A stretch of DNA of 59,673 nt from a virus (taxonomy: Duplodnaviria; Caudoviricetes). Where the stretch lies: the IMG/VR virus record IMGVR_UViG_3300045141_000191, positions 1 to 59,673 of that record. One strand, written 5' to 3'. Positions 1-59,673 of the stretch are shown here, one piece after another. Numbering within the stretch: the first letter of the stretch is position 1; the number at the start of each line of letters is the position of its first letter. The translations under genes were made by a program, and so were the position numbers. The notes below the pieces were generated by a model. It was not told the DNA's origin and searched no databases. It saw nothing but the letters and a program-made list of their open reading frames with translations.

Positions 1-419
1 GGGTAGACGGAGGCGCCGCCCTGGCCGCCGTACTCCGTGCCGCCCATGACGAGCGCCGAGTGTCCAGCCGTGTCGGAGTCCCCGAAAAAGAACGCCTTCT
101 CGCCCGGGCCGCCGCGTCCAGTGCCCGCCTTCGAGACCATGAACTTCGTGAAGTCGTGGCCGGAGCCGTGGAAGACGACCTTCGGGCTCCCGTCCTCGTG
201 CACGACCTTCGACGCGCCGAACCACGCCTTGAACTGGGGCGTGTGGGTGAGCGTCGAGCCGCTGCCAGCCCAGCGGCCCGCCTCGTCTCGCGGCTGCTCC
301 TCGCTGTAGAGCTCGACCGGGACGAGGTACGCCCTGCGCCCTCGAGCAGGCGCGCGCTTGCCGCTGGCGATCCGTGCGGCCGCGCCCGCGAGGTCCAGGT
401 AGTGCCTACTTACGCCCAC
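1..419 (-). CDS. 5' part of the MuF-like polyvalent head protein (tag motif plus N-half of an ART-PolyVal-like domain); runs off the left end
   Basis: Not in the ORF track; my translation from GTG at 419 (overlaps the portal stop): MGVSRHYL...VELYSEEQPRDEAGRW...TPQFKAWFGASKVVHEDGSPKVVFHGSGHDFTKF...AFFFGD...ASVYP. FKxWFG-SKVV-DG-P-V-(F/Y)HG is the ART-PolyVal N-terminal signature. Confidence 0.8.
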   Translation of the reverse strand, partial: MGVSRHYLDLAGAAARIASGKRAPARGRRAYLVPVELYSEEQPRDEAGRWAGSGSTLTHTPQFKAWFGASKVVHEDGSPKVVFHGSGHDFTKFMVSKAGTGRGGPGEKAFFFGDSDTAGHSALVMGGTEYGGQGGASVY

Positions 420-2016
420 CGAGTCCCGTCCGCTTCTTGGCGTACTGGATCGCCCGCTTGCGCTCGTACTCCATGTAGCCGCGGATCACCTTGCGGACCT
501 CCTCGTACACGTGCGTGCCCTTGAGCGAGGGATCGACTGCGGCGGGGGCGAGCATCCGCTGCTCGACGAGCTCCTGCAGGGCGTCGAGCGCCTGCTTGTT
601 CTCGGCCGGCGGCCCGCCTGCGGGTGGTGTCGCGGCGGCTCCGGTCGGGAGGGCGCCGAGGTTCTTCTCGCCCTCCTGAGCGACGCGCAGCGTGCAGCGG
701 CGGACCAGATCCTCCGTGGCGATCGACTCGCCCGCGCCGGCGTTCTTGAGGTTGAGGGCCGTGGTGGCGAGCTGCACCGGGTCGTCGCGCTCGATGAACG
801 TGAGGCGAATGATCGGCGAGTGCTCGCGCGCGATGTCGTCGCCCAGGTTGCGGGCCACGAGGATGCGCCCGAGGTTGCGCGTGATCTGGGCCGAGAAGGT
901 CCGCAGGCGGGAGTTCGTGAGGTCGCGGAACTGATCCTGCGCCGTGATCGAGGACATCTTGCCGCCGACGCCCTTCTGAACGCCCGTGGCCTGCGAGTGC
1001 CCGAGGATGGCCTGGTCGTACTGGCGGACGCACCAGTCGATGATCGTCTCGAAGGGGTTCTGGCTCCCGCCGTTCGACGCCTCGAGCAGCTGGAGTTCGG
1101 TGCCCAGGTTGAACACGCCGTACGAGGTCGAGCCCATGTTCTTGAGTCCGGCCTTCGCCTCGGCCACGCGCTGCGGGTGGTTGAAGTCGACCTTCGCGAT
1201 GCGCGGCGGGATGCCGAACAGTTCGACGTACTTGGCGTACCAGCGCACGCCGTACTGCTGGATGCCCCACGGGACGAGGCACTGGAAAAAGAGGCCGCGC
1301 TGGTCGAGCGGCGTCGAGGGGTTGATCTCCGTGAAGAAGAGCCCTTCCGTCCCGCCGTCAGATCGCAGCGCGAGGTCGTCCACGGGCTCCCCGATCCACG
1401 AGTCGGGCGAGAGCATGAGCATCCACTTCCGGGTCAGCGGGTCGAGCCGGTGGCGACGCGCGGGGATCTGCTCGAGATAGTCGATCGAGTCGAACTTGCC
1501 GGCGTTGCCCCTCGGCAGCAGCGTGATCTTCGAGTCCGCGATCCCGTAGAAGTGCTGGTCGGCGTGGATCTCGATGAGCTCGGCCAGGTGCGGCGAGAGC
1601 GTGTCCTCGAGGAAGTCGCGTGCGGCCCGTGCGTTCGCGACGTCTTTCGGGTCCGCGTCCTCGGGCATCGAGCTGTCGTCGTCGTAGTCCTCCGGGTCCG
1701 TGACGAAGTCGGCGTTCGCGCTCTTCATGCCCTCGACGGCGAGCGTCTTTTGCGGGCCGGGTCCCATGCGCTGCCACTCGTCGTACATGGCGTAGAGGTA
1801 GCGCGGGTCGCTGTACCTCGCCCGGTGGCGGTTGTTGCGCACGTCCTCGGGCGTGAAGTCGCGGCCCAGGGTGACCAGGTTCGCGCGGTTGATGTCGCTC
1901 TGGTAGTCCGCGAGGATCTTGTCGACCTCGTCGCGGTTCTTTTCCTCGGCGTCCTTGATCGACGGGATGTCGTCTGGCGCGGTGCCGAGCATTCGCTGGA
2001 GAAACGTGCCGGCCAT
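406..2016 (-). CDS. Portal protein, DUF935 / Mu gp29-like
   Basis: 536 aa downstream of TerL; WYAKYVELFGIPPRIAK and QAILGH segments typical of DUF935 portals. Confidence 0.8.
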   Translation of the reverse strand: MAGTFLQRMLGTAPDDIPSIKDAEEKNRDEVDKILADYQSDINRANLVTLGRDFTPEDVRNNRHRARYSDPRYLYAMYDEWQRMGPGPQKTLAVEGMKSANADFVTDPEDYDDDSSMPEDADPKDVANARAARDFLEDTLSPHLAELIEIHADQHFYGIADSKITLLPRGNAGKFDSIDYLEQIPARRHRLDPLTRKWMLMLSPDSWIGEPVDDLALRSDGGTEGLFFTEINPSTPLDQRGLFFQCLVPWGIQQYGVRWYAKYVELFGIPPRIAKVDFNHPQRVAEAKAGLKNMGSTSYGVFNLGTELQLLEASNGGSQNPFETIIDWCVRQYDQAILGHSQATGVQKGVGGKMSSITAQDQFRDLTNSRLRTFSAQITRNLGRILVARNLGDDIAREHSPIIRLTFIERDDPVQLATTALNLKNAGAGESIATEDLVRRCTLRVAQEGEKNLGALPTGAAATPPAGGPPAENKQALDALQELVEQRMLAPAAVDPSLKGTHVYEEVRKVIRGYMEYERKRAIQYAKKRTGLGGRK

Positions 2017-2019
2017 GTG

Positions 2020-2382
2020 CTACTCCTTCGCCGCGTCGATCTCGCGCCTGATGCGCTTGTATTCCTTGCGGGATTTGATCACCGCGCCGTTCGAGGTCTT
2101 GTAGTGGTGGCGGAGCGTGCCGAACTTCACGCTGTCCCAGACGCGCTTGGCCATCTTCCAGCGCGGCGGAGCCTTCGCCAGGAGTCGCTCCTGCTTGGCG
2201 GCGGCCACCTTCACGCCCTTCGCACGCGTGGCCGCGAGCTGGGCGAGCATCCGGTCGACCGCCGGGTGCGGCGGCTCCGGGGCTGGGGTCGGCGTCGAGG
2301 CGGCCAGCGCCCTGCCCTGGCGAGCGAGGAACCGGGCGCGCCGGGCGGCCCGGTCATCGATGGCTTTTTCGCGTGCGTTCAT
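2020..2382 (-). CDS. Hypothetical basic protein
   Basis: 120 aa, AGGAGG SD upstream, fills the gap before the portal. Confidence 0.6.
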   Translation of the reverse strand: MNAREKAIDDRAARRARFLARQGRALAASTPTPAPEPPHPAVDRMLAQLAATRAKGVKVAAAKQERLLAKAPPRWKMAKRVWDSVKFGTLRHHYKTSNGAVIKSRKEYKRIRREIDAAKE

Positions 2383-2392
2383 CCGGTTCCTC

Positions 2393-2485
2393 CTACAGCG
2401 TCACGGCGGCCCAGATCGTGCCGGCGACCAGCAGCATCCAGCCGAGAACCGCGAACCAGAACTGCGCCCACTCCTTGCGCGTCAC
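2393..2485 (-). CDS. Small single-TM membrane peptide
   Basis: GTGA overlap with the upstream stop; MTRKEWAQFWFAVLGWMLLVAGTIWAAVTL. Confidence 0.45.
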   Translation of the reverse strand: MTRKEWAQFWFAVLGWMLLVAGTIWAAVTL

Positions 2486-2715
2486 TCGAACGCCGCCTCG
2501 AGCGCTGCCATCACCGCGAGCTTGTGCTCGATGAGGTACTGGGCCTGCATCCGCCGCCCTTCTTTCGCCGCCTCCGGGAGCTCGTGCCATTCCGTGAACG
2601 GCTCGTCGCCCCACACGGGCCGGTTGAGAACCTTGCCCTTCTGGACGGCCTCGCGCCCCGCCTCGTGCAGGATGCGGGCGAGGCGCTCAGAGGCGTAGAG
2701 GCGACCGTCCATCAC
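2482..2715 (-). CDS. Hypothetical protein
   Basis: 77 aa, coupled to the TerL stop; WHELPEAAKE resembles RyR-like phage domains. Confidence 0.55.
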   Translation of the reverse strand: MMDGRLYASERLARILHEAGREAVQKGKVLNRPVWGDEPFTEWHELPEAAKEGRRMQAQYLIEHKLAVMAALEAAFE

Positions 2716-4172
2716 CGGTAGCCCTCGTCCGGCAGTTCGTCGCCGGGGCCGGGTTCGTCAGACTCGTCGCGCGAGTAGATCGCCGGCTGGCCCAGTTCGC
2801 CCACGAACTCGCCCGTGCCCTCGATCGCGAGCCCGTCCACGTGCGCGGCGATGTAGCGCAGGGTGTCCATCCCGTGATCGAACTTCTTCACCGGCTCCTC
2901 CCTGAGCGCGCGACCGTCTGGAGCTGTCGGCCAAGAATAGACCTCGAACTCCTCCAGGGAACAGGTCGGAAGGTGCGCGGCGGCCAGATCCGGGTCGCGC
3001 TCCTCGCAGGCGTCCTCGACCACGTAGAGGCGGGGCTTGCCGTCGCCCTGGACAGCGAGGCGCGCTTGGAGGTTCTGGATGCCCGGCGATACCGACTTGA
3101 ACGCCGGGAGGGTCGGGATGCCGCGACGCTCGAGCGTTGCGCGGCCCTCGGCGTCGTGGTCGGCCACGGCTGTCGCGGGCGGGCGCCCGAGCCGGTAGCG
3201 CTTGATCTCCTCGGCGTGATCCTCCACGAGGCGCTTCGTCCGGTAGATTTCGCGCTCGAGGTACATCCGGCCGTCGCCGTCGAGCGCGACCCGCTGCCAG
3301 CAGAACGGGTTCGAGTAGCCGAAGTCGATCCCCTCGTACCACTGGGTCACGATCAGCTTGTCGAACGCCTCGCGCGTGATGACGTGGACGCCGCGGTCGA
3401 ACGTGTCGTAGACGGCGCCCTCGGCCTGCACCCACTTGCCGCGGAACAGGCGTTCGCGGCGGACGCCCGTCAGCGCCTGCAGCGTGGCCAGCGAGCGCTC
3501 GCCCTGCGCCGTGATGTGGCCGTCGTCGTCGAAGAGCGTCGGGTTGTCGGTGTGGACCGAGTGCAGGAGCTTGATGCGGGGCCGCTTGAGAATCCAGTGC
3601 GTGGGCGGTCCGGGGTTGCAGTCGCCGAAGAGCATCGGGGTGGGCGTCACGACGCCGCGGCCAGTCGTTCTCGTGGTGCAGTATTCCCAGTCGTTGACCT
3701 GGAGCTGTTCCGCCTGGTTGACGTACATCCAGTCCAGCTCGGACGACAGGACCTTGCCAGGGTCGTCCAGCCCCGCCACGAAGCAGCGCGCGCCGTTGCC
3801 GTAGTGGAACGACTCGACGCTGCGGCCGCCGTAGCGCGTGACGCCCCCCCGAATGCTGACGATGCGATCCCAGGTCTCGAGGACGGTCGTGACCATGTCC
3901 TTGCGCACCTTGCGGACGATGGCGGCCTTCGCCTTCGGCGTCGTGCGCAGGAGCGAGTCGAGGTACCAGAGGCCCGCGTAGGTCTTGCCGGTTTCGGCCG
4001 GTCCGGCGAGGAGCCATTCCTGCGTGGTCGTGCGCTGCGCCTCGAGCGCGGCGCCCCGGAACCTGGGGACGGCCACCGGCTGGAGTCGGGCGCGTTCGCG
4101 CTTGAGCTTCAGGGCCGCCGCGGCGAGCGGGAGGAGCTGCAGCGCGGCGCCAGCCCTCGCCTCTGGCTTCAC
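2712..4172 (-). CDS. terL: Terminase large subunit
   Basis: Walker A GPAETGKT, atypical Walker B YVNQAEQ, coupling motif DCNP, RNase H-like nuclease motifs GIDFGYSNP and DHGMDTLRY. Confidence 0.93.
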   Translation of the reverse strand: MKPEARAGAALQLLPLAAAALKLKRERARLQPVAVPRFRGAALEAQRTTTQEWLLAGPAETGKTYAGLWYLDSLLRTTPKAKAAIVRKVRKDMVTTVLETWDRIVSIRGGVTRYGGRSVESFHYGNGARCFVAGLDDPGKVLSSELDWMYVNQAEQLQVNDWEYCTTRTTGRGVVTPTPMLFGDCNPGPPTHWILKRPRIKLLHSVHTDNPTLFDDDGHITAQGERSLATLQALTGVRRERLFRGKWVQAEGAVYDTFDRGVHVITREAFDKLIVTQWYEGIDFGYSNPFCWQRVALDGDGRMYLEREIYRTKRLVEDHAEEIKRYRLGRPPATAVADHDAEGRATLERRGIPTLPAFKSVSPGIQNLQARLAVQGDGKPRLYVVEDACEERDPDLAAAHLPTCSLEEFEVYSWPTAPDGRALREEPVKKFDHGMDTLRYIAAHVDGLAIEGTGEFVGELGQPAIYSRDESDEPGPGDELPDEGYR

Positions 4173-4549
4173 GCGTCCGGCGGCGGCTCGTCGCCCGTGT
4201 CGAGCGGCGCCATCTCCTGCTCATCGACCAGCTGCTTGGCGGTGGCCAGGAGGACGTCGAGCGGCACGCCGGCGTCCTCGGCCAGGCGGCGCGCCGCGGC
4301 GTGCATGTCGACCTCGACGCGCGCGACCGGGAGCCCCCAGCGGTACTTGAACAGGAACATCCAGGCGTCGAGGCGGATGCGCTGGTTCGGCGAGGTCAGG
4401 AACTCCTCGACCACGTGCGAATGCTTGTCGAGCACCGTCTTGGCGAAGTCGATCAGTTCGCGGGTCTTGCGGTTCTGCACGCCCGTGCGCGTGATCTTGT
4501 GCCCCGGCTCGAACGCCCAGGACTTCGGCGGCTCCGGCTCGTCGCTCAT
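4169..4549 (-). CDS. Putative terminase small subunit
   Basis: 126 aa, overlaps the TerL start; N-terminal F-E-P-G-H motif as in DUF5681-like small terminases. Confidence 0.6.
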   Translation of the reverse strand: MSDEPEPPKSWAFEPGHKITRTGVQNRKTRELIDFAKTVLDKHSHVVEEFLTSPNQRIRLDAWMFLFKYRWGLPVARVEVDMHAAARRLAEDAGVPLDVLLATAKQLVDEQEMAPLDTGDEPPPDA

Positions 4550-4632
4550 GGCCAGCGCTCACGCTCGCGCACTTTTCGACACCGCGCAAGGCGAAATTTG
4601 CCGGGAGTGGCGATTCTGCGACACCTCCGGAA

Positions 4633-4648
4633 TGTTTCACGGGAAACG
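4633..4648. promoter_or_regulatory. parS-like palindrome TGTTTCACGGGAAACG
   Basis: 14/16 match to the bacterial parS consensus TGTTTCACGTGAAACA; intergenic. Confidence 0.6.
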
Positions 4649-4727
4649 TTCTGGCCCACCGGGTCAGGTTTTCGCCGTCGAAATCTGACCCGGCCCTGGC
4701 GTACCGTATGCAGTCGGAGGTGCCCCC

Positions 4728-4967
4728 ATGAGCGGAAAAGACGAGAAGGCCGAACACGCGACGAAGGCCGAGCACAAGGGCAAGGCCAGCAAGGACGCGC
4801 CCGAGGCGGTCGAGCCGTACGACCCGGCCGCCCAGGCGATCGAGACGATGGCGGCGAACGCCGCGGTCGCCGAGGCCGAGGCGAAGGCGCAGGCCGAGTT
4901 CGAGGCCGGACGCCCCGACCGCGAGAAGGCGACCAGGGAGTCGCAGGAGGGCGCGATTTCGCGCTAG
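4728..4967 (+). CDS. Hypothetical small charged Ala/Glu/Lys-rich protein (lone plus-strand gene here)
   Basis: GGAGGTG SD, strong GC3 codon bias, followed by a terminator-like hairpin. Confidence 0.65.
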   Translation: MSGKDEKAEHATKAEHKGKASKDAPEAVEPYDPAAQAIETMAANAAVAEAEAKAQAEFEAGRPDREKATRESQEGAISR

Positions 4968-4993
4968 GGTCAAGGGCGAAATCGCGTCAGAAC

Positions 4994-5035
4994 GGCCCCG
5001 CAACCCCGGTTTTTGCTGTCGCGCGGGGCCTTTTT
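4994..5035 (+). terminator. Putative intrinsic terminator
   Basis: GGCCCCGC...GCGGGGCC stem followed by TTTTT; lies between convergent genes. Confidence 0.5.
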
Positions 5036-5061
5036 CCCGCTTTTTTCGCGCAGTCCCGTTT

Positions 5062-5310
5062 TCACCGTCGGAACCTCGAGGCGCTCGGGCACGTGGCGAA
5101 ATGCGACGTGTACCGAGCGCCGATCGTCGCCAGGTCGCGCCTCGCGTACCGGGCCACCGGGGGCACCGAGCCGCCGCGGGTCGCGCCGTCCGCCGGGTCG
5201 AGGATGAACAGGCCCCCCGGTACTGGCTCGGCGTCGAGAGGCATGCGCTTGCCCGCCTCCGTCACGGCCCAGATCATCGGGGCTCCGCACCCGCTGCAGC
5301 GCGCGCTCAT
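5062..5310 (-). CDS. Conserved phage Zn-binding protein
   Basis: MSARCSGCGAPMIW...MPLDAEP...SHFATCP; ATGA overlap with the upstream gene. Confidence 0.7.
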   Translation of the reverse strand: MSARCSGCGAPMIWAVTEAGKRMPLDAEPVPGGLFILDPADGATRGGSVPPVARYARRDLATIGARYTSHFATCPSASRFRR

Positions 5311-5681
5311 GGCCTGGGCCTCGGCCTCGGCGCAGCTCCCGGAGCGAACGGGCGCCCGCCTGGACGGCGCTTGAGCTTCGGCCGGAGCACGGCGGCGACC
5401 CGGTCGAAGTCCGCCAGGCCGAAAATCACGGTCGCCTCGTCGCGGGCGACCTGGAACGGCTCGGCGCCGGCGGCCTTGAGCTCCGCCAGGGCCATCCGGA
5501 TGTAGGCCGTCCGGATCATCGCCTGCAGGCGCTCGCCCCCGTGCGGGTAGATTCGGGCCTTCCAGCGGCCGCAGATGACCTCCTCGTTCCACGGGTCGAG
5601 TCGCTCGCCCGGTACGTGGTCCGCGGACATGCGGACCCGGAGCCGCGGGAACCGTTTCGAGAGCGTCACGCATTCAGCCAT
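5307..5681 (-). CDS. Hypothetical protein
   Basis: 124 aa ORF with purine-rich SD and coupled stop. Confidence 0.55.
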   Translation of the reverse strand: MAECVTLSKRFPRLRVRMSADHVPGERLDPWNEEVICGRWKARIYPHGGERLQAMIRTAYIRMALAELKAAGAEPFQVARDEATVIFGLADFDRVAAVLRPKLKRRPGGRPFAPGAAPRPRPRP

Positions 5682-5812
5682 TCGCCTTCCCCCCCCTCTC
5701 GGTTAAAATCTCCTGGTGCCCGCCACGGCGGCGGCGGCGAGCCCCAGAACGCCCGACCGCCTCGTGCGTGACCCCCAACCCCGCCGCCCCGCCGCCTCGC
5801 CTCCGCCCCCCC

Positions 5813-6349
5813 TCACGGCCTGGGCCTCGGCGGTCGGCCACCCTTGCCCCGGATGCCGCGCTGGTAGGTCCGGCGCCTGATCGGCGTCAGGCGGATCTTG
5901 AGCAGGAGGGCGTCGAGCTCCTCGCCGTGCCGGGCGCGCGCGTCAGCCTCCGGCCCGGACGCCGGCCCGGTGCTGAGGGCGTTCAGCGCCTCCTGGAGCA
6001 GCCCGATCAGGAGGGCGCGCTCGTCCGGCGCCAGGCGCACGATCGCGGCCTCGACCGTCGTCACGCCCGTTCGCGGCGGTCGCACTGGGCGGGGGCGGGC
6101 TGGTCTGGGCGGCGCTGGCACCGCGTGCCATTTTCCGTCGTCGAACGCGACGAACCCCCGGAGGCGCAGATCCTCGAGCGTCTCGACCAGGCGGCGGCGG
6201 TAGACGCCCTGGATCGGCCCGGACGGTGGCGCCCGGTAGAACTCGGCCAGGACGCACCCCAGGAGATCGCCGAACGCCAGGGGGCCGCCGCGAAGTGCCC
6301 GGAGCGCTGGCGATTCGACCGGCCGCCACGTATCTGTCTGTGCCCGCAT
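5813..6349 (-). CDS. Hypothetical Arg-rich protein, possibly DNA-binding
   Basis: 178 aa; TAATG overlap with the upstream ORF. Confidence 0.45.
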   Translation of the reverse strand: MRAQTDTWRPVESPALRALRGGPLAFGDLLGCVLAEFYRAPPSGPIQGVYRRRLVETLEDLRLRGFVAFDDGKWHAVPAPPRPARPRPVRPPRTGVTTVEAAIVRLAPDERALLIGLLQEALNALSTGPASGPEADARARHGEELDALLLKIRLTPIRRRTYQRGIRGKGGRPPRPRP

Positions 6350-6819
6350 TACTTACACTCCTTCGTGCCCGGTTCGCCCAGGCTCGTTCCCGGTTCGCCG
6401 CAGACGCATGGCCGCCCACCTGGCCAGCCGCAAGCCCCGGCCCGGTGGTCAGGGTGCCGGCACATCGGACAGGGCTCCGGCTCCGGGAGCTCGCGCCGGT
6501 ACAGCGCCACGAACCCGGCCTGCTCGAGGACGACCGTCGCCACCCCCTGCCGCTCGAAATGCGCCCGCCAGGTCGCGAAGTCGTACCGGCCGTGGACCCA
6601 CTGGCTGAACCTGGCGAACCCCTCCGGAACGTCCGGAGGGTCCGCGGCGAGCTTCGGCCAGCGGCCCGGCCCGCTACGAGGCCCTGGGTGCCCCGACCTC
6701 GGCTCCGCGCCCGAATCCCCGGCCTTCGGCGTCCGATCGCCTCCAGCCGCCTGCGGGGCGTCTGGGGGGGCCGTTCGCTGGCGTCCTGGGTGCGAGGTCT
6801 GCGGCGGGTGGGTTCTCAT
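6349..6819 (-). CDS. Hypothetical protein with C-terminal Cys/His cluster
   Basis: GGAGG SD before ATG at 6819; CPMCRHPDH...C...CVC. Confidence 0.45.
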   Translation of the reverse strand: MRTHPPQTSHPGRQRTAPPDAPQAAGGDRTPKAGDSGAEPRSGHPGPRSGPGRWPKLAADPPDVPEGFARFSQWVHGRYDFATWRAHFERQGVATVVLEQAGFVALYRRELPEPEPCPMCRHPDHRAGACGWPGGRPCVCGEPGTSLGEPGTKECK

Positions 6820-6904
6820 GGGTTCCTCCGTCCGGGCGTAGGCGCGAAATCCGGCCTCCGGCTGGCCCGGTCCGTCTGGGGGTTTCGCGGCCATCCGGTC
6901 TGGG

Positions 6905-7071
6905 CGAAGTGAGCACGAACGGCCGTTCTTGGTTCTCGCTTCGGAAGTGGGCACTGCGAGCATACGAGAACCGGTCACGGGAATGGAGCGTTTCACCTAC
7001 GCTCCCATTCCCGGGTGACCGGTTGTCTCGTACCGAGCACGGGGACCGGTTCGTGCCCGGTTCGGTGCTCG
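6905..7071. repeat. Three tandem inverted repeats (candidate origin or structured RNA)
   Basis: Arms CGAAGTGAG/CTCGCTTCG; TACGAGAACCGGTCACGGGAATGGAGCG/CGCTCCCATTCCCGGGTGACCGGTTGTCTCGTA; CGAGCAC..ACCGG/CCGGT..GTGCTCG. Confidence 0.7.
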
Positions 7072-7137
7072 CTTCTTTTCATCCCTGACCCGCCGCCGCG
7101 AGGAGGGCGAGCGCGAGGCTGCGGAATGTCATTCCCC

Positions 7138-8379
7138 TCATTCCTCCTGTTCGTCCTGGGGGTCGTCGTCGGGTGGGATGCTGAAGAGCGTGCGCGGGCT
7201 GGGTCCGAGGTACCAGAGTTCGCCGCCTCCTCGACCCGCTCGGCGCTTGGAGTGGATCTTGCCGGTCTGGAGGAGACGAACGCGGGCCTCGCGCAGCGTC
7301 TCGCTGGAGAGGTGGGCGTCCTTGCGGACGTCGTTCCATGAGACGCCGTCGCGGGCGCGGATGATCCCCTCGACGATCGGCATGGCCGCCGCAACGGCCG
7401 CCTCGTTCTTGGCCAGGATGTCCGAATCGGATTCGACCTCGTCCTCCTCAAGGAACCGCTTGCGCGCCCAGTCGAGGACGAGGGGGGTCGGTCCGGTCCA
7501 GCCCGAGATGCGGTTCTTCGGGATCTGCGCGCGGACCTTCGGGTTCAGTTCCGTGCCCTTGTTCTCGAGGTGGAGCATGAGATCGACGTCCCACTCCATG
7601 CCGCCACCCCACGCCGCGGCGATCGGGTCCGTCAGGTCGGCCTCGTTCTTTTTCCCGAACGAGGCGCGGTTGATGCGCGTGACGAGAAACGTGATCAGCG
7701 CGTACTTTCTTGTTAACTCGAAAACCGTCCGCGAGGCCCGCTGGACACGCTCGACCGGCGACTCGCGCTGGATCATCCCGGCCAGGCGGAGCGTCTGGGC
7801 CGAGTCGAGGAGGAGCACGCGCTGCAGCCCCGGCGGAGCGAACGCGTCGAGCTCCACAACGATCTGCTCGAGCGTCGCCGCCCGGTGAAAGTGATCCACG
7901 ATCCGATAGAACGGCAGCGCGTCGATCCTGGCCACCGCCTCAGCGACAGCACCGGGATCGTTCCGCAGGATCTCCGTCCGCCGCTGCCCGAGTTGCTGCG
8001 CGATCGTCACCGCCGCCGACGCGTTGCCCTCGTCCGAAAAGTAGACGGCCACGGCACACGCCGGCGCCAGATGGAGCGACAGCTGCGTCGCTAGCATCGA
8101 CTTGCCACCACCCGGCGGGCCCTGGATCACCACGAAATTCCCGGCGAAAAGCCCACCGTCGAGCCGCTGGTCGATCTTGGAGAAGCCGGTCGGGAATCGC
8201 GGCCCCGTCCCGGCACGGAGCCGCATGACCTCCCCGTACGACAGGAAGAGCCCAGGCGTCGGGAGCCCGCCCTCGACCAGCGCACGAGCCGCTCGCACCC
8301 GGTCGAGATCCAGCAGGATCCGCGATTCCTCCTGCTCTAAGTCCGTCAGAACCGATGGCCGGTCGCCATCCGCCGTCAC
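7138..8379 (-). CDS. DnaB/RecA-superfamily ATPase (helicase-like C-domain) with C-terminal extension
   Basis: TGFSKIDQRLDGGL..GNFVVIQGPPGGGKS Walker A, LLLDSAQ Walker B, IPKNR arginine finger. Confidence 0.8.
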   Translation of the reverse strand: MTADGDRPSVLTDLEQEESRILLDLDRVRAARALVEGGLPTPGLFLSYGEVMRLRAGTGPRFPTGFSKIDQRLDGGLFAGNFVVIQGPPGGGKSMLATQLSLHLAPACAVAVYFSDEGNASAAVTIAQQLGQRRTEILRNDPGAVAEAVARIDALPFYRIVDHFHRAATLEQIVVELDAFAPPGLQRVLLLDSAQTLRLAGMIQRESPVERVQRASRTVFELTRKYALITFLVTRINRASFGKKNEADLTDPIAAAWGGGMEWDVDLMLHLENKGTELNPKVRAQIPKNRISGWTGPTPLVLDWARKRFLEEDEVESDSDILAKNEAAVAAAMPIVEGIIRARDGVSWNDVRKDAHLSSETLREARVRLLQTGKIHSKRRAGRGGGELWYLGPSPRTLFSIPPDDDPQDEQEE

Positions 8380-8597
8380 CTTGCCACCGCCGACGAGCGC
8401 TCGAGCAGGAGCTGCCGGTACAGATCATCCACCGTCGCCAGCGCCGCCACAACCGCCGCCCTCTCGGCTCGATCGTGACTCTTGGCCGCCTCCGGCCTCG
8501 TCGGGTCGTTGATCCGGATCGCCAGAAAATCAATCCGGCGCTGCAACCTTTTTCTGCGGTCCGTCGACAGATACCGGGGACTGATCGGTCCGCGCAT
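8376..8597 (-). CDS. Hypothetical protein
   Basis: GGAGG SD; stop overlaps the helicase start. Confidence 0.45.
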   Translation of the reverse strand: MRGPISPRYLSTDRRKRLQRRIDFLAIRINDPTRPEAAKSHDRAERAAVVAALATVDDLYRQLLLERSSAVAR

Positions 8598-8844
8598 CCC
8601 GTCCTCCATTCTCGGCCCCGTGGGCCGCCTGACACTTCGCCGCAATCGCCTCGATGTCCGAAACCCTCTGCTCCTCGGCCTCGTTCGCCGCCTTGAGGAT
8701 GAGCACGCCCAGCGCATGCGCTTGCGACGGGCGAAGGCAGACCTGATCCGTCACGCCCGGAAGCCAGAACGCGACCCAGCCGCCATGCTGGTACACGACC
8801 GCCGTCGCTTGCTCCGGCACGAACACCGTCTTGGGTTCGCTCAT
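8530..8844 (-). CDS. Hypothetical protein
   Basis: ATGA overlap with the C5 MTase stop; MSEPKTVFVP. Confidence 0.5.
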   Translation of the reverse strand: MSEPKTVFVPEQATAVVYQHGGWVAFWLPGVTDQVCLRPSQAHALGVLILKAANEAEEQRVSDIEAIAAKCQAAHGAENGGRDARTDQSPVSVDGPQKKVAAPD

Positions 8845-10664
8845 TCTTTCTCCCCGCCTACGTCGCAGAGTCTGCGCCCCAGCCACCCGATCACCGGCAC
8901 CGCCATCGAGTTGCCGAGCGCCTTATACCTTACCCCGTCCGCCGCCGGCTTGCCACGATACGGAACCGCCGTCCAGCGGTCCGGAAAGCCCTGCAGGCGC
9001 TCGCATTCCGTGGGCGTGAGGCGGCGGACCGCCGCAACCGCTTGCACGAGGTTCGGCGGCCCCTTGCTCGTGTCCGAGGAGTCAACCTGCTTGCCGTCGT
9101 ACGCGATCGCCGGCGCGTGCCCGCCCTTCGCGAGCGGGTGGCACGGATCGCCGGGCCTCGGGTTGGAATGGTTCGCCGGATGCGTCACCTGCGTCGTGTC
9201 GAACGGGAGCGGCGCGCCAGGAATCGCCACCGCCAGCGTCTTGCACGACGTGAGCGCACGCGTCTGGTCGGGCTTGTCCACGATGTACGCCCGCGACTTC
9301 CCGCGGAACGACGTGTCGGCGCCGCCCGCGCCAGCCTGCCAGTCGAACGAGGTCGGCGCCAGGATCGCCCCCGGTCCGTCGCTGCAGAGCGCGTCGGAGA
9401 CCTCCGCCTCCGGCTTGATCCCGACCTGGTTCGACCAGTCCGAGCCCCTGATCTGGCGCGGATTGATGAACCCCGGCACGAGAACCAGCGGATCTTGGTC
9501 GCCCTTGTCCGCATCGGCCGACAGCGGCGGCACGAGCTCACCCGGCTCGCCGTCCTTGCCCCGCGTGAAGTGCGACGGCTTGAACACGACCGGGATGAGC
9601 GTCTCGCACGTGTCGACGTCCGTGCCCGGTGGCCGATCGCCGCCCGTCCGGTTGCCGCCAGCCCTGAGCGTCGGGGCGACCGTCACGACCGGGACGCCGT
9701 GGCCCGAACCGTCCTCGCTGACCGACCCGGCCCGGTGCGCGCCGATCGTGTGGGCCACGTCGCCGTGAATCGCCGTGGCCACGAGGTTCGCGACCTCGTC
9801 GCCGGCCGGACCGCTCGCGCCCTTCGACCATTTCGCGCTCATGGCCTGCGAGACGAACTCCGGGACGTAGGGGACGAGCGTTGCCCGGTCGGTGCCGTTC
9901 GCCTTGCCGTGGCCCGGACCGCCGGCGGGAGGGCCGGAGCGCAGCGGGTCCGCTACCTCTGCGAGCCCGACCGGGACGAGCGTGTGCCCGTCCTCGCGGT
10001 CGATGCCGCCCGTCGCCGCACGGAGCGCCTTCGCGAGTTCCGCTACCCCGCCACCGCCTCGAGCGCCTTCCGGAGCGCCGGCGGTAACTCTTTCCCCCGC
10101 CGTGCGGCTCGGCGGAGGATTCCCCGACACGCTTTCGCCGTCAAAAAGTACCGCCGCGGCACGTCGCCAGTCTCGAGCGTGCGCGACAACGAACACACGA
10201 CGGCGTCGCTGTGCCACTCCGAAATACTGAGCGTCAAGAACGCGGTAGGCGAACCCATACCCGAGTTCCCCCAGGCCCCCGAGGAAGGAGCCAAAGGTTC
10301 GCCCCGCGTCGATGGACAGAACTCCGGGCACGTTCTCCCAAAGAATCCATTCGGGACGATAGCGTTCAGCGACTGCAAGAAACGTGAGGGTGAGGTTGCC
10401 TCGAGGGTCAGCAAGTCCCTGCCGAAGTCCCGCGACGCTGAAGGCCTGGCAGGGAGTTCCTCCGACGAGAAGATCGATAGCTGCATCGGGCCACTCCTTG
10501 AACTTCGTCATGTCGCCCCAGTTCGGGACGGTGGGGTAGTGGTGCGCGAGGAGGGCGCACGGGAACGGCTCGATCTCCGAGAACGCGACGGGCTCCATCT
10601 CGAGATCGCGCCACGCGACGCTCGCGGCCTCGATCCCGGAGCACACCGAGAGGTAGCGCATCAC
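8841..10664 (-). CDS. DNA (cytosine-5) methyltransferase with very long modular variable region
   Basis: Motifs I SVCSGIEA, IV GGTPCQAFS, VI ENVPG, VIII QRRRRVF, IX RRLTPTECERLQGFPD, X YKALGNSMAVPV. Confidence 0.95.
   Translation of the reverse strand: MMRYLSVCSGIEAASVAWRDLEMEPVAFSEIEPFPCALLAHHYPTVPNWGDMTKFKEWPDAAIDLLVGGTPCQAFSVAGLRQGLADPRGNLTLTFLAVAERYRPEWILWENVPGVLSIDAGRTFGSFLGGLGELGYGFAYRVLDAQYFGVAQRRRRVFVVAHARDWRRAAAVLFDGESVSGNPPPSRTAGERVTAGAPEGARGGGGVAELAKALRAATGGIDREDGHTLVPVGLAEVADPLRSGPPAGGPGHGKANGTDRATLVPYVPEFVSQAMSAKWSKGASGPAGDEVANLVATAIHGDVAHTIGAHRAGSVSEDGSGHGVPVVTVAPTLRAGGNRTGGDRPPGTDVDTCETLIPVVFKPSHFTRGKDGEPGELVPPLSADADKGDQDPLVLVPGFINPRQIRGSDWSNQVGIKPEAEVSDALCSDGPGAILAPTSFDWQAGAGGADTSFRGKSRAYIVDKPDQTRALTSCKTLAVAIPGAPLPFDTTQVTHPANHSNPRPGDPCHPLAKGGHAPAIAYDGKQVDSSDTSKGPPNLVQAVAAVRRLTPTECERLQGFPDRWTAVPYRGKPAADGVRYKALGNSMAVPVIGWLGRRLCDVGGEKE
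10043..10486 (-). CDS. Overlapping alternate-frame ORF inside the C5 MTase, M.EcoHK31I beta-polypeptide-like
   Basis: 147 aa ending SLSRTLETGDVPRRYFLTAKACRGILRRAARRGKELP; the GC3 bias of the host frame visibly relaxes across this interval. Confidence 0.65.
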   Translation of the reverse strand: MQLSIFSSEELPARPSASRDFGRDLLTLEATSPSRFLQSLNAIVPNGFFGRTCPEFCPSTRGEPLAPSSGAWGNSGMGSPTAFLTLSISEWHSDAVVCSLSRTLETGDVPRRYFLTAKACRGILRRAARRGKELPPALRKALEAVAG

Positions 10665-11209
10665 GGCGCCGCCTCATCGAACAGGTCGAGACTCCGCGCG
10701 GCCTCGACCTCTGCCATGCGCGGGATGCGTGGCGGCGCGGCCGGGTTCGCGAGCTCCCAGAGGAGCTTCACGGAGGGCGGCCGCTTGTCCTCGCGGTGGC
10801 GGCCCGGTCGGTCGCTCTTCCAGGGGTTGTTCCCGCGCTCGCCGATGAGCGTCCAGCCGGAGGCCCGGAGCGAGGAGCCGCTCTCGTCGGGCTGGGTGTA
10901 CGTGCCGATCCTGGAGTAGCCGAGGGCGAAGGCGGCACGGGCCGACGCGCCGTAGAGGAATGAGCACGCGTTGCGCGTCCCGTCCGTGCAGAGGCGCGTG
11001 ACCTCGAGCGTGTAGCCGTCATCGCGGGCCTGCGCGACGGGCCGACCGACGATCGAGACGCCGACGAGTTTCTCGAAGATGACGGGCTTGTCCTCGATGA
11101 CCGCCCCGAGCGAGAACTTGTGGCCGATGACGGGGGCGTGGTGCCGGTGGAGTGCCCGGACGAACGCGTTCGCCGTGGCGAGGTCGACGAGGGCGAGGGT
11201 CAGCTTCAT
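10661..11209 (-). CDS. XF1762-family, Mom-like GNAT-fold protein (putative DNA modification)
   Basis: HRHH..GHKFS, VGVSIVGRPVA, LEVTRLCTDGTRNACSFLYGA, TYT...ESGSSLRASGW. Confidence 0.75.
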   Translation of the reverse strand: MKLTLALVDLATANAFVRALHRHHAPVIGHKFSLGAVIEDKPVIFEKLVGVSIVGRPVAQARDDGYTLEVTRLCTDGTRNACSFLYGASARAAFALGYSRIGTYTQPDESGSSLRASGWTLIGERGNNPWKSDRPGRHREDKRPPSVKLLWELANPAAPPRIPRMAEVEAARSLDLFDEAAP

Positions 11210-12966
11210 TACCGGTTGCCCTCCTCGACGCTGCCGAAGAGGGGCGATACGTTCGCGATCCGCCGCTCGGCGATCTCCGCGTACTCCGGCTCCTTCTCGA
11301 TGCCGATGAACCGGAACCCCTCAGCCTCCGCGGCGACCCCAGTCGAACCGCTTCCGCAGAACGGATCGAGGACGACACCGCCGGGCGGCGTGACCAGCTT
11401 GCAGAGCCAGCGCATGAGGTCGGTCGGTTTCACGGTGGCGTGGACGTTGCGCATGGGCCGCGCCGTCTCGGCCCGGTGCGCGTCGATGCCGCCGCTGTTC
11501 CACTTCTGCGCCTCTCGCTCCGGCAGACCGTCGAGGCCCTCGTTGCGATCCCACGCGGACGCCTTACCCGAATAGAAAAAGCGCGTCTCGCCGTCGAGCG
11601 GATCGCCGGGCGGGGCCGGCGGTTCCGGCTCTGGCACCACTGGCGGCGGCGCCGTCGCGGCCGGTTCCTCCGGCATGGCGAACAAGTCCAGCTGCGCCGC
11701 GTCGCCCGACCCGTTGCGCGGAGTCGAGGCGGGCGGCTCGCCGTCGCGCGAGACGAAGAAGAAGCGGGACACGCCGCCGCCAGGATCGGCGGGCCACATT
11801 CCGACACCGTCGGCGGTCGATCCGGCGAACGCCCCGAGCGCGCCACCGTTGCCGCCCTTGATCCCAGTGCGTGAATCCTTCGCAGGGGCCATCTCACTCA
11901 TCCGGTCGAGTCGCCGCGCCGCCTCTTCATCGAGGCAGACGTTCGCGGGCCAGCGACCAGCCCCGAGCGGTACGGCCGGAAGTCCGCCCATGCCGTCGCC
12001 GTAGACCTGATTCTTGCGGTTCGGCTCGCCCGTGCTCCCGGTGCCCCCGTCCGTCCCGATCCGGCACGCGTCCACGTTGAGCGCCCCCGTGCCGTGCGCG
12101 AGCACGTTCGAGACGATCGTGCCCGCGACCGGCTTGCGGGCAAGGATCACCGGCTCCCACGCTGGCTTCAGGGCCGTCCCCCAGCCCGCCCACGCACGGG
12201 CCGCAGCGGTCGCGCCGCCGCCGTAGATTGGCTTGCCCGTCGAGGTGTCGGCCTCGAGGCCGTAGTTCGCCTTCCAGGTCTGAGCGGCCGCCGCGACCTC
12301 ATGCGCGCCGACGACCTCGCGCGCGGCGAGCGCCGTGTTCTCGATCGACCGGTCGCCCTTGCCGCCGTTGAGGCGCTCGACCAGCTCATCGAGCTCGTCA
12401 CCGAAGCCCAGGAACTCCTTCAGGCGCGCCCAGACCGGCCAGTTCGGAACCTCCGGCTGCGAGGCGCAGGACGTCCAGTGCCCGGCCATCCCGTTGAACC
12501 CGAAGAGGGCGTCGATCTCCCGGTTCGTCTTGCCCGCCTTGTCGCGCGCGGCCTTGAGGAATCCGGTCACGGCGTAGACGTCACCGGTCGGGGCGTTCAG
12601 CGGCGACCAGACATACTCCTTGCCCGTCTCGTCCTTGCGGTGCCCGCGGTCGATCGCCTTCGAGATATCGAGCGATTTCGGGAATCCGCTGCCGTAGATC
12701 CACGACAGGCAGTCGCGGATCTGGAACCCCGCGTCCTCGATCGCGACGGCGAGCCGGTGGAAGGTCCGCGTGCCGCCGAAGGCGACGAGGTGCGCACCGG
12801 GCTTGAGGACGCGGAACGCCTCGAGCCAGAACTCGACGCCGGGCACGCCGTGGTCCCATTCCTTCCCCATGAACGAGAGGCCGTAGGGCGGATCTGTCAC
12901 GACGCTATCGATGCTCGCCGCGTCGAGCTCGCGCATCCGCTCGCGACAATCTCCCAGTAGAATCAT
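11209..12966 (-). CDS. DNA N6-adenine/N4-cytosine methyltransferase (beta class) with inserted HTH and Pro-rich segments
   Basis: TDPPY near the N-terminus; HATVKP and VLDPFCGSGSTG near the C-terminus; YGSGFPKS. Confidence 0.92.
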   Translation of the reverse strand: MILLGDCRERMRELDAASIDSVVTDPPYGLSFMGKEWDHGVPGVEFWLEAFRVLKPGAHLVAFGGTRTFHRLAVAIEDAGFQIRDCLSWIYGSGFPKSLDISKAIDRGHRKDETGKEYVWSPLNAPTGDVYAVTGFLKAARDKAGKTNREIDALFGFNGMAGHWTSCASQPEVPNWPVWARLKEFLGFGDELDELVERLNGGKGDRSIENTALAAREVVGAHEVAAAAQTWKANYGLEADTSTGKPIYGGGATAAARAWAGWGTALKPAWEPVILARKPVAGTIVSNVLAHGTGALNVDACRIGTDGGTGSTGEPNRKNQVYGDGMGGLPAVPLGAGRWPANVCLDEEAARRLDRMSEMAPAKDSRTGIKGGNGGALGAFAGSTADGVGMWPADPGGGVSRFFFVSRDGEPPASTPRNGSGDAAQLDLFAMPEEPAATAPPPVVPEPEPPAPPGDPLDGETRFFYSGKASAWDRNEGLDGLPEREAQKWNSGGIDAHRAETARPMRNVHATVKPTDLMRWLCKLVTPPGGVVLDPFCGSGSTGVAAEAEGFRFIGIEKEPEYAEIAERRIANVSPLFGSVEEGNR

Positions 12967-13214
12967 CGGGCACCGATCGGCGTGTCGTCATAGGTACGGA
13001 ATGGCGGCGCGACCGGGACGCGGCCCGGATGCGTGACCGCCGCGCCCAGGCGGAGCCGTGACGCCGCGCGCAGCATCGGGTCGAGGCCGAGCCCTGCGGC
13101 CACGAGGGTCGAGACGAGCGGCCCCAGCGTCTCGCCCGTTCTGCGGTGCCGCTCGCGGAGGGCCTCGAGGACGACCGGGTCGAGACGGCAGCAGAAGTTG
13201 TTCCGGTAACTCAC
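12963..13214 (-). CDS. Hypothetical protein, possible ribbon-helix-helix regulator
   Basis: GTGA overlap with the queD stop; FCCRLDPVVLEALRERHRRTGETLGPLVSTLVAAGL. Confidence 0.45.
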   Translation of the reverse strand: MSYRNNFCCRLDPVVLEALRERHRRTGETLGPLVSTLVAAGLGLDPMLRAASRLRLGAAVTHPGRVPVAPPFRTYDDTPIGAR

Positions 13215-13570
13215 GGCCGGTACTCCGCCCAGCTTCGCGGCGTTTCGGAGACGCGCACGGCGACGAGCTGGGGAATGCGCTCGCGCCAGTCGGAGAAGAT
13301 CCAGAAGGCGAGGTTCTCGACGCTCGTGTGGAAGCGGAAGACCTCGTTGAGATCCCGGTGGTCGACCGTCTCGGCCACCCAGTCGGCCACCTTGTCGAGT
13401 CCCTCGCCGTAGTCCACGACGAACCCGTACTGATCGAGGTCCGCGCTCTGGAGTTCCATCGTCAGCACGTAGGAGTGGCCGTGGTAGCGCTTGCACTTGT
13501 GCCCGTCTGGGAGCGACGGCAGCGAGTGCGCCGCCTCGAATGAGAAGGATTTCGAGATCGTGAACATCAA
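13211..13570 (-). CDS. queD: 6-carboxy-5,6,7,8-tetrahydropterin synthase QueD
   Basis: FEAAHSL, CKRYHGHSY, DHRDLN, TSVENLA, VSET motifs of the PTPS/QueD family. Confidence 0.92.
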   Translation of the reverse strand: MMFTISKSFSFEAAHSLPSLPDGHKCKRYHGHSYVLTMELQSADLDQYGFVVDYGEGLDKVADWVAETVDHRDLNEVFRFHTSVENLAFWIFSDWRERIPQLVAVRVSETPRSWAEYRP

Positions 13571-14226
13571 TCGTCCTCCAGCGCTTCCGCGTCCTCGTCG
13601 TCGTTGAAAAAGAGCCGCAGGTTTTTCGACACGGTGCCCGTGACCCAGCGGATGAGCTCGCGCGTCTGTTCCGGATCACCGCGGAACCAGCCGGTGCCGT
13701 CCACGCTTTCGACGCCGAGATCCTCGCACTCGATGAGCCACTTGAGCGTGTTGACGCGGCCGACGTGGACCCGCTTGAACCGTGCGGTCCAGCGTGGGAG
13801 CGTCCGCCACTTCCACTCCGTCGAGCCGCCGACGAACACGACCGTCGCGTCCTCCGGCACGTCCTCCGCAGTCATCCCGTCCTGGACGGCGATGGCGAGC
13901 GGGAGCCCGCGCTCCTTCATCATCGGCGCGTACTTGTGCCAGCGCTCGAGCGTCGCCTCGCGGTTCGTGACCACGTCGGGAACGACCGCCCAGAGCGGGC
14001 GCGTCCTCGCCTCTGCCGCCCTGTCCATGAGCCGCAGCCAGCCCTCCTCATCCCACGGCAGACCCTTGCGCCACGCCGGGAACGCCCCGTTGTCGAGGGC
14101 GTACGGGAGGTAGTGCGTCGGATTCTTCCAGTCCCCCGGACCGAAGAGGAGCCCCATGCGCCCCGGCCAGAGTCGCCCCAGCTGCTTCGTGAGGGACGAC
14201 ATGTTGCTCGCCGGCATCACCATCAT
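13567..14226 (-). CDS. TGT-fold, DpdA-like DNA 7-deazaguanine transglycosylase
   Basis: True start probably ATG 14226 (ATGA overlap), 219 aa; LDNGAF, PDVV, AVQDG, FVGGS, HVGRVN, SVDGT parallel the TGT barrel motifs; coupled to queD. Confidence 0.65.
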   Translation of the reverse strand: MMVMPASNMSSLTKQLGRLWPGRMGLLFGPGDWKNPTHYLPYALDNGAFPAWRKGLPWDEEGWLRLMDRAAEARTRPLWAVVPDVVTNREATLERWHKYAPMMKERGLPLAIAVQDGMTAEDVPEDATVVFVGGSTEWKWRTLPRWTARFKRVHVGRVNTLKWLIECEDLGVESVDGTGWFRGDPEQTRELIRWVTGTVSKNLRLFFNDDEDAEALEDD

Positions 14227-14666
14227 CGGGCCGCCCCGAAGAGCCGCACGCGTTTCTTGTTCTCCTCGCGCCGTGCGTCGGGCACGCGGCGCAGCTTCTC
14301 CTCCTCGTAGTTCCCGTCTTGCCCGCAGCGCCCGCAGACGTAGTCGGGCGCGCAGTACCCGCTGTGGATCTCCGTGATGAGCATGAGCGGCCAGGGTTTC
14401 GGGTAGACGCCTTCGACGGCGACGCAGCACCAGGGGCACGGGGCGTGGCGGCGCGTGGTCTTGCCGCGCCCGTCGCAGACGATGGCGTTGCCGATCTGGT
14501 AGCACTCGTGCCACCTCTCGGCGAATTGCTCGACTGCCAGCGGAACGTCTTTCTTGAACAGAAGCTCTGGCTCGCGCCCCGCGAGGCACGGCGTCTTGCG
14601 CGACGGCCCGCCGCACGCGGCGCACTCCATGAAGCACTTCAGCGGCGTGCAGATGCAGGCGCTCAC
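14223..14666 (-). CDS. Cys-rich hypothetical protein
   Basis: GTGA overlap; several CxxC/CxC pairs. Confidence 0.55.
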   Translation of the reverse strand: MSACICTPLKCFMECAACGGPSRKTPCLAGREPELLFKKDVPLAVEQFAERWHECYQIGNAIVCDGRGKTTRRHAPCPWCCVAVEGVYPKPWPLMLITEIHSGYCAPDYVCGRCGQDGNYEEEKLRRVPDARREENKKRVRLFGAAR

Positions 14667-14881
14667 GGCTTCGCCTTCTTCGGCTTCGTCGTGTTCCGCC
14701 TGATCTCCTTCAGGACGCGCGGAATGCTCTGGAAGTCCGGGCATCGGAGCGTCTGGTTCATCTTCCGGAGCTCGTCGCGGATGTCGAGGAGGATCGCCGT
14801 GTTCACCCGCTCCCATGTCGGAGCCTGCCCCGCCTCGTCGCCGGGCACCCAGTTGAGGTTCGCGAGGCGCGTGCCGCTCAT
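14663..14881 (-). CDS. Hypothetical protein
   Basis: ATGA overlap; ILLDIRDELRKMN coiled segment. Confidence 0.55.
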   Translation of the reverse strand: MSGTRLANLNWVPGDEAGQAPTWERVNTAILLDIRDELRKMNQTLRCPDFQSIPRVLKEIRRNTTKPKKAKP

Positions 14882-15054
14882 GCGGCCCTCGCGTTCTTCG
14901 GCGCGAACTGGCGGCACGGGCACGTCGCCGCGCACGGGCCGCGCTCACCGGTTCGCGGGTTGTAGGGGTGGCGGACGGCGAGGCAGCCGCACTCGCATCG
15001 GCGGAGCGGGTGGCGCACGATGACCCGCTCGCCGGTTACGGAACCCTTCTTCAT
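14878..15054 (-). CDS. Small Cys/His Zn-finger protein, first gene of the modification operon
   Basis: GAGG SD; CECGC...H...C...CPC. Confidence 0.5.
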   Translation of the reverse strand: MKKGSVTGERVIVRHPLRRCECGCLAVRHPYNPRTGERGPCAATCPCRQFAPKNARAA

Positions 15055-15097
15055 GGGTCCTCTCTTTCTGGGCGTTAACGCCCTATCGGGGAACGGC

Positions 15098-15126
15098 ACG
15101 ATAGACGACCGCAAGCGGTTGCGCAA
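15098..15126 (-). promoter_or_regulatory. Sigma70-like promoter with GCAAGCGGTTGC operator
   Basis: TTGCGC-N17-TATCGT on the minus strand. Confidence 0.65.
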
Positions 15127-15132
15127 GGGGGA

Positions 15133-15258
15133 TCACTGTGCAACCCCCGACGGAGTGCCGAAAATCAGAACCAGCAGGTAGATCGTCGCCATGATGAGCA
15201 CGCCGATCAGCACGCCGAGCGCTACGGTTCCGGCGGCGCGCCAGTCGATCCGACTCAC
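15133..15258 (-). CDS. Small membrane peptide
   Basis: GTGA overlap with the HNH stop; one hydrophobic helix. Confidence 0.45.
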   Translation of the reverse strand: MSRIDWRAAGTVALGVLIGVLIMATIYLLVLIFGTPSGVAQ

Positions 15259-15785
15259 GGCGGCACCTGTCTGCGTCTGTGGTATCGGTGTCGTTGACGT
15301 TCGTTGTCGGCGGCCCGCCACGCCGGATCTTCGATGCGTCGGAGGCGCAGCACCTCGCAGCGAGCTTTGCTTTTGGCCACACGCTGGGCCGTACTCCTCG
15401 TGCGCTCGCGGTTGCACTGTCGGCATCTGCGCCCGCGCCCGCCGTTGCATGGCGCTACGTTGTCGCCATCGTACCGGTGGCCCTTCGGGCATGTCGTCTT
15501 CGCAGCGTTGATAGCGGTCGGCCCCACGCCGCGCAGAATATTCTCGCGCTTCGTGACCGGCTCCAGATGCGCCGGGTTCACACATGCACGCACCCGGCAT
15601 AGGTGATCGAGTTCCAGCCCGTCAGGCACCGGCCCGATGAGTAGTTCGTAGATCAGCACATGCGCGCGACGCACCGTTCCGCTGAATCCAACAGATGCGT
15701 AACCGTGGCCGTCTTTCGCGGCGCCCCAGAGCCAACAGCCCGATGAATCCTTAGTGAACTTCGCGGAAATTCGCGCGGGTATCAC
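15255..15785 (-). CDS. HNH endonuclease (free-standing homing-type)
   Basis: Start GTG 15785; CWLW, GYA, AHVLIY, LDHLCRVRACVNPAHLEPVTKREN, CPKGH, CRQC; lower GC than neighbours. Confidence 0.88.
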   Translation of the reverse strand: MIPARISAKFTKDSSGCWLWGAAKDGHGYASVGFSGTVRRAHVLIYELLIGPVPDGLELDHLCRVRACVNPAHLEPVTKRENILRGVGPTAINAAKTTCPKGHRYDGDNVAPCNGGRGRRCRQCNRERTRSTAQRVAKSKARCEVLRLRRIEDPAWRAADNERQRHRYHRRRQVPP

Positions 15786-17260
15786 CGGAGACCACACGGC
15801 AAAACGAACCCCGCCGGCCCGGTCGGGAGGTAGACGTACTCGCCCTTCGTCGTCGTCGGCATCCCGAAGCCCACCCCAGTCGTCGTCGTCAGGACTGGCA
15901 CACCGGGGAACCCGCCGATCGGCGCGACGTACGCCTTCGCCTGGTACGAGGGCGACATCCGGAGCGCTGGCATGAAGACGTGACCGTTCGAGATCGCGGC
16001 GGAGACCCCCGCCGGCGCCCACGTCTCACCCGGAGCGGTCGGGATCTTCCACGAGCCCATGAGCGTCGCCGTGAGGCCGGTGCGGACGACGGAGACGAGG
16101 GCGTACGTGTACGACGCCTCGCCCGTGAGCGGCCGTAGTTCGATCAGGACGCGGAGGTTCGGGCCGCCATCCGTCGCGGCGGTGTAATACTGAATCCCGC
16201 GCCCACCGAGATCGACTGGCGAGAGAACCCGCGTCGGCATCCCGTTCGTGAGCGCGCCGGCGGGTCCGGGGTTCGAGGCGTCCACGATCGTCAGCCCGCT
16301 GCCGTTGAGGAAGAGCAGGAAGCCGCCGACCGCGCGCGGGAGGTAGCCGGTCCAGGTCGGGCGCTCGGCGTGCGCGTCGAGGTTGTGGCGCGCCATCGTC
16401 GTCGGGAGCGTCGTGATCTCTGCGGCTGAGGAGCCCGCCGTCGAGATCCCGTACGCGACGTAGCGGCCGCCCGCGTGGACGATCACCGGGGCGAGCCGGT
16501 CGAGGCCGAAGGAGCCGGTGAAGCGGAAGCCCTCGGCGTAGTCGAGCGTGCCGACGACGACGCCCCAGCCGTCACCGGGTCCGCCCAGGCCGATCGCGGC
16601 GCGGAGGCCGTCCGCCGTGACGTGGCTCCCGAACGTGTAGCTCTGGCCGTCGCCAGCCGCGACGATGCCCTGGTTGCGGAGGTCGTCGTAGCGCAGCGCC
16701 GTGGGGGCGCCGGGCGTGTCGATCTGGAGGGTCGAATACCCGAACGCCTCCTGAACGAAAAGACGGTGCTCGCCGTTGTAGACCGTCATCGAGTTCGTGA
16801 ACCCGGTCGAGAGCGAGTCCGGGCGTGCGGCTCCGGGCGGGCGCGGCTCGAACTGGAAGGGCGGAGCCGTGCACGCAACGGGCGGGGCCGTGGGCGTCGG
16901 AGGCGCCGCCGTGGGGGTCGGCTGGGGGGCGGGCGCCGTGGCCGTCGGGAGGGGCACGGGAGTCGTCCCAGGGCAGACGGGGCACGGCGGGGTCGGGGTC
17001 GGGGTCGGGGTCGCCGTAGTGGTCGGGATCGGCGTCGGCTCGAGCGTGGGCCCTGGAGTCGGCGGGCATGTCGGGCAGGCCGGATGCGTCGCCGTCGGCG
17101 TGGGCGTCGCGGCGATCGTCGGGGCCGGCGTAGCCGGGCGAGGCGTCGGAGACTTCGTCGCGGTCGGCACGGGCGTCGGCGGGACGATGTCGGCGAGGAG
17201 GGCCGCCCGCCCGAACATCGACATGAGGATCGAGGCGAGGACGAGCGAGCGGCTGTTCAT
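15782..17260 (-). CDS. Secreted protein: signal peptide, long Pro/Thr linker, beta-rich C-domain
   Basis: AAGGAG SD before ATG 17260; MNSRSLVLASILMSMFGRAALLA; PT repeats; LTIVDASNP-type (LVIVD-like) strands. Confidence 0.7.
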   Translation of the reverse strand: MNSRSLVLASILMSMFGRAALLADIVPPTPVPTATKSPTPRPATPAPTIAATPTPTATHPACPTCPPTPGPTLEPTPIPTTTATPTPTPTPPCPVCPGTTPVPLPTATAPAPQPTPTAAPPTPTAPPVACTAPPFQFEPRPPGAARPDSLSTGFTNSMTVYNGEHRLFVQEAFGYSTLQIDTPGAPTALRYDDLRNQGIVAAGDGQSYTFGSHVTADGLRAAIGLGGPGDGWGVVVGTLDYAEGFRFTGSFGLDRLAPVIVHAGGRYVAYGISTAGSSAAEITTLPTTMARHNLDAHAERPTWTGYLPRAVGGFLLFLNGSGLTIVDASNPGPAGALTNGMPTRVLSPVDLGGRGIQYYTAATDGGPNLRVLIELRPLTGEASYTYALVSVVRTGLTATLMGSWKIPTAPGETWAPAGVSAAISNGHVFMPALRMSPSYQAKAYVAPIGGFPGVPVLTTTTGVGFGMPTTTKGEYVYLPTGPAGFVLPCGLR

Positions 17261-17274
17261 CGTCGTGCTCCTTG

Positions 17275-17796
17275 TCAGGGCTGGGCGCCGGAGGCCGAGG
17301 AGACGGCGATCCCGACGCAGTAGTTCGCGGCGTTCGAGATGGTCGGATTGTCCTTCAGCGGGCCGAAGTACGCCGAGGCGACGGCGCTCTGGCCGAGGAG
17401 GAGGATGCGGACCGACTCGGTCGGGAGGTTGCGCGCGCCCTCGCCGGCGATCTCGTCCTGTTCCTCCGGGGTGGTCGCCGTGACGAGCTGGGTGCACTTC
17501 TTGCGGGCCGTGGCGAGCGTCGACTCCTGCCAGGAGGCGCGGTGGCCGTCGCGGGTGTAGCCCATCGAGGCGTAGCTCTTGAGGAGCTCGTCGCTGGCGT
17601 CGGTCGGCAGGGCCTTGATGACGGCCTGCCAGGTGTTCGGCTCGTTCGGCACGTCGCCGCCGGGCCAGCCCTCGGCGTATTCCTGCGGGACGCCGTTCTC
17701 CGCGCAGAACTCCGCCTGCTGGTTGGCGGTCGGGTCCCACCACCCTTCGGAGGCCCGCCCGGCAATCGCTTCCTTGATGTGACCGTCCATGTCCAT
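17275..17796 (-). CDS. Hypothetical protein
   Basis: GAGGAG SD (start may be ATG 17790), strong codon bias, MDMDGHIKEA. Confidence 0.65.
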   Translation of the reverse strand: MDMDGHIKEAIAGRASEGWWDPTANQQAEFCAENGVPQEYAEGWPGGDVPNEPNTWQAVIKALPTDASDELLKSYASMGYTRDGHRASWQESTLATARKKCTQLVTATTPEEQDEIAGEGARNLPTESVRILLLGQSAVASAYFGPLKDNPTISNAANYCVGIAVSSASGAQP

Positions 17797-17837
17797 GCTC
17801 CTCTTGTTAGTGCGGCCACGCCGCCGCGGTTGTAAGG

Positions 17838-18050
17838 TCAGGATTCTTCCTTTACCCGGTCGTACGTGTCGGCCTTGTTCAGGAGCCAGCGGGCGAGCTG
17901 GCGATAGATGCAGGAGATCCACTTGTGCTCGCGGATCTTGCCGTACGGCTCCGCCCGCCATTCGGATGTCGCCCCGCAGTCCTTGCAGACGGTGCGCAGC
18001 GTCCAGAACCGCGGCGCGTCTGGCGGGCGTTCGACCGGGACGTCCGTCAT
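17838..18050 (-). CDS. Hypothetical protein (CxxC)
   Basis: ATGA overlap; CKDCG. Confidence 0.5.
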   Translation of the reverse strand: MTDVPVERPPDAPRFWTLRTVCKDCGATSEWRAEPYGKIREHKWISCIYRQLARWLLNKADTYDRVKEES

Positions 18051-18304
18051 CCCGTCGCCCGTAGCGGCTCGCCAGGGAACGGGAGGCCCCACCGCTTGCA
18101 GAACCGCTCGGCCCCGAGGTCGTCGACCGACTCCGGCTCCTCGAGATCGAACGGGAACGTGTCGTCGGTCGTCTCCGGCGCGTGCTCCGGCTCCGGGTCC
18201 ACATCCTCCTCTGGGGCTGGCGGCGGCGGGGTCGGCATCGGTGCTGGCACCGGCTGGGGCGGGAGCTCAGGAAAAAGGTCGGGCTGGATCAGATCGTCGC
18301 TCAT
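18047..18304 (-). CDS. Pro-rich acidic hypothetical protein
   Basis: ATGA overlap; MSDDLIQPDLFPELPP. Confidence 0.55.
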   Translation of the reverse strand: MSDDLIQPDLFPELPPQPVPAPMPTPPPPAPEEDVDPEPEHAPETTDDTFPFDLEEPESVDDLGAERFCKRWGLPFPGEPLRATG

Positions 18305-18678
18305 CGTCCGGTCCCCCTCGCTGACCGGATCGTCTCGAGCACGGTCCGGGCCGAAGTCTCCGCGTGGTTGCGCAGGATGATGTTCGCGTATTCGCGCTCG
18401 AGGCCAGCGCAGCAGTCGTCCAGGTACGAGGCGAGGAGCGGAAGCCACCCGATCTTCGGCGGCGGCTCCGGTCCGGGCTCTAGGTCGGCCGCGAGCGTGA
18501 CGGCGTCGAATCCCTTCCCGGCCTTGTCGTGGAGTTGCATCATCCGAAAGATCGCCGCCCGCTTCGGACTCGAGAACATGTCGGGCGTGAGACGGGCGCA
18601 CATGGTCATCGTGTTCGTCAGGATGAGGGCGCCGAGCAGGCCCTTCTCCACACGCACGATCGTGGGGTCGTTCGTCAC
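18301..18678 (-). CDS. Stand-alone DnaB helicase N-terminal-like domain
   Basis: EKGLLGALIL...LTPDMFSSPKRAAIF...FDAVTLAADL...GWLPLLASY...EYANII follows the DnaB NTD pattern. Confidence 0.7.
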   Translation of the reverse strand: MTNDPTIVRVEKGLLGALILTNTMTMCARLTPDMFSSPKRAAIFRMMQLHDKAGKGFDAVTLAADLEPGPEPPPKIGWLPLLASYLDDCCAGLEREYANIILRNHAETSARTVLETIRSARGTGR

Positions 18679-18929
18679 GGGGTGCCTTTCTTACGCCGCT
18701 CTTCGGCGCACGCTTGGATGCCGTGGAGTCTGAACCGAAGCTGCGGGAAGAGGGGGCTGTCCGACTGGTCGGCTGCCGCCTCCGCGTGGGGGCGCCCATA
18801 GATCATCGAGACGGTCCAGCGGGCGCGGGGGTCCGTCGTCGCCACGGGGTCGAGGCGGACGAGGCCGTCGCGGATGATCGTCGCCCCGCAGTCGGGGCAC
18901 GTGACGACGGGGATCAGTCCGTCGCTCAC
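18675..18929 (-). CDS. Zn-ribbon hypothetical protein
   Basis: CPDCG...H...C; coupled overlaps. Confidence 0.55.
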   Translation of the reverse strand: MSDGLIPVVTCPDCGATIIRDGLVRLDPVATTDPRARWTVSMIYGRPHAEAAADQSDSPLFPQLRFRLHGIQACAEERRKKGTP

Positions 18930-19027
18930 GCGAGGAGCTCCGCGAGCATCCAGAGGAGCCCGCCGGCGAGGACGAGGAAGAAGATCGAATAGGTCGGCAT
19001 CCGGCGCTCCGGTACGAGGTCGACCAT
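18926..19027 (-). CDS. Small membrane peptide
   Basis: Fills the gap with overlaps on both sides; hydrophobic. Confidence 0.4.
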   Translation of the reverse strand: MVDLVPERRMPTYSIFFLVLAGGLLWMLAELLA

Positions 19028-19362
19028 CACCCGATCACCCGGCGGCGGATCAGCGGGGCCTGGATCTTGGCGATGATCGCGGGGATGTCGTCGATCCCCT
19101 GGATGATGAAGAGCGGGCCGCCGCGCCATTCACGGTGGAACCGCTCCTGCGCCGGCGTGAGCGTGCCGTCTGGCCCCTTGACCTCGAGCAGGATCGTCTG
19201 GCCCTGGAAGGACCAGCAGAGGTCCGGGAAGCCGCCGCCGACCTTCGTCGTGTCGATCGGCTCCGGACCGTAGAGCGAGAGCGCCGCAGCGATGGCTGCG
19301 TGGTTGTCGTCGTGGTGCCCGCTCCGGAAGATCCCGTGGCGGGGGAGGCGCTTGCGCGGCAT
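19027..19362 (-). CDS. VRR-NUC / PD-(D/E)XK nuclease (resolvase-like)
   Basis: GFPDL...LLEVK...LTPAQERFH. Confidence 0.8.
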   Translation of the reverse strand: MPRKRLPRHGIFRSGHHDDNHAAIAAALSLYGPEPIDTTKVGGGFPDLCWSFQGQTILLEVKGPDGTLTPAQERFHREWRGGPLFIIQGIDDIPAIIAKIQAPLIRRRVIG

Positions 19363-19383
19363 GGTGTCCCTTTCTGGCTGCGA

Positions 19384-19422
19384 GAAAGAAGGGAGGGGAG
19401 GGGTGCAGCCGCACCACCTCCC
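19384..19422 (-). terminator. Putative terminator hairpin
   Basis: GGGAGGTGGTGC-GGCT-GCACCCCTCCC followed by a pyrimidine run on the minus strand. Confidence 0.4.
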
Positions 19423-19436
19423 CAGCCGGGTGGGTG

Positions 19437-19673
19437 TTACGCCGTGGCCGTCGCGGGAGGAGTGGCGGCGGGCCGCAGGCCGCGCTTGCGGGGCTTGCGG
19501 GGCTTCGCCTCGCCCTTCTCCTTCGCGGCTCCGCGCGGCGTGCCCTTGAGCAGCCCCTTGACGTTCTTGCGCTCCGCCTGGAGGGCGACGAGCGTCTTGT
19601 CGATCTCCGTGAGTCGCTCCTTCAGGGCCTTCTTGCTGTTCAGGAACGCGTCGATGATTTCGGAACCTTCCAC
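19437..19673 (-). CDS. Small coiled-coil protein with basic tail
   Basis: AAGGAGG SD; LKERLTEIDKTLVALQAERK; KPRKPRK. Confidence 0.6.
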   Translation of the reverse strand: MEGSEIIDAFLNSKKALKERLTEIDKTLVALQAERKNVKGLLKGTPRGAAKEKGEAKPRKPRKRGLRPAATPPATATA

Positions 19674-19688
19674 TGGGTGTCCTCCTTG

Positions 19689-20495
19689 TTACTCCGACGC
19701 GAACGGCGCGCCGCCGATGCTACTCGTGAGGAAGTCGAACGACTCCTCCGGCATTTCGAGAGGGTGGGGGCCGTCGCCGTATCCGGGCCACATGTTCGAC
19801 GCCTCGCAGATCGCGACCTGTTCGACCCAGAGCCGGTAGCACTTCTCGCCGTACTCGATGGCGCTCGGCTGCATCTGGAAGGTCGTCACATCGTACGGTG
19901 GCTTGTTCTCGACCGCCACGATGTAGAGGTCGGGGAACGGCGCGCCAGGAGGGAACAGGCCGCCAGCCCGTGCGCCGAGGGCGTACCACGGCAGCTGCGC
20001 GAAGTACTGCATGTTCCGGGCGATCCTGGGGAACCGCTGGGGGCTGACGTCGTAGCTCGTCTTGAGCTCCGTCAGGCGCGGCCGGTCGAGGCGGACATCG
20101 TCGGCGCGGCCCCGGCACCGCCGGCCCATGAACTCCCAGTCGATCGTCACCTCATGCTGACCGTCGAGGAGGAACATCGCGGCGGGGCTCGCCTTCACGG
20201 CGGCCGCCATTCCTCTGGCGTCCTCGATCTCCTGCGGCTTGACGATGTCGAGGCCACGGTGGTCGTTCTTGAAGAGGTCCCACGCCTTGCCGCGGCGGAT
20301 GCCTTCGTCCCAGACGACGAACGTCTGCTCCGGCTCGTCCTCGAGGACGAGGGCGTGCACGACGCGGCCCAGCATCAGCTGCGTCGTGTCCTCGATGCCG
20401 ACCGTGACCGCGTGATGGTAGTGCTTCGGACTTTGCGCCATGTACTTGAGCGTTGAGAAGTGGACGTGGCCGCAGCCGGGTGCGCAGTTCCGCAT
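19689..20495 (-). CDS. RecE/ExoVIII-like PD-(D/E)XK exonuclease (DUF3799-like)
   Basis: SPKHY, MLGRVVHALVLE, CRGRADD, ELKTS, YFAQLPWY, VENKPPY. Confidence 0.8.
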   Translation of the reverse strand: MRNCAPGCGHVHFSTLKYMAQSPKHYHHAVTVGIEDTTQLMLGRVVHALVLEDEPEQTFVVWDEGIRRGKAWDLFKNDHRGLDIVKPQEIEDARGMAAAVKASPAAMFLLDGQHEVTIDWEFMGRRCRGRADDVRLDRPRLTELKTSYDVSPQRFPRIARNMQYFAQLPWYALGARAGGLFPPGAPFPDLYIVAVENKPPYDVTTFQMQPSAIEYGEKCYRLWVEQVAICEASNMWPGYGDGPHPLEMPEESFDFLTSSIGGAPFASE

Positions 20496-20948
20496 CTACT
20501 CGTCCGTGTCGTCGCCAGGTTCGCGGCCCAGCGGTGCGGAGTCCACGCTGCCAGCGGCGAGCGCGTGCGTCGGTGCGGGTGCCTCCTCCGCCTCCTTGAA
20601 CTCGCCCGCCTTCACCTTCGCCGGCGGGACGCCTGGCCGGATGCGGATGGCGTCCACCGTCTCGCCGAACGCGTCGACACGCGTCGAGAACAGGGTGATG
20701 CGCTTGCCGACCCAGTCGTCGATGTCGTTGCCGTACATGCGGGCGATCGTCTTGCCGTTCGTGACGCAGAGGACGAGCCCGCGCCCGTCCTTCGACTCCT
20801 TGAAGAAGAGGATCGGCTTGCGCTCGGTCTTGTCCTTGTTCTTGACCTTCGCGCCGTCCCACCGCTTGATCGTGACGGTGACGTCGCGTTCCTGGAGGTC
20901 GTGGGCGTAGAGATAGTTCGCGTCGTAGAGCGTGCGGAAGTGGGGCAT
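20496..20948 (-). CDS. Putative ssDNA-binding/annealing protein partnered with the exonuclease
   Basis: YLYAHDL, VTIK, LVLCVTNGKTI, GNDIDDWVGKRITL, AIRIRP; acidic tail; adjacent to the RecE-like gene. Confidence 0.55.
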   Translation of the reverse strand: MPHFRTLYDANYLYAHDLQERDVTVTIKRWDGAKVKNKDKTERKPILFFKESKDGRGLVLCVTNGKTIARMYGNDIDDWVGKRITLFSTRVDAFGETVDAIRIRPGVPPAKVKAGEFKEAEEAPAPTHALAAGSVDSAPLGREPGDDTDE

Positions 20949-21184
20949 TAGGTGTCCTTTCTGTGGGCGTCGCTGACGAGCTTTCCGAGAAGAAGAATGG
21001 CCGCCGCGATGAGGACGCACCACGCTGGGTCGAGGATCGGGTGCCGCGGCATGATGCCGAGGAGCACGGCGAGCGTGCGGTTCTCTTGGTTGTCGGCGCC
21101 GACTTTCGCCACGACGCCGACGGCGAGCATCGTCCAGAGGATGAGGTCGGGCCAGCCCATGTAGCGGGGGCGGTGGTCGTTCAT
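20948..21184 (-). CDS. Small two-TM membrane protein
   Basis: Two hydrophobic segments; GGAGG SD. Confidence 0.5.
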   Translation of the reverse strand: MNDHRPRYMGWPDLILWTMLAVGVVAKVGADNQENRTLAVLLGIMPRHPILDPAWCVLIAAAILLLGKLVSDAHRKDT

Positions 21185-21266
21185 CGGTTCCTCCGTCTGG
21201 CGCGTCGGTCGAGCGCCTCGCAGACGAGGAGGACGGTGATGACGAGGAGGCCGTAGCCGATGCCGT

Positions 21267-21725
21267 TCATGCGGTCGGCCTCGCCCACGCGTCGTAGGTC
21301 GCGAGGCGTTCGGCCTCGAGGAAGAACGTCTCGTCCGTGAGACTCGCGGAGCGGTCGAGGCGGCCGAGTTCGCGGGCGGCGATGAAGAAGCCAGCCCCGA
21401 CCTTGCCGTTCGCCTTCACGACGACGCTGCCCAGCATCGGCCGTCTGGCCGCGACCTCGTCCGTGACGATCTCCCAGAGGATCTGGCCGAGTTCGCTCTG
21501 CATGTAGTTCCCTGACTCCGGGAGCCCCATGATCGCGGCGACCGTCTTGTACGTCGTGAGGCCGCGACGCTCGGCGGTTAGGATCAACTCAGACATGACG
21601 CGGTGGTAGGTGGTCGTGCCCCGGTACTTGGACCGGCGGGACGCCTCGACGGCCGCGACGAGTCGCTCCACGACTTCCGGTCGCGCGTCCGTGGCGAGCG
21701 TGGCTTTTTCGGTTTCGGTCAGCAT
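21267..21725 (-). CDS. Hypothetical protein, winged-helix-like
   Basis: TYKTVAAIMGL..LGQIL..RPMLGSVVV..GAGFF; AGAAAGG SD. Confidence 0.65.
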   Translation of the reverse strand: MLTETEKATLATDARPEVVERLVAAVEASRRSKYRGTTTYHRVMSELILTAERRGLTTYKTVAAIMGLPESGNYMQSELGQILWEIVTDEVAARRPMLGSVVVKANGKVGAGFFIAARELGRLDRSASLTDETFFLEAERLATYDAWARPTA

Positions 21726-21744
21726 GGTGGTGTTCCCTTTCTTG

Positions 21745-21885
21745 TTAGCGGTCGTGCCGCTTCTGGTTGTCCTTGACGACGATGAGGATGATGAACGCGA
21801 GGCCAGAGATCACCGCGATGACGCCGAACACGATCGCGATGCCGAGAAGGAGCGCGTCGCCAGGGATCGGCGAGAGGACGCTCAC
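21745..21885 (-). CDS. Small membrane peptide
   Basis: GTGA overlap; long hydrophobic helix. Confidence 0.45.
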   Translation of the reverse strand: MSVLSPIPGDALLLGIAIVFGVIAVISGLAFIILIVVKDNQKRHDR

Positions 21886-22087
21886 GGGTGCGCCCCGAAG
21901 AAGGCGCGGATGATGAGGACGAGCCGTGCGCCGAGAGTCTGCGTCGCGTCGACGTTCGCCCCGAGCGAGGGCGCGAGATCCGGGTCGGCGCGGCGCTTGA
22001 GCGAGGCGGCCAACCAGAGGCGGCGGGCGCGCTGGTAGACCTCCTGCTCGCTCTCCGACATGATGCCGGGCGTGAGCGGTGCCGGCG

Positions 22088-22318
22088 CTACCACGCGACA
22101 CCCCGCTGCTTCTGCTTGATGAGGTCGAGGCGTGCGGCCTCGCGCCGTTTCTCCGCGAACCGGTGCGCCGTGTTCCCGGTGCGGAACCACGCGACGGGGC
22201 CGACGCGAGTGTGGGCGCGCACGTAGACGCGCCCCTCGAGTTTCAGCCGCGCCTTCGCCCGGAGGAGTGCCGCGGCCACTTTCGGGTCGCGGTCGTTGAC
22301 GAAGAGATTGAGGATCAT
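22088..22318 (-). CDS. Hypothetical basic protein, first gene of the leftward operon
   Basis: AGAAAGGA SD downstream of the leftward promoter. Confidence 0.55.
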   Translation of the reverse strand: MILNLFVNDRDPKVAAALLRAKARLKLEGRVYVRAHTRVGPVAWFRTGNTAHRFAEKRREAARLDLIKQKQRGVAW

Positions 22319-22376
22319 CTGTCGTCCTTTCTGGGCCGGTTGAGCGCTGGCCCGTGCGTTCGTTCCATCGGTCGGA

Positions 22377-22427
22377 ATGTTACGGCATCGACGCCACTTG
22401 ACGCAAGCGGTTGGGTCGCGTTATATT
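22377..22427. promoter_or_regulatory. Back-to-back divergent sigma70-like promoters with shared operator
   Basis: Plus: TTGACG(22398)-N18-TATATT(22422). Minus: TTGCGT(22406)-N18-TAACAT(22382). Operator GCAAGCGGTTG at 22403. Sits exactly at the strand switch. Confidence 0.72.
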
Positions 22428-22464
22428 CGCCCCCGCCGAAAGATTCGGCAACAAGGAGCACGAC

Positions 22465-22800
22465 ATGAACCTCACCGCGAAACAGGTCGCCACCCTCAAC
22501 GACCTCCTCTCCGATTTCGACACGCGCCTCCGCAGCTACTCCGGGCGCGGCATGTACGGCAAGGACTGCGTCGGGGTCGACCTCGAGAACTCCGCGCAGA
22601 TCGCCAGCGTGTTCTTCTCGCTGGGCGAGAGGTGCCAGTCCTCTGGCGACGACCGCCTCGCCTCTCTCGGTGACGGCGACGAGCAGATCAAGACGGACTC
22701 GATGGGGCGCGGCCTCATCGTCTACTGGCCGGACGTGTACGTGGCGGACGCGGCCCTGCTCCGGGACGCCGACGAGGAGGACGACGATGCTCGCGGCTAA
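22465..22800 (+). CDS. Hypothetical early protein
   Basis: AAGGAG SD; YSGRGMYGKDCVGV...DSMGRGLIVYWP. Confidence 0.7.
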   Translation: MNLTAKQVATLNDLLSDFDTRLRSYSGRGMYGKDCVGVDLENSAQIASVFFSLGERCQSSGDDRLASLGDGDEQIKTDSMGRGLIVYWPDVYVADAALLRDADEEDDDARG

Positions 22801-23110
22801 GACATTCGAGGTCCGGGACGCGATGACGTTCATCCCGTGCGTCGCGGTGCGCTGCATCGGCGGCGAGGCGCGGGACCAGTGGCTCCTCCGTCGCGCGGGT
22901 TACGGCATGGGCTCCGCGCTCGTGCTCCTCACGCGGCTCGAGGGCGGCGCGGCGGAGTACGACCCGCACGCGTGGCAGAACCGGACGATGGCCGTCGCCC
23001 ACTCGCACATCATGAAGAACTGGGACGACCTCGCGAGCGGCTCCGTGCTCGACGTCGAGTTCATCTTGGGGATCTCGACCGCGCCGAAAACAAGCGAAGA
23101 GGGAGACTGA
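22787..23110 (+). CDS. Hypothetical conserved phage protein
   Basis: GGAGG SD; FEVRDAMTFIP, YDPHAW, VLDVEFILG. Confidence 0.7.
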   Translation: MLAAKTFEVRDAMTFIPCVAVRCIGGEARDQWLLRRAGYGMGSALVLLTRLEGGAAEYDPHAWQNRTMAVAHSHIMKNWDDLASGSVLDVEFILGISTAPKTSEEGD

Positions 23111-23111
23111 G

Positions 23112-23603
23112 ATGCCGACCCCGCCCGACCTTGAGCGCCACCGCGAGATCATCACGGCGGCGCTCACCTCCGCCTCCTATGCTGAGGCCGCCCGGCGCCT
23201 CGGGATCTCCCGCGAGCGCGTCCGACAGGTGATGAAGCTGCACAAGCTGCACCGCCGACCGGAGGAGACGACGCTGGCCGACACGATGATCCGCGCCGCG
23301 CTTCCGGGCGCCCGTAACCTGTCGAGCCTCGCGCGCGCCGTGGGGCTCCGGGCCGAACGCGTGGCACTGGCGCTCGACCGGATGGGGCTCCCGATCCCGC
23401 GGACGCCGCCTCCGGCCCACGGCACGACGAACCGCTACACGCACTACTGCTGCCGCTGCGCGCCGTGCCGCCGCGCCCACGCGAACGCCACCCTCTGGCG
23501 TCGCCGGCGCCGTCAGGGCATCCCGCTCGACGCCCCGATCCTCCGTGGCCGCCCCCGCCTTGACGCAACGCCGGCAGAGACCGGCAAGAAGGAGAACCGA
23601 TGA
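23112..23603 (+). CDS. HTH transcription regulator with Zn finger
   Basis: YAEAARRLGISRERVRQV (sigma region 4-like HTH), a second HTH-like segment, HGT...Y..CRCAPC. Confidence 0.7.
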   Translation: MPTPPDLERHREIITAALTSASYAEAARRLGISRERVRQVMKLHKLHRRPEETTLADTMIRAALPGARNLSSLARAVGLRAERVALALDRMGLPIPRTPPPAHGTTNRYTHYCCRCAPCRRAHANATLWRRRRRQGIPLDAPILRGRPRLDATPAETGKKENR

Positions 23604-23860
23604 TCCGCAACAACGAATACCGCGCCCCCGTCCGTCGTACCCAGCTGCCCGCCGACAGATCAGGGGTCGCCCCGACGCGCTTCCAGCCCGCTGAGATCAG
23701 CGCGCCCCATCTGAAAGCGATCCTCGTCGAGAAGTTCGCGAAGGAGGCGGTCCGCCTCTGGACGCTCATCGGGTACGCCCGGATGGAGGAGCAGACCGGT
23801 AACATCAATCTGAGGCACCGCGAGGCCATGCACGCCGAACTCTTCAGGGGCACGCGATGA
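23600..23860 (+). CDS. Hypothetical protein
   Basis: AAGGAG SD; ATGA overlaps. Confidence 0.55.
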   Translation: MIRNNEYRAPVRRTQLPADRSGVAPTRFQPAEISAPHLKAILVEKFAKEAVRLWTLIGYARMEEQTGNINLRHREAMHAELFRGTR

Positions 23861-24144
23861 GGGACCGTTTCCGCTGCATCGAATGCCAGCTGCTGTTCGA
23901 GGGCCGCATGAACCGGCGCGGGGAGGTCGTGCCGTACGACCGCGCCGGGTCAGACCCGAACGGCAAGATCCACGAGGCCGTCTGCGTGACGTGCTCCTCG
24001 ACCGGCGTGCCGCACCTCGAGATCGGAGACGACACCGCCGAGCGACTCGTCTCGAAGATCGAGGACACCGGCAAGGTCACGACCCCGTGGAAGGAACTCG
24101 TCGCCAGAGCGACGGCGCGCAAGGCGGCGGGGGGTGGCGCATGA
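23857..24144 (+). CDS. Zn-ribbon hypothetical protein
   Basis: CIEC...CVTC. Confidence 0.6.
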   Translation: MRDRFRCIECQLLFEGRMNRRGEVVPYDRAGSDPNGKIHEAVCVTCSSTGVPHLEIGDDTAERLVSKIEDTGKVTTPWKELVARATARKAAGGGA

Positions 24145-24467
24145 GCACCCCCTTCTGCGTCTGCGGCCACCGCGAGGCCGCCCACCTCTACCCGTACGGC
24201 TGCGCGTCGTGCTCGTGCCCGCGGTACGGCCTGAACGCGATGGCCACCGTGGAGGAACTGGCCACGGAAATCGAGCGACTGCGCGAGCGGCTCGAACTCG
24301 ACGGGCAAGCCCTGGAGCTCACGGCCATCATCGCGCACGAGTCGCTGGGGATTCTCGCGGAGGCGCGCCGGGCGCTCCAGGGGACGCGTCGCTGGTACGT
24401 CGCGCACGACACGCTGGCCAAGAGGATCGACGTCGCGCTGGGCCGCGAGGAGTGCGTGACGCGATGA
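24141..24467 (+). CDS. Hypothetical protein (Cys/His finger plus coiled coil)
   Basis: ATGA overlap; CVCGH...H..C..CSC. Confidence 0.55.
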   Translation: MSTPFCVCGHREAAHLYPYGCASCSCPRYGLNAMATVEELATEIERLRERLELDGQALELTAIIAHESLGILAEARRALQGTRRWYVAHDTLAKRIDVALGREECVTR

Positions 24468-24548
24468 TCCGGTTCCCGACCGTCGAGGAACTCGCGACGG
24501 CGGGCCTCTGCCCGCACTGTCTCCGGGAGGCCCCCCCCGTGGCACCCC

Positions 24549-24577
24549 TTGCGCAAGCGGTTGCGCGGTGTTATATT
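24549..24577 (+). promoter_or_regulatory. Sigma70-like promoter with GCAAGCGGTTGC operator
   Basis: TTGCGC-N17-TATATT with extended -10 TG. Confidence 0.7.
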
Positions 24578-24595
24578 TCGGGCGTGGAGGAACCC

Positions 24596-24877
24596 ATGAG
24601 CACGAAAAGCCGATTCAATACGGTCCACCGCGACGGCGTCGAGTGGGAGGTCGCCTTCCGCTACGAGGGCCGCCACCACCCGGCGACGCGGCTCGACCCG
24701 GAGGAGTGGCCCGACCCGGTGCCGGTCGCGGCCATGCGGGACGGCGTCGAGGTGGCGGTGTCGACCGTGCCCGACGCCGTGATCGAGGAAGCCGCGGCGA
24801 TCGACGCCGACCAAGAACCCACCGACGACACGCCCGAACCCGATGACGACGCGCGGCGCGACGCCGCAGGAGAATGA
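24596..24877 (+). CDS. Acidic hypothetical protein
   Basis: GGAGG SD just after the promoter; HHPATRLDPEEWP. Confidence 0.6.
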   Translation: MSTKSRFNTVHRDGVEWEVAFRYEGRHHPATRLDPEEWPDPVPVAAMRDGVEVAVSTVPDAVIEEAAAIDADQEPTDDTPEPDDDARRDAAGE

Positions 24878-24879
24878 AC

Positions 24880-25251
24880 ATGAAACGCGTCCTGATCGCC
24901 CTCCTCTTCGCCGCTCCTGCGCTCGCGCAGACGGCGCAACCGACCCCCCATGCGCAGCGGACGCTGGCCGATGTCGCCCGCGATCGGAAGCTGGGCATCA
25001 AGGGCGCCGCTGGATTCAGCGCCGCCGAGTCGACCGCTCCGCGCGTCCCCTCGCTCGAGGCGGCGTACGACAGCGCCGTCAGCGCGGCGGAGCGACTCCA
25101 GCGGCAGGTCGATGCGTCCCCCGCGTCGGCCCGTGCGGTGTTCTACGACTGCAAGATGCGGTACGGGATGACCGACCGCACGAGCGACTGCATCAACGCC
25201 GCCGCCGCACGACTGGGCGCACGCTTGGAAGCGGCGGCGGTGAAGCCGTGA
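24880..25251 (+). CDS. Small secreted protein
   Basis: Signal peptide MKRVLIALLFAAPALA-Q; one Cys pair. Confidence 0.65.
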   Translation: MKRVLIALLFAAPALAQTAQPTPHAQRTLADVARDRKLGIKGAAGFSAAESTAPRVPSLEAAYDSAVSAAERLQRQVDASPASARAVFYDCKMRYGMTDRTSDCINAAAARLGARLEAAAVKP

Positions 25252-25712
25252 GCGTCGAGATCGTGTACGACCGCGAGAGCGAGCGCGCCGTCCTCGTCTG
25301 CGGGACGACCGACACGGCGTTCGGGCCGATCTTCACGGAGATCGACAAGGGGCACGACTGGAGCGCCGGCGAGGTCGCGGAGAACTTCCTGAAGTGGCTC
25401 CCGATGGACCCGCGCGAGCTCGCGGCCGACGCGCTGGCGGACGCCGCGCACCGGTTCGCCGCCTCGAGGCCCGTCGAGTGCGCGTGGTTCCGGTGCAAGA
25501 AGGTCGCAGCGGCCTACGACTTCCACGGCGTGCCGAACAAGGCGCACTCGAGGGACACGCGGGAGCCCTCGCACTGCTCCGACGACTGCGCCAGCGCCCA
25601 CGGCGAGGACTCCTACGACCGGACCGTCGCGGACTTCTACGGCGCCTCGACGCCGCAGACGGACGCGGAACGCTCGAGCGCGGCCGCGCGCGTCAAGAAG
25701 GATCACGAATGA
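25248..25712 (+). CDS. Hypothetical protein
   Basis: GTGA overlap; CGTTDTAFGPIF; C-terminal Cys cluster. Confidence 0.6.
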   Translation: MSVEIVYDRESERAVLVCGTTDTAFGPIFTEIDKGHDWSAGEVAENFLKWLPMDPRELAADALADAAHRFAASRPVECAWFRCKKVAAAYDFHGVPNKAHSRDTREPSHCSDDCASAHGEDSYDRTVADFYGASTPQTDAERSSAAARVKKDHE

Positions 25713-25975
25713 GCCAGCGCCTTCTGACCGTGACCTTCACGGAGGCCGAAGCGCGAGAACTGATCGCCGTCGCCACGAACGGCTACGGGGACGGCGAGTA
25801 TTACCAGAACCCGGATGGAACCGACAGCGGGCGAGGCACCGGCAAGGCTGGCCACGACGCGTTCGGTCGCGCCACCGCGAAGCTGAACGCGGCCCTCGAG
25901 CCCTCACCGAGATGCCCGCGTTGCCTGACGCTGGGCGGATGTCTATGCGTCAGCAAGAAGAAAGGGACCGCATGA
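25709..25975 (+). CDS. Hypothetical protein
   Basis: ATGA overlaps on both sides. Confidence 0.55.
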   Translation: MSQRLLTVTFTEAEARELIAVATNGYGDGEYYQNPDGTDSGRGTGKAGHDAFGRATAKLNAALEPSPRCPRCLTLGGCLCVSKKKGTA

Positions 25976-26394
25976 GAACGCATCTCCTCGCCGCCCTCCT
26001 CGTCATCGCCGCCACCTCGCGCAAGCCGCAGGGCGCGATCGGTTCCATGCCGAACCCGCCGTGCGGCGTGGGCCTCGTGGGCGTCCCGTACCCGCTGGAC
26101 GCCGGCATCACGACGGAGGCGGGCTGGCGCTGCGTCGTGCCGCCCGTCGCGTGCCCCGCGTTCACGGAGTACCGCGAGCAGCCCTTCTTGGGGACGGTCC
26201 TCCGGTTCTGCACGCCCACGGAGGGCTTCTTCGGGGCGACCGTGGCCCCGACGCCGACCGCCACCCCGACGCCCTGGCCGACGCCCGCGAGCGGCCCAGC
26301 GGCCACGCCAGCGCCCGCCACGGCCCCCACGGCGACCCCCACGCCGGGCCTCCGACAGGTTCCCTACGTGCCGACGAGGCGAATTGCCCCGTAA
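25972..26394 (+). CDS. Secreted Cys-containing protein with Pro/Thr tail
   Basis: MRTHLLAALLVIAA leader; 4 Cys; PTPTATPTP repeats. Confidence 0.6.
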   Translation: MRTHLLAALLVIAATSRKPQGAIGSMPNPPCGVGLVGVPYPLDAGITTEAGWRCVVPPVACPAFTEYREQPFLGTVLRFCTPTEGFFGATVAPTPTATPTPWPTPASGPAATPAPATAPTATPTPGLRQVPYVPTRRIAP

Positions 26395-26435
26395 CCCGCG
26401 AATCTGCAACGCTTACGGGCCATGTCGCTTTTCCC

Positions 26436-26464
26436 TTGCGCAAGCGCTTGTGTTGGCCTATATT
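26436..26464 (+). promoter_or_regulatory. Sigma70-like promoter with GCAAGCGCTTG operator; probably gives a leaderless mRNA
   Basis: TTGCGC-N17-TATATT; GTG start 7 nt downstream with no SD. Confidence 0.7.
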
Positions 26465-26471
26465 GATTCCT

Positions 26472-26768
26472 GTGAACGACACCACGACCCACCCCGCCCC
26501 GACCCCCACCGCCGTTGCCGAACGCTGCAGCGACGCCTACTCCGCCGACCGCTTCTCCTCTTGGACCGCGTGCGCGAAGGTCTGCCTCGCCCGTGGCTAC
26601 TCCGTGTGGGAGACGGAGGACATCCTCCGGTCCAAGATGACGCGGTGGGCGGCAGACGCCTCCGACGCTCGCTATGGCCGTGTGCCCGCGAAGGCGCTCG
26701 CCACCTACCTCGACAGACTGGGACGCGACAAGGTCGCCACGATGCTTGAGTGGTCGGTGCGGTCGTGA
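26472..26768 (+). CDS. Hypothetical protein
   Basis: GTG start after the promoter; ILRSKMTRWAAD. Confidence 0.6.
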   Translation: MNDTTTHPAPTPTAVAERCSDAYSADRFSSWTACAKVCLARGYSVWETEDILRSKMTRWAADASDARYGRVPAKALATYLDRLGRDKVATMLEWSVRS

Positions 26769-26971
26769 GCGACGCCACCCGCTCCGGTGCGCCGCTCGCG
26801 CCGACCGCCGCCCCCGCCATCGGGGATGTGCTGACCGTCGAGGGGACGCCCTACACGCTCACCGCGATCCTCTCAGCGGGTCGCACCTCCGACACGCGCT
26901 ACTACAAGTTCACCTCACCCACGGGCGACACGATCCACATCACGCCCAACAAGAAGGAGACGATCTCATGA
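26765..26971 (+). CDS. Hypothetical protein
   Basis: Coupled overlaps. Confidence 0.5.
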   Translation: MSDATRSGAPLAPTAAPAIGDVLTVEGTPYTLTAILSAGRTSDTRYYKFTSPTGDTIHITPNKKETIS

Positions 26972-27456
26972 CGACTTTCAATTTCGACCGCAACGGTGCC
27001 AAGTCCCTCCGCATGGCGCTCGACGCGCACCTCGCCGCCCTCTCCGCTGAGATGGGCCTCACGATCAAGGTCACGGGCGCGATCGTGTTCGACGAGCGTG
27101 GCAAGGAGATCAAGTTCAAGGTCAGCGCCACGGCGGGCGAAGAGTCGGACCGTGCCAAGTTCGCCATCCTCGCGCCGCTCTACGGCCTCGACGCGGAGGA
27201 CTTCGGCAAGCCGATCAAGGGCGACACCGTCAGCGGCATCACGAACACGGGGCGCCTCATGGTGGCGCGTGGCACGGAGACGCGCCTCTACCCCGTCAAG
27301 GCGCTCCCCTCGCTCGTCCTCATGCTCCATCCCGGCGACGCGAAGCGCGCACGCACGGCACGCATCGCCACGGGTCACGCGACCGCAGCGGACTACGCCG
27401 CCCCCTCGACCTCGACGCTCACGGAAGTCCCCGCCCCGTTCACGAAGGAGGCGTAA
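26968..27456 (+). CDS. Hypothetical protein
   Basis: AAGGAG SD; MTTFNFDR; YGLDAEDFGK. Confidence 0.65.
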   Translation: MTTFNFDRNGAKSLRMALDAHLAALSAEMGLTIKVTGAIVFDERGKEIKFKVSATAGEESDRAKFAILAPLYGLDAEDFGKPIKGDTVSGITNTGRLMVARGTETRLYPVKALPSLVLMLHPGDAKRARTARIATGHATAADYAAPSTSTLTEVPAPFTKEA

Positions 27457-27457
27457 C

Positions 27458-27694
27458 GTGCACGACCCGAACTACGAGGCGAACCACGCGAGACTGACGG
27501 CGGCGTTCAACCTCGTCGCGAACCGCAAGAACTGGAAGATGCCAGTGAACAAGACGGTCGCCGCGACGGCGAACCGCGAGGAGATCAGCGAGGCCGTCGT
27601 CTACTTCACGGGGTCCGTCCCGTCCTTTGAACCGCTCCCGAACGGGCGCGTCCGCGTGCGCGCTCGCGGGTACTACTCCGCGATCGGAGCGTGA
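27458..27694 (+). CDS. Hypothetical conserved phage protein
   Basis: AAGGAGG SD; NWKMPV...AVVYFTGS...VRARGYY. Confidence 0.65.
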   Translation: MHDPNYEANHARLTAAFNLVANRKNWKMPVNKTVAATANREEISEAVVYFTGSVPSFEPLPNGRVRVRARGYYSAIGA

Positions 27695-27698
27695 CGCC

Positions 27699-28208
27699 GT
27701 GACGACCACCACGACCGCGAAGGCGCTCCTCGCGCTTCTCAGGCGGGCAGGGCTCGCGCCCGCCTTCGACCAGACCGGCGGCGGGTGCGGGACGATCTTC
27801 GTCCCGTGCGCTGACGGCCAGCATCAGGTGATGATCGGCCCGTTCAACTACTACGCCGATCGGACACCGGAGGCCGTCGCGGCACTCTCCATCGGCGTCG
27901 AGACGATCGATGAGGGCGACGGCGAGATGGGCGCGTCCTTCCGGTCCGACGCGGAGTTTCTCTACAAGGTGCAGTCGCTCGTGACCTCGCCGCACCCGAT
28001 GGCGCTCAAGGCCGACGACCTCGACGCCGCGTACCTCGCGAACTTCGGGATGCCGAAGGCGGCGCAACCGGCGACGGAGAAGGAGCGGGAACTTTTCGAC
28101 CTCCTCCACAAGATCCGCAGCGGTGGGTTCGACACGGTCCTCGATGAGGATGTCCACGGCGAGATCCTCGCGGCCATCGACCACGCCCTCCACGGGTGGA
28201 CGCCGTGA
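27699..28208 (+). CDS. Hypothetical protein
   Basis: QTGGGC motif; codon bias. Confidence 0.6.
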   Translation: MTTTTTAKALLALLRRAGLAPAFDQTGGGCGTIFVPCADGQHQVMIGPFNYYADRTPEAVAALSIGVETIDEGDGEMGASFRSDAEFLYKVQSLVTSPHPMALKADDLDAAYLANFGMPKAAQPATEKERELFDLLHKIRSGGFDTVLDEDVHGEILAAIDHALHGWTP

Positions 28209-28480
28209 GCGTGAACCCCCAGCACCTCCGCTACGTGCACGAAACCCTGGACCCGCTCATCGGGGCCACCGTCGTCGGCGTCGCCGTCGAGCCGATGGGG
28301 CCGCACGACGTGGACGCCGCCCCCGTCCTGATCTTCCAGTGCCCGAACGGCCAGCGCGTGCACCTCGCCGCCTGGCGCGACGACGAGGGCAACGGCGGCG
28401 GCGCGCTCGTCGTCACGAAAGCCACGAAACCACGAAAAACGAACGCGGCCGGCGTTTCCGGCCAGAAGGAGCACCCATGA
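28205..28480 (+). CDS. Hypothetical protein
   Basis: LIGATVVGV...RDDEGNGGGAL. Confidence 0.6.
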   Translation: MSVNPQHLRYVHETLDPLIGATVVGVAVEPMGPHDVDAAPVLIFQCPNGQRVHLAAWRDDEGNGGGALVVTKATKPRKTNAAGVSGQKEHP

Positions 28481-28490
28481 GCAGCCGGGC

Positions 28491-28820
28491 ATGAGCCGCC
28501 TCCGCGTCGACACGCGCAAGGGCGACACGGCCGGAGGCGTCACCTTCACGATGCTCGAGCGGCCACGCGGCCGCGCTGAGGTCGCCGTGAAGGATCGCAA
28601 GCTGATGGTCGACGGCGTCGCCTCGCTCACGATCCAGCGCGGGTCGTACCGCTACGGCGACGAACTTCAGGCCCAGCTCTACACGCGGGAACCGCACCGA
28701 GTGGAGGGGCGGAAGTCGGACGGCTGGTCGCGGATTGTCGTCTACCTCGGCCCGCTCGACCTGGCCCTCGCGGAGGGTCTGGAGGAGCTCGCGCAGAACA
28801 TCCGGGCGGGTCTCAAGTGA
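28491..28820 (+). CDS. Hypothetical protein
   Basis: 109 aa; stop overlaps the SLOG start. Confidence 0.55.
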   Translation: MSRLRVDTRKGDTAGGVTFTMLERPRGRAEVAVKDRKLMVDGVASLTIQRGSYRYGDELQAQLYTREPHRVEGRKSDGWSRIVVYLGPLDLALAEGLEELAQNIRAGLK

Positions 28821-29152
28821 AGATCGCCGTCACGGGCGGCCGCACGTACACGGACGAGGCGATGGTGCGCCGTGCGCTCGAACTGTTCCGGGACGTCACG
28901 CTCCTCGTGGGCGACGCCGCTGGCGCGGACGCGCTGGCCAGGGCGTACGGCAAGAGCGCGGGCTGGGATATCGAGGTGTTCGTCGCGGAGTGGGACGTCT
29001 ACGGCCCCTCCGCCGGACCGCTCCGCAACGCGGAGATCCTGAAGTGGGAACCGGACGTCCTCCTGGCCTTTCCAGGCGGCTCCGGGACGGCTAACATGAT
29101 CGAACAGGCGCGCCGCGCTGGCGTGCTAACCTTCTTCGTAGGAAAGAGATGA
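28817..29152 (+). CDS. SLOG-superfamily protein (YspA/DUF2493-like)
   Basis: IAVTGGR, GDAAGADALA, AEWDVYGPSAGPLRN, AFPGGSGTANMI. Confidence 0.85.
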   Translation: MKIAVTGGRTYTDEAMVRRALELFRDVTLLVGDAAGADALARAYGKSAGWDIEVFVAEWDVYGPSAGPLRNAEILKWEPDVLLAFPGGSGTANMIEQARRAGVLTFFVGKR

Positions 29153-29328
29153 CCATGACGGACGAGACGAAAAACAAGGCCGCCGTAGCGCTTGGCCGCC
29201 GCGGTGGAACCGCTGGCCGTGGAGCCGCGAAGCGCCGGGCGCCTGAGCACTACCGGGCGATGCAGAAAAAGAGCGTCCAGGCGGCGAAGATCCGCCGCGA
29301 ACTGGAAGCCGAGCCGCCGAAGCCCTAA
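29149..29328 (+). CDS. Small basic protein with KGG-like motif
   Basis: Not in the ORF track (59 aa); MTMTDETKNKAAVALGRRGGTAGRGAAKRRAPEHYRAMQKKS; ATGA overlap. Confidence 0.6.
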   Translation: MTMTDETKNKAAVALGRRGGTAGRGAAKRRAPEHYRAMQKKSVQAAKIRRELEAEPPKP

Positions 29329-29678
29329 GCGGCGTCCGGCCAGAGGGTGGCGAGCGCCGCGACGACTGCGGCGCCGCCCCACACCGCGAGCACCGAGAGC
29401 AGCAGCGAGTGATCGGCCACGTCCAGCGGCCCGTAGAGCGCCACGGTGACGCACGCGAACCAGAAGGCGACGCAGAACGAGCAGCGGACGCCCGTCTGGA
29501 GTCGCTCCGGGAGGGCCGCGCGCGCCCACTCGAGGATCGACGCCCGCGAGACGAGGAGCGCCAGGGCCCCCGTCGCGGAGCTCAGCGCAACGAAAAGCAG
29601 CAGGGCTTCCTCCTGGCGGCGGCGTCCGCTGGCCGCGCACCGATCGGGACGAGCCGCGTGGCGCAACCGGTCGGGCAC
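29325..29678 (-). CDS. Membrane protein, DUF1360-like (start uncertain)
   Basis: Three hydrophobic segments with CSFCVAFW. Confidence 0.55.
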   Translation of the reverse strand: MPDRLRHAARPDRCAASGRRRQEEALLLFVALSSATGALALLVSRASILEWARAALPERLQTGVRCSFCVAFWFACVTVALYGPLDVADHSLLLSVLAVWGGAAVVAALATLWPDAA

Positions 29679-29782
29679 GCGGGCGCCTCAGCGGCCGCCG
29701 ACGCCGCGTAGGCCCGTTTCCGGCCGCACCGGGGGCACCGCCCGATGGTGAGGACGCGGGCGACGGGCGGCCCTGAGCTCAT
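29582..29782 (-). CDS. Small Zn-ribbon protein
   Basis: ATGA overlap; CPRC...CPTGC. Confidence 0.4.
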   Translation of the reverse strand: MSSGPPVARVLTIGRCPRCGRKRAYAASAAAEAPACPTGCATRLVPIGARPADAAARRKPCCFSLR

Positions 29783-31290
29783 GCCGCCTTCGCGATCGGG
29801 TAGACGACCAGATCGACCTCGATCATCGTCGCCGCCGGCGTCGTGTCGCTCGAGAGCGCCCCGAGGAACGTGTCGGCGGCTCCGACCGTGACGTTCGGGT
29901 ATCCCTCCGCCGCGACCTGGCCGGCGACGATGGCGGGCCGGAACGTGGCGGGGCAGATCGAGGCGCCAGCGGAGGTCTTGGGGTTGAACTCCGTCGTCCC
30001 GGAGCCCGCCACGGCGGCCCCGAGGCGGGCGTAGACCCGGTCGATGTTCCAGAACGAGGGCATGGCCGTGGCGTCGAAGTTCGTCGTCCCGGAGGCGGCC
30101 ACCATCGACTTGAGGCGCACGAGCATGGCCCCCGGCTCGAAGAACGTCCGGAGGTCAACGATCGCCGTGACGGTCGAGGCGCCCGCGGTCGCCTTGCAGA
30201 GCGGGAGCGCGCCGGCGTAGGGCTGGGCCGCCGTGGTCGTGACGGTGAAGGCGCCAGAGCCGCCGATCCAGATCCAGTTGTCGATGCTGGCCGTGACGGC
30301 GACGGTAGAGGCGGCCCGGTTCACGACCAGGCCGTCGGCGGCGAACGCCCGGAACGCCGCGATGTTGACCGTGAGCCCGGTGCCGATCGAGGGCTTGCCG
30401 CGGCCCGAGACGGCGACGACCACGATGTCGTTCTGGAGGATCACGGAGGCGCCCGCGTGGAAGTGCACGGTGACGACCGCGATGGCGAGGTTCCCCGCGG
30501 GGACGGCCGGCGCGATCGAGACGCCCGTGGCGGCCGCGACGCCCTTCGTCACGGTGGCCGCCAGGTCAGCCGTTCCGGAGCCCGGAGCCTGCGAGATGAC
30601 CGCCTTGTATTCCTTGCCGCTGACGAGCGCCGCCGCCGCGCCGTCCGTCTGGTTCAGCGTGAGGTCGTCCGTGGCGCATGTCCGGAGCGAGATCCCGCTG
30701 GCCAGGTACCAGCGCCGGGCGACGTGGACGAGCGCGTCAGGCGTCCCGCTGGCGAGGACCGTAGGGGCGTCGATCCACTCGGTGAGCGCCCGGTCGCCGA
30801 CCCCCGTCAGAATACCGCTCCCGAGGAACTGCATACCGGGCGCGAGGGCGAAAGCCGTGTCGTTGTAGACGGTGGCCAACCGAAAAGGGACCGTCTCGGT
30901 CGCGACGCCGTCCTTCATCGGCGGGTGCAGGCGCATCTCGAGGAAGTAGGCACAGTTGCCGGGGATGTTCGGAGCGAGGAGCGCGGTGCCGCTCCCGACC
31001 TTGACCCAGTCGGTCGTGACGGCCCGGAACTGCGAGGAGTTCGACGGGTTCGAGCCGCCGTTGATCCGCATCTCGACCCAGTGCTCGTCCTGCCAGTTGA
31101 GGCCGCTGGAAGCGCCCGTGCTCGGGTCGAGGAGCTGGAACGAGACGTTGTTGACGATGCCGCCCGGCGTTCCCTTGTTGTACCAGACGTGCAGGATCTG
31201 GACGGGACTCGTGGCGCCCGCAGCGGTGGGGCCGAACGTCAGCCCGGCTGCCGGGGTGACGTCATCTGGCAGGAAATAGTCGAAGCCCAC
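29779..31290 (-). CDS. Minor tail / tail-tip protein
   Basis: GGAGG SD before GTG 31290; Ala/Thr/Gly-rich beta strands; last gene of the tail operon. Confidence 0.65.
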   Translation of the reverse strand: MGFDYFLPDDVTPAAGLTFGPTAAGATSPVQILHVWYNKGTPGGIVNNVSFQLLDPSTGASSGLNWQDEHWVEMRINGGSNPSNSSQFRAVTTDWVKVGSGTALLAPNIPGNCAYFLEMRLHPPMKDGVATETVPFRLATVYNDTAFALAPGMQFLGSGILTGVGDRALTEWIDAPTVLASGTPDALVHVARRWYLASGISLRTCATDDLTLNQTDGAAAALVSGKEYKAVISQAPGSGTADLAATVTKGVAAATGVSIAPAVPAGNLAIAVVTVHFHAGASVILQNDIVVVAVSGRGKPSIGTGLTVNIAAFRAFAADGLVVNRAASTVAVTASIDNWIWIGGSGAFTVTTTAAQPYAGALPLCKATAGASTVTAIVDLRTFFEPGAMLVRLKSMVAASGTTNFDATAMPSFWNIDRVYARLGAAVAGSGTTEFNPKTSAGASICPATFRPAIVAGQVAAEGYPNVTVGAADTFLGALSSDTTPAATMIEVDLVVYPIAKAA

Positions 31291-31300
31291 GGGTGCCTCC

Positions 31301-32452
31301 TCACGGAACGATGGACGTAGCGACGGCGAAGGTCGAGCCGGTGCGCGCATTCAGGACGACGCGCTCCACGATCATCGGCTCGAGCGTTGACGGGTTGACG
31401 CGGATGGCGACCATGCAGCGAGGGTTCGGAGGGGAGCCAGCCGTGCCGTGCGTGCTGAACTCCTCGCCGATCGTGTGGCCGCCGACGGTGACGACGTCGC
31501 TCGTCGTCCAGAGTTGGACGAAGTAGAGGCCCTCTTTGTTGGCCGAGACGGAGAACTGCTGCGGCGTGGCCCAGAGGTGATTCGGGGCGCCGTCGACGGC
31601 GAGCGGCTTGCGCCAGGTCTGCCCGAGACTGAAGTCCTGCCGCGTGACCATCGCGTGCGAGCCGTTCGTGCGTCCCAGCGAGACGTAGGTGCCGCCGGGG
31701 CCGTCGTCGAACGCGGCCTTCGCCTCCATGCAGAGGACGATGCCGCTGTTCTGGGGCGTGCACTCCGTGGCGTCGGTCGCCGTGACGCCGCCGCGGGAGG
31801 CACCACCGAAGAGCGTGTAGGTTCCGGCGCTGGGGAACCCGCCGCCTGACGGGATGACGTATGCCTGCGAGTAGACCGCCGTCTCGCCAGGCGGCGTCCC
31901 TCCCGGCTGGCCCGACACCGTGCGGAACGCCGTCGGCGTCGAGAGCTTGTCCATCCGGATGATGCTCTTCTCGCCTGTCGGCCCGATGACGGCGTTGTAG
32001 CTGAACTCGTTGTTCAGCCACGCCGGCGTCGCGCCGTCGTAGAGGAACGTGCCGTCGGGGTCGTAGACGTTCCCCATGTTGTCGACGAAGCGGCGGAGCA
32101 TCCGGAGCCGCCGCGCCTCCTGCTCGCACGGGGAGAGGACCGTGCGGTCGATCGTGCCGAGGCCCTGGGTGCCGACGAACGGGCGCCCGACGTAGGCCGT
32201 GAAGACGCTGCGGGTCTGGGGGTTGATGAGAACGAGCGGCCCGTTCGGGTCGCCGTTACAGGCCGTGCCGTCGAGCGCGTTGATGTTCGGCTGGCCGTCG
32301 CAGCCGATCTGCATCGTTGCGGGTCGGATCTCCAGGCCGCGGGCGTTCTCGGTCTGGATGATCTTGAGCATCTCGGCGGCGAGGTCGCGCGCCACCGGGA
32401 CGGGCGACGGCGGCGTGCCCATGCTCGAGACGGGGCCGATCAGGAGCGGCAT
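31301..32452 (-). CDS. Minor tail protein
   Basis: Real start MPLLIGP at 32452; the upstream part of the track ORF is an off-frame shadow of the previous gene. Confidence 0.6.
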   Translation of the reverse strand: MPLLIGPVSSMGTPPSPVPVARDLAAEMLKIIQTENARGLEIRPATMQIGCDGQPNINALDGTACNGDPNGPLVLINPQTRSVFTAYVGRPFVGTQGLGTIDRTVLSPCEQEARRLRMLRRFVDNMGNVYDPDGTFLYDGATPAWLNNEFSYNAVIGPTGEKSIIRMDKLSTPTAFRTVSGQPGGTPPGETAVYSQAYVIPSGGGFPSAGTYTLFGGASRGGVTATDATECTPQNSGIVLCMEAKAAFDDGPGGTYVSLGRTNGSHAMVTRQDFSLGQTWRKPLAVDGAPNHLWATPQQFSVSANKEGLYFVQLWTTSDVVTVGGHTIGEEFSTHGTAGSPPNPRCMVAIRVNPSTLEPMIVERVVLNARTGSTFAVATSIVP

Positions 32453-32454
32453 GG

Positions 32455-34482
32455 CTAGATCCAGTCCGGCGGGATGTGGACGGTGGTGGTCTGGCGCATC
32501 GCCCCGTTGAGCGGCGCAGCGGTCCTCGAGATCGCCCAGACGTAGGCGTCCGCGCTGATGAGCGAACGGGCGTGGTTCGTGATCTGCACGTGGTCGCCCA
32601 CGCGGAGGAACGGGATGGCGTTGTGGCTGATGACGAGCTCGACGGCGCACTCGCGGCGGATGCGGCGGAGAGCGATCTGGACGAGGTCCGCAACGCTCTC
32701 GGCGTAGTCGAAGGTGCCAGGGCTCTCCGTGCGCTTGGCGTAGCCACTGGCCGCCGTGGCGTCGAAGTCCTCCATGACGACCGTCTGGCTGAACTGAGGC
32801 ACCGTGTCGGAGCCCGCTGGGACGCCCGGCATCGAGCCGGTGGCCGGCGTGACGGAGGAGCCGGAGGTCTGGCCGTCGACGCCGACGGTGGACTCCGCGA
32901 TGGCGTAGGAGTTGTTCGACCCGGCCGCGAAGGTCTTGGTCGTGATCGAGTAGAGGCCGAACGTCTCGGTCGCGGGCGACGTCGGGTACCACTTCTGCAG
33001 CTTGAGCTTTTGCTCGACGCGCGGCTTCGCGTCCGCCGAGAGGTCGGTCCATTCGCTCTTGTCCGTGAAGATCGTCAGCCAGATGAAGGTCGCGTTGTTC
33101 CGAACCGAGCCGTCCGAGTAGGTGAACCCGGTGCCCGCGGTCAGCGGCGAGTAGTAGCCCATCGTCACGGTGTCGGCCACCTCGAGGAAGCAATCGCCCC
33201 ACGTGTAGAGCGAGTCCTCCGTCTGAACCTGGATGAGCTGGGCGTACGGCGTCGTGTAGTTCCCGCCCTGTACCCAGGTGTAGCCGCTGCCCATCGAGTT
33301 CGGGATGCCGGTCAGCGCCTCGATCGTGACGTGCTTGGCCGTGAGCATCGTGGACGGGCGCGTGTGGGGCGTCCCGTAGGCGTCCTCGTAGTCGAACGGC
33401 GCCCAGACCTGCTGCGTGCGGACGCGGCTGACGATCTGGAACGACGGGTCCGTGGCGGCCACGCCGGGCGTGATCACCGTGTCCCAGGAGGTCACGACGC
33501 GCATCGTCTCGACGCCGAGGTTCGTCGTGATCTCCGTGATGACGAGCGTCTGGCCTCCGTTCCCGTTGACGCCAGCCTCTGCCGTGGTTGTCGTGACGAT
33601 CTCCGAGTCCGAGCCCGGCTCGCCCGAGTCGGAGGTCGGGTTGTTGATCACCGTGGTCGAGAGCACCCAGTTCGTCACGGGCCGGTTCGGGAGGTTCTGC
33701 GGGGTGTCGAAGTAGTTGGACTCGTCGAACACGAAGATCGGTGAGCCCTCGAGGAACTGATCCTCGTCCAGCACCTCGAGGCCCGTGCCGTCCTCCGTGG
33801 CGCGCGCGATCCACCCCTCGACCTCGCCGTACTGGTTGATGAGCTCGAACACGGTCATCCCGGCCTTGTCGACCGGCTTGTTCACGACGCCGCCGCCCAG
33901 GTCATCGATGTTGGAGATCGTGACGCCGGCGCTCTCGGCGAAGAGCTTCACGATGGCCCCACGCGTCAGCCCGGAGAACGCCGGGAGGTTCACGCACCCC
34001 TTCGTGTTGGCCCAGAGCGCCGAGTCTGAGACGGCCTTGAAGGCGCCGCGTGGCCGGTAGGGCATCGTGTTCTGCGAGGTTTCCGTGGTGCCGTGGAACG
34101 CCGTCCACATCATGACGGTTCCGGGCGGCCCGCACCACAGGTCGATCTGCACCGGCAGCGAGTCCCTCGAGAGCGAGGCGGGGTTGTGGTACGCCACGCG
34201 CTTCGTTGAGAGGGTGAAGGCGGCGTAGCGGATCGGGTCGGCCAGCGTGTCGTCAAGCTGGACGTAGTCCACGAGGTACGGCAGCAGTTCGCCGTTCATC
34301 GTGATGTCTGGCCGCGTCAGGCGCACGCGCGAGTAGAACGCCAGGAACACGCGGCGGTCGACCGAGAGCGTGCCGTCCACGTAGGTCGCGGGCGTGGCCG
34401 TGACCGCGAGCGTGCCGGACGCGCCAGCCCCGATGCTGCCACCGTGGATCAGCGCGCCGTCGAGCGTGGCGCCGACGGGCAC
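32455..34482 (-). CDS. Tail hub / baseplate-like protein
   Basis: 675 aa Thr-rich, downstream of the tape measure; C-terminal PFLRVGDHVQI hub-like motif. Confidence 0.6.
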   Translation of the reverse strand: MPVGATLDGALIHGGSIGAGASGTLAVTATPATYVDGTLSVDRRVFLAFYSRVRLTRPDITMNGELLPYLVDYVQLDDTLADPIRYAAFTLSTKRVAYHNPASLSRDSLPVQIDLWCGPPGTVMMWTAFHGTTETSQNTMPYRPRGAFKAVSDSALWANTKGCVNLPAFSGLTRGAIVKLFAESAGVTISNIDDLGGGVVNKPVDKAGMTVFELINQYGEVEGWIARATEDGTGLEVLDEDQFLEGSPIFVFDESNYFDTPQNLPNRPVTNWVLSTTVINNPTSDSGEPGSDSEIVTTTTAEAGVNGNGGQTLVITEITTNLGVETMRVVTSWDTVITPGVAATDPSFQIVSRVRTQQVWAPFDYEDAYGTPHTRPSTMLTAKHVTIEALTGIPNSMGSGYTWVQGGNYTTPYAQLIQVQTEDSLYTWGDCFLEVADTVTMGYYSPLTAGTGFTYSDGSVRNNATFIWLTIFTDKSEWTDLSADAKPRVEQKLKLQKWYPTSPATETFGLYSITTKTFAAGSNNSYAIAESTVGVDGQTSGSSVTPATGSMPGVPAGSDTVPQFSQTVVMEDFDATAASGYAKRTESPGTFDYAESVADLVQIALRRIRRECAVELVISHNAIPFLRVGDHVQITNHARSLISADAYVWAISRTAAPLNGAMRQTTTVHIPPDWI

Positions 34483-35097
34483 CTAGATCTCCTCCAGCGT
34501 CATCGTGCGGCTCTCGATGAACGGGACGGACATGTCGCGCTTCGGGTCCACGACGCGGACGAGGAAGACCGGCGTGTACGTGACCTTGATGTTGGAGGTG
34601 CCGACGGCCGGCGGCGTTGCGAACGTGATCGGCGTCGTCCCGCGGGAGTCGGGCGTGCCGAAGGTCGGGTTCGCCACCACGGCGCCGCCGATGGTCGTGA
34701 TGGGCGTCCAGACGACGACAGCCGGCGGCGTGAGCGCCGTGTCGGCCCGCCGCCGCAGGAGGCGGAACGCCGTCCGCACGCCGTCACCCGAGAAGATCTC
34801 CGTCAGCGGCTTCCACATCGTGAAGTCGAAGAAGCCGGGGAGCCCCTCGAGGCCGGTGAAGGCGTTGTAGTCGGAGGTGTTGACCGTCGGCCACGCGAGC
34901 GCCCACGAGAACTTCTGCACCACATCGGGCGCGCCGTCGAACACGTAGGGGCGGTCGATCACGGTGAACGTGTCGGCCATGCGCTCGGCGGTCTCGGCGC
35001 GCTGGGCGATCTCCCCGATCGTGGCCGGTGAGAGGGCGAAAGTCGTCCCGGCGATGTAGACGCGCTGCGTGAGCCCCGTGTCCTGCGGTGACGGCAT
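34483..35097 (-). CDS. Distal-tail-like protein
   Basis: Position after the TMP; GDGVRTAF and ITFATPPAVG motifs as in DUF2460-like proteins. Confidence 0.55.
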   Translation of the reverse strand: MPSPQDTGLTQRVYIAGTTFALSPATIGEIAQRAETAERMADTFTVIDRPYVFDGAPDVVQKFSWALAWPTVNTSDYNAFTGLEGLPGFFDFTMWKPLTEIFSGDGVRTAFRLLRRRADTALTPPAVVVWTPITTIGGAVVANPTFGTPDSRGTTPITFATPPAVGTSNIKVTYTPVFLVRVVDPKRDMSVPFIESRTMTLEEI

Positions 35098-35423
35098 TAC
35101 GGCTTTCCTCCTGGCCCCAGGCGACCGCCGCCGAGCTGGCCGAGCGATGAGATGACCTGGGCGGCCGTGAGGGTCGGCCCGTTATACCCGCCGACGGTGC
35201 TGCCGCCGACCGCGCCCGCGCCCTTCCCGGAGGACGAGCCCATGCCGCCCGTGTTCGGGCCGCCGCCCGTGACCGTGGAGCCGCCGCTGGCCGCTGCCGA
35301 CGCCGCCGCGGCCTTCGCCGTCTGGATGTTGCTCGTGAGCACGGACACGCGCGCGGCCGCAGCGCTGGCGGCGTTGCCGATGCTCGTGATGGCGTCGGTC
35401 ACGACGAAGAGGCCGGTGCTCAT
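35097..35423 (-). CDS. Gly/Ala/Ser-rich hypothetical virion protein
   Basis: Coupled to the TMP stop. Confidence 0.55.
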   Translation of the reverse strand: MSTGLFVVTDAITSIGNAASAAAARVSVLTSNIQTAKAAAASAAASGGSTVTGGGPNTGGMGSSSGKGAGAVGGSTVGGYNGPTLTAAQVISSLGQLGGGRLGPGGKP

Positions 35424-37420
35424 GGCGTGTTGAACATCCGGTTCAGCTGCCCGGTCACGGAGGTGTCGATCGGTCCGCCGCCGCCGGAGCCCGCCGTCTC
35501 GATGAGCTTCTGGATGGTCGCGATCATGTCGTTCAGCGCGTCCTTCGCCTTGCCGGTCGCGCCGGCGAAGGTCTGTTCCAGCTGGGTTGCGAACGCCACG
35601 AGCGCGTTCTTGTAGTTGATGAGCGAGGTGGCGCCGCTGTTATACGAGTCCGCGAGTTCGGCGAGGTAATCGCGCCAGCCCGAGGCGACCGTGAGCGTGT
35701 TGGCCACGCTGTCGCTGTACGCGTTCTGCGCCTGAAGGAGCTTGATCAGGGCGTCAGTCTGCTCCTTCGTGGCGACCGCCATCGTCAGCATCACCGTCGT
35801 CGCCTGGCCCTGGAACACGATGCCGTTCTTCTGTGCCTCAGCGAAATCGGAGTCGGCTTTCTGCGCCGCCTCGATGCTCGCGTTCCTGTCCTTGATGGCC
35901 TTGTTGTTTTCCTCGATCGCCTTCGTCCCCTCTTTCAACGTGGCGATGAAGTCGCGCTGCACCTCGATGAATGTTCGCGACGCCGGCCCCACGTCCTTGA
36001 ACGAGATGCCGAGAGCGTCGAGGGCGGCCTTCTGCTCCTTGATCGCGCCCTCCGTGGTCTCCTGCATCGACCCCTGGATGGCGCCCTGAGCGGCCACCAT
36101 TTCCGCCATCTGCTTCGGCGTCTCGTGGTACTTCTCGCCCAGCGCGGCGAGCCCCGCCAGCGCTTTCTGCTCCGCTTGCGCGACGAGTTCCATCTCGTTC
36201 GCCTGCCCGCGTGCCGCCGTGGCCGATGCCTGGTACTCCGCGATGACGGCGTGGAGCTCCGTCGAGTACTTGTTCGTTGCGTCCGTGCGAAACCGGAGCG
36301 ACTCCGCCTGGTTCTTGTCGGCCTCCGCGAGCGCTTGCGCCATCTGCACGGCTCGCGCGACAGCGGCGTTCGCCGTCTCCCACGACTTGCCGGTGGACTC
36401 TACGTCTTTCCGATACTGCTCCAGCATCGGGGCCATGCCCCGGATCGTCGTCTCGTACTGTTCGCCCTTCTGGCGCGCCTTCTCGAGGACGATGGTGATG
36501 TCCTCTTGCGCCTTCTTGATGCGCTCTTCCTTCTGCACCTCGTCGTCCCACGTGTAGCCCAGCTCCGCCAGCTTGTCCTTGTATTTCTGCATCTCGGCGG
36601 CGGCCGCCTGGTGGGCCTTCATCACCATGTTCATGCGGCCGGGGAGGGGCGCGAGCATGTCGTCGTAGTAGCCGGTCGCCTTCCCCATGTCGTTGAGGAT
36701 TCCCGTGAGCTTCGCGCCGAAGATGCCCGTGTCCGCGAGCGTCTTAGCGAGCCCGCCGAACGCGTTAGCGATGCCCTGGCCGCTGAGCTGGAATTTCGAG
36801 AGGTCGATGCCGATGGACTTGAGGCCCTCGTCGAACTTCTTCCCGAGAGCGTAGCCGGTCGTGAACGCTGCGGAGACGAGGCCGACCTCTTTCCCCAGGC
36901 CGCCGATCGACTTCATCACGGAGTTGCCGCTCACGGACATCTGCTGGAGGAACCCGTCGAGCGAGCCCACGGAGCCCTTGAGAGCGTCGACGTTCTGCGC
37001 CGCGGCCGCTCCCGCCGTGCGCATGTTCTTGAGTTCCTCCGTGAGCGTCGTGGCTTGCGCCGCCGCCTGTACCGCCTTCTTCCCGACGGCATCGAGAGAC
37101 GCCTGCAGTTCTGGCGTGATCGGCGTCCCGGCGTCCGCCATCGCCTTCTTGAGCGCGTTGACGGCAAGCGTCGCCTCCGTGGCGGCCCGGATGAGCGCGC
37201 GCGGGGAGTCGCCGCCCTTCTCGAGCTTCGCCTCCGCGTCGGCGACCTTCTGCCCAGCCTCACCGAGCGCGCTGAACTGAGAGGTCGCCTCCTTCGCGGC
37301 CGTCGTCGTCGGTGGTAGAGCTTCCCCGACCTTCTTGACGGCGTCCGCGACGGCCTGCACGCCAGCGACGGCCTCGTCGCTCTTGATGCTGAACCGTAGT
37401 TCTAGATCCTGATCCGCCAC
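35420..37420 (-). CDS. Tail tape measure protein
   Basis: 666 aa Ala/Lys-rich helical; MADQDLELRFSIK start; position after the tail tube. Confidence 0.8.
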   Translation of the reverse strand: MADQDLELRFSIKSDEAVAGVQAVADAVKKVGEALPPTTTAAKEATSQFSALGEAGQKVADAEAKLEKGGDSPRALIRAATEATLAVNALKKAMADAGTPITPELQASLDAVGKKAVQAAAQATTLTEELKNMRTAGAAAAQNVDALKGSVGSLDGFLQQMSVSGNSVMKSIGGLGKEVGLVSAAFTTGYALGKKFDEGLKSIGIDLSKFQLSGQGIANAFGGLAKTLADTGIFGAKLTGILNDMGKATGYYDDMLAPLPGRMNMVMKAHQAAAAEMQKYKDKLAELGYTWDDEVQKEERIKKAQEDITIVLEKARQKGEQYETTIRGMAPMLEQYRKDVESTGKSWETANAAVARAVQMAQALAEADKNQAESLRFRTDATNKYSTELHAVIAEYQASATAARGQANEMELVAQAEQKALAGLAALGEKYHETPKQMAEMVAAQGAIQGSMQETTEGAIKEQKAALDALGISFKDVGPASRTFIEVQRDFIATLKEGTKAIEENNKAIKDRNASIEAAQKADSDFAEAQKNGIVFQGQATTVMLTMAVATKEQTDALIKLLQAQNAYSDSVANTLTVASGWRDYLAELADSYNSGATSLINYKNALVAFATQLEQTFAGATGKAKDALNDMIATIQKLIETAGSGGGGPIDTSVTGQLNRMFNTP

Positions 37421-37452
37421 CGGCGTGAGGCCCTCCTACGACCGGGAACGGG

Positions 37453-39525
37453 TTACGGGACGATCCAGCCGCCGCGAGTGGTGAGGGTCAGCGTGAAGAG
37501 GTCGTAGGACGGGTTGTCGGGCTGCTCCGCGTCGCCGTCGATCGTCTCCTCGACCAGCACCTGCCCCGTGACGGGCGACTTGACGCCGGTGAGGCGAAGC
37601 TGCGGGATCATGATGTCGAGGCCCTCGCGGTAGGGCGAGAGGACGCCGGGGTTGACGGGGATGCGCTCGCCCTCGAGCCGGATGAGGCACTGGATGCGGT
37701 CGTCCTTGCGGATGATCTGGCGGTACTCGGACGAGTCGATGAACCGTTTCGCCTGCACCTGGACCGCGAAGAAGCCCTCGTTCGGGAGGTCCTGGAGGGT
37801 GCGGGCTCCGGCGCAGAGCGAGGTGACGGGCCGCTTCGGGAACATGAGCTTCACGCTGCCGCTCTGGGCCTCGATGACCGCGCCGTTCTTGTAGAACGTG
37901 ACGTGCGCGTCCGTGAACCGCGGACCGGGCCGGAAGTACGGCTGGACGCCGGAGTACGGCGCCGTGCCCGCGCCGGGGATCGCCAGCGACCGCGGGATCT
38001 GGAACTCGTCGCCGACCGAGAGGGCGACCGTGAGCGGAGCCGTGGCGAGGAGCGTGTACGGCTGCCGGTTCGAGCCGTAGTCGGCGCCGAGGCGCAGGCC
38101 GTTCTCGTCGTAGAGCTCGACCTCGTCGTTGTACTGAGCTCCGCCCTTCGTCTGGAGATGCGAGGTGGGGTGCGCGTAGATCGTGTATTCCGTGACGCCG
38201 TAGGCAGCGGCCGCGCCGACCTTCGTCACGAACTTGATCGTGTTCAGCGAGTCGAGCGCCTGCGTGATCTTGATGAACACGTCGTCCGTCGCGACCTTCG
38301 GGTCGTAGCGCTGGCCGAGCGCGTTGAACGTGCCGTCCCAGTTGCCGGCGCCGGCGGTGTGGATGGCCGGGGCCGAGACGCCGTAGTTCGCGCCCGTCAG
38401 CTTCGGGACGACGTCATCGATCTTGCCGCCAGCGAACTCGAAGTCGAGTTCCTCGCAAGCCATCTGCACGAGAACCTGCGGGAGCACGCCCTCCGATCCG
38501 ACGTACGAATACGCCGACATCGTGCGCGGCTTCCGCTTGCCCGTGGTCGCGTTGAACACGGAGATCACGGTCGGCTCGTCCGTGACGCGGGTGACGGAGT
38601 CGGGCGTCCCGGCACCCGACATGAGGAACGGGAAGAGGTCGACCGGGCGTACGTTCGACTTCTGCGTGCCAGCGATCTTGATCGGGCCGGGGATCGAGCG
38701 CGGCGGGCCAGCCGTCCCCATGAGGGCGACGACCGGGAGGTTCGTGAAGTCCGGCTCGAGGTCGAACGAGTCGGGCGAGAGGAAGTTGAAGCCGTAGTTC
38801 GACGCGATGGAACCGACCGCCGGGAGCGGGTGGGTGAAGTCGAGTTCCGCGTCCGGGATGTTGTCCTCCCACGCGGGCGTGGCCGTGTTCGACCAGATCG
38901 TGCCGACGAGGCCCCACGAGAACCCCTCGTCGCTCGAGCGCTCGACGATGATGCGGTCCACGTCCGAGAACGCGTGCGCGAGGATGTCGAGCGTGGCCTT
39001 CTCGTCGTTGAGCTCCATGCCCATCGTCCGCTTCCAGGAGTCGCCCATCGCGTGCCCGGTCGTGGCGGTGAACTCGACCGCGACGTTGTCGCCCAGCACG
39101 ATCGGACCGGCGACGATCGGGACGAGTGCGGTCCACGGTCCTTCGCCCTTGCGCCACTTGAACGTGTCGGCGGGACCGACCGAGTCGATCTGGACGTAGA
39201 AGATCCCGACGCCGGTCCCGTTGTAGGTGCCGGAGAAGGTCGCGTCGTCCAGCACGGGCGTGCCGATGGGCGTCGTCGTGTTGGAATCCGTCAGCGGCCC
39301 GTAGGAGGTCGTCGTGCCGTCGGCGATCCCGTAGCCGACGCGCCAGATGAAGCTGCCCTTCAGGAGGCCAGCGCCGCCGACAGTGACGACGGGCGGCGGC
39401 ACGTCCTGAATCAGCTGCTTGAGGTGCGGCGGGCTCCCCATGACGGGGTGGCCGACCGAGTAGAGGTCGGACACCGAATCGAGCTGAACCCCGAAGAATG
39501 CGCTAGCTCCCGTTGCCTTCGGCAT
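37453..39525 (-). CDS. Major tail tube protein with inserted accessory domains
   Basis: 690 aa after the tail terminator; AAGGAG SD; tube-like C-terminus (LDIMIPQLRL..SPVTG..VEETI). Confidence 0.6.
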   Translation of the reverse strand: MPKATGASAFFGVQLDSVSDLYSVGHPVMGSPPHLKQLIQDVPPPVVTVGGAGLLKGSFIWRVGYGIADGTTTSYGPLTDSNTTTPIGTPVLDDATFSGTYNGTGVGIFYVQIDSVGPADTFKWRKGEGPWTALVPIVAGPIVLGDNVAVEFTATTGHAMGDSWKRTMGMELNDEKATLDILAHAFSDVDRIIVERSSDEGFSWGLVGTIWSNTATPAWEDNIPDAELDFTHPLPAVGSIASNYGFNFLSPDSFDLEPDFTNLPVVALMGTAGPPRSIPGPIKIAGTQKSNVRPVDLFPFLMSGAGTPDSVTRVTDEPTVISVFNATTGKRKPRTMSAYSYVGSEGVLPQVLVQMACEELDFEFAGGKIDDVVPKLTGANYGVSAPAIHTAGAGNWDGTFNALGQRYDPKVATDDVFIKITQALDSLNTIKFVTKVGAAAAYGVTEYTIYAHPTSHLQTKGGAQYNDEVELYDENGLRLGADYGSNRQPYTLLATAPLTVALSVGDEFQIPRSLAIPGAGTAPYSGVQPYFRPGPRFTDAHVTFYKNGAVIEAQSGSVKLMFPKRPVTSLCAGARTLQDLPNEGFFAVQVQAKRFIDSSEYRQIIRKDDRIQCLIRLEGERIPVNPGVLSPYREGLDIMIPQLRLTGVKSPVTGQVLVEETIDGDAEQPDNPSYDLFTLTLTTRGGWIVP

Positions 39526-39703
39526 GGTCGTTCTCCTTTGTCTCGTCGTTTTCCTGCTTCTTCAGTCCCTCAGCGAACCCCAGGATCCACTGCGCGAGCT
39601 TCAGCTTCTCGAACGGCTCCGCGCCGGCGATCCAGACCTCGATGGCGTGGGTCACATCCTCTGCGGTTTCGAGCTCAGCGCGCAGTACGGCTTTCACGGT
39701 CAC
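39503..39703 (-). CDS. Hypothetical protein
   Basis: GTGA overlap; MTVKAVLRAEL. Confidence 0.45.
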   Translation of the reverse strand: MTVKAVLRAELETAEDVTHAIEVWIAGAEPFEKLKLAQWILGFAEGLKKQENDETKENDHAEGNGS

Positions 39704-40191
39704 GCTTCCACCTCCGGGAACGTCTCCCAAATCTGAATCAGTGCGAAGCGGCCGCCCTGTGGCGTCGAGGTCGGGGCCATCGTCGGCGTCTCGCTGATGA
39801 ATCTCAGGTAGACCCAGTCGTCGTGGATCTTGATGAGCGGAGCCGTGCGGAGGTTCGGCACCGTGTCCGCGTTGTTCGGCGAGCCCGCGAGCTTCTCGGC
39901 CAGGTCCGCCGCCTCGTAGTTCGCGCCCACGGGCGTCTGCCAGTCGGCGTCGGCCACGGCGATGGAGAACTGGTACACGTACCGCTGCCGGTCGCGACGA
40001 GAGAGCGGGCCGTCGTTTCGCTTCGGGCGCCCCGCGTAGGTCAGGACGATGGCGGGCTTGCCCCGGACGTTCATCGCGAACCACGCCTGCGGCGCGCGCC
40101 CCTCGAGCACTTCCGTGTCCGGCCCCACGATGTCCTTGATCGTCTGGAGCAGCTTCGTTCGCAGGAGCGAGATCGTCGTGGCTGGCGTCAT
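39700..40191 (-). CDS. Tail terminator, Mu gp37-like
   Basis: Start MTPATTIS (TAATG overlap); PAIVLTYAG; synteny. Confidence 0.6.
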   Translation of the reverse strand: MTPATTISLLRTKLLQTIKDIVGPDTEVLEGRAPQAWFAMNVRGKPAIVLTYAGRPKRNDGPLSRRDRQRYVYQFSIAVADADWQTPVGANYEAADLAEKLAGSPNNADTVPNLRTAPLIKIHDDWVYLRFISETPTMAPTSTPQGGRFALIQIWETFPEVEA

Positions 40192-40688
40192 TACCACGCC
40201 CTCGCCTTGATGTTGTCGAAGATGTTCTTCAGGACGCGCGGGATGACTTGGTCGATGAGGATCGACCGCCAGAGGTAGACGGGGCGCGCAGGGATCGTGA
40301 CGGACTTCTTCTTCGCCCAGATGTCGCCGATTCTGAAGACGAGGTACGGCGCGTTCTTGGCCTTGATCGTGCCGCCGTGCGTGAGGATGCCCTCGATGTC
40401 CTGCGGGAAGCGGTCGTTCGCGATCACGACGGCGTTCGTGTGGGGGTCGAGCTGGGCCGAGAAGCTGTTCGCGTACTCGCCCGTGTCGAACATCGGCGTG
40501 CCGCCGCGCAGCGGTGGGAGCCATTCCCCGAGCCCGCCCGCGCGCACGAAGGCCGGCATCCAGTACCCGGCCACGTAGGTGCCGACCATGACGAGCGGCC
40601 CCTCCTGCGCGGTGAGGCCCGTCTCGAGGAAGCTGCGGATTTCCGCGAGCTTCTCGGCGGCCCCAGTCGAGAACTCGATCGTGATCAC
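40191..40688 (-). CDS. Virion morphogenesis protein (Mu gpG / P2 gpS-like)
   Basis: WLPPL, DTGEYANS, HGGTIKAK, VTIPARP. Confidence 0.75.
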   Translation of the reverse strand: MITIEFSTGAAEKLAEIRSFLETGLTAQEGPLVMVGTYVAGYWMPAFVRAGGLGEWLPPLRGGTPMFDTGEYANSFSAQLDPHTNAVVIANDRFPQDIEGILTHGGTIKAKNAPYLVFRIGDIWAKKKSVTIPARPVYLWRSILIDQVIPRVLKNIFDNIKARAW

Positions 40689-41194
40689 GGGAACCCGTGC
40701 CCGCCGTTGGACTCGTCATCGAACGGCCCGTAGGGGTTCTCGAGGTCGTTCGGGGGGAGGAACACGGGGCGCTCGCTGCCCCAGATCGAGCCGCTCGCCA
40801 GCGTGCCCTGGTAGATCGGGCGCGGCGTCGTGCCGGGGAGGTCGAGGCCACCGCTGGCGATCTGGTCGAGGAGCTTCATGGCGTTGTCGTAGCCCACCTT
40901 CGCCGCGCGCGCCGCCGTGTCCTGGTCGCTGAACCCGCGACGGACCCACAGGAACCAGTACGCGATCTGCTCCTCGAGGCCGCCCAGCTGGTTGACGACG
41001 GCCTGCGTCGAGGTCGCGGTCGTCACGGGCGTCGTGTAGCGGGTGCCGACCCGGATATCGACCTCGAGGCTCGCGGCGTCGAGCATCCCCTGCGCGATCG
41101 GCTGGTCAGGGATCGAGCCGTCCTCCGCCGTGAGCTGGGAGTAGATGCGCGGGCCGATCCTGGCCGAGAGGCTTTCGGGGTCGGAGTAGCTCAT
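40685..41194 (-). CDS. Head-tail adaptor, Mu gp36 / DUF1320-like
   Basis: MSYSDPESL..R, DAASLEVDIRVGTRYTTP, YDNAMKLLDQIASGGLDL. Confidence 0.8.
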   Translation of the reverse strand: MSYSDPESLSARIGPRIYSQLTAEDGSIPDQPIAQGMLDAASLEVDIRVGTRYTTPVTTATSTQAVVNQLGGLEEQIAYWFLWVRRGFSDQDTAARAAKVGYDNAMKLLDQIASGGLDLPGTTPRPIYQGTLASGSIWGSERPVFLPPNDLENPYGPFDDESNGGHGFP

Positions 41195-41541
41195 GAGACC
41201 TCCGTGGTGATGTCGGCCGCGATGATGAGTTCGCCGTAGTTCAGCGTGAAAATCTGCAGGGCGCCCGTCTTGATCTGGACGTCCCAGCGGAGGTGCTGCT
41301 CCACGGACGGGAGGCCCGCCGTGTCGGTCGGGTCGACCGTGACGGTGGCGACGCCCGTGAGCGGGTCGTCCACGGTGATCCCGTTGCCCAGCGTTTTCTG
41401 GAACACGTACCCGGACGCGCCCACGTACTGGCGGACCGAGAACCAGAGGAAGCAGCTGGTGAGGTCGTAGGCTGAGCCGTCGGGGTTCTTCACCGTGATC
41501 GTGAAGGTGCGGGTATCTCCGCGGACCATCGTTAGGATCAT
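41191..41541 (-). CDS. BppU-N-like Ig-fold virion protein
   Basis: RGDTRTFTITV...AYDLT...DTAGL...WDVQI. Confidence 0.65.
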   Translation of the reverse strand: MILTMVRGDTRTFTITVKNPDGSAYDLTSCFLWFSVRQYVGASGYVFQKTLGNGITVDDPLTGVATVTVDPTDTAGLPSVEQHLRWDVQIKTGALQIFTLNYGELIIAADITTEVS

Positions 41542-41617
41542 GGACGCCCCCCCACCGCCGCTGCCCCTGGTTGCCCCATGATGGGGCCTTGCAGCGAGTT
41601 TGCCCCACCCGTTTTTC

Positions 41618-43138
41618 TCATGGCTTCTTCCCGCATTTCGGAGTGATCGTCGCCGTGAGGATCGCGACAGGCGCGAGCGTCGCGGTCGCCACATCGGGCC
41701 GCAGGCTCCCGGTCGGACCGCTCGAGGCGATGCCAGCGCCGGGCGTCGTGTCGATGATCGAGGCGCTCATCGGCGGCGGAACCTCGCCCACGGCGCCCAC
41801 CGGGCACGACGGCGGCAGCGGAATGATGCAGAACGGCGGGAGCCCCGCGACGTCGACGTTCCCGGTGTCCGGCAGGACGAACACGGAGATCACGTAGCCG
41901 GCGGTCGGCTGGAGCCCCGCGACGTTCACCCGCCCGACGGTGGGGAGGGCGATGACCGGGCCGACGATCGTGTGGGCCGACGGGAGGCCCGCCACCGAGA
42001 CCGCGCCGGCGCTCGGCTGGGCGATCGCCCCCTGGCCGACGAAGTGGTCCGAGGGGAGGCCCGCGACGAGGACGGCCCCAGCGGTCGGGAGCACCCGCAG
42101 GGCGGCGACCGTCCCGGCAACCGGGGGGAGGCCCTGGACCGCCACGTCGGCCGCTGAGGGCCGCCCCGTGGCCGCCACGGCGGAGACCGGGGGAAGGCCC
42201 GCCACGTTGACCAGGCCAGCCCCAGGCACCGCCAGGGCGACCGTCCCCGCCCTCGGGGCGAGGCCAGCGACCGTGACCTGGCCGGCGTCCGGAGCGCCGC
42301 CGGTCGTGACCTGGGCGGAAGTCGGCAGTCCGGCGACCGAGACGGCCCCGAAGGTGACGACCGTGACGTTCCCGGCGACGGCGCTGGTTGGGAGGCCGTC
42401 AACCGAGACGAGGCCGAGCGGCTCCGCAACCGTCAGCGAAACCGAGTGGTCAGAGGCGAGGCCAGCGACCGAGAGGGCGCCCAGAGAGGCCACCGCCCCG
42501 GTGTTCCCGGTCGCCGCGGAGGCCGGGGCGAGCCCCTGGACCGTGACCTGGCCGACCGGAGGCGAGCTCGCGGCCGTCTCGCTGGCGGCCGGGTCGAGGC
42601 CCTGGACTGCCACGGCTCCGACCGGCGGGGAGGCCCCGACGTTCTTCGTGGCGGCCGAGGTCGGGATGAGGCCGTCGACCGCCACGGAACCCACGGTCGG
42701 AGCGGCGGAGAAACTCCTGCTCGCCGACGAGGAGGGCACAAGGCCGGCGACAGAAACCGCCCCGACCGTGGGCGAGGCCGTGAGGTTCGCGCTCGCGGAG
42801 GAGGCTGGGGCGAGGCCGTCGACCAGAACCTGCCCGAGAGAGGCCCCGACACCGCCTGAGGAGGAGGACGAGGAGGAGGGGGCATCGCCGGCAACCGCGA
42901 CCGTGCCGACCGTCGGGGAGGCCGTGAAGTTCGCGGTGGCGGCGGCGCTCGGGGCCAGGCCGACGATCGAGACGATGCCGAGGGTGAGGGCGGCGACGAC
43001 GCTGGAGGACGACGAGGGCGACTGGCCGGAGACGGCGACCGCGCCCGTCGAGGGCGCGGCGGCGGCGTTCTGGACGGTGACGCCGCCAGCCTCACCGCCC
43101 CACGGGAACGAACCCCATGCGCCGGAGCCCCAGCTCAC
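41618..43138 (-). CDS. Repetitive fibre-like protein (~18 GxVxVxGLxP repeats)
   Basis: ~21-25 aa period; N-terminal WGSGAWGSFPWGG. Confidence 0.7.
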   Translation of the reverse strand: MSWGSGAWGSFPWGGEAGGVTVQNAAAAPSTGAVAVSGQSPSSSSSVVAALTLGIVSIVGLAPSAAATANFTASPTVGTVAVAGDAPSSSSSSSGGVGASLGQVLVDGLAPASSASANLTASPTVGAVSVAGLVPSSSASRSFSAAPTVGSVAVDGLIPTSAATKNVGASPPVGAVAVQGLDPAASETAASSPPVGQVTVQGLAPASAATGNTGAVASLGALSVAGLASDHSVSLTVAEPLGLVSVDGLPTSAVAGNVTVVTFGAVSVAGLPTSAQVTTGGAPDAGQVTVAGLAPRAGTVALAVPGAGLVNVAGLPPVSAVAATGRPSAADVAVQGLPPVAGTVAALRVLPTAGAVLVAGLPSDHFVGQGAIAQPSAGAVSVAGLPSAHTIVGPVIALPTVGRVNVAGLQPTAGYVISVFVLPDTGNVDVAGLPPFCIIPLPPSCPVGAVGEVPPPMSASIIDTTPGAGIASSGPTGSLRPDVATATLAPVAILTATITPKCGKKP

Positions 43139-43139
43139 C

Positions 43140-45065
43140 TCATGGCCTCGAGGGGGTCGGCGTCCCGGCGGGGTAGACGGTCTGCTCGAGCCGGTCGATT
43201 CGCATGTGGTCCGTCAGAGTCGGCGTCTGCGTCGGGGTCGGCGTCGAGGACGGGATGGGCGTCGGGGGGATCGGCGTGCGTGTCGCCGTCGGGCGCGGCG
43301 TCGGTGTGGGCGTCGGCGGAACCGGCGTCGAGGTCGGCGTCGCGGTCGGGATCGGTGTGGGCGTCGGCGTCGGGAAGGGCGGCGGCTCTCCAGCCGAGCG
43401 GCGCACCACGAACGCGTTGAACTCCGGCCCCGTCTCACCCTTGCCCGAGGAGACTCCGACCGGCACGGAGGGCGAGAGGCCCTGTACCGGAACCGTTACC
43501 AGGCCGCCGGCCCACGTCCCGGTCGCGACGGCTGGTCCGAAGAAGTTCCATGCGTTCCTCACCTCGTAGGCGTCACCCACCGTGAAGAACGTCGAGAAGT
43601 CGAGCTGCACCGTCGCGGCGTGCGCCCAGTTGAAGACCGCGATGTTCGCGCGCCCCGGCTCGTAGTCGTTCTTCATCACGACCGAGACGACGCCGGTCGT
43701 CGGCTTCCAGTCGAGGAAGGTACCCGAGCCCTGCGGCGCGCTCGAGGGGCCGACGAACGTGTTTCCAGAGCCAGTGAACCCTGGCGACGTGTGAAAGACG
43801 AACGCCGCGTTCTGGCCCGCGAGGTAGTTCCCGGACGCAGAGCTGTTCGACGTGCCGCCAGCGCTCCCGAAGTCGACGCCGAACCCGTTAGCGCCGGGGT
43901 CGTAGGTCGCGCTGCCCGTGAGCGAACTGTTCGTGAGGACGCCGCCGGGGAACCCGAGCAGCACCTCCGTGAGCTGGCTGACGCCGTAGCGGCCCGCCAT
44001 CGAGCCGATGAAGCGGTCGAGCTGGACGTTCCCCAGCGTGTCGCCACCCGTGTACGCCTGGAACCCGATGTCGAATGCGTCGAGCGAGATCGATGAGACG
44101 ATCTTGGCGAAGCTGGAGGAGGGGTTGTCGTTGTGGATGTAGTAGTTGTGGCCGTGCGAGCGGTCCGACGCGCGCCAGCCCGCGAAGTACGAGATGCAGC
44201 CGTGGATCTCGAAGTCGTCCGCCGCCGCGTTCGCTGTGTCGATGCCGTCGCTGCCGTCGTGCACGATCGCGTTGATGAGCTTGTTCCCACGGCCACGGAT
44301 GTCCACGCCGAGCGGCGGGCGTCCGAAGGGATTCGATCCGGCGGTCGGGTTCGTCCTGTCCGGGAAGCGCGACGTGGAGACCGTCGTCTCGATCTCGCCG
44401 ACCCACGTGTACGAGCCGTCGATGACGAGGACGGAGCCAGACTCCGTGTAGACCGGCGTCCCCGACGAGTGCGGAGACGCGACCGTGCCGTTCCAGCCCC
44501 GATCGACTCCACCGTAGGAGCCCAGGCCCTGAACCCCGTCCGGCGCTTGCGGAGTCCCCTTCGTGTGCCCGTGCGCGCGGACCGTCTCGTTGTCGATGTT
44601 GAAGAGCGTCCCGTCCGGCACGTTCAGCTTCGGCGCTGCGAATACGTCCGTGGAGTCGTCCACGTCCTCGCGGAGCCTCCCGACGAGGTAGCCGTCGAGG
44701 ATCACGTGCTCGCGCTGGTAGGCCCGGACCTTGATCGGCGCGTCCGCCGTGCCGTTCATCTTCGACACCCAGAGGCCCTTGTACGTCCCGCCACGGATGT
44801 AGATGGTGTCCCCCGGCTTGACCTTCCCATTCCCGCCAGCGAGCGCCGTCGAGAGATCCCACGGGATCGCGAGCGAGCCGTCCCCGTTCGGGAGTCCATC
44901 CAGCGCCGCGTACCAGCTCGCGCCGGAAACCGCGAACTGCCGGGCCGCCGCCGGTGCGCGTCTCGCGCCAGGTTCGCTGCTCAGGGTCGCCGTAACCGTG
45001 AGGACGGTCGCCACCGTGGCGAGGTAGAGGGCGAGCCTGCGGGCGAACCGACGCGAGGAGCTCAT
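43140..45065 (-). CDS. Secreted right-handed beta-helix (pectate-lyase-like) protein with Pro/Thr tail
   Basis: RR-containing signal peptide; GDGSLAIPWDL..AL..VKPGDTIYIRGGTY; Asn-ladder repeats; PTPTPT linker. Confidence 0.75.
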   Translation of the reverse strand: MSSSRRFARRLALYLATVATVLTVTATLSSEPGARRAPAAARQFAVSGASWYAALDGLPNGDGSLAIPWDLSTALAGGNGKVKPGDTIYIRGGTYKGLWVSKMNGTADAPIKVRAYQREHVILDGYLVGRLREDVDDSTDVFAAPKLNVPDGTLFNIDNETVRAHGHTKGTPQAPDGVQGLGSYGGVDRGWNGTVASPHSSGTPVYTESGSVLVIDGSYTWVGEIETTVSTSRFPDRTNPTAGSNPFGRPPLGVDIRGRGNKLINAIVHDGSDGIDTANAAADDFEIHGCISYFAGWRASDRSHGHNYYIHNDNPSSSFAKIVSSISLDAFDIGFQAYTGGDTLGNVQLDRFIGSMAGRYGVSQLTEVLLGFPGGVLTNSSLTGSATYDPGANGFGVDFGSAGGTSNSSASGNYLAGQNAAFVFHTSPGFTGSGNTFVGPSSAPQGSGTFLDWKPTTGVVSVVMKNDYEPGRANIAVFNWAHAATVQLDFSTFFTVGDAYEVRNAWNFFGPAVATGTWAGGLVTVPVQGLSPSVPVGVSSGKGETGPEFNAFVVRRSAGEPPPFPTPTPTPIPTATPTSTPVPPTPTPTPRPTATRTPIPPTPIPSSTPTPTQTPTLTDHMRIDRLEQTVYPAGTPTPSRP

Positions 45066-45071
45066 CGGGGG

Positions 45072-45419
45072 TTACTCCTTCGCCTTCTTCGCGGCGGCCA
45101 GCTTGATCGGTTCCTCGAGGTCGCCCTCGAGGAGCAGCCAGACCTGGGCCGCGATCGAGGTCGAGTAGGCTTTCGCCGCGAGCGTCTTGATGAGCTCGAT
45201 CTCTTTGCTGTCGACGTTCAGGAGCCCGTCGGACTCGTGGATGCGCGTGGCCAGCTTCCAGCGCTTGAGCTTCTCATCGCCCGAGAGCGCCTGCTCGTCT
45301 TGGTACGAGCCGAGCACGGCGTTCGTCAGGAGCGAGCGGTACTCGAGCGGCTTGTTCTCCTGGTCCTGGAACTGCTCGCCGAGCAGGGTCATGGGGCCAC
45401 CGGCAATATTGATCTTCAA
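45072..45419 (-). CDS. Putative fibre assembly chaperone
   Basis: LSGDEKLKRWKLATRI...EIELIK; follows the fibre genes. Confidence 0.55.
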   Translation of the reverse strand: MKINIAGGPMTLLGEQFQDQENKPLEYRSLLTNAVLGSYQDEQALSGDEKLKRWKLATRIHESDGLLNVDSKEIELIKTLAAKAYSTSIAAQVWLLLEGDLEEPIKLAAAKKAKE

Positions 45420-45685
45420 GTCGTCTCCTTTTCTTTCGGCATCGGGGCGAGGAAGTCTTTCTTGATCGGGTCGTAGACATAGCCGACGCCGGCGTAGGTC
45501 GTCTGCCGCAGCGACGAGGGCGCCTTACTCGTCGGGATCCAGTTCGCGGGCTCACCGACGACGCCCGAGTCGATGAACGCCTGGTCGGCCACGATCACGC
45601 GCTTGACGACGAACGTCACCGGGTCGATCTCCGCGAAGCACGGGAGCGCCTCGAGGTCGTCGACGGGTTTCGTGAGGTCGCTCAC
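45416..45685 (-). CDS. Small fibre-associated chaperone-like protein
   Basis: GTGA overlap; FAEID..VKRVIVAD..W..TS..YAGVGYVYD..DF motif commonly found after Gly-rich adhesins. Confidence 0.6.
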   Translation of the reverse strand: MSDLTKPVDDLEALPCFAEIDPVTFVVKRVIVADQAFIDSGVVGEPANWIPTSKAPSSLRQTTYAGVGYVYDPIKKDFLAPMPKEKETT

Positions 45686-46488
45686 TGGAAGAGATACCTG
45701 ATGATGACGATGCCCGAGCCGCCAGCGCCGGGAGTTGCGCCGCCGCCGCCACCCGAGCCGGTCGTGTTCGATCCCCCCGTCGCTGGGGTATTCGTGCCGA
45801 GGTTGATCCACTGGCCCGCGCCGCCACCGCCAGATCCACCGCCCGGCGTCTGGTTGCTGTTCCCCGACGTGTCCGAGCGCCCGCCGCCGCCGCCCGCGTA
45901 AAAGACACTCGACCCCGTGTAGGCGTTTGAGATTCCAGGCCCACCGCGACCACCATCGTTCGGGAAGTTGACCGTCTGCGTGCCGGGGCCTGTCGCCCCG
46001 CCGCCGCCGCCGCCCGTGTTCGCGTTGCCGGCGGCACCCGAGCTCCCCTCCGCGCCGTTGAATGGAGCGCCGGGCGTCTGCCCGACCGTGCAGCCGCCGC
46101 CCGAGCCGCCAGCCTGGCCCGCGCCCGCAGCGCCGCCCGCGCCGCCCGGCTGGCCGAAGTAGCCGCCGCCGACAGACGTCAGGTTCCCGTTCGCGCTGGC
46201 CGCGCCGCCAGCCCCGATCGTGATCGTGACGCCTCCGCTCGGCGGCGAGACGTTGACCGGGTTCGTCACGCCGCCAGCGCCACCGCCGCCGAGGAGCCCG
46301 CCGCCAGCGCCGCCGCCTACCGAGAGAATGTCGATGGTGCGGCCCGGAGGGATGGCGGTGAAGTTGATCGTGCCGCTCGTTGTGAACGTGTGGACACGGA
46401 AATTCCCGCTCGTCGTGATCGTCCCACCCGTCGCGCTGATGAACGCGGCGGAAACAGGGGGATCGCTGAGGAGCTGCTGACTGCCCAT
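45682..46488 (-). CDS. Glycine-rich receptor-binding (adhesin-like) protein
   Basis: Start MGSQQLL at 46488; ATGGTIT..HTFTTSGT, VGGGAGGG, YAGGGGG, GGSGIVIIRY. Confidence 0.8.
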   Translation of the reverse strand: MGSQQLLSDPPVSAAFISATGGTITTSGNFRVHTFTTSGTINFTAIPPGRTIDILSVGGGAGGGLLGGGGAGGVTNPVNVSPPSGGVTITIGAGGAASANGNLTSVGGGYFGQPGGAGGAAGAGQAGGSGGGCTVGQTPGAPFNGAEGSSGAAGNANTGGGGGGATGPGTQTVNFPNDGGRGGPGISNAYTGSSVFYAGGGGGRSDTSGNSNQTPGGGSGGGGAGQWINLGTNTPATGGSNTTGSGGGGGATPGAGGSGIVIIRYLFQ

Positions 46489-48821
46489 CAGGTCACGCCT
46501 CCACCCGAGCAGACGAAGGTGTTTGAACCGACGCACAGGACGTTGGCCATCCCACGTTGGGCGAGCGTGCGGTTGCCGGTCGTGGCCGTGCCGCAGAGGT
46601 ACATCGTCACCGACGCGCCCTGTGTGATCGTGATGGCGCCTGCGGTGTTGTTGTAGATCGTGACGATGTCGCCAGCGCCGAAGACGGACGCCGGGACGGT
46701 GATACCCGCGCCGGCCGCGACGTGGCAGCCGCGATCCACAGCGGCCAGCGTGTAAGCGCTCGCCTGGACGTGCTGTGGTACCTGGAGCGCGTACGCCGCC
46801 GACGAGGCGAGCCCCAGGAAGTTCGGGGCCGTCACGTTGCCGCCGATCGTCACGGCGCCCGCCGTGTCGATCTTGAACCGCACGGCGGGAGCCGTCGCGT
46901 CGTAGATCGTGAAGCCGTTGTCGCCGATGCCGGGAGCCTGACCGATCTCCCATCGCCGGTTGCCAGTCTTGTAGGCCGTCGCGACGGCGACGCCCGTCGC
47001 CGCGCTCGACTCGATCAGGTTGTAGACGTTGGAGGCGCCGAAGGTGTGGAGTCTCTCTGCCGGCGTCGTCCCGACGCCGAGGTTGCCGGCATCGGTGAGG
47101 CGCATCTTCTCGACGGGACTCGTCGTCCCGATGAGTGCAGTGCGGAACACGATGTACGCGCCCTGCGCCGCCGACGTATAGGCTTCTGCCGCGACAAGGC
47201 GAACGTCGGCGGAGACGGACGAGAACGCCGCCGCGCTCGTGTAGCCGATGCCGGTGAACTGCGCCAGGACGTCGTTGGCGGCGACGGCGGTCCTGCTGGC
47301 CGCCGTGCCGTTGACGCGGCGTCCCGTGAACGCGTTCGCCGCGCCGTAGCTCGTGAGCTCGATTCTCCCGACGACTCCATCCGCGCCAGAGACCTCGAGG
47401 CCGGCACCTGAAGTCGGCGCCGCCGCGAGGGGGTTGCCGATGAGCAGGGTCTTGTTCGTGTTGTCCCACGCGAGCCCGCCGTCTGCAGCGATCGCCGTCG
47501 TGCTCGACCAGAACGCGAGCTGTGTCGCCGTGCCGGTGCCCGTGACGGTACCGCCGCCTCCGACCGCCGCCGTGGTCTGCGTCGTCCCGTCAGCGAACTT
47601 CACACCGCCACCGGAGCCCGCCTTGATCGTGACGGTGCCGTTGACCGTGAACGTGGGCGCGTTGAAGAGCACGTTCCCGGTGTCGCCCCGGATCTCCATG
47701 ATGGGCGCGAGATCGGACGAGTAGAGCTGCAGGACGTACGCGCTGTTCGTGCCGGAGACGCCGACGACGCCGAGGAACATGCCCTTCGCGACGGCGGCCG
47801 ACCCTGACCAGATCGACCCGTACCAGTTCAGGTATGGCGACGCCGAGTGGGCCGTGTTGCCGGTCGCCGTGCTCCCAGTCTGGATCGTCACGCCCGGAAC
47901 CGAGAGCGCCGTGCCGGTGCCGAGTTGCGAGTAGATCGTCGTGCCCGCTAGCGTCCCGGCCGCAGCCACGCCGCCCTGGACGAACATGTCGCCCGTCTCG
48001 CTCACGCGGAGGCGCTCGACCGGGGTGAGAGAGCCGGGCGGCGTCGTGTAGACGACAACGTAGGTCGCGGCGGTCGACGCCGTGTGGGTCTCGGCCGCGC
48101 AGATGCGGAGCTCTCCGCTCGCCGTGCCGAATGCGCCAGCCGAGTTGTAGCCCGCCGCCGCGACGCGGAGCAGGACATCGTCGAGGACGACGCCGGTCTT
48201 GGTCGCGGTCGTGCCGTTCGCCCTGCGCCCGGCGAAGATCGGTATGGCGGAGATGCTGTCGAGGAGAATCTGGGTGGCGACGCCGTCCGCCACGCCGACG
48301 TGGATGGCCGTCCCGCTGGGCGGAGCCGCCATGATGGCCGGACCCACGTTCAGCGGAGCGGTCGGGGTGCCGGTACCGACCCCGAGGCGCTTGTTCGTGT
48401 TGTCCCAGACGAACACGCCGGCGCTGCCCTGCGCCGTGCTCGAGGCCCAGAACGCGACCCGTCCGGCCACGCCGCCGGAGGCCGTGATGAAGGTGGCGTT
48501 CAGGTCCGAGACGAGCTTGGCGGTCGGCCCCGCCATGAGCTTGTAGACCTTGCCCGCCGTGTTGTGGGTGGCGGCGGTCGTCGCCTCCTGCGCGCGCGTG
48601 ACCGTGAGCGTGTCGCCCACGATGGCCGTGACGCGGATGATCTCGACGGTCGGATCATCGGCCGGGTCCGCGGCGTCCGTGAAGTTCCACCACGACGCGT
48701 TGAAGGGCACGGGGCCGAACCGTGCCCCCTGCCCCGCAGCGACCGCGATGGAGGTCGCGGCGGCGTCGTAGCCAGCCGCAAGCGCCGCCTTCGCAAAATT
48801 GACAGCGGCGTCCAGCGCCAT
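46488..48821 (-). CDS. Long tail fibre protein with internal duplication
   Basis: WDNTNK..., VERLRV/VEKMRL, GVKFADGTTQTTAA, GNLGVGTT fibre motifs. Confidence 0.8.
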   Translation of the reverse strand: MALDAAVNFAKAALAAGYDAAATSIAVAAGQGARFGPVPFNASWWNFTDAADPADDPTVEIIRVTAIVGDTLTVTRAQEATTAATHNTAGKVYKLMAGPTAKLVSDLNATFITASGGVAGRVAFWASSTAQGSAGVFVWDNTNKRLGVGTGTPTAPLNVGPAIMAAPPSGTAIHVGVADGVATQILLDSISAIPIFAGRRANGTTATKTGVVLDDVLLRVAAAGYNSAGAFGTASGELRICAAETHTASTAATYVVVYTTPPGSLTPVERLRVSETGDMFVQGGVAAAGTLAGTTIYSQLGTGTALSVPGVTIQTGSTATGNTAHSASPYLNWYGSIWSGSAAVAKGMFLGVVGVSGTNSAYVLQLYSSDLAPIMEIRGDTGNVLFNAPTFTVNGTVTIKAGSGGGVKFADGTTQTTAAVGGGGTVTGTGTATQLAFWSSTTAIAADGGLAWDNTNKTLLIGNPLAAAPTSGAGLEVSGADGVVGRIELTSYGAANAFTGRRVNGTAASRTAVAANDVLAQFTGIGYTSAAAFSSVSADVRLVAAEAYTSAAQGAYIVFRTALIGTTSPVEKMRLTDAGNLGVGTTPAERLHTFGASNVYNLIESSAATGVAVATAYKTGNRRWEIGQAPGIGDNGFTIYDATAPAVRFKIDTAGAVTIGGNVTAPNFLGLASSAAYALQVPQHVQASAYTLAAVDRGCHVAAGAGITVPASVFGAGDIVTIYNNTAGAITITQGASVTMYLCGTATTGNRTLAQRGMANVLCVGSNTFVCSGGGVT

Positions 48822-48822
48822 G

Positions 48823-49281
48823 CTACGCGACCGTGAACGTCAGGATGCCCGCCGCGTTGAACTGGATGACGAGGCTGCCGGCGACGGGAGAGAGCGGCGC
48901 GCCGAACGTGATGTACGCGATCAGCTGGCGCAGCGCGTCGCTGGCTGGCGTGCGGTCGTAGATCACGGCGTGTGAGGCCGTGAACGTGGCACCCGTCCAG
49001 GTGGGATCGAGCGACGAGTCGAGCGTCTCCACGTGGGCCGACTGCGTGAGCGTCTTGCCCGTCAGCAGGATGCCGTTCGTGGCGTAGCCGTTGCCGTTCG
49101 GCAGTTCGTTCGCGACCACGTCGGCCCAGAACTCATGCGTGTCCTGGTTCGGGACGTAGGCGTTGAGCAGCGCGATGTAGATGTTGTCGCTCAGCCAGTC
49201 CACGTTCGGCGTGTTGCCGGCGACGCCGCTGCCCAACGCGTTCGCGGGGAACCGCGAGTAAACCTTCAGGGTGTCGGCCAT
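48823..49281 (-). CDS. Conserved virion structural protein
   Basis: AAGGAG SD; DWLSDNIYIALL, ELPNGNGY, AVIYD, LIAYI, NAAGIL. Confidence 0.7.
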   Translation of the reverse strand: MADTLKVYSRFPANALGSGVAGNTPNVDWLSDNIYIALLNAYVPNQDTHEFWADVVANELPNGNGYATNGILLTGKTLTQSAHVETLDSSLDPTWTGATFTASHAVIYDRTPASDALRQLIAYITFGAPLSPVAGSLVIQFNAAGILTFTVA

Positions 49282-49291
49282 GAGTTCTCCT

Positions 49292-49627
49292 TTACGGCTC
49301 CGCCAGCTTCGTGCGTCGTTTTAGAAAGAGAAGTTCTGTCCGCAGCTCCTCGCACTGGATGGAGAGTTGCGTGACCTGTATTCGTAGTGATGCGACATCG
49401 AGGACGAGCCGCGCCTCGACCTCGCGCGCCGCGTCGACCGCAGCGACGGTCTGGAGCGCTCGCGTCTCGTACTCGATGGCGAAGCGGCGATCCGTCGCGC
49501 AGCTCTGCCCCGAGACGGCCAGGATCGCGAGAAGGACGCGCGCGAACTGCCGTGCGATCCGAGAACTCTCCCACGGCGGCAGCGCTGGCCGATTCGCTCG
49601 GATCACGTTGCCGCGTAGGGTTCTCAT
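49292..49627 (-). CDS. Hypothetical protein (hydrophobic segment plus coiled coil; possibly lysis-related)
   Basis: VLLAILAVSGQSC (lipobox-like) followed by heptads; atypical codon usage. Confidence 0.35.
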   Translation of the reverse strand: MRTLRGNVIRANRPALPPWESSRIARQFARVLLAILAVSGQSCATDRRFAIEYETRALQTVAAVDAAREVEARLVLDVASLRIQVTQLSIQCEELRTELLFLKRRTKLAEP

Positions 49628-49641
49628 CGGGCTCCCGGTTG

Positions 49642-49672
49642 AAAAAGGCCGGAGCCCGGAGAGGCCCCGGCC
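49642..49672 (-). terminator. Intrinsic terminator after the head operon
   Basis: GGCCGGGGCC-loop-GGCTCCGGCC-TTTTT on the minus strand. Confidence 0.75.
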
Positions 49673-49680
49673 CGGTTGCG

Positions 49681-49875
49681 TCAGAGCTTGTGCCCGCGGC
49701 GGCCCTTGTGCTCGGGTTCCTTGTCGTCGTCGGTCTCGCTCTCGGTCTTGGTCTCGGCCTCGGGCGGCGTGGTCGGGGTCCCGGTCGGCGGCTCCGGCGG
49801 AGCGGGCACCGGCTCAGCCGGCGGATCGTCCTCGCCGACCCAGCCCGCCTGGAGCTCGAAGTGTCTCGGTGACAT
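49681..49875 (-). CDS. Small Pro/acidic low-complexity protein
   Basis: AAGGAGG SD; MSPRHFELQAGW. Confidence 0.55.
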   Translation of the reverse strand: MSPRHFELQAGWVGEDDPPAEPVPAPPEPPTGTPTTPPEAETKTESETDDDKEPEHKGRRGHKL

Positions 49876-49910
49876 GGTCTGCCCTCCTTCCCTTCGTCGC
49901 TTCCGTCGGC

Positions 49911-50273
49911 TCAGATGAAGAGCTCGACCAGGGCGATCTTCGTGCTGGCGTCGAGCGCGAGGACGACGCCGGCCGTCGTGACGCCCGGCGCGGCGTCGAG
50001 GACACCAACGCCTCCCGCCGACGCCTTGATGGCCGTGCCCGCCACCGCGCTGCCGTCCGTGAGGACGCTGCAGATGCCGTCGCGGTGGTAGTCCACGTCG
50101 TCGCCAGCGGCGTACGTGGCCGGCGCGACGCCCTGCGGGCGACCCGCCGCGCACGGGATGAGCTTGCCGAGCGAGTCGCGCTGGACGAGGCAGCAGACGT
50201 TGATCGCGGCCGCGGCGACGCCGTGGAAGATCCGCGTTCCGCGGCTGTTGAAGGGGTTCGAGGAGTTGGCCAT
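49911..50273 (-). CDS. Capsid cement/decoration protein (DUF2190-like), copy 2
   Basis: MANSSNPFNSRGTRIFHGV...GVAP..AGDDV...GIC; downstream of the capsid gene. Confidence 0.7.
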   Translation of the reverse strand: MANSSNPFNSRGTRIFHGVAAAAINVCCLVQRDSLGKLIPCAAGRPQGVAPATYAAGDDVDYHRDGICSVLTDGSAVAGTAIKASAGGVGVLDAAPGVTTAGVVLALDASTKIALVELFI

Positions 50274-50323
50274 CAGCCTGTCCTTTCGGTATGGGAGCGG
50301 GCATCGCCCGCGCCCGTGGGTTG

Positions 50324-50689
50324 TTAGAAGTAGAGCTCGACCGTCGCCATGCCGCTCGGGACATCGATCCAGAGGACGACACCGGCCGTGGTGAAGCTGG
50401 GCGCGATGTCGACGCCGCCCTTCCCCCCGGAGATCGCCTTGATGTTCGCGCCCACCGTGGCACTGCCGTCGGTCTCGACAGTGCAGATGCCGAGGCGGTG
50501 GTAGTCCACATCGTCCCCAGCGACGTAGTTCGCGGGCGAGACGCCGCACGCGCGATTGCCAGCCGTACACGGCACGAGCTTCCCGGCGCCGTCCCGCATG
50601 ATGAGGCGCCCCACGGAGATCGCGGCCGCTGCGACCCCGTGATAGATCCGGGTGCCGCGCGAGTTGAACGGGTTGCTGGAGTTGGCCAT
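50324..50689 (-). CDS. Capsid cement/decoration protein (DUF2190-like), copy 1
   Basis: MANSSNPFNSRGTRIYHGV...; tandem paralogue of 49911-50273. Confidence 0.7.
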   Translation of the reverse strand: MANSSNPFNSRGTRIYHGVAAAAISVGRLIMRDGAGKLVPCTAGNRACGVSPANYVAGDDVDYHRLGICTVETDGSATVGANIKAISGGKGGVDIAPSFTTAGVVLWIDVPSGMATVELYF

Positions 50690-50709
50690 CGGCCTTCCTT
50701 TCACGCGAA

Positions 50710-50735
50710 GGGGGCGGAGGCATCACCTCCGCCCC
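50710..50735 (-). terminator. Hairpin after the major capsid gene
   Basis: GGGGCGGAGG-TGATG-CCTCCGCCCC, weak U tract. Confidence 0.5.
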
Positions 50736-50754
50736 GTGTTGAGGCGCTGGTGTC

Positions 50755-52686
50755 CTAGAGGACCGTGAGCGGGATCGTCGCCGTCTGGAAGAGGAACGCG
50801 GCAGAGGTCTTGGACGGCGTGGCGGCCCCGACGACCTCGACCGTATACATGTCCGAGACCGCGATGCCGTCCGAGCCGTTGAGGCCCCTCTTGTCGTCGT
50901 CGAGGCCGCGGACCATCGGGTAGCCCGCCGAGACGACCGTCGCGAACGCGCGCGGCGCCACGACCTTGCCCCTCGAGGTGACGGCGAGGATGACGTCCTG
51001 CGCCCACGGCGTGTCGGGCGTGAGGCCGCCGGGCTTCGTGGAGATGCGGCAGGTCGGGACGATCAGCGGCCCGAGGATCGCGACGAGCATCTCGATCGGG
51101 ACCATCGCCTCGGGCTGGTCGATGTGCGACATCCCGGCCGCCTGCGCGGCCTTCAGGAAGTCCGGGTGGAAGCGGAGGGACTCGACGACATCGGGCGGCA
51201 TGAGCGAGAGATCCGGGAACGCGCCGACGGCGCGCCAGATCGTGACGCGCGCGCCCTGCCAGTCCTGGATGGGCGTCCCGGTGGGGAGGTGCCACTGGCG
51301 CGTGGTCGTGAGCGACTTGACGAAGCCGGTGTTGTAGTTCGCGGCGTTCCGGAGGGTCGCGGCCTGCACCAGTTCCTTCTTGTTCTTCTCGATCGTGAGC
51401 GCCTGTTCGGTGACGGTCGCCATCACGCCCATCGGGAGGACGGCGTCGCCCGCGCTCTGGTCGCGGCGGTCCGCCCAGACGCGGTTGCCGTAGCCGTGGA
51501 GCGTGACCTTCTTGAAGTCCGCGCCCCAGACCGACTCGTCGATGTCCTGCGCGTTGCGGCCGACGGGCTCCGGGAGGCCGCTGGCGTTGACCGAGACCTG
51601 GAGCTTCTCGGTGCCGTACACCGGGTAGCTGGCCTCCTCGTTGGCCCCGCCCGTGACCTCGACGGCGATCTCCGAGCCGCCGAACTCGCCCTGGAAGTAG
51701 CCGAACCCGAACCCGGCGACCTGGAACTTGGTCGGGGGCTGGAAGTTCGACGCCTCGCCCGCGAGGCTCATGCGCTCGAGGGCGGCCCGCTGGAGTTCGG
51801 CGGGGATCACGCTCGTCGGGATGCGGCCGGCGTTGAGCTGCTGGCCGATCTTCTTGAGCATGTCCGCGTCGAGCTCCTGCGACGTGAGGTAGCCCTTCCG
51901 GAGTCCGGTGGGCCACTTGATGCCGCGCTCGCCGGTCTTTTTCTCTTTGCCCCAGTCGGGGTTGCACTTGAGGACCATCCGGTGGAAGGCGCCCTCGTCG
52001 CGCGCGTCCGAGCGGACGTCGACGAGCGCGAGCTCGAAGGGCTTGCCCGTGTGGAGGTGCCACCCCGCGGCCCGCGAGAGGATCGCCCCGGCCTCGGGGA
52101 GCGGGAGGGCGTCGACCGAGAGCGAGGGGTCGATCCCGGCGCTCTCGATGCGGCCATCCGGCACGATGGCGCCCGCCCGGCGGCTCGAGAGGATCTCGCG
52201 CGCCTTGTCGGCGTTCGTGCCGTACATGGTGCGGAAGAACTCGCGGTCGGCGGCCACGAGTTTGCCGGCCTTCTCGAACGTCTCGAGCTCCGCGTCGATC
52301 TTCGCGGCGGCGTCCTGGGCCTTGAGGTCGGCCCGGACGAGCGTCATCGCGCTCTTGGCCGCCTCGGCAGCGATCGAGGGAATGGCGCCCTTGATCGCCT
52401 TCGCGGTCGCCTTCGCGGCGGCCTTCTCGGTCGCCTCATCCGCCCCGCCGTCCTTCGCGTCCTCGGCGTCGTCGGCCTTGCCCGCGTCCGCCGCGGCCTT
52501 CTGCGAGCAGTCGGGGCAGTCGGAGTTCGACTTGCCGTCGTGCTCGCCCGCGTCGTGCGCCTTCTTGAGGAACTGCGGCGGGATCGCGTCGAGCTTCTGC
52601 GTCTTGAGAGCCTGCACGGCGGCCCTCACCTGATCGGGGGTGGCGCTTTCGTCGAGGCCGAGCGCCGCGAGAGTTTCACGGTCCAT
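50755..52686 (-). CDS. Probable internal in-frame start giving a scaffold-capsid protein (643 aa)
   Basis: AAAGGAG-N6-ATG (MDRETLAALGL) directly after the protease domain. Confidence 0.65.
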   Translation of the reverse strand: MDRETLAALGLDESATPDQVRAAVQALKTQKLDAIPPQFLKKAHDAGEHDGKSNSDCPDCSQKAAADAGKADDAEDAKDGGADEATEKAAAKATAKAIKGAIPSIAAEAAKSAMTLVRADLKAQDAAAKIDAELETFEKAGKLVAADREFFRTMYGTNADKAREILSSRRAGAIVPDGRIESAGIDPSLSVDALPLPEAGAILSRAAGWHLHTGKPFELALVDVRSDARDEGAFHRMVLKCNPDWGKEKKTGERGIKWPTGLRKGYLTSQELDADMLKKIGQQLNAGRIPTSVIPAELQRAALERMSLAGEASNFQPPTKFQVAGFGFGYFQGEFGGSEIAVEVTGGANEEASYPVYGTEKLQVSVNASGLPEPVGRNAQDIDESVWGADFKKVTLHGYGNRVWADRRDQSAGDAVLPMGVMATVTEQALTIEKNKKELVQAATLRNAANYNTGFVKSLTTTRQWHLPTGTPIQDWQGARVTIWRAVGAFPDLSLMPPDVVESLRFHPDFLKAAQAAGMSHIDQPEAMVPIEMLVAILGPLIVPTCRISTKPGGLTPDTPWAQDVILAVTSRGKVVAPRAFATVVSAGYPMVRGLDDDKRGLNGSDGIAVSDMYTVEVVGAATPSKTSAAFLFQTATIPLTVL

Positions 52687-55122
52687 GTTGGACTCCTTTC
52701 GAGATGTCGGCCTCGCGGCCGCTGCCTGAGCTGAGAGCGATGCGGGCGGAAGGTTCGAGAGCGCGGGGACCGGGACGAGCGACGCCGCCCGCCAGTAGAG
52801 CGGCATGTAGTGGGTCGTCTTGGCTCCGGCCGGGAGCGGCTTGAGCGTGTCGGAGTCGAGCGGCTGGCAGTACGCGTCCGGGCTCACGAATCCGCGCTCG
52901 CCCGTCTGGAGGTCAGCCGCGGCCGCCTTCGTCCAGTAGATGCCGTCGGCGTAGATGAACTTCGCGTCGGCCGAGAAGTGCGTCATGTAGCCGGCGTTCT
53001 TGCTCGCCAGCATCGGGTCGACCTCCGGGTCCTCGTGCACGTAGGTGAACGGGACGGGGGCGATGCCCTCGTTCCCGTCGGCGAGGAGCGAGGCGACGGC
53101 CTGACGGTTCACGACGAAGACGCGGCCGTCGCGCGCCTCGGAGGTTCCGATCGGCCAGAGCTTCACCGGCGAGCCGCGGATGAGGCCCTTGCCGCGGAGG
53201 GCCGGCGGCAGCTCGGCGTCCGTGGCGGGGCCGACGATCTTGAGGTCGGTGAGGACGGCGGCGGCCATCGACTGGCCGACGAGTCCGGAGCGTGCGGCGG
53301 CCTTGAGCGACTTGGGCGGCCAGTGCGCGAGTACCTGACCCGTGAGGAGATGGGCGCGCTGGGAGCTCTCTTGCGCGTACTTCGTCGCGGCTGCTCCCGG
53401 CCTCGCCACCGGCTGATTTCCGGGGAACTTCCCGGCCGCGATGAGATGGGTATTCAGCGCCGTGGCATGGGCGTTGATAGCTTCCGTGAGCGGCTGACTG
53501 TTGCTAGCCCCGCCAGGTCGCCCGCGCCACTTCGCATCCTGGACGCCGATCTCATCGAGTTTCTTCATCGCCGCACGGTGATACTCGGCGGCAGCCGCAT
53601 GTTCGCCCGAGGAGCTGGCCTTTTCGGCAGCCTTACCCTCGCTGCCACCGCCGGCCGCCCAGCGGCCGTGCTCGTCGCGTTCCTGATCCTCCGAGTAGAG
53701 CGCCTCGGCTCCGTCGCGTCCGGCGGCGAGGAAGTAGTGCGCCGGCAGCTTCGTCTTGCGACCGGCGAGTTCGTCATTCGTGGCCCGGTGTGCCAGCCGC
53801 GACGCCTTGCGCGCATCGTCGGACTTCTTCCCGAACATGTCCTTGCCTTCGGCTTTCGCCCTCGCGGCGAGATCGTGCTCCCCCGCAGCGACGGCGTGCG
53901 CGGTCGCTGCGTTCTTGTACCCGAGCTTGTCGAGTTCCCTCGCGGCCGTGTCGTGGTACTGCATCGCGTGGTTGTGCTCGACCGCGAGCTTCGCCTTCTC
54001 GGCGATGGCCGCGTCATGCGGGCGCGCGTAGTAGATATCCTTCGCCGTGCCGATGAACGGCTTGCCGACGTGGACATCGACCGACCCGACCGTCGGCGCC
54101 TTCCCGCTCGCCCCGCCACCGTCGCCGCCGCGTCCGTGGTCGTCGTAGCCGGTCGAGTCGGGCCAGAGCTTCTGCTGGTCGAGCGCGAGCTCTGCCTCGG
54201 CGCGCGCGATGAGGGCCTGGCGGTCAGCCTCCTCAGGACTCGCGGCCGCCTTCGCCCCTGGCCAGCCCGTCGGCCAGCCCCGATGGGGCGTCTGACTCGG
54301 ATGCGTCTCCGCGTGGTCCGTTCGCCACTTCGCCCACGGCGTGTTCCCCGCGTTCGCCTCGCGCGAGGTGCTATGCGCGCCCCTCGACGCCCCCTCGGCG
54401 ATCTTCTGGTTCGTCCAGTTGTCGGGGTTCGTCTTTGCCTCGTTGTGCCAGTGCGCGGCCCAGGCGTGCGAGTTCGCCGCCTCCGTGTGCTCGATCGTCC
54501 GCTCAGGCGTGTTGCCCGGCTTGCCGGCTTCGCCCAGGTGGAACGCCGCTGCGGCCTTGTGGTAGTTCGCGGCCGTCGCGTGGCCGGAGGGCGACGCGGT
54601 CCTTTCGGCGTGGCGACCGGCAGCGGTTCCGCCAGCCGTCCAGCGGCCACCCTCGTCGCGCTCCTGGTCGGGCGCGTAGAGGGCCTCGGCTCCGTCACGG
54701 TCGGCCTTCGCCTTCGCCGCCTCGTCCTCGTCCGCCGCCTCGCGCACCGTCCCGTCCGGGCCGGTCGTGCTCGAGGCGTCCGCCAGCGGCACGTTGTCCG
54801 GGTCCGGCGGCATCAGCGAGTCGTCGCCCTCGGGCCGTCCGTCGGCGAACACGCGCCCGATGACGCGGTCGTCCTCGGTGAGCCCGACGCCGTCCGGGAG
54901 TGGGACGGAGGCGACCGGAGGGACCGGCGGTGTGGCCACGGGCGGGTCGACCGGAGGGACGATCGGTGGGGCTGGCGCGGCTCCGATGTCCAGGGTGTCC
55001 GCGGTAGGTGGTTGGAACGAGGAGGCTTCCCCGCCGCCGTCGGCTGCTTTCTGGCGTGCGAGTTCCGCATTCGCCAGCGCTTTTGCAGTCGCGGCGAGGG
55101 CGTCGCGTACCGCGTCGTTCAT
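50755..55122 (-). CDS. Head polyprotein: three tagged His-rich modules, Mu gpI-like prohead protease, scaffold and major capsid protein
   Basis: Protease at ~52740-53170 (WPIGT..RDGR, TYVH, AGY, WTKAA, GFVSP, SLVPVPAL); scaffold ALGLDESAT; the last ~330 aa are capsid-like and precede the cement genes; no internal stop. Confidence 0.8.
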   Translation of the reverse strand: MNDAVRDALAATAKALANAELARQKAADGGGEASSFQPPTADTLDIGAAPAPPIVPPVDPPVATPPVPPVASVPLPDGVGLTEDDRVIGRVFADGRPEGDDSLMPPDPDNVPLADASSTTGPDGTVREAADEDEAAKAKADRDGAEALYAPDQERDEGGRWTAGGTAAGRHAERTASPSGHATAANYHKAAAAFHLGEAGKPGNTPERTIEHTEAANSHAWAAHWHNEAKTNPDNWTNQKIAEGASRGAHSTSREANAGNTPWAKWRTDHAETHPSQTPHRGWPTGWPGAKAAASPEEADRQALIARAEAELALDQQKLWPDSTGYDDHGRGGDGGGASGKAPTVGSVDVHVGKPFIGTAKDIYYARPHDAAIAEKAKLAVEHNHAMQYHDTAARELDKLGYKNAATAHAVAAGEHDLAARAKAEGKDMFGKKSDDARKASRLAHRATNDELAGRKTKLPAHYFLAAGRDGAEALYSEDQERDEHGRWAAGGGSEGKAAEKASSSGEHAAAAEYHRAAMKKLDEIGVQDAKWRGRPGGASNSQPLTEAINAHATALNTHLIAAGKFPGNQPVARPGAAATKYAQESSQRAHLLTGQVLAHWPPKSLKAAARSGLVGQSMAAAVLTDLKIVGPATDAELPPALRGKGLIRGSPVKLWPIGTSEARDGRVFVVNRQAVASLLADGNEGIAPVPFTYVHEDPEVDPMLASKNAGYMTHFSADAKFIYADGIYWTKAAAADLQTGERGFVSPDAYCQPLDSDTLKPLPAGAKTTHYMPLYWRAASLVPVPALSNLPPASLSAQAAAARPTSRKESNMDRETLAALGLDESATPDQVRAAVQALKTQKLDAIPPQFLKKAHDAGEHDGKSNSDCPDCSQKAAADAGKADDAEDAKDGGADEATEKAAAKATAKAIKGAIPSIAAEAAKSAMTLVRADLKAQDAAAKIDAELETFEKAGKLVAADREFFRTMYGTNADKAREILSSRRAGAIVPDGRIESAGIDPSLSVDALPLPEAGAILSRAAGWHLHTGKPFELALVDVRSDARDEGAFHRMVLKCNPDWGKEKKTGERGIKWPTGLRKGYLTSQELDADMLKKIGQQLNAGRIPTSVIPAELQRAALERMSLAGEASNFQPPTKFQVAGFGFGYFQGEFGGSEIAVEVTGGANEEASYPVYGTEKLQVSVNASGLPEPVGRNAQDIDESVWGADFKKVTLHGYGNRVWADRRDQSAGDAVLPMGVMATVTEQALTIEKNKKELVQAATLRNAANYNTGFVKSLTTTRQWHLPTGTPIQDWQGARVTIWRAVGAFPDLSLMPPDVVESLRFHPDFLKAAQAAGMSHIDQPEAMVPIEMLVAILGPLIVPTCRISTKPGGLTPDTPWAQDVILAVTSRGKVVAPRAFATVVSAGYPMVRGLDDDKRGLNGSDGIAVSDMYTVEVVGAATPSKTSAAFLFQTATIPLTVL

Positions 55123-55200
55123 CGCTTGCCTCCGTGTCGGTTCAAGAGTGAGGGCATTTCCTAAGAAAATGCGAGTGCGTTTTTTCCGCTTGCGTAAGTT

Positions 55201-55419
55201 TCAGCGCACGACGACGGGGCCGCCGGAGATCAGCCCGAACGCCCACAGGATGAGCAGCAAGATCAGGATGAACCCGAGCACGGCCCACATCGGCTGCGGG
55301 ATCGTGAAGTTCAGCAGCCCGGCGAGCCACTTCAGGCCGAGGAGCAGGAACACGATGATGGCGACGCCGATGAGGAACCAGATCACGCTGGTGAGTGAGA
55401 TCGCGAGCGCTGGGATCAT
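55201..55419 (-). CDS. Small two-TM membrane protein (holin candidate)
   Basis: 72 aa, almost entirely hydrophobic; AAAGGAGG SD. Confidence 0.6.
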   Translation of the reverse strand: MIPALAISLTSVIWFLIGVAIIVFLLLGLKWLAGLLNFTIPQPMWAVLGFILILLLILWAFGLISGGPVVVR

Positions 55420-56426
55420 GGGGGGCCTCCTTTCGGGGGGGTTGCCTCGAGCGTCTGACGGTCGGAGTCGGGCACGTAGGTGATCCAGACGAGCGCGCTC
55501 GCCTTCTTCCTCGTGCCCTTTGCGGGAACGTCGGCGTAGGTGCGGATCTCATGCAGGAAGTCATCGCTCCCGGTCGTGATGAGCGCGCCCTTCGGAATGT
55601 TCGCGGACGGCACGCGCAGGATCCGGATGTTCTTGGGGTCGATCTTCGCGAGCGCCTCGCGCTGGCCGGCGAGGACGGGGTTCTTGAGGAGCCCGACATC
55701 ACGGCCCGCACTCTGCCTGCCCCAGAGGTACGCGTTGAACGCGTCGTGCGCGAGGCTCCGGAGCGTCTTGTCGCGCTGCTCGGGCGTTTTCGGGAGGCCG
55801 GTGTCGTAGTCGGGCCGGTCGAGGGTAAAGAGGTTCCCGTTCCACTGCCTCATCGCCTGCTCGACGGCGCCGTTGAGCGTGCCCGGCGGAACGTGCGCCT
55901 CTTTCTCGTCCTCAGCGGCCCACTTGGCGAACATCCCGGCGTCGATGCCCTCGCCGCGGGCGATCTGAACGCCGCGCGTGAGGTCGCGCTGGATGACGCG
56001 CGCGTCTACCGGGGAGAGCGTGAACGAGACGCCCTCCGCTTGCCCGCCGCCGAGGCCGCCCGCTTGGTTGAGCTGGCCCAGGAGCACGCCAGAGGACTCG
56101 ACCGCCGGCGCGTTCGTCGTGACGTGGTAGAGGTACTGCGGGAGCGTGGCGGGGTCGACCACCTTGCCGGTGAGGAGCCGCCCGGTCTGTTCGCCCTTCT
56201 CATCGACCCAGCCGAACTTCGTCTCGCCCCATGAGGTGAACGGCTGGATCTGCTCGGGCCGGTTGAAGACGCGCGGATTCGTGGCGTAGGTCGAGGCGCC
56301 GCCGCCGTCGGTCCACTTCCCCGCCTCGTCGCGCGGCTGGTCCTCCGAGTAGAGCTGCTGCTGCGACGTATCTACGACCTCGAACGGATTGGACACGAAA
56401 TCGAGGAGCTTCTCCGGATGAATCAC
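55416..56426 (-). CDS. Tagged stand-alone ADP-ribosyltransferase-fold protein
   Basis: Tag LYSEDQPRDEAGKW, then YLYHVTT...GVSFT...ILRV...LHEIR (H..S..E ART pattern). Confidence 0.6.
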   Translation of the reverse strand: MIHPEKLLDFVSNPFEVVDTSQQQLYSEDQPRDEAGKWTDGGGASTYATNPRVFNRPEQIQPFTSWGETKFGWVDEKGEQTGRLLTGKVVDPATLPQYLYHVTTNAPAVESSGVLLGQLNQAGGLGGGQAEGVSFTLSPVDARVIQRDLTRGVQIARGEGIDAGMFAKWAAEDEKEAHVPPGTLNGAVEQAMRQWNGNLFTLDRPDYDTGLPKTPEQRDKTLRSLAHDAFNAYLWGRQSAGRDVGLLKNPVLAGQREALAKIDPKNIRILRVPSANIPKGALITTGSDDFLHEIRTYADVPAKGTRKKASALVWITYVPDSDRQTLEATPPKGGPP

Positions 56427-59400
56427 GGCTTTTCCTCAATCTGAACGTGCCACCGACCGCTGCTGTCCTGACGTGAGCTGCGAATCTTGAACGAGGTGCC
56501 GGGCCGATAGGTGATCTCCTTCTGGCCCCATCCGGCCTGGGTCTCTACGAACGGAACGCCGTTGCGCCCAGCGATTTCGTAGACCACCTCCGTGTCCCCT
56601 TTGACTGGCGTGTCCGGGTTGTTCTTCTGTTGTTCCCGCAGCTGCACAAGCCAGCGGTCGGTGAACTGTTCGTCTCTCGTCGTCGACATAAACGCTGGCG
56701 AGCGTAATTCTCCAGACGCGAGCTGCCGAGCGAGATCCGCGGCCGGCATGACGACTCCACGATATGTGGTCCCAGGCTCGGCTGCAGTGTGGTCCATGAA
56801 ATCCAGAATTGCCGCGGTCTTGTCACGCAGCACGCCCTCCGCACCTTGCGGTACAGAATCTGCGCCGCGGAGAAGTTCGTTCATTCTGAACGCGCCGTAT
56901 GCGGTGTACCGGTCCACCTCCTCGAGCGCGAATTTAGCCCTCGCCGGAGGTAGGCCAGCTGCCTCGAGGCGGGCGCGAACGTCGGCCTTGAATTCGTTTC
57001 GGTCCGGCTCGTAGCCTGGGGAGACACGAGAGATTGCGAGGGACCGCGTCCCCGCGCTGGTCGGGCCGCCTCCCGCCGCGTCCGCGAACTTGCCCGCATC
57101 GTCTCGAGGGTGCAGCGACTCGTCCCACTCGGCCTCGAGCTTCTGCGCGCCGCCCTTGTACCAGCGCGGCAGCGGGAGCCCTGCCTTCGACGCGACGTCC
57201 AGAACGTGCCCGAACGCCTTCGCGTACCGGCCGCCCTCCTCCTCCCACGGCTGCGTCTTCGAGTGGTAGAGCTCCGCGTAGATGTCCGCCAGCATCTCCT
57301 CCGGGCGCGAGGACATGCCGGCGAAGTTGTCGTAGTTCCACGGGTTGTCGGGGTTCGTGCGGAAGGGCCGTAGCGGCTCCACCCACCCCTGCGTGCTGGC
57401 GGACCGCTGCGCGACCTCGTGGCCGAACTCATGCGCCAGCGTGACGGCGCGCCCGAACTCGCTCTGGTCGAAGAAGTCGGGAAAGACGTGGACCTGGCCC
57501 TCGCCCTGATACTGGGCGAGAACCATCGGGCCGACCTTCGTGGGATCGCCCATCGAGACGTTCGGAACCTTGCCCGCCGCAACGTCTGCGGCGGTGGCCG
57601 TCTTGATGCCTTCGATCGCTGACGAGACGCCGCCGCCTGTCCAGCGGCCGCCCTCATCCCTGGGCTGGTCCTCCGCGTAGAGCTTCTGCGTCGTCGCCGG
57701 GTGCTCCACCACGACGACCGCCGGGAACGACTTCGCCCCGATCTTCTGCAGCGCGGCCGCCCGGTGCGCGCCCTCGAGGATGTACGGCCCCTTCTCGTCG
57801 TGGGCGACGATGAGCGGGGCGATCTGTCCGCTCGCCTTGATCGCCTCGGCCAGACGATCGACCCGCTCGTGGTCGCTCGCCGCGTAGAACATGTCGTGCG
57901 GCTTGAGCGACTCGAACGCGGCGACCGGAACCTCCCGCACGCCGGGGAGGACCGTATGCTCGCCAGCCGAGAAGCTGGCGCCGATCGACTCCAGGTTCGG
58001 CGTGTACTCGAGGACCTCGCGCCCGTCCACGACGCCGCCGGCCTTCGGGTAGCGTTCGTCGGCCCTGGCCACGACGCCGCCGGCGCTCCAGCGGCCCAGT
58101 TCGTCGCGGGACTCCGACTCGTCGTAGAGGCGCTGCCGCTCCGCCGCCAGCTTCGAGCCGGAGCCCGCCACGGGGTGCCACGTGCCGCCGACGCTGAGGT
58201 ACTCGAGCCGGGAGGTCGGGACGGCCTTGCGCGTGTAGAAGTCGCCCGTCCCCTCCGCCCGGAACTCGTGCGAATCGCGCCGCACGCGCAGGAGCGCCGA
58301 CTTCCCTTCCGCCGGCGCGAACGACTGCGCGGCGTGCGGTGACTGGGCGAAGTACGCCCGGCGCTCGACACCGCGGTCGGGCCACGCGTTCTGGTCCGGC
58401 GTCCCGTGACTCGGCCCGAAGAGCTTCAGCTTCCCCTCGTCCTGGATGTCCGCGAGGTTCTCGCGGTTCGTCGCGTGGTAGAGGTAGTCCGGGTGCGCGG
58501 TGGCGGTCGGCCAGCTATCTGCCGGCAGCACTCCGCCGGCCCCGCCACCGCCGCCCGATTCGGTGAACTCTCCGCCCTCGTCGCGCGGGTGCAGGTCTGG
58601 ATCCCACTCTCCGAGCGCCTCGGGCACGAGCGCGAGCTTCGCCCCGACCGGCTGGTTCAGGAAGTCCCCGACGCCGCCCAGCGCGTCATCCAGGGGCGTG
58701 ACCGGCGTGAACGTCCGCTGGCAGTAGGGATGCTCCTTCGGGTTGTCGAGCGCCTGCTCGATCGTCCACCGCTGGCCGTTCGCCTCGATGCAGGGCTCGT
58801 CCCAGAGCTCGCCGTCCGACACGTCGACCTCCTCGACGCCGGCGTCCTGCCAGGCGAGGAGCTGAACGGTCGTGCCCATCTCGTCCGTCTCGGTATCGGC
58901 CACGACGTCCGGCCGGTAGGAGGCGAAGGCGTAGAGGCCCATGAGGCGGGCGAAGAGCGACGCCCAGGAGGGCGAGGTGTCGACCTCGTCTGCGGTCGCG
59001 CCGTCCGGAACGGCGACTGGCCGCGCCTGAGCCGCCAGGGCGTCGTCCACCACCTGGTTGACCTGTTTTTCGGTCGTGACCGTGATCGCCTTCTCGGCTG
59101 TCGGGTCCACGACGAACGAGCCGTCGGCTGCGACCGTGAGGCCCATGAGTTCGGCGGCCCTCTCGCGGCCAACGCGCACGGCGATCTCCTCGACGGTCGA
59201 GGCGTCGATCCCCAGGGCGAGGCGCTCGGCAGCGCTCATGGCCTCGTTGCGGGCGGCCATCGCGAGGAGCGTCGCCAGAATCGCGGCGACCCGCTTGGCC
59301 TCCTCGTGGTCGGTGTGGAACTGGCCGTCGCCGGGGTCTGGGGTACCGTCGCCGTCGCCCTGGGCCTCGCGTTCGGCGCGAGTACGACGCCAGCCCGAGT

Positions 59401-59673
59401 CGTCTGGGGGGGTGGAGTCCCTGCGGCCGCGCAGGACCGCGTCGAGTTGCTGGGATGGCTCGAGGAGGTACGAGCGGCGCGCGCCCATGCCGAAGTGCGG
59501 GTTCTTCGGGTCGAACGTCCCGCGGTTGCCGATGGCGCTCTTGATCTGGGTCGGCTTGAACACGGCGATGGTGTTCGTCTCGCCCGGCGTCGTGATCTTC
59601 GGGAAGAAGATCCCGTCGTGGCCCAGCGCCTTCGCCGTCTTGATCTCCTGCGTCATTTTCTCGCCGTTGTAGT
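56423..59673 (-). CDS. MuF-like polyvalent head protein, 3' part (open at the right end): ART-PolyVal C-half, MuF-like, H-type ART, ParB-like, zincin, VIP2/Alt-like ART
   Basis: GHDGI..VFKPTQIKSAIGNRGTFD; C..ANG..HPYCQR; YLYHAT..YFA; PLIV..ILEGAHRAAA; LAHEFGH..EEMLAD; YT..MNELLR..YRG..FMSTT..QKE. Confidence 0.85.
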   Translation of the reverse strand, partial: YNGEKMTQEIKTAKALGHDGIFFPKITTPGETNTIAVFKPTQIKSAIGNRGTFDPKNPHFGMGARRSYLLEPSQQLDAVLRGRRDSTPPDDSGWRRTRAEREAQGDGDGTPDPGDGQFHTDHEEAKRVAAILATLLAMAARNEAMSAAERLALGIDASTVEEIAVRVGRERAAELMGLTVAADGSFVVDPTAEKAITVTTEKQVNQVVDDALAAQARPVAVPDGATADEVDTSPSWASLFARLMGLYAFASYRPDVVADTETDEMGTTVQLLAWQDAGVEEVDVSDGELWDEPCIEANGQRWTIEQALDNPKEHPYCQRTFTPVTPLDDALGGVGDFLNQPVGAKLALVPEALGEWDPDLHPRDEGGEFTESGGGGGAGGVLPADSWPTATAHPDYLYHATNRENLADIQDEGKLKLFGPSHGTPDQNAWPDRGVERRAYFAQSPHAAQSFAPAEGKSALLRVRRDSHEFRAEGTGDFYTRKAVPTSRLEYLSVGGTWHPVAGSGSKLAAERQRLYDESESRDELGRWSAGGVVARADERYPKAGGVVDGREVLEYTPNLESIGASFSAGEHTVLPGVREVPVAAFESLKPHDMFYAASDHERVDRLAEAIKASGQIAPLIVAHDEKGPYILEGAHRAAALQKIGAKSFPAVVVVEHPATTQKLYAEDQPRDEGGRWTGGGVSSAIEGIKTATAADVAAGKVPNVSMGDPTKVGPMVLAQYQGEGQVHVFPDFFDQSEFGRAVTLAHEFGHEVAQRSASTQGWVEPLRPFRTNPDNPWNYDNFAGMSSRPEEMLADIYAELYHSKTQPWEEEGGRYAKAFGHVLDVASKAGLPLPRWYKGGAQKLEAEWDESLHPRDDAGKFADAAGGGPTSAGTRSLAISRVSPGYEPDRNEFKADVRARLEAAGLPPARAKFALEEVDRYTAYGAFRMNELLRGADSVPQGAEGVLRDKTAAILDFMDHTAAEPGTTYRGVVMPAADLARQLASGELRSPAFMSTTRDEQFTDRWLVQLREQQKNNPDTPVKGDTEVVYEIAGRNGVPFVETQAGWGQKEITYRPGTSFKIRSSRQDSSGRWHVQIEEKP

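Follow-up and report, generated by a model that had tools for sequence, protein, structure and literature searches.

What is the role of a short peptide that stands, again and again, at the head of otherwise dissimilar modules in the structural genes of a tailed phage? Effectors that are packaged in the head and injected are thought to be a phage's first weapons, and they are now recognised only through fusion to a known anchor or by virion proteomics. In the stretch of phage DNA analysed here (59,673 nt; the window), the minus strand of three adjacent head-module genes was found to encode eight clear copies and one degenerate copy of such a peptide (the tag). The main, class-A, form follows the pattern [L]-Y-x-E-x-Q-P-R-D-E-x-G-R-W, and the HPRD form follows W-D-E-x-L-H-P-R-D-x-x-G-K-F. 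The copies are given below, with i-E values from the family HMM.

270..311, minus strand: tag 1, LYSEEQPRDEAGRW, after a 35-aa leader, heads the ART-PolyVal module of the polyvalent head protein (i-E 3e-10)
58565..58621, minus strand: tag 2, EALGEWDPDLHPRDEGGEF, HPRD variant (i-E 3.8e-6)
58088..58129, minus strand: tag 3, LYDESESRDELGRW, heads the ParB-like module (i-E 1.8e-5)
57641..57682, minus strand: tag 4, LYAEDQPRDEGGRW, heads the HExxH module (i-E 6e-10)
57086..57139, minus strand: tag 5, LEAEWDESLHPRDDAGKF, HPRD variant, heads the C-terminal ART-like module (i-E 1.5e-7)
56313..56354, minus strand: tag 6, LYSEDQPRDEAGKW, in the stand-alone cargo gene, after a 23-aa leader (i-E 3.7e-12)
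54640..54681, minus strand: tag 7, LYAPDQERDEGGRW, in the 1455-aa polyprotein (i-E 1.2e-8)
54127..54168, minus strand: tag 8, LWPDSTGYDDHGRG, degenerate, missed by the family HMM
53659..53700, minus strand: tag 9, LYSEDQERDEHGRW, in the 1455-aa polyprotein (i-E 2.6e-10)

All nine peptides listed in the initial annotation were found on the minus strand at the positions given there, apart from tag 2, for which the peptide was correct and the coordinates (58562-58620) were 1-3 nt off frame. A six-frame scan of the window revealed the tag in the three head-module genes and at no other site. A loose core, [RYH]D[DE].G[RKE][WFG], matched nine times in six frames, exactly at the nine tags, compared to a mean of 0.27 and a maximum of 3 in 300 residue shuffles, and a strict core matched seven times, compared to 0.07 expected by shuffling. 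The family HMM, made from 660 tag copies, mostly of other phages and with the window's own copies among them, recovered eight of the nine tags (i-E 4e-12 to 2e-5), whereas its best non-tag match in the window had an i-E of 3.4. The copy that it failed to recover, tag 8, is degenerate, as had been noted, with Tyr in place of Arg and Gly in place of Trp. Where the nine copies share a residue, they share the codon in 0.72 of cases, compared to 0.64 expected from codon usage. Codon sharing this close to expectation places the conservation in the peptide, and an origin of the similarity in recent DNA duplication or gene conversion was rejected. In the structural model of the stand-alone protein (orf336), residues 1-50, spanning the leader and the tag, had pLDDT values below 50, and the tag is predicted to be intrinsically disordered.

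The genes that carry the tags, together with their main domains and upstream neighbours, are arranged as follows.

2712-4172, minus strand: terminase-position gene, a terminase-size ORF named by position and size alone
406..2016, minus strand: portal-position gene, 536 aa, directly upstream of the polyvalent gene, named by position and size alone
3..419, minus strand: 5′ part of the polyvalent head-protein gene (leader, tag 1, first half of ART-PolyVal), running off the record start
56423..59671, minus strand: 3′ part of the polyvalent gene (second ART-PolyVal half, MuF-like region, four tagged modules)
55416..56426, minus strand: stand-alone cargo gene orf336, 336 aa, with one tag (tag 6)
50755..55122, minus strand: 1455-aa polyprotein (leader, three tagged helical modules, Mu gpI-like protease, scaffold-like region, major capsid domain)
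52600..53166, minus strand: protease fold of the Mu-like_Pro match, about aa 653-841 of the polyprotein
50785..51702, minus strand: major capsid domain, aa 1141-1446 (phrog_1005, E 4.6e-16; PDB 3bjq, E 0.0066)

Read along the minus strand, the order is terminase-size ORF, 536-aa ORF, polyvalent gene, orf336 (whose GTG start overlaps the stop of the preceding gene, GTGA) and protease-scaffold-capsid gene. The Mu-like_Pro family (PF10123) matched aa 653-984 of the polyprotein above its gathering score (51.3 bits, cut-off 25.2), and the protease region matched phrog_328, a head maturation protease, at E 1.1e-21. With the protease and the capsid confirmed by Pfam and PHROGs, the tag genes are placed in the virion (late) module. 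A word-based homologue search with the protease region returned a single match, P0171 (72% identity over 45% of the 361-aa query), and the same type of search with the capsid region returned none. The Phage_Mu_F family (PF04233) was not detected anywhere in the window, even with the threshold relaxed to E<=10; a home-made MuF profile, derived from five MuF segments that Pfam confirms in other tag proteins, matched weakly at aa ~226-309 of the polyvalent gene (E 2e-4 in a two-sequence search; hhalign probability 48%). The placement of Pfam and PHROGs domains and the family-HMM scan bore out the earlier statement that the structural domains carry no tag.

The names first given to the tagged modules fared less evenly. 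In the polyvalent gene, the MuF-like region is followed by an uncharacterised module and by the ParB-like, HExxH and ART-like modules, in that order. The ParB-like name was upheld by Pfam (ParB_N, E 7.7e-5) and by a PDB ParB match (E 7.6e-6). The ART-PolyVal name is supported by matches of its two halves (E 2.7e-6 and 2.3e-6), both of which fall under the gathering score because the ends of the record split the domain; in the relative L194 this domain is undivided. The gene unites at least two unrelated effector-type domains, ART-PolyVal and ParB_N, in one polypeptide. For the C-terminal ART, the sole match was a weak one in the PDB (6dre_B, E 0.049), and the basis of the zincin name is the string HEFGHE alone. 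The two modules called H-ART found no support in Pfam, PDB sequence search or Foldseek, and the three supposedly distinct His-rich modules of the polyprotein are paralogous copies of one helical module. These helical repeats ahead of the protease are not obvious effectors, which counts against reading the tag as a cargo header.

The initial annotation had also proposed searching phage proteins with a profile of the nine copies, to see whether matches are confined to domain borders and head-module genes. Among 1.84 billion (1.84e9) cluster representatives, the nine-copy profile matched 1829 protein clusters at E<=0.001, 369 at <=1e-10 and 29 at <=1e-30. The family consensus is K-Y-S-P-D-Q-P-R-D-E-H-G-R-W-T, followed by a Gly-rich spacer. 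In 663 strict cores from 170 stored proteins, the Arg was kept in 100%, the Asp in 97%, the Gly in 99%, the Arg/Lys in 94% and the Trp/Phe in 99%, and position +7 was occupied by Thr (54%), Ser (15%), Ala (15%) or Gly (11%). Proteins carry up to 19 copies, with a median inter-tag distance of 252 aa (5-95%: 142-705). In 52% of proteins no more than 60 aa separate the N-terminus from the first tag, and in 90% the C-terminus is 180 aa or more beyond the last one; none of 43 tags overlapped a listed Pfam stretch in the 12 proteins with a match. A tag was found just upstream of homologues of the window's cargo in five of six cases for the ParB-like module, two of three for the orf336 cargo and 22 of 37 for ART-PolyVal; the 15 ART-PolyVal homologues with no detectable tag just upstream count against the header reading. 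Copies in prophages were seen in several bacterial phyla, and in-frame tags are carried by genomes of cultured strains, for example of Nitrospirillum, Azospirillum, Caulobacter and Amycolatopsis. No model covering the tag was found in Pfam or NCBIfam.

A Pfam scan of 98 tag proteins revealed ADPrib_exo_Tox (18), Phage_Mu_F (14), ART-PolyVal (8) and Zeta_toxin (7), with Portal and S78 protease domains likewise present. Tag genes sit between terminase or portal genes and protease or capsid genes. In IMG/VR, upstream neighbours (125 ORFs, 73 loci) gave about 20 terminase and 24 portal matches from five portal families, and downstream neighbours (148 ORFs, 81 loci) gave 12 capsid, 18 protease-type (S78, S78_2, DUF2213) and 6 MuF matches; these counts cover a minority of the ORFs, most of which had no Pfam match. 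From the census, the position at domain borders and the neighbouring genes, it follows that the tag is genuine, under selection as a peptide and associated with head-module cargo. The portals and proteases of the phages that keep it belong to at least five and four families, respectively (the proteases to S78, XkdF-type, DUF2213 and Mu-like). Because the tag spans these different families, a purely protease-specific signal is not the sole reading, and a single lineage-specific enzyme could hardly account for such wide conservation.

Each tag had been described as beginning right after a Leu. This holds directly for seven of the nine copies; in the two HPRD-type copies the Leu sits 2-3 residues ahead of the Trp. 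The site before each header in the window is short and ends in Leu ([Q/E/V]-x-L). The window also places tags within one protease-scaffold-capsid polyprotein, which must be cut to mature, and this allows the candidate cut site after Leu to be compared at tagged and untagged borders. Eight Q[KQR]L strings occur in the three proteins, five before tags and three at the tag-less borders given here (the slash marks the candidate cut).

59444..59452, minus strand: tag-less Q-Q-L site at the border from ART-PolyVal to the MuF-like region, SYLLEPSQQL/D
52591..52599, minus strand: tag-less Q-K-L site after the protease fold, at the protease-scaffold border, QKL/DAIPPQF
51835..51843, minus strand: tag-less Q-Q-L site at the scaffold-capsid border, 47 aa before the capsid-family match, QQL/NAGRIP

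Two of these three x-x-Leu borders are conserved in relatives that differ from the window in the sequence on the flanks. SYLLEPS[QE]QL is kept in P0010 (SYLLEPSEQL/A) despite a different upstream cargo, and at the protease-scaffold border L194 has QAL/APVPPQF, giving a shared form Q[KA]L/xxxPPQF. Three non-tag sites, against about one expected from a rough composition estimate, are no significant excess by count; what carries weight is where they stand and that two relatives conserve them. A further indication comes from position -7, the residue just before the tag, which is the most lineage-specific position family-wide: its identity is 0.80 within proteins compared to 0.41 between them, and the next largest gap is 0.26. 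This residue is Lys throughout in 57 of 107 proteins, and in the window it is Leu in all seven class-A copies. As a caution, uniformity within proteins could partly reflect shared descent of the tags within a gene, and gaps of 0.16-0.26 are seen at other variable positions too. Together, the tag-less borders and the lineage-specific -7 residue provide indirect support for a putative cut after Leu. Co-folding of a 144-row tag alignment with the protease domain (aa 640-850) gave a score of 0.01, against a mark of 0.32, with the partner at pLDDT below 50, a result that bears on binding in neither direction, and a literature search on the cleavage specificity of the Mu gpI family yielded nothing usable.

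The tag is probably a previously undescribed label for capsid-carried proteins. We give about even odds (probability roughly 0.5) to a mechanism in which it is a disordered header on head-internal cargo, exposed when a prohead protease cuts after the Leu. Such a header would mark the head-internal modules of tailed phages, which are joined to an anchor within the head (portal, MuF-like protein or prohead protease) or come from small genes of their own next to the anchors; fusion of the cargo to protease, portal or MuF domains suggests the head-internal location. The anchors would bring the polyproteins into the procapsid, the Mu gpI-like prohead protease would cut after the Leu, and each freed module would then begin with the header, as some stand-alone tagged proteins already do when they are made. 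Something shared by many phages would recognise the universal part of the header, and the cargo would thereby be retained in the head or leave together with the DNA. In its strongest form, the tag would be a universal, portable "carry me in the head" address that stays on the cargo after a lineage-specific cut and is read by a feature common to tailed-phage procapsids, whatever their portal or protease family. This stronger form is held only tentatively, as less likely than not. In modules fused to an anchor an additional address is redundant, which counts against the favoured mechanism. With more than 1800 protein clusters carrying it, a header of this kind would allow such cargo to be recognised from sequence alone, even where a gene stands by itself and its fold is unknown. 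It would also account for a given module being an independent gene in one phage and part of a giant polyprotein in another, and would provide a means of loading proteins into capsids. If the address were universal, the injected protein arsenal of uncultured phages could be deduced directly from their sequences, and about 20 added residues could suffice to load a foreign protein into a capsid.

The same redundancy would be expected if the whole tag were merely the primed-side (P′) recognition sequence of prohead proteases, turning a linker into a good substrate and having no role in addressing, retention or exit. The tag's place directly after the lineage-specific residue, its predicted disorder and Gly-rich spacer, and the several prohead protease families encoded beside tag genes all agree with such a role. 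The tag-less borders of the same polyproteins, on the other hand, appear to use the x-x-Leu site, so that a border does not depend on a tag for its definition; some tags begin 5-10 residues from Met1 (at most 10 residues precede the tag in 13 of 162 proteins), where a cut would remove almost nothing; and strict conservation across phages with S78, XkdF-type, DUF2213 and Mu-like proteases speaks against it as well. We regard this explanation as unlikely. Conservation independent of the phage's own portal and protease family would also follow if the tag acted after injection, in the host, by binding a conserved bacterial factor or being cut by a host protease, and in this way localised, released or activated each effector module. 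The prophage copies in several bacterial phyla and the behaviour of the tag as a disordered motif with invariant Arg, Asp, Gly and Trp fit this proposal. Against it, tags are also found in front of the helical repeats joined to the protease, which look head-internal rather than host-directed; Mycobacterium phage Mangeria gp83, a non-head gene with a homologous cargo domain, has no tag (n=1); and the proposal does not call for the tight head-module linkage seen. Action in the host seems quite unlikely.

Near-invariant residues and independence of the protease family would equally suit chemistry inside the motif, by which the chain would be cut without a separate protease. The tag has no invariant Ser, Thr, Cys or Asn nucleophile, it is predicted to be disordered, and we know of no self-cleaving motif that it resembles; autoproteolysis is therefore judged very improbable. 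Little credence can be given, also, to the view of the tag as a passive joint, a linker kept as a recombination point for cassette swaps and read by no biochemical partner. Tag and domain do form a portable cassette, since the orf336 cargo stands alone in the window and is an internal tagged cassette in P0017 (i-E 1e-77), and upstream cargo is swapped at conserved borders between the window and P0010. Recombination needs DNA identity, whereas codon sharing is close to expectation, and invariant residues across the 1829 clusters point to selection on the peptide.

The header on cargo, as favoured here, has partial counterparts in known systems. In phage T4, the internal proteins and Alt bear a capsid-targeting sequence that is removed by the gp21 prohead protease. 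This short N-terminal peptide is common to unrelated head-internal proteins, including an ADP-ribosyltransferase; it is lineage-restricted, amphipathic and cleaved at its C-terminal side (L/I-x-E). The tag likewise heads unrelated modules, in the window and elsewhere, and may likewise be coupled to a prohead protease. Unlike the T4 signal, it spans many phage lineages and repeats inside polyproteins, and its lineage-specific residue is on the N-terminal side, so the tag would stay on the cargo; removal of the tag is argued against because that residue precedes the tag and does not follow it. The HK97 maturation protease reportedly has a C-terminal capsid-targeting tail, a short peptide that suffices to bring a protein into the procapsid. 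That tail differs from the tag in being C-terminal, specific to one protease-capsid pair and not common to unrelated cargo. Polymorphic toxins have pre-toxin motifs, VENN in CdiA and PxxxxDPxGL in Rhs (Zhang et al. 2012). Like these, the tag is a short conserved border motif before interchangeable effector cassettes, with cassette swapping; VENN and PxxxxDPxGL occur once per protein in secreted bacterial toxins, whereas the tag occurs up to 19 times per protein in phage head modules.

Another close setting is that of the phage-type polyvalent proteins and MuF- or portal-fused effectors, in which anchors associated with the head bear many effector domains of unrelated kinds (ARTs, ParB-like, zincin, Zeta, 2H, GNAT); their genes lie among late and virion genes, and packaging and injection have been suggested for the products (Iyer et al. 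2017, PMC5512222; Jamet et al. 2017, PMC5576092; Iyer et al. 2022, PMC9503650). Both the proteins of the window and the 98 tag proteins scanned agree with this description. In the parts consulted of PMC5512222 and PMC9503650, and in section 7 of PMC5576092, no mention of a recurring header peptide was found, and in this portion of the literature on polyvalent and MuF effectors the tag is apparently undescribed. The supplementary alignments of PMC5512222 may show the motif. Zincin metallopeptidase domains were proposed by Iyer et al. as the processing agent; in contrast, no zincin family was present among the Pfam families listed for the 98 tag proteins (25 of 41 and 25 of 29), and zincin-mediated processing was set aside as a general mechanism.

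Searches of 50,697 phage records with tblastn gave no match to the 27-aa tag at E<=10, an E-value that a lone 15-aa motif cannot reach, so that this result carries no information on isolated phages, and none to the polyprotein; the polyvalent protein matched through one module alone, in 193 Mycobacterium phage records, with the tag-less Mangeria gp83 as the gene concerned. A search by portal protein led to no related locus in IMG/VR, and P0010 led to one distant IMG/VR locus and two small metagenome contigs, with L194 among them. The only match of the tag profile to PDB sequences, 9rku_Af (E 5.6), was rejected as too weak. By Foldseek, neither the orf336 model nor the helical module ahead of the protease matched a PDB structure at E<=0.001. 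The orf336 cargo had no match above 0.89 in the ESM Atlas, where a lead was provided by one cluster with PARP in 16% of its members.

The recurring peptide of about 15 residues that heads modules fused to head proteins in the window was found to be a genuine and widespread header on phage head cargo, and is apparently undescribed. The nine peptides listed in the initial annotation are all present where it placed them, with the coordinates of copy 2 off by 1-3 nt. A loose core regular expression, applied to the six reading frames of the window, returned exactly nine tag copies (0.27 expected), and a strict core expression gave 7 matches (0.07 expected). A family HMM built from 660 tag copies, the window's own among them, recovered eight of the nine with i-E values of 4e-12 to 2e-5, while the next-best match in the window had an i-E of 3.4. 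The copy missed was copy 8, already described as degenerate. Because identical residues among the nine copies share the same codon at a frequency of 0.72, compared with 0.64 expected from codon usage, the likeness of the tags is kept at the peptide level and is not a residue of recent DNA copying.

Head-module features of the window
2712-4172, minus strand: terminase-size ORF, named by size
406-2016, minus strand: 536-aa ORF in the portal position, named by position
419 running off the record start and resuming from 59671 to 56423, minus strand: large polyvalent gene, from the ORF call and the ART-PolyVal halves
55416-56426, minus strand: 336-aa ORF (orf336), a stand-alone tagged cargo gene
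55201-55419, minus strand: 72-aa strongly hydrophobic ORF, with two or three membrane helices predicted by eye
50755-55122, minus strand: 1455-aa ORF (the polyprotein)
53203-54615, minus strand: trio of paralogous modules rich in Ala and His, N-terminal to the protease

The search profile consisted of nine window stretches of 40 aa. A shared-word profile search of long proteins identified 30 proteins with 1-7 copies each, 27 of them from outside the window, and the nine-copy profile matched 1829 of 1.84 billion cluster representatives at E<=0.001 (369 at <=1e-10 and 29 at <=1e-30). Up to 19 tag stretches were found in the giant protein P0052 (7334 aa) and 15 in P0067 (5313 aa), both of which carry many ART-PolyVal-like modules in tandem. 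In 170 tag proteins, with 721 HMM matches and 663 strict cores, the consensus is K-Y-S-P-D-Q-P-R-D-E-H-G-R-W-T-x-G-G-G-G, and the core is highly conserved (R 100%, D 97%, G 99%, R/K 94%, W/F 99%). In the same set the median spacing of the tags is 252 aa (5-95% range, 142-705); 52% of proteins have their first tag no more than 60 aa from the N-terminus, and in 90% the C-terminus is 180 aa or more beyond the last tag. None of 43 tags overlapped a Pfam stretch in the 12 proteins with stretches listed. The tag is therefore part of the module downstream of it. The homologues of the window cargo concur, with a tag directly upstream of 5 of 6 ParB-like, 2 of 3 orf336-type, and 22 of 37 ART-PolyVal domains; the orf336 cargo recurs as an internal tagged cassette in P0017, a 1610-aa Zeta-toxin protein (i-E 1e-77). 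The tag is unmodelled in Pfam and NCBIfam, as no family was common to most members among the 98 tag proteins compared with Pfam or the 59 compared with NCBIfam. A tag-like string, SQPRDASGRFAYSGGP, was also seen at an E of only 5.6 at residues 82-97 of PDB 9rku chain Af, which belongs to the baseplate complex of Agrobacterium phage 7-7-1; a genuine match would give the tag its first example in a solved virion structure, and one outside the head.

The Pfam domains of the 98 tag proteins (ADPrib_exo_Tox 18, Phage_Mu_F 14, ART-PolyVal 8, Zeta_toxin 7, DUF7178 5, 2H ligase 4, and further GNAT, InPase, RelA_SpoT, Tpt1, portal, and S78-type protease families) are the repertoire of phage-type polyvalent proteins. 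A degenerate exact DNA pattern for DQPRD[DE]xGRW matched 102 IMG/VR stretches, 98 of which hold an in-frame tag ORF. Ninety of the 106 complete IMG/VR ORFs carry a single tag, and tagged ORFs are often consecutive, in runs. The two nearest same-strand ORFs were taken on either side of the tagged genes. Upstream (125 ORFs, 73 loci) were terminase large-subunit families with 9, 7, 3, and 1 members and five portal families with 8, 6, 5, 3, and 2. Downstream (148 ORFs, 81 loci) were Phage_capsid 9, Phage_capsid_4 2, Major_capside 1, and cement protein 4, together with S78 6, S78_2 6, DUF2213 6, and Phage_Mu_F 6. The census, the border positions, and the nearby genes tie the tag to head-module cargo. 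Most neighbour ORFs have no Pfam match. The tag is conserved over phages with differing portal and protease families. With one genome per prokaryote species, the same DNA pattern gave 86 stretches, 82 with the tag in frame, mostly from Alphaproteobacteria, with a few from Actinomycetota and other phyla; these are no fair taxonomic sample, because the pattern favours G+C-rich codons. The exact pattern is also present in a contig binned to a Thermoplasmata archaeon (L169, from a MAG), which may reflect misbinning or an archaeal virus that bears the tag.

The T4 capsid-targeting sequence is the closest analogue of the tag by function. It is restricted to one lineage and is taken off its cargo, whereas the window-type tag occurs in many lineages and would stay on. 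The system in the window falls within the class of phage-type polyvalent and head-anchored effector proteins that Iyer et al. 2017 (PMC5512222) and Jamet et al. 2017 (PMC5576092) described. Nothing about a header peptide that recurs was found in the portions of PMC5512222 and PMC9503650 covered or in section 7 of PMC5576092; supplementary alignments may show the motif. Full-text literature searches brought up no account of such a motif.

The Leu said to precede every tag stands immediately before the aromatic residue in seven of the nine copies, but lies 2-3 residues further upstream in the two HPRD-type variants. The three window proteins contain eight Q[KQR]L motifs, five directly ahead of tags and three at untagged borders; the latter number is not significant by count alone.

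Untagged Q[KQR]L sites
aa 74-76 of the resumed polyvalent gene, minus strand: ART-PolyVal/MuF-like border
aa 842-844 of the polyprotein, minus strand: after the protease fold
aa 1094-1096 of the polyprotein, minus strand: 47 aa ahead of the capsid-family match

At the first site, the window reads SYLLEPSQQL/D and the relative P0010, with another domain as its upstream cargo, SYLLEPSEQL/A; at the second, the window has QKL/DAIPPQF and the relative L194 QAL/APVPPQF. Leu also precedes both L194 tags (KL/YSEDQPRAADGRF and QL/WVEGQARDDAGRF). Over 419 tags from 107 proteins, each with three or more class-A tags, position -7 (directly before the aromatic) showed the largest gap between identity within a protein (0.80, a value inflated by common descent of tags inside one gene) and between proteins (0.41), the next gap being 0.26. 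It is Lys throughout in 57 of the 107 and mostly Lys in 12 more; smaller groups are dominated by Ala, Phe, Glu, Asp, Gly, or others, and the window lineage by Leu. A universal tag behind a lineage-specific residue has the look expected of a lineage-specific protease site before a common header. Because the positions following the tag have gaps of only 0.16-0.18, the pattern argues that a cut, if any, would leave the tag attached to the cargo. At most 10 residues stand ahead of the tag in 13 of 162 proteins, the state that the predicted cut would produce. Disorder is predicted for the orf336 leader, tag, and spacer (pLDDT 31-36 over residues 1-50). An address joined to a protease cut after Leu is the best-supported, though unproven, reading of the tag: in the window lineage, a lineage-specific protease would cut after the Leu, and the header would remain on the cargo.

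The proposed names of the cargo modules fared unevenly. ART-PolyVal was upheld by Pfam, a family whose first 40 and last 45 positions are matched by the two parts of the polyvalent gene, and ParB-like by Pfam and a PDB sequence search. The C-terminal ART drew weak support from the PDB sequence search; the zincin is a candidate read from an HExxH string. Pfam Phage_Mu_F had no match in the window, and a home-made MuF profile gave weak support. The two modules labelled H-ART went unsupported in Pfam, PDB sequence search, ESM Atlas, and Foldseek. PHROGs places the module after tag 2 in phrog_3147, a family of unknown function. This module is 46.5% identical to the C-terminus of a 755-aa protein of 193 Bixzunavirus-type records (gp83 of Mycobacterium phage Mangeria, L196 1084-3351), whose gene is tag-less and stands beside tRNA genes, not head genes. 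The three His-rich modules, thought to be distinct domains, are instead mutual paralogues (30-33% identity), also paralogous to one module in the relative, with His invariant at four positions, spread over two H-x2-A-x3-H motifs. Their model is a three-helix bundle (helix pLDDT ~85-93) with no match in the PDB, and they may have a structural or metal-binding role inside the head and not be effectors.

The window (59,673 bp, 69% G+C) spans an entire IMG/VR virus record, classed as linear, with a CheckV completeness estimate of 82%. Its ends (1-5 and 59669-59673) cut the ART-PolyVal of one gene and join out of frame, with 4 nt over; in L194 the domain is undivided. Comparison by eye with L194 suggests a gap of roughly a dozen codons at the junction; the record is therefore probably a circularly permuted genome, nearly complete, and not an 82% fragment. 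The polyprotein matches Mu-like_Pro at aa 653-984 (51.3 bits; Pfam cut-off, 25.2) and a major-head family at aa 1141-1446, with a weak PDB capsid match. A single uninterrupted ORF encodes the protease, the scaffold-like region, and the major capsid domain, with ~650 aa of extra modules ahead. Making every capsid subunit from the full 1455-aa ORF would leave very little room inside the procapsid; initiation at internal starts, or expression at unequal levels, seems likely.

The ATG of the 72-aa hydrophobic ORF overlaps the orf336 stop, and a membrane protein is odd at this site, between a cargo gene and the protease-capsid polyprotein. The MuF-like protein of L194 (39-2432, plus strand) has, by eye, an intein-like insertion of ~330 aa ending HN/C, inside a conserved EHPxCQRS motif, with no tagged cargo downstream. 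The polyprotein N-terminus (aa ~20-40, AEL.R...GGGEASSFQPPT) echoes the pre-capsid stretch at aa 1105-1131 (AELQR...AGEASNFQPPT), and the separate protease gene of L194 (2432-4024) opens with an AEL.R-type motif after Q-K-L. This motif may serve capsid and protease precursors alike as a leader or N-arm signal.
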